Of a stretch of 32,000 nucleotides of DNA, positions 1-32,000 are shown in pieces; positions within the stretch are counted from its first letter, which is position 1; each line of letters opens with the position of its first letter. Location of the stretch: positions 42,900 to 74,899 of the forward strand of contig JAITBP010000011.1 in assembly GCA_031283585.1 (NCBI GenBank). Reading direction: 5' to 3'. The notes under the pieces were generated by a model, which was not told where the DNA came from, searched no databases, and saw nothing but the letters and a program-made list of their open reading frames with translations. Made by a program: the position numbers and the translations under genes. The stretch comes from Puniceicoccales bacterium. GTDB taxonomy: Bacteria; Verrucomicrobiota; Verrucomicrobiia; Opitutales; LL51.

Positions 1-144
1 TTTTGGTCACCTTAAACCTCTTTACGATGGATTTGTTAGTCTTCTGCATAAAACTTTGTATACTCAATGCATTTTAACCAAAGTTGTAAAGCATTTTCTT
101 TAATAAATAAAATATAAAATTTTTCGAGCAGATACCTCGGTATT

Positions 145-927
145 TTAGTATGCAGAGACTTTCTGTCTTGGCAATCTGTTTATTGTGGAGGTAATTTCGA
201 AATAGCGCAAAAAATCGACACCAAATCTATCTATGGAAAGATTCAGTTGCCATACCTCTATTCCTTTTTTCATTGAATCCTTCATGGCCTGGAATATTTC
301 CGTGTTATATTTACTTGGTGGCGGAGGGACAAACTTTGGTGCATCAAACACAAAGCAGGTTAGTAGAATGGCTCGATTATTTTTCTCCAGACTGTTGCCT
401 AGTTCCTGGACATGTTTAATGAATCGATCCAAGGTCATCAGTCCATGGTTCGGTAACTCCTCTCCTGGCTTTATAAATAGATGGATGAGTGGCATTTTGA
501 CTTCGATGTAGGTATTTCCTACGCAAAAATCCAACCTTGAGGAGCCAAGAATTTGTTCCCGAAGGACCGGTTCCCCTGGCGGAGCCAGGTTTTCAAGTCG
601 GCCGGTTTTCAAAAAATATTCCACATATTTGTTTACGGCGGTTTGATTAATCCCGATCCAATTTTTTTTTGGATTATCGATGGTGTCCAGGGAAAATGCT
701 TCCACGGTGTAATTGGTTTTACGGTGGCTATTGTTGGATTTAGAAAGCAGACAGGGCACATTGCTGAAGACGATTTTACCAACTTTTCCGGTGGTGGGAC
801 AATGGCATTTTTCTATTTTTCCTTCGATCTCCACATACATCAGAAAACGACTTGGCCTGGATTTTATGATTCCTTCGGTCAAAGGAGTACTAAATTTAAA
901 TCCAGAAGAATCATACGAAGGCTTCAT
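145..927 (-). CDS. sfsA: Sugar fermentation stimulation protein SfsA family (DNA/nuclease-like fold)
   Basis: The translation contains typical SfsA blocks: IIKSRPSRFLMYVEIEGKIEKCHCPTTGKVG, YTVEAF, IGINQTAVNKYVE and RLDFCV...YIEVK. The track ORF extends to 1062, but residues 1-45 overlap the 3' end of tmRNA. I therefore start at the internal ATG (plus-strand 'cat' at 925-927, MKPSYDSSG...). Confidence 0.8.
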   Translation of the reverse strand: MKPSYDSSGFKFSTPLTEGIIKSRPSRFLMYVEIEGKIEKCHCPTTGKVGKIVFSNVPCLLSKSNNSHRKTNYTVEAFSLDTIDNPKKNWIGINQTAVNKYVEYFLKTGRLENLAPPGEPVLREQILGSSRLDFCVGNTYIEVKMPLIHLFIKPGEELPNHGLMTLDRFIKHVQELGNSLEKNNRAILLTCFVFDAPKFVPPPPSKYNTEIFQAMKDSMKKGIEVWQLNLSIDRFGVDFLRYFEITSTINRLPRQKVSAY

Positions 928-1017
928 AGGACATACAACACCCAATCCGACCGGAAGTAAATTGATAAGTAATGTTTTGTAAATCCTAATTTTGGTGATT
1001 GAGCTACATTTAAGCCC

Positions 1018-1394
1018 TGGTGGAGGTGGCGGGAATTGAACCCGCGTCCTGCAAAATTTCAAATGATGTGTCTACGCATGTAGTCGATAATCTGGTTCAT
1101 TGGTGTGAATCCATCGACAAATTCACACCAACTAGCACACAGTCTAATTACATTATGGTCCTGGGTGCCCGGCCATAATGTTTCTCGCTGTTCACACACC
1201 GAGCCGGCTTTAGCGAGAATCGAACCGGTCGACGTGCCGCAATTAAGCAGCAAGTGCGACAGCTTCGTCACCGAAGTTAGCCGCTATGACATTATCTTTG
1301 CCATTTATATCTTTCGATGGATTTTTACGGAGCCAACCATCATCTCCGATACGCAACATCAATCTACGCTTCACAGTCGAAACCAAACACCCCC
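1018..1394 (-). ncRNA. ssrA: tmRNA (SsrA), 377 nt, CCA encoded
   Basis: The minus-strand 5' end GGGGGTG pairs with the 3' end CACCTCC-A-CCA, giving a G3:U70 Ala-type acceptor. The T-arm is GCGGG-TTCAATT-CCCGC. There is an internal tag ORF GGC AAA GAT AAT GTC ATA GCG GCT AAC TTC GGT GAC GAA GCT GTC GCA CTT GCT GCT TAA, ending in the canonical ...ALAA*. The resume codon is uncertain. Confidence 0.85.
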
Positions 1395-1402
1395 GATCAA
1401 AA

Positions 1403-1476
1403 TGGTGCGGGCAGACGGAATCGAACCGACGACACCAACTTGGAAGGCTGAAGTTTTACCGCTAAACTATGCCCGC
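1403..1476 (-). tRNA. tRNA-Gly (anticodon UCC), CCA encoded
   Basis: The reverse complement GCGGGCATAGTTTAGCGGTAAAACTTCAGCCTTCCAAGTTGGTGTCGTCGGTTCGATTCCGTCTGCCCGCACCA folds as a cloverleaf. Acceptor GCGGGCA/TGCCCGC, anticodon loop CT-TCC-AA, T-loop TTCGATT. Confidence 0.9.
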
Positions 1477-1530
1477 AATAACTATCGTTATAGTTTAGTT
1501 TGCTATGCCATGGTCAAGATTTTTCTTAAC

Positions 1531-2745
1531 CTATAGCCCAAGCTTTTCTAGCGTATCCTTGATTCTATTCCCGATGACCGGCTGCCAGTTTCTTATGCTG
1601 AATAAATCTCTTTTTTCTGCCAAATCTTTGGTAGATTTTCTGTATTCAATAATTATTGTCTCACCGGCTTTGATCTTCTTTTTTATGTCCTGGCTATATT
1701 TTGGTGTAAATTTTTTTGGCAGGCCATACCAGGTCCACTCTATGTCCCAGGCTATCAAGCTGTTGGTTGGATCTAGCTTTTTGTCCAGTAGTTTGTTGTA
1801 TTTTTCAACAAAATATGGTATTTTGTCCGAAAATGTTCTGGTGACGAATGCCGTTGGTTCCTTTTCCAGGACCGAGGCAATGCTGTTTCCATTGTTTAGT
1901 GCCCTGAGCATCGGGATAGGATCCGTGCCAATGAGATTTAATCCGTTCCATTCGCCATGGAAATTTTTATCATCGGGTCCATAGGTTTTATCATACCAGT
2001 TTTGAAAGCTATCTCGATTGCCTAGTTGCAGGTCGATTTCGAAGTGTAAATGTGCTAAATTTTTGTCTATTTTAAAAACATTTGATGTGGTGCCGATGGT
2101 ACCGATGGATTGGCCACATTTTATAGGACTGCCTTGCTTGATATTATCCTGGATCTTGCTCAGATGGGCATAGAGTGAACAAATTTTGATGTCTAGACAG
2201 CTGTGTTCCACTATCACATATTTTCCGTAGCTGCTATTGGAAGTCTGGTTGTTTATATAGGCTACAACACCATCTTTGATGCATAGTACATTATCGATCG
2301 GATTGTTTGCTAAGTCCCGCTTGAACGACCTGATGTCGATGCCTTCATGGTATTTGGTGTTGTTCTCTCTGACAAACCCAAAGCCACCGGATTCAAATCT
2401 TCCTGATTCGGTGGGCTGCAGGTACTTTTCCGGGAAATCCATGTCTCTAAGAAAGCAACTATCCGTGGGCCAGGATAGAACAGCGATGGGTTTGGCTGTG
2501 CCATTAGTTTGTCGGCTTGGTGGGGCTGAAATTTTCGTGGTTACATCAGCCATTTCTGTGGCGAAAATACCCTGGTCCAGTTCGGTGACCAGGGATCTTG
2601 GTTTTGGCAATGGGGCCGTGTTTTGGGACGACACTTCTGTGGAATGCAACGAGTTATTGATGGCTGTGCCACATGAAGTCGCCAGTATACCCACCAGTAT
2701 GAATAATACCTGGCTGGATTTAAATATTTTCAGAATCGTGTTCAT
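1531..2745 (-). CDS. M23 (LytM-type) metallopeptidase, probable lipoprotein or secreted
   Basis: M23 zinc motifs are present: YHEGIDI and the later AHLHFEI. The N-terminus MNTILKIFKSSQVLFILVGILATSCG is signal-peptide or lipobox-like. The ATG start at 2743-2745 was verified. Confidence 0.8.
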   Translation of the reverse strand: MNTILKIFKSSQVLFILVGILATSCGTAINNSLHSTEVSSQNTAPLPKPRSLVTELDQGIFATEMADVTTKISAPPSRQTNGTAKPIAVLSWPTDSCFLRDMDFPEKYLQPTESGRFESGGFGFVRENNTKYHEGIDIRSFKRDLANNPIDNVLCIKDGVVAYINNQTSNSSYGKYVIVEHSCLDIKICSLYAHLSKIQDNIKQGSPIKCGQSIGTIGTTSNVFKIDKNLAHLHFEIDLQLGNRDSFQNWYDKTYGPDDKNFHGEWNGLNLIGTDPIPMLRALNNGNSIASVLEKEPTAFVTRTFSDKIPYFVEKYNKLLDKKLDPTNSLIAWDIEWTWYGLPKKFTPKYSQDIKKKIKAGETIIIEYRKSTKDLAEKRDLFSIRNWQPVIGNRIKDTLEKLGL

Positions 2746-3091
2746 TTTTTGTAACGTATCCAGAGTCCTGTCTCTGGTGATTTACTCGATTTTTCTTACA
2801 ATAAATATCATAAAGGTCGTCGGAGGTCATGCCAACGGCCTGGGCCATTGCTATCAAAAAATGGAATAGATCTATAATTTCCACCCGGGCATTTTGTTCA
2901 TTAAATACCTGATATTTGGCCCACCATTTCCACGGTACAGAGTCGATAAGCTCTGCAAGTTCTTGCTGCATAGCTCTTGAGTAATTTAAAATCCACTTTA
3001 TTTTACCCTGTTCATCCAGAGCCTCGTTGTTAAGGCCGATCCGTCCGGTGAGTATGGTCTGCATCTCAAACATGTGATCCAATTTATCCAT
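2720..3091 (-). CDS. Dimeric (all-alpha) dUTPase / MazG-like NTP pyrophosphohydrolase family protein
   Basis: The pattern LDHMFEMQ..L..RI, ELAELIDSVPWKWWAK and VEIIDLFHFLIAMA matches the dimeric dUTPase (dUTPase_2) architecture as I recall it. The track start at 3136 is a TTG, and the first ATG is at 3091. The start is uncertain and the gene overlaps the M23 start by 26 nt. Confidence 0.55.
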   Translation of the reverse strand: MDKLDHMFEMQTILTGRIGLNNEALDEQGKIKWILNYSRAMQQELAELIDSVPWKWWAKYQVFNEQNARVEIIDLFHFLIAMAQAVGMTSDDLYDIYCKKNRVNHQRQDSGYVTKNEHDSENI

Positions 3092-3164
3092 TTTTTTAAA
3101 AAATGGCTTTACGCCGAATTTTGCAAATAAAAACAATAGGACCTAGGAGATAAAAATGCAATCA

Positions 3165-3728
3165 TCAAACTCTCCCGAGGTATTTACATTCATTGGTGCT
3201 GATTCGGATGATGTCACCATCTTTCACAAACAAAGGTACCTGTACCACCAACCCACTTTCCATCGTGGCAGGTTTTTGGGCACTGGAGACCGAATCGCCG
3301 CGTAGGCCTTCGGGGGAGCTGACAACCTTCATCTCCACCGAGGCGGGCAATTGTATTTGAACTGCTTTGTCATCAACAAATAATATATCGTATTCCTGGC
3401 CTTCGATCAGGAATTTTTTCTGCTCTTCAACTGTGGCTTTGGCAAGAACCGTGTATTCGTAGGTTTCAGTATTTAGGAAGTGAAATCCTTCCTGATCTAC
3501 GTAGGAAAATTCTAGGGTTTTGGTGGAAACGTGGCAAAACTCAATGTTGTCCGTGGACCGAAATTTTGTGGTTGTTGAGGCGCCTGTGTGAAGATTTCTC
3601 ATGGTTACCTGAACAAAACCAGCCTGACGGCCCTGGGTTCGGTGTAACATCTCCAGAATGAGATGCGGAGCCTCCTGGTATAATAATACACGCCCTTTCC
3701 TTATATCTGTTGGCGAAGCCATGACCAT
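3165..3728 (-). CDS. efp: Translation elongation factor P
   Basis: The 187-aa product aligns residue by residue with E. coli EF-P: IRKG..., TQGRQAGFVQVTMRNLHTG...KFRSTD. The loop residue equivalent to E. coli K34 is Arg (codon at 3627-3629). Confidence 0.9.
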   Translation of the reverse strand: MVMASPTDIRKGRVLLYQEAPHLILEMLHRTQGRQAGFVQVTMRNLHTGASTTTKFRSTDNIEFCHVSTKTLEFSYVDQEGFHFLNTETYEYTVLAKATVEEQKKFLIEGQEYDILFVDDKAVQIQLPASVEMKVVSSPEGLRGDSVSSAQKPATMESGLVVQVPLFVKDGDIIRISTNECKYLGRV

Positions 3729-3834
3729 ATAAATATTTATAACTGTTTGAAATCAAGCAGAAACTACATGGGCTGGTTGCCCGATTATCATTGCAAAATT
3801 AATTTCACATTTAGATTTGCTGGTCAATCTCGGA

Positions 3835-5628
3835 ATGAATGACATAAAATTAATTCGCAATTTTTGTATAATTGCCCATGTGGATCATGGAAAAACCACC
3901 CTATCGGACCGATTATTGGAGCGTACCCACACGGTGCAAAAGAGAGAGATGCAAGATCAATTGCTGGATTCCATGGATCTGGAACGGGAACGTGGGATCA
4001 CCATAAAATGCCATCCGGTGACCATGAAGTACCTGGATGGTACCCGGGAGTACATGTTGAATTTGATAGACACTCCGGGCCATGTGGATTTTTCCTACGA
4101 GGTATCTAGAAGTTTGGCCGCCTGCGAAGGGGCGCTGCTGCTAATCGATGTGAGCCAAGGCATAGAGGCCCAGACGGTGGCAAATGCTAACCTGGCCATG
4201 GCCCAGGGCCTTACCATAATTCCGGTTATAAATAAGATTGATTTGCCAAGCGCTCAGCCAGAACATGTTATTGCACAACTCGAAGATATTTTGGCCATTC
4301 CCAGAGAGGAGGCTATTTTTGCCAGCGCTAAATCTGGCATTGGAATAGATGAGATTTTAAGCAACATTGTCGAGCATATTCCCCATCCCAAAGGCTCGGA
4401 ATATCCAAAAACCAGATGTCTTGTTTTTGATTCAATGTTCGATTCCTACCGTGGAGTCATATGCTACCTGAGGGTATTTTCTGGGGAGATCTCTGAAGGC
4501 AGCGAAGTATTACTGATGGGTAAAATTCAACAAGCCCAGGTCAAGGAGGTTGGTATTTTTTCGCCAAAGATGGTTAGGACCGGAAAGTTGGTGGCTGGGC
4601 AGGTTGGGTATATAGTGACCAGTATAAAATTGGTGACCGATGTGAAAACCGGCGACACTATTACCCTCAGCAAGGATCCGGCCGAAGAGATGCTGCCGGG
4701 TTATAAGGAAGTGCGGCCCATGGTATTCAGCGGCATATATCCCATCGATACTTCGGATTATGAAAAGCTTAAATCTGCCATGGCGAAGTTGCAATTAAAT
4801 GATTCGGCACTGATTTATCAGCCGGAAAATTCGGTTGCCCTTGGCTTTGGATTTCGGTGTGGATTTTTAGGTTTATTACATATGGAAATCGTCCAGGAAA
4901 GGATTCGCCGGGAGTATAATCTTGACGTGATTTCCACCTATCCCAGCGTGGTTTATAGGGTAATGCGAACCGATGGTGTAATGATGGAAGTGGATAATCC
5001 ATTGCATCTTCCAGATCCATCGACCATAGACTACATCCAGGAACCATTGATAATGACCACTATTCATATACCGAGCGAGTCCGTGGGAGACATGCTGGCT
5101 CTGATAACCGAGAAGCGTGGCTCATGCAAGAGGACCGAGACCGTTGATACCGGGAAGTTGATTTTGTGTTGCGAATTACCACTGAGCGAGATACTTGTGG
5201 ATTTTAACGATAGGCTTAAAAGCATTACAAGAGGTTATGGCTCAATGGATTACGAACTTGGTGACTATGTGACCGCCGATCTGGTAAGACTTGATATCCT
5301 GGTTGCCGGCGATCCCATTGATGCATTTTCTTCCATAGTTCATCGGAGTAAATCCGTGGCCCGAGGGCGTGAAATGTGCGAAAAGTTGAAACAAATCCTT
5401 CCGCGACAACTATTTAGCGTTGCGATACAGGCGGCCATAGGTGGTACAATAATTGCCCGGGAGACGTTGAGTGCCATGAGAAAAGATGTGACGGCCAAGT
5501 GCTATGGCGGCGACATTTCAAGGAAGCGGAAGTTGCTAGATAGGCAGAAGGAAGGCAAGAAGCGTATGAAGCAAATTGGCAAGATTTCGATACCGCAAGA
5601 TGCTTTTGTAAAAATACTTAAATCCTAG
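3835..5628 (+). CDS. lepA: Elongation factor 4 (LepA), translational GTPase
   Basis: G-domain motifs are present: IRNFCIIAHVDHGKTTLSDRLL, DTPGHVDF, NKIDL. The LepA-specific C-terminus is also present (...KCYGGDISRKRKLL..QKEGKKRMK). The track start at 3817 is TTG, so I prefer the ATG at 3835 (MNDIKLIRNF). Confidence 0.95.
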   Translation: MNDIKLIRNFCIIAHVDHGKTTLSDRLLERTHTVQKREMQDQLLDSMDLERERGITIKCHPVTMKYLDGTREYMLNLIDTPGHVDFSYEVSRSLAACEGALLLIDVSQGIEAQTVANANLAMAQGLTIIPVINKIDLPSAQPEHVIAQLEDILAIPREEAIFASAKSGIGIDEILSNIVEHIPHPKGSEYPKTRCLVFDSMFDSYRGVICYLRVFSGEISEGSEVLLMGKIQQAQVKEVGIFSPKMVRTGKLVAGQVGYIVTSIKLVTDVKTGDTITLSKDPAEEMLPGYKEVRPMVFSGIYPIDTSDYEKLKSAMAKLQLNDSALIYQPENSVALGFGFRCGFLGLLHMEIVQERIRREYNLDVISTYPSVVYRVMRTDGVMMEVDNPLHLPDPSTIDYIQEPLIMTTIHIPSESVGDMLALITEKRGSCKRTETVDTGKLILCCELPLSEILVDFNDRLKSITRGYGSMDYELGDYVTADLVRLDILVAGDPIDAFSSIVHRSKSVARGREMCEKLKQILPRQLFSVAIQAAIGGTIIARETLSAMRKDVTAKCYGGDISRKRKLLDRQKEGKKRMKQIGKISIPQDAFVKILKS

Positions 5629-6234
5629 ATGTTCGGAACCATACATGTGTTGGATTTTGAGGGTAATCAGGAATTCGGTGTTGTTGAATTTGGCATCGTT
5701 ACCCTGGTTAACCTGGAGATATCTGGTTGTGTAGGAGTCGGATGTAGATCAAAATCCGGGACTTTTATCTCCAGAGATTTCCGAGAGCATTCCAGGATAA
5801 ACAACGAGGCCGACGATGAGGTTGAGTTCAGTGACCATGTTTCGAAGTTCGTTTTGCTGCGTCGGTCAGGTATTTTTTGCGCCCACTCGTCGCAGACCGA
5901 AAAGTCCTTGCTTCGGAGTTACATGCCGACGCCTGGCCTGGTCTTAAGATTTTATGCCAGCGGATTGACCAGTTCCTGGGATCCCTGGATTGATACAAAG
6001 TTGCTGTACCGGAGGTGCTTCCCGAATATCAGGAATTATTCGTTGATGGCATTGATAACCAGGTGTAATTTGCGTTCGGCCTTGGATGAGGTTTCTGGTA
6101 AATATTGTCCGGTGTATAAATGTAAGCCGCATAACGCTCTATACGATGCTTTGGCTTCGGCGTTACTGTTGATGAACTTCATAAAAATTTCCAAAATTAC
6201 TTCGTTGGTTGACTTGGTCGAGATTTGTCTGTGA
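5629..6234 (+). CDS. DEDDh-type 3'-5' exonuclease (DnaQ/epsilon-like) with a variant Exo II motif
   Basis: Exo I is HVLDFEG and Exo III is HNALYDA. Exo II reads AHSSQTEKSLL rather than the canonical HNAxFD. The ATG directly abuts the lepA stop (TAGATG). Confidence 0.65.
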   Translation: MFGTIHVLDFEGNQEFGVVEFGIVTLVNLEISGCVGVGCRSKSGTFISRDFREHSRINNEADDEVEFSDHVSKFVLLRRSGIFCAHSSQTEKSLLRSYMPTPGLVLRFYASGLTSSWDPWIDTKLLYRRCFPNIRNYSLMALITRCNLRSALDEVSGKYCPVYKCKPHNALYDALASALLLMNFIKISKITSLVDLVEICL

Positions 6235-6242
6235 TTTGAACC

Positions 6243-7460
6243 ATGAATCCTTCGCGAGATTTTGTTCCGGTACCGTTCGGTTATCACCAGGAGCTGGACC
6301 TGGTTATAGATAACATCACCAACCTAGGGCTGGGCGTTGGTCGGCTGGATGGCTGGGTGGTGATGGTCCCTGGAGTGGTTATAGGAGAAGAAGTTAGGCT
6401 GAGAATTTTTAGAAATCATAGGAATTATTCCGAGGCAGATTTGGTCCAGGTTATCAGACCGGCCAGGGAGCGTGTTTTGCCCAGGTGTCCGTTGTTTGGT
6501 CAATGTGGAGGTTGCCAGTATCAGCATATGAATTACGAAACGCAGCTGAGCCTAAAGACCAAGCAGGTCTGCGAATTATTCAGGAAGTTAGCCGGTGTTG
6601 AGGTGGTTGTAAATCCCATGGTTCCGTCGTCGAGAACATATAATTATAGATCAAAAATAACACCGCACTTCGAAAGACCTAGAAATGGCAAATGTAACCT
6701 GGGGTTTCTGAAATTTGGCAGTCGGCATAGTATCGTCGATGTGGACGCCTGTCCTATTGCCACCGAAGGAATTAATGCAGCCATTGGGCCGATGAAAGAA
6801 GCGGTTTTGGCAAAGGCAAAGACAAAAAATCACAAAAATGGTGGTACACTTTTGCTGAGAGAAGTGGCTGGACAGATTACGTCGGATAACAACGAGATCG
6901 TTATGGAACGGGTTGGCCTCCATAGATTTTATTTCAAAGCCGGTGAATTTTTTCAAAACAATCCCTATATTTTGCCAGAATTTGTAGAATTTATACTGAC
7001 AAAGGCTGCCGGCAATGGGGCAGAGGTTCTCTTGGATGTGTACTGTGGTGTCGGATTGTTTGGCATCTGTGGAAGCAGTAGATTTGAGAAGGTGATCGGT
7101 ATAGAAATAAATGAAGACGCAATAAAATTGGCCCGGAGAAATGCCGAGGAAAATCGAGTTACAAATGTGGATTTTGTCGTCGGTGATGCGGAGAAAATTT
7201 TTGAAACCGTTGGTTTTTCTGGCAAAACCTCTTCGGTGATTTTGGATCCACCGCGCAGCGGTTGTAGCCGCGGTTTTATTAACCAGTTGATTGCCTTTAG
7301 GCCAGGTAATATAGTCTACGTTTCCTGTGCTCCGGATAGCCAGGCCCGTGATATCCATCTGCTTCTGCAAGAAGGATATGCAATCACTGAAGTTCAGCCG
7401 TTTGATCTGTTTCCTCAGACCAGGCACATCGAGAATGTGGTTCTACTTAGGTTAGTCTGA
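6243..7460 (+). CDS. RumA/RlmD/TrmA-family RNA (uracil-C5)-methyltransferase with TRAM domain and 4Fe-4S Cys cluster
   Basis: There is an N-terminal TRAM-like segment (GLGVGRLDGWVVMVPGVVIGEEVRLRI). The Cys cluster is CPLFGQCGGCQYQH plus a later C. The SAM motif is LDVYCGVGLFG, followed by DPPRSG and the catalytic YVSCAP. Confidence 0.85.
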   Translation: MNPSRDFVPVPFGYHQELDLVIDNITNLGLGVGRLDGWVVMVPGVVIGEEVRLRIFRNHRNYSEADLVQVIRPARERVLPRCPLFGQCGGCQYQHMNYETQLSLKTKQVCELFRKLAGVEVVVNPMVPSSRTYNYRSKITPHFERPRNGKCNLGFLKFGSRHSIVDVDACPIATEGINAAIGPMKEAVLAKAKTKNHKNGGTLLLREVAGQITSDNNEIVMERVGLHRFYFKAGEFFQNNPYILPEFVEFILTKAAGNGAEVLLDVYCGVGLFGICGSSRFEKVIGIEINEDAIKLARRNAEENRVTNVDFVVGDAEKIFETVGFSGKTSSVILDPPRSGCSRGFINQLIAFRPGNIVYVSCAPDSQARDIHLLLQEGYAITEVQPFDLFPQTRHIENVVLLRLV

Positions 7461-7524
7461 GATTTATCTATGCCGGGTGATTGGATATTGACTGGCTAGG
7501 TTTCATCCTTATCAATGCAAATAC

Positions 7525-8274
7525 ATGTCAAGTTTGGCTTTTGCAGGTCGTGTTGCTGTGGTTACAGGTGCCAGTAGGGGAATAGGCGAAGGTATTGCCA
7601 GGGCTTTGGCTCGTGGTGGTGCCCACGTTGTATGTGTAAGCCGTTCTATGGCAAACTGTTCGAAAGTCTCGGATGAGATCATCGCCCTGGGAGGATCGGC
7701 CGAGGCTATGGCGGTGGATGTTTCAGATTCGGTTGAAGTGGAGAAAGCTTGTGGTATTTTGTTGGAAAAACATCCGGCGGCGGATATTCTTGTAAACAAT
7801 GCCGGAATAATAAAGGATGCCATACTTATGCGGATGTCCTATGGGGATTGGGATGATGTGATTCGGACCAATTTGAGCAGTTGTTTTTTCTGGCTGAAGA
7901 ACTTGATGAGGCCTATGGTTCAAAGGCGTTGGGGTAGAATAGTCAACATGTCGTCGATTGTAGGTAAAATTGGGAATTTTGGCCAGGCTAACTACGCTGC
8001 GGCCAAGGCTGGTCTGATTGGGTTAACAAAGTCAGCAGCAAAGGAAGTTGCATCCCGAGGTATATGCGTAAATGCAATAGCTCCAGGGTTTATAAGCACA
8101 GATATGACAGCCAGGTTGGATCAAAAATCCATCGATGACCTGGCTAGATTTATCCCGATGAAGCGTTTGGGTTCTGTGGAAGATGTGGTTCCGCTGGCGA
8201 CATTTTTATGTTCCGAGGAGGCCAGGTATATCACGGGTCAGATTTTCACCGTTGACGGAGGTATGACCATGTGA
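7525..8274 (+). CDS. fabG: 3-oxoacyl-[ACP] reductase (SDR family)
   Basis: SDR motifs are present: VVTGASRGIG, NNAGI, the S...YAAAKAG catalytic triad, and PGFISTDM. At 249 aa the length is typical of FabG. Confidence 0.85.
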   Translation: MSSLAFAGRVAVVTGASRGIGEGIARALARGGAHVVCVSRSMANCSKVSDEIIALGGSAEAMAVDVSDSVEVEKACGILLEKHPAADILVNNAGIIKDAILMRMSYGDWDDVIRTNLSSCFFWLKNLMRPMVQRRWGRIVNMSSIVGKIGNFGQANYAAAKAGLIGLTKSAAKEVASRGICVNAIAPGFISTDMTARLDQKSIDDLARFIPMKRLGSVEDVVPLATFLCSEEARYITGQIFTVDGGMTM

Positions 8275-8343
8275 TTTTTTAGTGTTACGCCGGTGCGCAC
8301 AGGCCCGGGACAAGTGCTGTAATGGACTGTAGTTGAAGTAGTT

Positions 8344-17209: not shown

Positions 17210-19932
17210 GTTTTTAGTAAATTTAGCGAATCCAATAGGGATTGGAGTTCGGTATGTTTTTTTAGATTTTCTTCGAGTAATTTTTTCGCACCCTCAACTA
17301 TTTGCTGTGGAGCACTGCTAATAAATGCCTTATCGTCCAATTTGGATTGATTTTTTGCTATCAATTGATTGACCTTTTGGATCTCAATTGCGAGTCTCTG
17401 CTTTTCACCGGCCAGATCTATCTGGTTGGCTAGGTCCAGGTACATGGTTCCATCAGGAGTTAAAACAGCCGGCAGATCTAGCCCGGAGTCGGTTTTTATA
17501 ATTTCCTCTGCACCAATGAAATGCCTAATAATTTTGCCATAGTTTGAAATGATGGAGTCATGGCCATCGGCTGGTTTATGGTAAAAAGTTACGTCTTTTT
17601 TGGCGGCCAGTCCATATTTGGCTTTTAGTGCCCGAGATAGTGATATAACTTCTTTAACAATAGAGACTTCCAGTAAAGAATCCTCGTCAAGTTTCAGGCC
17701 CGTGGATTCCAGTCTGGCCAACAGATCAGCCACGGATTCTATCTTCTGGTCATTTATAAATCCGGTTCCATAGCCTGCTGTGTGCCATAACTCCTCTGTT
17801 ATGAACGGGATAAATGGATGCAAAATCAACAGGCATTGCCGCAGGACCAGGTCGTATATGGCAATTACCGATGCCGTCTGGGTTATCTTGGATAGCTCCA
17901 GGTACCAGTCGCAGAAGTCTTTCCAGAAGAATGAGTAGATTATCTGCAAAGCTCGATTAAATTCGTATTTTGCCATGGATTCTTCAAATTCGGTCAAAAT
18001 TCTTAATAATTGGGTCAATAGGGCTCCATCTAGTCGTGAAGTTTCCTTTGGATTTATACGAGAAAAAATCCCTTCAATGGTTTTATCCTGGTTACCTTGA
18101 TTTTCTTGTCTTTCTTCAAGTGTTTGCCTGAACCGGAAGGCATTCCACAGTTTATTGCAAAAATTACGGCCAAACTCTACCCGTTCTTCGAAAAATAAAA
18201 TATCTTGGCCCTGGGGAGCCATGGATAATAGTCCGAATCTTAGCCCATCGGCCCCATATTTTTTGATTAGGTCCAATGGTTCCGGTGAATTCCCAAGGCT
18301 CTTTGACATCTTTCGGCCAAGCTTGTCGCGAATTATGCCGGTGAAGTAAACGTTTGCAAAGGGTATGCGTTCACCTAGCTCGTCGATAGAAAGAGTGTTT
18401 TTATCCTTATCGTCGTTCAGTAGTTCAAGGGAGGCTATGATCATTCTGGCTACCCAGAAAAAAATTATGTCAGGTCCGGTAACCAGGTCGCTGGTAGGGT
18501 AGAAATAGTCGAACCCGTTTGTCTTCATTTTTTCCAGGTCTGGCCAGCCAAAGGTCGCCAGTGGCCATATTGCCGAGGAGAACCAGGTATCTAACACATC
18601 TTCATCCTGTTCCCAATTCTCCCTGTCGCTAGGGCCGGTGAGGGATACATGGATATGGGCCGGATTGTTTCTGTCGTAGCCTTTTCGATACCAAACAGGT
18701 ATCCTGTGTCCCCACCAGAGCTGTCGACTTATACACCAATCCTTGATGTGTTCAAGCCAATGCAGATAGGTTTTTGTCCATCTTTCTGGCCTGAACCTTA
18801 TGAGCCCATTCAAAACCACCGCTTTGGCTTCCTCGATTTTTGGATATTTTAAAAACCATTGCTCGGAAAGCCTTGGCTCGACCGGAACATTTGCCCTTTC
18901 GGAAAATCCTACGTTGCTCAAGTAGGGCTCTTCTTTTATCAGTAGGCCAAGCTCGCCTAATTTCTTCACCGAGATTTCTCTTGCCATGAATCGATCCATG
19001 CCATCAAAATCGCTACCTGCCAGGGAATTTAGCGTACCGTCAGGATTCATTATGTCTAGGAACTCCAGCTGGTGTCTTTGGCCGATTTCAAAATCTATGG
19101 CCGAATGGGCCGGTGTTACTTTCAGTGCGCCGGAACCAAACTCCTGGTCCACGGCTTCATCGGCTATGATCTTTATTTCCGCTTCTTTCAACGGCCTTAG
19201 GCAGGTCTTACCAATTAGTCTGCGATAGCGATTATCCTTTGGATTGACAGCCACGGCCACATCTCCCATAATCGTTTCGGGTCTGGTTGTGGCTACCTGG
19301 ATAAATCCACTGCCATCGGTTAATCTATACTTTATGTGATAAAGCGTGGATTGCTGAGGTTTCACCAGCACTTCTTCGTCACTCAGCGCCGTGAGGCTAA
19401 CCGGGCACCAATTCACCATACGTTTTCCACGATAAATATATCCTCTGTTATATAACTCGACGAAGGCTGTTAACACTGCCTGGCTGTAGGCCGGATCTAG
19501 GGTATGGACCTTGGCATCCCAGGTACATGATACTCCGAGTTTTTTGAGTTGTTCCAATATCAGATTTCCATGCTTATCCCTCCATTCACTGACCCGTTGA
19601 ATGAATTTTTCCCGGCCGATATCATGGCGTGTTTTACCTTCTTTCATCAGCTCTTTTTCAACTTTTACCTGGGTTGCTATGCCGGCGTGGTCGGTGCCAG
19701 GAATCCATAATGCTGACTTTCCAAGTTGCCTAGCGCGTCTAACAAGTACATCCTGCAGAGTATTATTAAGCAGATGACCCATGTGTAATACCCCGGTTAC
19801 GTTGGGTGGTGGCATCAATATACAGAAATGACCCTTTGCATGGTTTATTTTTTTCCTAAAGCAACCTTCCTCTTGCCACCTGACGTACCATTTTTTTTCC
19901 AGATCATCTGGATTGTATGCGGGCTCAATCAT
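17206..19932 (-). CDS. valS: Valyl-tRNA synthetase
   Basis: A 908-aa product with PPPNVTGVLHMGHLL (HIGH region preceded by the conserved PPP), KMSKSLGN, and a C-terminal coiled coil. Confidence 0.95.
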   Translation of the reverse strand: MIEPAYNPDDLEKKWYVRWQEEGCFRKKINHAKGHFCILMPPPNVTGVLHMGHLLNNTLQDVLVRRARQLGKSALWIPGTDHAGIATQVKVEKELMKEGKTRHDIGREKFIQRVSEWRDKHGNLILEQLKKLGVSCTWDAKVHTLDPAYSQAVLTAFVELYNRGYIYRGKRMVNWCPVSLTALSDEEVLVKPQQSTLYHIKYRLTDGSGFIQVATTRPETIMGDVAVAVNPKDNRYRRLIGKTCLRPLKEAEIKIIADEAVDQEFGSGALKVTPAHSAIDFEIGQRHQLEFLDIMNPDGTLNSLAGSDFDGMDRFMAREISVKKLGELGLLIKEEPYLSNVGFSERANVPVEPRLSEQWFLKYPKIEEAKAVVLNGLIRFRPERWTKTYLHWLEHIKDWCISRQLWWGHRIPVWYRKGYDRNNPAHIHVSLTGPSDRENWEQDEDVLDTWFSSAIWPLATFGWPDLEKMKTNGFDYFYPTSDLVTGPDIIFFWVARMIIASLELLNDDKDKNTLSIDELGERIPFANVYFTGIIRDKLGRKMSKSLGNSPEPLDLIKKYGADGLRFGLLSMAPQGQDILFFEERVEFGRNFCNKLWNAFRFRQTLEERQENQGNQDKTIEGIFSRINPKETSRLDGALLTQLLRILTEFEESMAKYEFNRALQIIYSFFWKDFCDWYLELSKITQTASVIAIYDLVLRQCLLILHPFIPFITEELWHTAGYGTGFINDQKIESVADLLARLESTGLKLDEDSLLEVSIVKEVISLSRALKAKYGLAAKKDVTFYHKPADGHDSIISNYGKIIRHFIGAEEIIKTDSGLDLPAVLTPDGTMYLDLANQIDLAGEKQRLAIEIQKVNQLIAKNQSKLDDKAFISSAPQQIVEGAKKLLEENLKKHTELQSLLDSLNLLKT

Positions 19933-20041
19933 TTGTCCTAATACTAGTAATATTTTTTTTAAAATGTCTACATTTCATCCTATTAAGAATGAATGTTTGT
20001 AAAACCTGCTTGACTAATATTTTTTTTTGCTGATGCTGTCT

Positions 20042-20144
20042 AGGCAGGCTGGGAGCTATGCAACTTTAGAGCCGACTAACTCCGCCAGGACTGGAAGGTA
20101 GCAACGGTTGTCAGGTTTGTTGTGTGCTGTAGACTTCCTGGCCT
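20042..20144 (+). ncRNA. ffs: Signal recognition particle RNA (small 4.5S-type)
   Basis: The conserved domain IV core CCAGGACTGGAAGGTAGCAACGG (20086-20108) matches the E. coli 4.5S core CCAGGUCCGGAAGGAAGCAGCC. It has a GGAA tetraloop and AGG/AGCA symmetric-loop residues. Flanking sequences (AGGCAGG... / ...CCTGGCCT) can pair. The ends are approximate. Confidence 0.75.
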
Positions 20145-20281
20145 CTTATGCTTTAGATTGCAAAATAAAAAATTGGTGAAAAATTTTTTATACAGATAAT
20201 GCATGATTAATCTTCTTGACTCTTTATTCGTGTTCGGATTATTTTCAGTTCGTAAACATAATGGAGTGTATATTATAGGTT

Positions 20282-21016
20282 ATGGCAACGAGATTTAGTC
20301 CATTAATACTTATTGTTGAAGATGATGCAGCTTTATCAAAAACCATAGAGAGGCAATTACAATTGGCCGGGATGGAAGCTCAGGCATTTTACAATGCAGC
20401 CGATGCTTTAGGGTTTTTACAAAGATCGTTTTCTAACCTGATGTTACTAGATATAAATCTTCCGGACAAGGATGGTATTTCTCTGCTTAATGAGTTACAA
20501 AAGAAGAAAATTTTTATTCCAACGATTTTTATAACAGGCAGAGACACTCCAGATATTAAGATAAAAGGATTTGATTGTGGAGCCGATGATTTTATCACTA
20601 AACCATTTGATTTGAATGAGTTAATTGCAAGAGTATCGGCTGTTTTACGTAGAAGTGAAAAATCAAGAGACTTGGAAGTCACCGCCAATACGTCTTTGGC
20701 CGATGGAAAGTTCATTTTTTTAAACACAACGGTAGATCCGGCGAGGTTGGAAATAAGGTTTATGAACGGAAGGGTTGAAGTTATAGGGAAGAAGGAATTC
20801 GGAATTATTAGCTGTTTTTATAAAAATCCCAATGCAATCCTGAGTAGAAAAAGCCTGATTCATAGCATATGGGGAAACCATGCCAATGTGAAAAGTAGAT
20901 CATTAGACCAATATGTGGTCAAGGTTAGGCATATTTTTCAAAGAAACGGAGTTTCCACCGGCGACAATATAAAAACCATCCACGGCATTGGGTATATGTA
21001 TACTCCGGAGAAATGA
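20282..21016 (+). CDS. OmpR/PhoB-family response regulator (receiver plus winged-helix), no adjacent kinase
   Basis: Receiver residues are intact: VEDD, LLDINLPD, ITG, KPF. The C-terminal winged helix is EFGIISCF...ILSRKSLI..IWG....SRSLDQYVVKVR...TIHGIGYMY. Confidence 0.85.
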   Translation: MATRFSPLILIVEDDAALSKTIERQLQLAGMEAQAFYNAADALGFLQRSFSNLMLLDINLPDKDGISLLNELQKKKIFIPTIFITGRDTPDIKIKGFDCGADDFITKPFDLNELIARVSAVLRRSEKSRDLEVTANTSLADGKFIFLNTTVDPARLEIRFMNGRVEVIGKKEFGIISCFYKNPNAILSRKSLIHSIWGNHANVKSRSLDQYVVKVRHIFQRNGVSTGDNIKTIHGIGYMYTPEK

Positions 21017-21051
21017 TTGCCAAAAGTTATTACTTTGATAGATAAAAAAGC

Positions 21052-21075
21052 CGGTATCAATTTACCGATTTTTTT
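21052..21075. terminator. Possible bidirectional intrinsic terminator between convergent genes
   Basis: A short stem CGGTA-tcaatt-TACCG is flanked by an A-run upstream (aaaaaag) and a T-run downstream (atttttttg). The stem is only 5 bp, so this is weak. Confidence 0.35.
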
Positions 21076-21131
21076 GTTTTTTTGTTTTTCTGTTCCCCTG
21101 TTTTTTTATCTTTTACCCAATTCCTTCGGCG

Positions 21132-22655
21132 TTAAGCTTGCTGTGTGGTTATAGCTTCTATCCTTTTGCTCAACAGTTTAACTACCACGAACCAGACAAT
21201 GCATATGACCACAAATATAGAAAACGTATAGGGGATTATGGTAAAGAAGCTCGCCTGGGGTATTATCGATAGTAGCGCGGAATTGATCCAGGCGCCACCG
21301 CCTTTACCCATTCTGCCACCGACCACTTCCACCACAGCTTTACCTTTGACCTTCATTTCTTCGTCCAACGGTATGTAGGACATTTCCTTCGTCGGGTCGA
21401 ACAGCGCATATTTGGTAGATTTGGCTATCAAAACAACTGCGGCTCCTAGAAAAACCGATGCCGATAAAGGTGTTAATCCAATGGAACTAAGAACAGTTCC
21501 AAGGCTTGCCACATCTTTGAACAGCACGAAAGTGAAAAACAATGAGCCTATCATCACAAACAACAGCGGAGTTATTATGGCTGCGGTAAACCATTTACAA
21601 ACTCTCAATATGTTGCCCGCAAAGACTATAATAATCATTGATGCGATTCCAGTCCAGAATACGTACTTGCTCATGAAGGAATTAAAAGCGTTGGGATCCT
21701 TATATTGCATACCAACCTGTTTTTTCCATAGGGCCTCCACGAGATTTATGCTGATGCCATAGCACACAACCAAAGCGGCAATCAATCCGATATAAGGAGA
21801 TGTGAATATTATCTTAAAACTCTGAGACAGAGGTATGCTTTTCTTTTTCTTTCCACCGGAGTTACCAGGTAATTCTGGTTTATCGTAGAACCGCTTGTCG
21901 GTCAAGACATTGGTATATATCCAGCGGAAAGTTATCATGGCCAGTATACCGAGCACAACGACTATCCCCATTAGCCAATTCAATGAAATTTGCCAAGGAT
22001 CTACGCCAGGTTTTACCTTATCCTTTATGTTGGAAAAATGCTCACCGACGATGCCTGAAGCCAACACGGCCATCTGGGCCATCAATCCGAAGAACGAATA
22101 CATTCTTTTGGCTTCGGATGTCTTGGTTATTTGGTTCGCAAACTGCCAAAATGAAAGAGATAAAAGCACTCCACCCCACAATTCTGCCAGTATAAAAAAC
22201 AGCACATAGGACCAGTTACCAACTATGGCGATGGGCCAATGAAGGCATTTCGGAGCTGCTTTACGCCAAGCAGTTACAGTTTCCATAGATGGATGAAGTA
22301 TGTCCAAATTTGGATATATCAGATAGGCAAATGCACCAAAAAAAACTATAAAGGGTGTTAGTGAAAAATAAAACAATTTTTCATTGCTCAGAATATTACT
22401 GGCTTTCGCATACAATAGCATGAATATTATGGCCGATGGCACCACACAGAATCCTTTTATAAATGGAATAACCTCGGCATCGGATCCGGGCCCTGTTACT
22501 ATCAAACTATCTTTGATGTTCCGTAGGCAGGTATAGTTGAAGAGGATACAGAAAAAGATCAAGCTCATCGGTAGAGCCTTCTTCAATTCATAGGTATGTA
22601 ATGGAAAAAATATACGTCTTAATTTACTAAACTCTTGTGTTGGTTCTTCTGCCAT
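21132..22655 (-). CDS. Nucleotide transporter NTT / ATP:ADP antiporter (Tlc/Npt family)
   Basis: A 507-aa polytopic membrane protein. Its N-terminus ...FSKLRRIFFPLHTYELKKALPMSLIFFCILFNYTCLRNIKDSLIV is highly characteristic of the chlamydial/rickettsial/plastid ATP/ADP translocase family. Confidence 0.9.
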   Translation of the reverse strand: MAEEPTQEFSKLRRIFFPLHTYELKKALPMSLIFFCILFNYTCLRNIKDSLIVTGPGSDAEVIPFIKGFCVVPSAIIFMLLYAKASNILSNEKLFYFSLTPFIVFFGAFAYLIYPNLDILHPSMETVTAWRKAAPKCLHWPIAIVGNWSYVLFFILAELWGGVLLSLSFWQFANQITKTSEAKRMYSFFGLMAQMAVLASGIVGEHFSNIKDKVKPGVDPWQISLNWLMGIVVVLGILAMITFRWIYTNVLTDKRFYDKPELPGNSGGKKKKSIPLSQSFKIIFTSPYIGLIAALVVCYGISINLVEALWKKQVGMQYKDPNAFNSFMSKYVFWTGIASMIIIVFAGNILRVCKWFTAAIITPLLFVMIGSLFFTFVLFKDVASLGTVLSSIGLTPLSASVFLGAAVVLIAKSTKYALFDPTKEMSYIPLDEEMKVKGKAVVEVVGGRMGKGGGAWINSALLSIIPQASFFTIIPYTFSIFVVICIVWFVVVKLLSKRIEAITTQQA

Positions 22656-22867
22656 ATTTTATTTATTTAAATACACTGTGGATTATTATTGGAGTCATTA
22701 CTCTAAATTATGTTTACAAGCAAATGCAAGCATTTTTAGATTAGATTCAGACATTCTTCTTTTCAACAGATCACTCTAAAATAAGGGTATCATATTTATT
22801 GGAATATTGCAAGCACTAGTATAAAGACAATTGACGTCAGAAATATTTAAATAATAAAGCACCTAGC

Positions 22868-25800
22868 ATGACAAATAAAGATTTCGCTATTTCGGATGCC
22901 AATGAAGCCGTGGCCAGTGTGGCCTATAGATTAAGTGAGTTGATTGCAATCTATCCGATAACACCGTCATCACCGATGGCAGAGTTTTCCGATGAATGGT
23001 CCATGGCTGGCAGGGAAAATATTTTTGGTCAGGTACCTGAGCTGGTCCAGCTCGAATCCGAGGCTGGCGTTGCCGGTTCATTGCATGGGGCGTTGCAATG
23101 TGGAGTGCTATCGACTACCTTTACCGCTTCCCAGGGTTTGCTTCTGATGATTCCGAACATGTATAGGATTGCCGGTGAGCTCATGCCGTTTTGTATGCAT
23201 GTCACAGCAAGAAGCTTAGCTACACATGCCCTGTCGATCTTTGGCGATCATTCCGATGTGATGGCCTGTCGTCAGACTGGATTTGCCCTGCTAGCCTCAG
23301 GTTCGGTTCAGGAAGCTCAGGATTTGGCCTGCATAGCTCAGGCGGCGACTCTGGAATCACGTGTTCCATTTATGCATTTTTTCGATGGCTTTAGGACTTC
23401 CCATGAGATCAATATGTATAGTCCATTGACCGATAGTGACTTACAGAAAATGTTAAACACAGATCTTATAACCGGACACAGAATAAGGTCTCTGTCACCG
23501 GAGAATCCGTTTATAAGAGGTACGGCGCAGAATCCGGATGTATTTTTCCAGGGAAAGGAAGCTTCCAACAGATTTTACAATGCAGTGCCGGGCATAGTGG
23601 ATAAGTATCTGGACAAGCTCCACAGCATAACCGGTAGAAAATACGAACTTTTTCAATATTATGGCGATGACAATCCTGATAGGTTGATAATTTGCCTAGG
23701 ATCCGGTGGTGAAGTGGTTAAAAATGTCGTGGACTTCCTGAATGCCAATGGTAGCCATGTGGGACTGCTCAAGGTCAGATTGTTCAGGCCATTTTCCATT
23801 GAGCATTTTGTCAAGGCCTTACCACAGAGCGTGAAAGCCATCGCGGTGCTGGATAGAACAAAAGAACCTGGGTCTGTTGGTGAGCCACTATACATGGATG
23901 TGGTTTCTGCGATTTCCGAGGCAAAGGCCGATGGTATCATTTCTAAGTCTTTCAACCCTACTGTGATCGGTGGTCGCTATGGCCTGGGCTCGAAGGATTT
24001 TTCACCGGCGATGGCAAGGGCTGTTTTTGATGAGCTCGACCGGGAATTGCCGAAAAAACATTTTTCAATCGGCATAAATGATGATGTAACCCAAAAATCT
24101 TTGCCCTACGACCGAGGCTTTCAATTACCCACCGAAGAGATGTTTGAGGCGGTATTTTTTGGTCTTGGTTCGGATGGTACGGTAGGTGCTAATAAGAACA
24201 CTATCAAAATCATTGGGACCGAGACCGACCGTTTTGTCCAGGCCTATTTCGTCTATGATTCGAAAAAATCCGGGGCCATGACTGTATCTCATCTGCGTTT
24301 TGGTAATCGACCAATAGAGGCACCCTATTTGATAAGTAATGCAAATTTCGTGGCCTGCCATCAATTTTCATTCATCGAAAAATATGACATCCTGAGGTAC
24401 CTGCGTTACGGAGGGATATTGCTGCTGAATGCACCATTTAATAGTGAAAACGTCTGGCCTTCGCTGCCCAGGGAAGTGCAGGAACGGGTTTTTAATAAAA
24501 AAATAAAGCTTTACGCCATAGATGCCTACAATGTGGCCCGTAGATTTGGCATGGGGGGAAGGATAAATACCATAATGCAGACCTGCTTTTTTGCCATTTC
24601 CGGACTGCTGCCCAGGGAGGAAGCTATAGATAAAATAAAGCAATCTATCAGAAAAACTTACGCTAAAAAAGGCGAGCAGATCGTGCAGAAGAATTTCGAT
24701 GCGGTCGATGCCACTTTGGCCCAGCTTTTTGAGGTAAAAGTATGCGGAATATTTAATGGTAAGCCCATGGCCGATGCCAGGGATAGTAAGGCGCCAGCGT
24801 TTGTTAATGATGTAATAGCCAAGATGATAGCTATGCAAGGAGATGATTTGCCGGTCAGTGTGTTTCCGGTGGATGGAACCTGGCCGGTGGGCACATCCAA
24901 ATGGGAAAAACGCTGTATTGCCCAGGAAATACCTTTGTGGAATCCTGCTATTTGCATCCAATGCAATAGATGCTCTTTTGTCTGTCCCCATGCGGCGATT
25001 AGGCCGAAATGTTATGCAAAAAACTTACTTGATGGCCAACCAGTTGGGTTTAAATCAGCGGATTTTCGTTCCAAGGACATGGTTGACCATAGATTTACTA
25101 TCCAGGTTTCACCAGCGGATTGCACTGGCTGCGGGCTATGTTTTGAAGTGTGTCCTGGAAAGGATAGGGCAACCGGTGAAAAGGCGTTGATGATGAACCA
25201 GGTTGAAAGTCTTGGCGGGGCAGAACAAACGAATTATGAGTTCTTTGATAACCTTCCCTATGATAACGGTGACCTGGTGATCTGTGATGTGAAATCCAGC
25301 CAATTTCGACAGCCATTGTTTGAATTTTCCGGAGCCTGTGCTGGTTGCGGTGAAACACCTTATATAAAGTTGTTGACCCAGTTGTTCGGAGATCATGCAG
25401 TCATCGCCAATGCCACCGGCTGTTCGTCAATTTATGGCGGAAACCTGCCTACCACTCCCTATACGACCAATGGCCATGGCTGTGGTCCGGCCTGGGCAAA
25501 TTCTCTATTTGAAGATAATGCTGAGTTTGGGTTTGGCATTCGGGTAGCCATGGATAAAAAGCAGGCCATGGCCAGGGATTTGTTGATGAAAAAATCTTTG
25601 GATTTTGGAGATTCCTTTGTCGATGCATTGATTAATTCGCCGCAAACCAAAAGCTCCGAGCTAGAAGCCCAACGTTCCAGGGTCCTGGAATTGAAACGTA
25701 GATTGATTTCATGCAATGACCTGGAATCAAAGCTACTATTTGATTTGGCTGACAACCTGATTAACAAATCGGTTTGGATCGTTGGTGGCGATGGTTGGGC

Positions 25801-26413
25801 CTATGACATAGGGTATGGAGGTCTTGATCATGTCCTGGCTAGTGGCCGAAATGTCAACGTTTTAGTCCTTGATACTGAGGTCTATTCTAACACCGGAGGC
25901 CAGCAGTCCAAGGCCACACCAATGGGGGCCGTGGCAAAATTTGCTGCCAATGGTAAATCTACATTTAAAAAAGATCTGGGCATGTTAGCCGTCAGCTACG
26001 GAAACATATATGTGGCCCAGGTGGCTTTTGGAGCCAATGATAGCCATGCTGTCAAAGCATTTATCGAGGCCGAATCCTATGATGGGCCATCGATGGTGAT
26101 AGCCTATTGTCATTGCATTGCACATGGGTTTGATATGACAAAAGCCCTTGATCAGCAAAAGAAAGCTGTGGATTCAGGGCATTGGCCGTTGTATAGATTT
26201 GATCCAAGAAGGATCAGCCAGGGTAAGGCTGCCTTCAGTTTGGATTCAAAATCTCCAAAAATCTCTCTGGCCGAATATATGCAAGGTGAAATGAGATTTA
26301 ATCTTCTTAGTCGCGATAATAAGGAAAAGGCTGATGAACTTCTCAAGGAAGCCGAGGAAAGAATTGCCAAAAAATATAGACTTTTTGAAATGCTGTCTTC
26401 GTTTATTGGCTGA
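22868..26413 (+). CDS. nifJ: Pyruvate:ferredoxin (flavodoxin) oxidoreductase, single-chain
   Basis: At 1181 aa the length is typical. Two ferredoxin-type clusters are present (CIQCNRCSFVCPHAAIRP and CTGCGLCFEVCP), plus the TPP domain GGDGWAYDIGYGGLDH and CAGCGETPY. Confidence 0.95.
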   Translation: MTNKDFAISDANEAVASVAYRLSELIAIYPITPSSPMAEFSDEWSMAGRENIFGQVPELVQLESEAGVAGSLHGALQCGVLSTTFTASQGLLLMIPNMYRIAGELMPFCMHVTARSLATHALSIFGDHSDVMACRQTGFALLASGSVQEAQDLACIAQAATLESRVPFMHFFDGFRTSHEINMYSPLTDSDLQKMLNTDLITGHRIRSLSPENPFIRGTAQNPDVFFQGKEASNRFYNAVPGIVDKYLDKLHSITGRKYELFQYYGDDNPDRLIICLGSGGEVVKNVVDFLNANGSHVGLLKVRLFRPFSIEHFVKALPQSVKAIAVLDRTKEPGSVGEPLYMDVVSAISEAKADGIISKSFNPTVIGGRYGLGSKDFSPAMARAVFDELDRELPKKHFSIGINDDVTQKSLPYDRGFQLPTEEMFEAVFFGLGSDGTVGANKNTIKIIGTETDRFVQAYFVYDSKKSGAMTVSHLRFGNRPIEAPYLISNANFVACHQFSFIEKYDILRYLRYGGILLLNAPFNSENVWPSLPREVQERVFNKKIKLYAIDAYNVARRFGMGGRINTIMQTCFFAISGLLPREEAIDKIKQSIRKTYAKKGEQIVQKNFDAVDATLAQLFEVKVCGIFNGKPMADARDSKAPAFVNDVIAKMIAMQGDDLPVSVFPVDGTWPVGTSKWEKRCIAQEIPLWNPAICIQCNRCSFVCPHAAIRPKCYAKNLLDGQPVGFKSADFRSKDMVDHRFTIQVSPADCTGCGLCFEVCPGKDRATGEKALMMNQVESLGGAEQTNYEFFDNLPYDNGDLVICDVKSSQFRQPLFEFSGACAGCGETPYIKLLTQLFGDHAVIANATGCSSIYGGNLPTTPYTTNGHGCGPAWANSLFEDNAEFGFGIRVAMDKKQAMARDLLMKKSLDFGDSFVDALINSPQTKSSELEAQRSRVLELKRRLISCNDLESKLLFDLADNLINKSVWIVGGDGWAYDIGYGGLDHVLASGRNVNVLVLDTEVYSNTGGQQSKATPMGAVAKFAANGKSTFKKDLGMLAVSYGNIYVAQVAFGANDSHAVKAFIEAESYDGPSMVIAYCHCIAHGFDMTKALDQQKKAVDSGHWPLYRFDPRRISQGKAAFSLDSKSPKISLAEYMQGEMRFNLLSRDNKEKADELLKEAEERIAKKYRLFEMLSSFIG

Positions 26414-26450
26414 ATTCTGATTCTGCTGGGCCAGGAGATCGATCATCCTA

Positions 26451-27818
26451 CTATACGTTGTATTCCACGCCGACATCCGGATCTATGACTTTTATACCAG
26501 GAGATCGGTCGATCAGTTCATCAAAAAACCATGACCTGGATGCATCTTCGCCATGGGTTAGAACTATCGCCCGGGGATTAAAGTCGATGGCGTGTTGCAG
26601 TAATTCGTCTCTTTCCGCATGGCCACTGAGATCGAAATATTCCACCTGGGCATTGATTTGTACAGATAGGTTTAGTGTTTCGAACAGAAGGGAGTCTCCT
26701 TTAGCCATGGCAAGAAGTTTTCCGCCGGGCGTATCCTTGTCGCAGTAACCGACAAAGCATATGGCATTCCTACTGTCATTAAGTAGACAGGAAGCGATGT
26801 TGTAGGATGGGGTATTTTCTATCATCATGCCGCTGCTAACCACAAAAATCGTTGGCTCAACAGGTTTTCCACCTGGTTTCAGGAATTCAACTTTTGCCAG
26901 TGGCTTAACCTTAAGATCTTTCAGTAGGCTTTTTTTGAAATTTACTGTCCCATGTTTCCTGGAGATCGTATCAAAGGCATCGATTAATGTTAGGCCAAGG
27001 GTTGAGCAGACTATTCGAACCTTGTCAGGGATTTGTTTTTTCTTCCTAGCATCGTTCAATATGGTCAATATTTCCTGCATTCTTCCAAATGCAAACGAAG
27101 GTATCAATACCGAGCCACCTTTCTCTAGGGTAACATGAATCCTCGAAATCAGGCTATTGATTTCCTGCTTAACCGAATGGTTACTTGCCCGTTCTGTGTT
27201 GCCGCGGGTGGTTTCCAGTACAAGCACATCGAGTTTTTCGTTGGGCCATAGTGCTCCGGCTAATGTCATCTGATCCCTGAATAGAACATCACCTGAAAAA
27301 AATATTTTCCGGTGTTTATACTCAATGAGCACGCCACTGGCGCCACAGACATGGCCATTATGCGTAAATGTAACGCGTATTTCATCGTCTAACTTTCTGA
27401 AAATTTTCGTTTTTCCGGCCGGCATTTCAACGAAAAATTCTTCCAAAGCAGAGACTTCAAGCTTTCCATACAGTGGATATTCCCTAATGCCACGTTCATC
27501 CCGTTGGTGTTTCATAACGGTGATCGTATTGTCCAGCATTATGGGGAGTATCATCCTGGAGGATGGCGATAACAGCGCTCTTGCCTGGGGCTGATCTCTC
27601 AGTAAAACTGGCAGACTGCCTATATGATCCAGGTGACAATGGGTTATTATCACCAGATCGATGGAAAATTTTTCAATCTGATTGAAGTTTGGAAGTGCAT
27701 TCAGGCCAATACATTTCGGGTCCAGACCCGCGTCCACGATGATATTAAACGAGCCAATCGATACAAAAAGTGAATTCGCTCCTATCGTTTTAGAACTATT
27801 TAAATCTTTAAAATACAT
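26451..27818 (-). CDS. Metallo-beta-lactamase fold, beta-CASP family RNA-metabolising hydrolase
   Basis: The HCHLDHIGSLP (HxHxDH) motif is present, followed by later Asp/His motifs and C-terminal LTHGE, within a ~455-aa beta-CASP-sized protein. Confidence 0.75.
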   Translation of the reverse strand: MYFKDLNSSKTIGANSLFVSIGSFNIIVDAGLDPKCIGLNALPNFNQIEKFSIDLVIITHCHLDHIGSLPVLLRDQPQARALLSPSSRMILPIMLDNTITVMKHQRDERGIREYPLYGKLEVSALEEFFVEMPAGKTKIFRKLDDEIRVTFTHNGHVCGASGVLIEYKHRKIFFSGDVLFRDQMTLAGALWPNEKLDVLVLETTRGNTERASNHSVKQEINSLISRIHVTLEKGGSVLIPSFAFGRMQEILTILNDARKKKQIPDKVRIVCSTLGLTLIDAFDTISRKHGTVNFKKSLLKDLKVKPLAKVEFLKPGGKPVEPTIFVVSSGMMIENTPSYNIASCLLNDSRNAICFVGYCDKDTPGGKLLAMAKGDSLLFETLNLSVQINAQVEYFDLSGHAERDELLQHAIDFNPRAIVLTHGEDASRSWFFDELIDRSPGIKVIDPDVGVEYNV

Positions 27819-28006
27819 TTTTTACTATCTCACATTAATATTACAAGACCACACGAAAACAATGATCAAATCTACCTATGACCAGTTAAATTATAAACAA
27901 CAGCTTGATTTACATTTCTAGTAATACCAAATCAATATAATACAGAATAGCTGTTAGTATATCTACATTTGTCTTTTTGTAAAATTTTGTTTTAATTTAC
28001 CCAGAT

Positions 28007-29896
28007 ATGAGTTTGGGAAGATTTTTTACTGAAATCAGTTATGCGTTCACATTAGGTATGTTTTTAGGTGATTGCCATGGAATTAATCCGGCCATGGTCA
28101 GAGTATCACGAGTTAACATGCGTAAATTATCAAGGTTTCCGAAAAAAAAGTCAAGATTGAGAGGAAAAATAAATCCAACCAGATCGGTTAAAACCTATAG
28201 AACTTCTTCCTATCCATTGCTACCCATAGCATCGCTGCTAGAGAAGCCGTCGGAAGATAGCCCACAGAGCTACTCAGCTTCGAATGGCAATAACAGTGTC
28301 GATGGCAATATATCCGGTGAAAAAACCATCGACCAAAAAGCAAAAAATATTAACCAGACTGCTTCTTTAGGTAGTGGCAAAGGCAATCCATCTGGTAACC
28401 TTACCAATTCGGCGCCCAATAGGCAGGCTGTGCCTCCTCAGTTGCCGCCACCGCCGGTTCCTCCGGTACCTACAACGGCTTCAGATAAAATTACAGGACA
28501 TAATGATTCTAAAATGGCAACCCTGCTGGAAATTTTGAGTGCCATGAAGTATCAGGTTGTGGGATTGAAGGATAGCGATCCGGTGGTCAGCGAATTTAAT
28601 TTTTTCAGGTTTGATTGTGAAAAAAATTTTATAGCTAAGACATCGGAGTCTGATGCGGTCTGGGACGAATTGGTGGCTAGAGCAGAGTTATTGAATCAAA
28701 AAATCAGTGATAAGAATCCAAAAAAATCTGAAATGCTTCCGGCTGTAAGAGATGCCATGATAGTACAGGATGCCTACGATCGACTGGCCATGAAAGGCCT
28801 ATTGAAATCAACAGATAAAGCCAAGGGTCCTGAACTTGAAATACTAAAAAAAATGATCAAACCCATAACGCAGGAATTTGCAGACCGGGTGGTTGGAAGT
28901 ATAATAGCATTTGGCACCGGTGTCAGTCCCAGAGGAGATGGATATTCCGAAGAAAGGGTTAAATCTTTACCCGAATTGGGTGAATTGCTCGCAGCCGGAC
29001 CGAACAAATGGAATTACTATGTGTTTAAGACCTTTCCAGTTATCAACAAAAATGTTTTTCGTAAATTTAGGGAACTAGAAAAATCCTTGCCAAAAGCTGA
29101 CGATGAGAAAAAAGAAGCCTATTTGTCATTTTTTTCCAAAGTTGGTGAATTTTGGCATGAGTTATATGATTTTGAACCCACTGGATTGAAGTCCACGGAT
29201 CCATTGGGCTCGAAGAAAAGGATTATGAATATCATTGCTGGTAATGAAATTGATATTGATACCATGTGGAAGATGAAGGATATTTGTGGTGGTTTGTTTT
29301 GGAGCGATTTTGTCGGATTAATTTTGATGGCGGAGAGATACAAGGTATTTCTTTCAGTGATAGACAGGGAATCGGACAGATCCCACGCCTACAAGGAGGT
29401 TTGTAACATGCTGGATATCTTGACGAAGATGAACAAAGGGACCGATGATGCCGCGATGTTGGCTCGGTATATTTTTGATAAATTTTATGATGAAATTACC
29501 AGTTTTGATGCCGCTAAAAACATAATAATTACCACAGGTGTAATGTTTAAATTCACTGACGTGGAGTTATTTCAGGTCAATATATTTGATGACCAGGCCA
29601 GACTTTTTTTAAAGTTCATCAAAAAATTAGTAGAATTGAGTGATGATGATCCGGAAAAATTTGGCAGCTTCATCGACGAATGCAAAGGATTATTTGGCGA
29701 GGTGGCCCAAAGGGTTATAGTTGAAGTGTTTGTCAAAAATTTTTGCAACTTGGATCACAAAGCTGCCAATAAGGAAATAGTTAATAGTTTTATGGTAAAA
29801 ATTTTGATCAGTGGATTTGGGAAAAAATCCCGTGAGTTGCTAAAAAATTTAGCACTACCATCAGCAAAGAAGAAGAAAAAACCAGAGGCCCAGTGA
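28007..29896 (+). CDS. Hypothetical protein, polyproline/basic-cluster family paralogue A
   Basis: A 629-aa ORF with an ATG start. It has a hydrophobic N-terminus ending FLGDC and a K/R-rich stretch (RKLSRFPKKKSRLRGK...). An S/N/G-rich linker and PPQLPPPPVPPVP (28433-28471) follow. The conserved C-terminal domain is shared with 29964->32000, and the tail is KKKKKPEAQ. Confidence 0.85.
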   Translation: MSLGRFFTEISYAFTLGMFLGDCHGINPAMVRVSRVNMRKLSRFPKKKSRLRGKINPTRSVKTYRTSSYPLLPIASLLEKPSEDSPQSYSASNGNNSVDGNISGEKTIDQKAKNINQTASLGSGKGNPSGNLTNSAPNRQAVPPQLPPPPVPPVPTTASDKITGHNDSKMATLLEILSAMKYQVVGLKDSDPVVSEFNFFRFDCEKNFIAKTSESDAVWDELVARAELLNQKISDKNPKKSEMLPAVRDAMIVQDAYDRLAMKGLLKSTDKAKGPELEILKKMIKPITQEFADRVVGSIIAFGTGVSPRGDGYSEERVKSLPELGELLAAGPNKWNYYVFKTFPVINKNVFRKFRELEKSLPKADDEKKEAYLSFFSKVGEFWHELYDFEPTGLKSTDPLGSKKRIMNIIAGNEIDIDTMWKMKDICGGLFWSDFVGLILMAERYKVFLSVIDRESDRSHAYKEVCNMLDILTKMNKGTDDAAMLARYIFDKFYDEITSFDAAKNIIITTGVMFKFTDVELFQVNIFDDQARLFLKFIKKLVELSDDDPEKFGSFIDECKGLFGEVAQRVIVEVFVKNFCNLDHKAANKEIVNSFMVKILISGFGKKSRELLKNLALPSAKKKKKPEAQ

Positions 29897-29916
29897 TAGG
29901 GAAAATAATAAAATAA

Positions 29917-29944
29917 TTGGCTTTTGTAAATTTTTTAGTTTAAT
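29917..29944 (+). promoter_or_regulatory. Putative sigma70-type promoter of paralogue B
   Basis: TTGGCT (29917-29922), a 16-nt spacer, then TTTAAT (29939-29944). An AAGGA Shine-Dalgarno at 29951-29955 lies 8 nt before the ATG at 29964. Pattern match only. Confidence 0.4.
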
Positions 29945-29963
29945 AAAGAAAAGGATTGGCGTT

Positions 29964-32000
29964 ATGAAAAAGGGAAAAATTGCATGGATTATTTGTGTAT
30001 TTATTGCATTCAGTATGCTGGCTGACTGTCCAGAAGCTGAAGCTATGGCAAAAAATCAAAAAAATAAAACAAAGAATAGAAGCAAAACAAAGAGTAAGCC
30101 AAAAAATAGAAGCAAAACTAAGAGAGTATATTCAAAAAATAAAAAATCGTCCACACCGGAGAATAAGACCAGTAGTCCAGAGGCACCAAATGTAAATGCT
30201 AGTACTGTGTCTAATCAAGACAATAGTTCTGATGATGTGTATAAGCTTCAGTCAGAAATTAATCGGCTTAGAGAAGAAAATACCAAACTGTCGACCATGG
30301 TTAATGATGCCGGTGATAGCACGGTTAATAGCAGTGATTTATCCAATGGTTCTGCCACTGAACCCTATGACCAAAGTCAGGCTAATTCAGGTAGCTCTAA
30401 TAGTACTGCAGGTAAAGGAAATGAAGCTACACCGCCGCCACCTCCACCACCACCGCCTCCTCCTTCTTCTACTACAAGTAGCCCTGGCGATGATAAGGAT
30501 GCTAGCAGCAAGCGTATTAGTAATATATTGAGTGATTTGAAAAACATGAAAAGTAGTATGAGTAATCTTAAATTTACAGTTGGTGATTCCCTGGTTAATG
30601 AATTTAATTTGCTTGCATTTGATATTGATACAATGGTTATAATGGGATATCAATTGGAAGATTCTAAATTGGAAAAATTGGAAAAAAGAATAAAATCAAT
30701 CAAGGAAAAGATCGAAGAGAAAAAATCCGATGATAGTAATAAGGTAGTTGTTGCAAAGGTTAGTCCGAAGGCGTTGGCCTGTGAGTATATAATTGATAGA
30801 TTACGGGAAGAAAATCTTGTAAGTAGTAATGCGAATGCCGAAACCATGCAGCTCGATAAATTGATTACAACTGAAGTAGATAAAAATAACTCAACATTGG
30901 ATGATGCAAAACAATCAATAGCTAATCGTATATTATTATTTTACAAAGGAGATGCAAGTAACACAGGAATAAAAAATACCAAAAAGCTAGCGCAAGTTGC
31001 GGAGTTATTTGATCAAAAAAATGAATCTGGTAAATGGAATTATTATATATTTAATTGGTTTCCGGAGATTAAGAAAAATGTCATCAAAAAATTTACTGAT
31101 TTGTGTAAAAAATCTGAAAAAAATGAATATGTAAGTTTTTTTACAAATATCAGTGATTTTTGGGATATCTTGGACCATCAAGAAAAGAGCTTTATTATAA
31201 ATAGAATTGCTGGTAAGACAGAAGAAATTGATATAGATAAAGTATTTGAAATTAAAGAACTATGCAATGGGATGTTTTGGAAGGATTTTGTCATGACCAT
31301 CTTCGCTAAAGAAGAGTGCAAAAATCTGATTTCTTTGCTTAGGATAAGCGGAAGAAGTAGCCCAAGAGAATATGAGATGGTTTGTGACCATGATGTGCTC
31401 AATATTCTAGTTTCAGAAAATATTAAATCAGGAGATCTGACCAAAGGATTTTCTGAACTAGTTTTATATATTTTTGAAAATTATTATGAAGAAGTTAAAA
31501 ACACTAATAATCTTGTGGATATGATAAAATCGACGTGCTTGGTATTTAATTTTAAGGATACAGATTTATTTACTGTAAAAATTTATAACAATTGTGCCAA
31601 GATTTTCAAAATTGTTATCAAGATGCTGTGTGAATTGAGTAATGGTAATCACGAAAAATTTACTGATCTGGTGAGTGCATTGAAAGATAAATTCAGAGAG
31701 GCAGCTCAGATTGCTGTAGTAGAGGTATTCGTTCATAATTTTTGCGATCTGGATAATAAGGAAAACAATAAGGATAAGGTTGGAAATTTTGTGAAAAAAG
31801 TTTCTGCAGCCACGAATAGCAATGTAGGATTTGGGCCAAAAGCCTGTAATTTATTGAAGAATCTAGCCTTGCCTCCGGAGGAGAAAAAGCCAGTTCCGGA
31901 AAAGAAGAAGCCGTCCTCGGGCAAATCATCGACAGATTCAGGTGATTCTTCTGGTGATTCAGTACGCGAAAAGGTTACACTTAAGAGCGTAAATGAAAGT
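29964..32000 (+). CDS. Hypothetical protein, polyproline/basic-cluster family paralogue B (3' end beyond window)
   Basis: It is not in the supplied ORF track. I read the frame codon by codon from ATG 29964 to 32000 and found 679 sense codons with no stop. The product starts MKKGKIAWIICVFIAFSMLADC and continues with KNQKNKTKNRSKTKSKPKNRSKTKR. It has 11 consecutive Pro codons (30432-30464) and then blocks shared with paralogue A. Confidence 0.85.
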   Translation, partial: MKKGKIAWIICVFIAFSMLADCPEAEAMAKNQKNKTKNRSKTKSKPKNRSKTKRVYSKNKKSSTPENKTSSPEAPNVNASTVSNQDNSSDDVYKLQSEINRLREENTKLSTMVNDAGDSTVNSSDLSNGSATEPYDQSQANSGSSNSTAGKGNEATPPPPPPPPPPPSSTTSSPGDDKDASSKRISNILSDLKNMKSSMSNLKFTVGDSLVNEFNLLAFDIDTMVIMGYQLEDSKLEKLEKRIKSIKEKIEEKKSDDSNKVVVAKVSPKALACEYIIDRLREENLVSSNANAETMQLDKLITTEVDKNNSTLDDAKQSIANRILLFYKGDASNTGIKNTKKLAQVAELFDQKNESGKWNYYIFNWFPEIKKNVIKKFTDLCKKSEKNEYVSFFTNISDFWDILDHQEKSFIINRIAGKTEEIDIDKVFEIKELCNGMFWKDFVMTIFAKEECKNLISLLRISGRSSPREYEMVCDHDVLNILVSENIKSGDLTKGFSELVLYIFENYYEEVKNTNNLVDMIKSTCLVFNFKDTDLFTVKIYNNCAKIFKIVIKMLCELSNGNHEKFTDLVSALKDKFREAAQIAVVEVFVHNFCDLDNKENNKDKVGNFVKKVSAATNSNVGFGPKACNLLKNLALPPEEKKPVPEKKKPSSGKSSTDSGDSSGDSVREKVTLKSVNES
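30075..30134 (+). repeat. Tandem 30-nt duplication inside paralogue B (NRSKTK... decapeptide repeat)
   Basis: AATAGAAGCAAAACAAAGAG at 30075 and AATAGAAGCAAAACTAAGAG at 30105 match at 19 of 20 positions with a 30-nt period. They encode NRSKTKSKPK / NRSKTKRVYS. Confidence 0.6.

Follow-up and report, generated by a model that had tools for sequence, protein, structure and literature searches.

A tandem pair of orphan paralogues in a Puniceicoccales bacterium that plausibly encodes host-contact proteins

Results

Two adjacent paralogous genes with a common module order

The window, as the whole 32 kb stretch of DNA analysed here is termed, ends in two adjacent genes on the plus strand (Table 1). 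Gene 1 is a complete ORF of 629 aa, and gene 2 comprises 679 codons with its 3′ end missing. Since the NCBI record of gene 2 is a 'partial' protein of the same 679 aa, the end of the window is also the end of the contig. Gene 1 was independently assembled in the Logan contig SRR14710909 (6 SNPs in 12 kb), and this genome as assembled in Logan is interrupted at the basic cluster of gene 2, where a 30-nt tandem repeat (30070-30141) codes for KNRSKTKSKP-like units. An AAGGA Shine-Dalgarno-like motif is located 9-13 nt 5′ of the ATG of gene 2.

Table 1. Coordinates of the two paralogous genes, their modules and the nucleotide transporter gene in the window.
Feature	Position	Strand	Identifier, properties or basis
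Gene 1	28007..29896	+	MDR2735849.1, LBB20_03405, 'hypothetical protein'; ORF list, identical protein in NCBI/JGI
Gene 1, hydrophobic N-terminus to G-D-C, residues 1-23	28007..28075	+	Translation, paralogue alignment, hydropathy
Gene 1, basic cluster, residues 26-70	28082..28216	+	Net +14
Gene 1, S/N/G/P-rich low-complexity linker	28217..28510	+	Composition; pN 0.58 vs paralogue
Gene 1, orphan domain, residues 169-620, predicted all-alpha	28511..29866	+	BLASTP to paralogue, AF2
Gene 1, Lys-rich C-terminal tail AKKKKKPEAQ	29867..29893	+	Residues 599-629 net +7
Gene 2	29964..32000	+	MDR2735850.1, LBB20_03410, NCBI 'partial', 679 aa
Gene 2, putative signal/anchor, residues 1-22	29964..30029	+	MKKGK, 14-residue hydrophobic core, A-D-C; canonical-looking
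Gene 2, basic cluster	30045..30173	+	31% Lys; net +15 over residues 26-70
Gene 2, S/N/T-rich linker	30174..30512	+	With short heptad-like insert QSEINRLREENTKL
Gene 2, orphan domain, residues 184-640, predicted all-alpha	30513..31883	+	BLASTP, AF2; GC3 0.28
Gene 2, K/P-rich then S/G/D-rich C-terminal extension	31884..32000	+	Ends at contig end
TLC-family nucleotide (ATP/ADP) transporter	21132..22655	-	Pfam PF03219, E 8.7e-175

The two proteins were aligned by BLASTP over 481 aa with 32% identity and 52% positives (E 4e-63). This similarity is far above chance, and by this alignment the genes are old paralogues that were tandemly duplicated. A preliminary description of the locus had proposed tandem same-strand paralogues at these positions, and all the blocks it quoted were recovered in the alignment: KWNYY.F..FP.I.KNV..KF, Y.SFF....FW, IAG..EIDID....K..C.G.FW.DFV, VEVFV.NFC.LD.K and LLKNLALP. 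The order of modules is shared: in both proteins a hydrophobic N-terminus that closes with (G/A)-D-C is followed by a basic cluster, then by an S/N/G-rich linker and a polyproline tract, and finally by a domain of ~450 aa. The module order described earlier stands as far as this domain, of which the helical nature rests on low-confidence AlphaFold2 models. The Lys-rich tail that was to complete it was found in protein 1 only; protein 2 continues with EEKKPVPEKKKP and an S/G/D-rich tract interrupted by the contig end, and a 12-nt tandem repeat is present in this extension at 31937-31960.

The N-terminal segment

The N-terminal segments end in ...AFTLGMFLGDC in protein 1 and ...VFIAFSMLADC in protein 2, and M1, G4, D22 and C23 of protein 1 are invariant in the alignment. 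In protein 2 the segment is a textbook combination of n-region (+3) and h-region, with a best 19-residue Kyte-Doolittle mean of 1.81, and the acidic flank DCPEAEA directly after the hydrophobic core places the flanking charges as one would expect for an export signal. The hydrophobic N-terminus previously described for both proteins is thus strong in protein 2. In protein 1 it is weakly hydrophobic, with Glu9 inside and a nearly uncharged n-region (MSLGR), and may be a weak signal or anchor. The lipoprotein-type n-region followed by an h-region of 7-15 residues before the Cys is accordingly found in protein 2 and is marginal in protein 1 (Glu9). The lipobox of bacterial lipoproteins, which are substrates of Lgt and LspA, has the consensus [LVI][ASTVI][GAS]-C. 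The small residue at position -1 is absent in both proteins, which have an Asp there (LGD-C and LAD-C), unlike the M23 peptidase encoded within the window, which has the canonical lipobox LATS-C.

Outside the N-terminus, the Kyte-Doolittle mean did not exceed 1.3 among the top 19-residue windows listed. The bilobed hydrophobic domain of the Inc type (~40-60 residues) is absent, each protein having one short hydrophobic segment at its N-terminus, and the proteins were therefore not assigned to the chlamydial Inc-type effectors. The conserved hydrophobic N-terminus with its invariant Cys looks like a Sec signal or membrane anchor.

The stalk

The basic cluster of protein 1 includes PKKKSRLR, which fits K-K/R-x-K/R. 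The polyproline tract of protein 1 is PPQLPPPPVPPVP (28433-28471) and includes LPPPP, and that of protein 2 is an uninterrupted run of 11 Pro (30432-30464). These tracts are of eukaryote style, and the linear motifs LPPPP and KKSR are each found in one paralogue only and are not conserved between the two.

The helical domain

AlphaFold2 modelled the two domains with 22-25 helices and without any sheet, but the confidence was low (pLDDT 58.7 for protein 1 and 52.8 for protein 2). In the model of the protein 1 domain, with 22 helices, pLDDT was 70-86 across most of the last ~170 residues. Neither protein had a match in Pfam (checked to E ≤1), NCBIfam or the PDB, nor was there a match to plasmids by tblastn. 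The best matches in PADLOC and PHROG were weak (E 0.0015-0.04, 14-17 bits) and different for each paralogue, and the proteins were not assigned to anti-phage defence or phage proteins. The absence of any known domain, as previously noted, is borne out by these searches, and a match of the C-terminal domain to a housekeeping family, which was to count against host targeting, was not found in Pfam, NCBIfam or the PDB.

Foldseek searches with the low-confidence models returned generic solenoid noise (E >0.01, TM ≤0.25), in which the best, non-significant matches were TPR, PPR or designed helical repeats. The heads resemble TPR and alpha-solenoid scaffolds in these matches and in the all-alpha prediction. 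Membership among the helical-repeat proteins was rejected, as no repeat was matched in Pfam and hhalign between the quarters of the domains gave probabilities of ≤1.9%, indicating no internal sequence repeats. None of the 158 invariant positions in the paralogue alignment is a His, which together with the lack of a match to a catalytic family suggests that the helical head is a binding domain or scaffold rather than a His-dependent enzyme.

Distribution, selection and composition

The family was searched for in 5.8 billion clusters with a word-indexed method and in 1.84 billion representatives with exhaustive HMMER. Among ~15 billion proteins, the only intact members (n = 2) were the two paralogues themselves, and the sole further match was a degraded copy with frameshifts and stops on a 1-kb metagenome contig of 23% GC. 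In this collection the family was absent from all other proteins of Puniceicoccales and Opitutales, including those of two genus-level relatives. By these searches the family is extremely lineage-restricted, essentially to one genome, which runs contrary to the broad occurrence among free-living bacteria that the preliminary description named as evidence against host targeting.

Synonymous sites have reached saturation between the paralogues (pS 0.74-0.77), while pN amounts to 0.36-0.41 for the head and 0.58 for the linker. Saturated pS with low pN shows that the head has been under purifying selection and that the genes are functional. The linker has kept only its composition, with almost no constraint on its sequence, a pattern shared by disordered spacers that are functional. 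GC3 of the pair is 0.29-0.40 (0.29 in gene 2) versus 0.45-0.50 in housekeeping genes, and this low GC3 and the tandem duplication suggest accessory status.

Organism and genomic context

The genome is a Puniceicoccales MAG, and its closest relatives are Puniceicoccales MAGs from termite guts. The ATP/ADP translocase claimed previously was identified as a member of the TLC family (Table 1). From these relatives and the TLC transporter, the bacterium is probably an uncultured, protist-dwelling verrucomicrobial inhabitant of termite guts. The authors of the dataset call its Opitutales putatively endosymbiotic and report that they carry nucleotide transporters, which are also present in free-living bacteria (PMC11257099).

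No T3SS or T4SS apparatus genes were found in the 32-kb window. A second orphan pair in the window, with a central hydrophobic region, has 35-45% identity to its syntenic relatives, compared with 77-86% for the flanking housekeeping genes in the same relatives. This second pair evolves very fast, and the genome thus carries rapidly diversifying lineage-specific proteins.

Discussion

It is plausible that this gene pair encodes host-contact proteins. The reading we tentatively prefer, while according it somewhat less than an even chance, is that the two are Sec-targeted, host-facing binding proteins on a disordered stalk, either anchored in the envelope or released. The N-terminal hydrophobic segment with its invariant Cys would direct the protein to the Sec machinery, and would then anchor it in the envelope or be cleaved. 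A disordered stalk of ~150 residues, composed of the basic cluster, the S/N/G-rich spacer and a polyproline rod, would distance the novel, ~450 aa, putatively all-helical head from the membrane. The few family members, the low GC3 and the tandem duplication lend the pair an accessory or host-interaction flavour. We infer that the proteins are exported and surface-exposed, that they touch the host and that they bind rather than catalyse. Against export, the +14/+15 cluster so soon after the hydrophobic segment would oppose translocation by the positive-inside rule, the Asp at -1 does not match a canonical lipobox, and the N-terminus of protein 1, with Glu9, is weakly hydrophobic.

The layout proposed here, of an export signal followed by a basic, disordered N-terminal region and a folded domain, resembles surface lipoproteins that have a basic patch and a long disordered tether, such as the neisserial NHBA, and the chlamydial OmcB with its basic N-terminal region; such proteins serve to contact host polyanions. 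The paralogues differ from these in their non-canonical lipobox, and have no relationship to them in sequence or fold. A polyproline tract directly before a large helical domain, in an organism that is probably intracellular, recalls ActA, Sca2, BimA and TARP, which are proline-rich bacterial proteins that modulate host actin, and the FH1-FH2 layout of formins, although LPPPP is confined to one paralogue. Neither FH2 in Pfam nor a formin among the 50 Foldseek PDB matches listed for each low-confidence model was found. Likewise neither WH2 (PF02205) nor any other actin-related Pfam domain was detected at E ≤1, and LLKNLALP was not reported as WH2, so that formins and WH2 actin nucleators were both rejected.

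The proteins might instead serve the bacterial envelope only, as lipoproteins or signal-anchored proteins whose stalk crosses the periplasm and whose head works on the wall or outer membrane of the bacterium itself. This is a possible but unlikely alternative. TonB, RcsF and LpoB similarly join an N-terminal membrane or lipid anchor by a basic and/or Pro-rich disordered spacer to a distant C-terminal domain, and the Sec-like N-terminus with invariant Cys keeps in play the envelope protein on a proline-rich stalk that the preliminary description had offered as its competing explanation. Its likeness to TonB did not extend to family membership: TonB_C (PF03544) was not matched in Pfam at E ≤1, nor was any other envelope domain. 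Unlike TonB, the paralogues have a predicted all-alpha head of ~450 aa and occur essentially in one genome, and the pure 11-Pro run of protein 2 differs from the Glu-Pro/Lys-Pro repeats of TonB. Envelope maintenance factors are usually conserved at least order-wide, whereas this family is missing from the other Puniceicoccales and Opitutales, two genus-level relatives included. The suggested accessory status and the Asp at -1 also argue against a purely envelope role.

The basic cluster after the hydrophobic segment could, by the positive-inside rule, favour a cytoplasmic downstream part. The proteins would then be inner-membrane tethers with an N-out/C-in reverse signal-anchor and a cytoplasmic helical head on a P-rich tether, their basic cluster lying at the cytoplasmic face or binding nucleic acid or anionic lipid. 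ZipA has this module order, with an N-terminal transmembrane helix, a charged region, a P/Q linker and a globular C-terminal domain, and the n-region of protein 1 is not positively charged, as such an orientation would have it. We nevertheless regard this as improbable. The +3 n-region and the acidic stretch after the core of protein 2 signal the opposite orientation, the heads are three times larger than that of ZipA, no ZipA_C was matched in Pfam or NCBIfam nor any other cytoplasmic domain, and so extremely narrow a lineage range would be unusual in a cell-biological tether.

Little probability is likewise given to soluble effectors that a T3SS or T4SS would deliver to the host, with the polyproline tract and the NLS-like basic cluster acting in the host cytoplasm or nucleus. 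The modular build, orphan status and fast evolution of the proteins, their eukaryote-like linear motifs, the TLC context and the nearby second fast-evolving orphan pair with its central hydrophobic region are consistent with it, and the positively charged tail of protein 1 is reminiscent of VirB/D4-type signals. Effectors of a T4SS carry their translocation signal at the C-terminus, positively charged or of the E-block type; the tail of protein 1 has a net charge of +7, whereas the C-terminus of protein 2 is missing from the contig. However, the conserved hydrophobic N-terminus is atypical of T3SS substrates, of which the N-terminal signals are disordered and non-hydrophobic and, to our knowledge, not of the hydrophobic-N-terminus-plus-Cys type. 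No secretion-system gene was found within the window and no known effector fold in Pfam, the PDB or by Foldseek, and KKSR and LPPPP are each confined to one paralogue. The earlier proposal of secreted host-targeting effectors therefore survives in part: lineage restriction, the lack of a housekeeping match, the TLC context, low GC3 and polyproline agree with it, and the Sec-like N-terminus and the lack of an apparatus in the 32 kb do not.

Very improbable is functionless or decaying accessory DNA from an AT-rich neighbour, still undisrupted and of no role in the present host, which the pseudogene-like fragment on a 23%-GC contig, the GC3 of gene 2 (0.29) and the position at the contig edge would fit, but in this AT-rich sequence both ORFs have stayed intact over 629 and at least 679 codons, the N-terminal motif and module order are kept, and the saturated pS with low pN in the head indicates long-term purifying selection since the duplication.

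To return to stalked, host-facing binding proteins, the most likely way of life for this bacterium is that of a symbiont which lives inside termite-gut flagellates and imports their ATP. A protein anchored at the surface of an intracellular bacterium faces the host, and the envelope and effector readings would then partly merge. In such a bacterium the exposed head, the polyproline tract and the basic patch would touch host components, and the candidate partners are proline-recognition modules, such as profilin and SH3 domains, or anionic polymers or lipids.

The tandem gene pair and its modules

ORF calling placed two ORFs on the same strand in the final 4 kb of the window, gene 1 (MDR2735849.1) and gene 2 (MDR2735850.1), and since the NCBI record of protein 2 is a 679-aa 'partial', the end of the window is also the end of the contig. 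The preliminary description of these genes as tandem paralogues with a common order of modules was borne out. BLASTP aligned the two proteins over 481 aa at 32% identity (E 4e-63), and all the quoted sequence blocks were found in the global alignment. At the N-terminus of that alignment M1, G4, D22 and C23 were invariant, and the hydrophobic stretch terminated in (G/A)-D-C in both. Residues 26-70 carried a net charge of +14 in protein 1 and +15 in protein 2, and an S/N/G/P-rich linker followed downstream of this basic cluster in both proteins. The tail is Lys-rich and extends in protein 2 into an S/G/D-rich tract that is cut by the contig end. As a nuance to the common order, the N-terminal segment is weaker in protein 1, with the n-region MSLGR and a Glu9 within the hydrophobic part, whereas MKKGK plus 14 hydrophobic residues in protein 2 make up a textbook n-region plus h-region.

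Gene 2 contained two in-frame tandem repeats. The 30-nt repeat is where the Logan assembly of this genome stops, and the end of the MAG contig lies shortly past the 12-nt repeat; the repeats are probably the cause of these assembly breaks, and they may vary in length from strain to strain. Elongation factor P is required for translating consecutive prolines, such as the run in gene 2, and the presence of its gene in the window is a coincidence only.

Features of the window, with positions in nucleotides
Feature	Position	Strand	Remarks
SfsA ORF	145-1062	-	mechanical call, TTG start at 1062; overlaps tmRNA 3' end
tmRNA	1018-1394	-	tag peptide GKDNVIAANFGDEAVALAA
tRNA-Gly(tcc)	1403-1476	-	
Elongation factor P gene	3165-3728	-	
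201-aa ORF	5629-6234	+	starts directly after LepA stop (5628/5629)
tRNA-Lys(ttt), tRNA-Thr(tgt), tRNA-Thr(cgt) cluster	9414-9666	+	immediately upstream of second orphan pair
Second orphan pair, first gene	10251-11876	+	541 aa; no Pfam match
Second orphan pair, second gene	12052-13788	+	578 aa; 37% identical to the first; no Pfam match
Bacterial small SRP RNA	20047-20146	+	RF00169, 55 bits; between ValRS and response-regulator genes
TLC ATP/ADP transporter	21132..22655	-	E 9e-175
Pyruvate:ferredoxin oxidoreductase	22868-26413	+	1181 aa; adjoins TLC gene
Gene 1	28007..29896	+	629 aa
Polyproline, gene 1	28433-28471	+	PPQLPPPPVPPVP
Gene 2	29964..32000	+	679 codons, then runs off window end
Tandem repeat, gene 2	30070-30141		30 nt x 2.3, in basic cluster
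Polyproline, gene 2	30432-30464	+	eleven consecutive Pro
Tandem repeat, gene 2	31937-31960		12 nt x 2, in S/G/D tail

Gene integrity and selection

An independent Logan assembly of SRR14710909 reproduced the order of the neighbouring beta-CASP gene, gene 1 and gene 2 up to codon 27 with 6 SNPs in 12 kb relative to the window, and a chimeric locus was therefore ruled out. In the codon alignment of the paralogues (Nei-Gojobori), pS of the helical domain was 0.74-0.77, which is saturated, and pN was 0.36-0.41, from which it follows that the duplication is old and that the helical C-terminal domain, here called the head, is under purifying selection. This signal contradicts the view that the two ORFs are functionless DNA, which is hardly tenable. 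The linker gave pS about 0.71 and pN 0.58. With its composition kept and its sequence not, it appears to behave as a functional disordered spacer. Recent gene conversion was rejected because DNA identity reached only 72-86% in the best blocks. GC3 was 0.40 in gene 1 and 0.29 in gene 2, compared to 0.45-0.50 in the housekeeping genes.

Searches for a known family or fold

With a cutoff of E 1, Pfam and NCBIfam searches gave only sub-threshold noise for both proteins, and a profile search of all PDB sequences gave no match at E of 10 or less. PADLOC and PHROGs yielded only 14-17-bit matches, which were not the same in the two paralogues, and a tblastn search of plasmids with the helical domain of protein 1 was empty. 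The first impression of a protein without any known domain was upheld by these searches, in which the head had no credible match to any known family, housekeeping families included. AlphaFold2 was run twice with each paralogue as target once, at an MSA depth of 2, and modelled the heads with 22-25 helices and zero sheet at low confidence (pLDDT 58.7 and 52.8). The matches listed by Foldseek against PDB for these two low-confidence models were TPR, PPR and designed repeats, with E above 0.01 and TM 0.25 or lower. Structure prediction thus agreed with the helical appearance proposed earlier but assigned no fold identity, the matches being to generic repeats.

Several candidates were rejected. 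Comparison of domain quarters by hhalign gave no internal repeats, and no formin or WH2 matches were obtained. A prepilin-type signal was suggested in protein 1 alone, by a Glu at +5 relative to Gly4; position +1 is Arg, and protein 2 does not conserve the pattern. An AGKT resembling a P-loop was restricted to protein 2 and stood in the wrong context. The paralogues are identical at 158 positions, and histidine is absent from all of them. This speaks against the common hydrolase, metalloprotease and Fic chemistries that depend on His and favours a putative role of the head as a binding scaffold.

Distribution of the family

Word-indexed searching of 5.8 billion protein clusters, done twice, matched only the two proteins themselves. 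An exhaustive search with an HMMER profile, covering 1.84 billion representatives, contributed one 65-aa fragment (P0003, E 5e-4), and scanning 185,579 species genomes and JGI metagenome contigs with degenerate patterns gave zero further loci. In all searches combined, the family consisted of two proteins and one degraded fragment. The wide distribution in free-living bacteria that the preliminary description had held incompatible with host targeting was not observed in the cluster, HMMER and pattern searches.

P0003 is carried by a metagenome contig of 1,035 bp and 23% GC (Ga0466728_063796, JGI metagenome 3300042620). In a six-frame reading, positions 389-1033 of this contig encoded a homologue of residues ~262-469 of protein 2 at 43-51% identity, split over two frames by two frameshifts and with TAA and TAG stops. 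TGA stood at positions occupied by Trp or Cys in the paralogues, and the JGI gene call translated TGA as Trp. Loss of a single base has destroyed the Trp codon that is conserved in the 'FW' block, and this looks more like decay than recoding. We read the homologue as a putative pseudogene in a far more AT-rich organism, the alternative being a TGA=Trp (code-4) organism. The JGI identifier is close to 3300042596 and 3300042636, samples that gave related Puniceicoccales contigs, and judged from these adjacent identifiers only the metagenome probably belongs to the same series.

Genome context and relatives

The source is listed by NCBI as a 'Puniceicoccales bacterium' MAG with locus tags LBB20_. 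The ATP/ADP translocase reported previously was confirmed as a member of the TLC family, and together with the pyruvate:ferredoxin oxidoreductase it suggests an anaerobic metabolism with nucleotide or ATP import. In the gene call of the Logan contig the TLC gene starts 29 codons later (478 aa vs 507 aa). The window also contained ordinary housekeeping genes, tmRNA, SRP RNA and four tRNAs. The true start of SfsA is probably further downstream, because its Pfam match does not start before residue 69. The 201-aa ORF behind LepA was without a significant Pfam match, the best being a weak RNase_T (E 0.02).

The nearest relatives of the beta-CASP gene were 57-60% identical and came from Puniceicoccales MAGs with JAIR, JAIS and JAIT accessions, a range that corresponds to a termite-gut MAG set (PMC11257099). 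The authors of that study reported that 'putatively endosymbiotic Opitutales', including the endonuclear Candidatus Nucleococcus, carry nucleotide transporters; the 'Nucleococcus cluster' has been described (PMC8204192). It is probable that the bacterium studied here is a protist endosymbiont.

Synteny around beta-CASP was sampled at 45 genome loci and 34 metagenome loci. At the genome loci of the closest Puniceicoccales MAGs (57-60%) no gene order was common with the window and no homologue of the pair was located around beta-CASP, and among the metagenome loci the top beta-CASP match reached 47% identity only. Two further MAGs, LBI37 and LBH49, which are relatives at genus level, were fully syntenic with the window from 7.5 to 22.6 kb, with housekeeping proteins 77-86% identical. 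Their contigs end at or before the TLC gene, and the deposited proteins of these incomplete MAGs included zero family members in the cluster and HMMER searches.

The paralogues of a second orphan pair have N-terminal blocks in common, such as QSMSG.GRTGYKNMTI.GR, together with a long hydrophobic stretch in the centre, which is rich in Gly/Ala/Ser/Val/Ile and resembles 2-3 membrane helices. Single-copy orthologues were present in the two syntenic MAGs at 35-45% identity compared to 77-86% for the flanking housekeeping proteins; hence the second pair evolves very fast and is restricted to the lineage. It may represent a membrane-inserting or translocator-like protein. A location right behind a tRNA cluster, such as that of this pair, is classic for variable or island DNA.

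Functional interpretation

The best-supported reading, and a tentative one, is that the pair are host-facing binding proteins on a stalk, which would result from Sec-dependent surface display or release. It is favoured by the extreme lineage restriction, the accessory composition, the tandem duplication, the probable ATP-scavenging intracellular lifestyle and the uninterrupted 11-Pro run. For the conserved hydrophobic N-terminus, a putative Sec-type signal or anchor is the best reading. The invariant Cys might invite a lipoprotein reading, but lipidation is unproven since an Asp in position -1 is at odds with the canonical lipobox; the M23 peptidase, the only clear lipoprotein of the window, has the canonical LATS-C.

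That the pair are purely envelope stalk proteins is rather unlikely. The layout is like that of the stalked envelope proteins TonB, RcsF and LpoB, and the pair is without TonB_C. Two other readings are each very unlikely. In the first, the proteins are membrane tethers facing the cytoplasm, a ZipA-like topology that is kept alive, especially for protein 1, by the large basic cluster, which closely follows the anchor and would oppose translocation according to the positive-inside rule. The layout is like that of ZipA, but ZipA_C is lacking, and the C-terminus of protein 2 is pointed outward by a charge of +3 ahead of the hydrophobic core and DCPEAEA behind it. In the second, the proteins are soluble effectors translocated by T3SS/T4SS, which is disfavoured by the hydrophobic N-terminus and by the absence of secretion-system genes from the 32-kb window. 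The effector interpretation of the preliminary description is plausible in view of the lineage restriction and the TLC context, but it is undemonstrated and needs to be shifted toward Sec-dependent surface display or release.

Other compared systems include surface lipoproteins with basic disordered tethers, which are alike in layout but differ in their canonical lipobox, and formins, whose FH1-FH2 arrangement is superficially alike, the pair being without FH2. The pair also lacks WH2, the bilobed domain of Inc-type proteins and the detectable repeats of helical-repeat proteins. Likeness to all the compared systems is architectural only.

A more elaborate version of the host-facing reading is unlikely. 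It holds that a displayed or released novel-fold head is combined with a polyproline rod that would recruit host profilin or SH3-type modules and an NLS-like basic patch that would bind host nuclear or membrane polyanions, so that the proteins would tie the bacterium to, or remodel, the host cytoskeleton or chromatin. The candidate linear motifs LPPPP and K-K-S-R (within PKKKSRLR) are given little weight because each is confined to one paralogue. Were this version true, the pair would be the first host-manipulating family unique to verrucomicrobial termite-gut protist endosymbionts of the 'Nucleococcus-cluster' type, and the decayed copy from an organism of 23% GC would record an exchange of factors between co-resident symbionts.

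The pair are real, well-delimited and essentially orphan paralogues whose helical head is novel. Symbiont MAGs commonly encode orphan modular proteins, and nothing in the pair yet forces a new mechanism. No characterised host-interaction proteins were found in the literature for verrucomicrobial protist endosymbionts, including those of termite-gut flagellates and ciliates. It is reasonable to consider the pair a candidate first host-contact factor for this lineage of symbionts; its value is that of a shortlist entry and not of a demonstrated mechanism. If surface-exposed or secreted, the two proteins would be concrete candidates for contact between bacterium and host and would also define a new helical domain.
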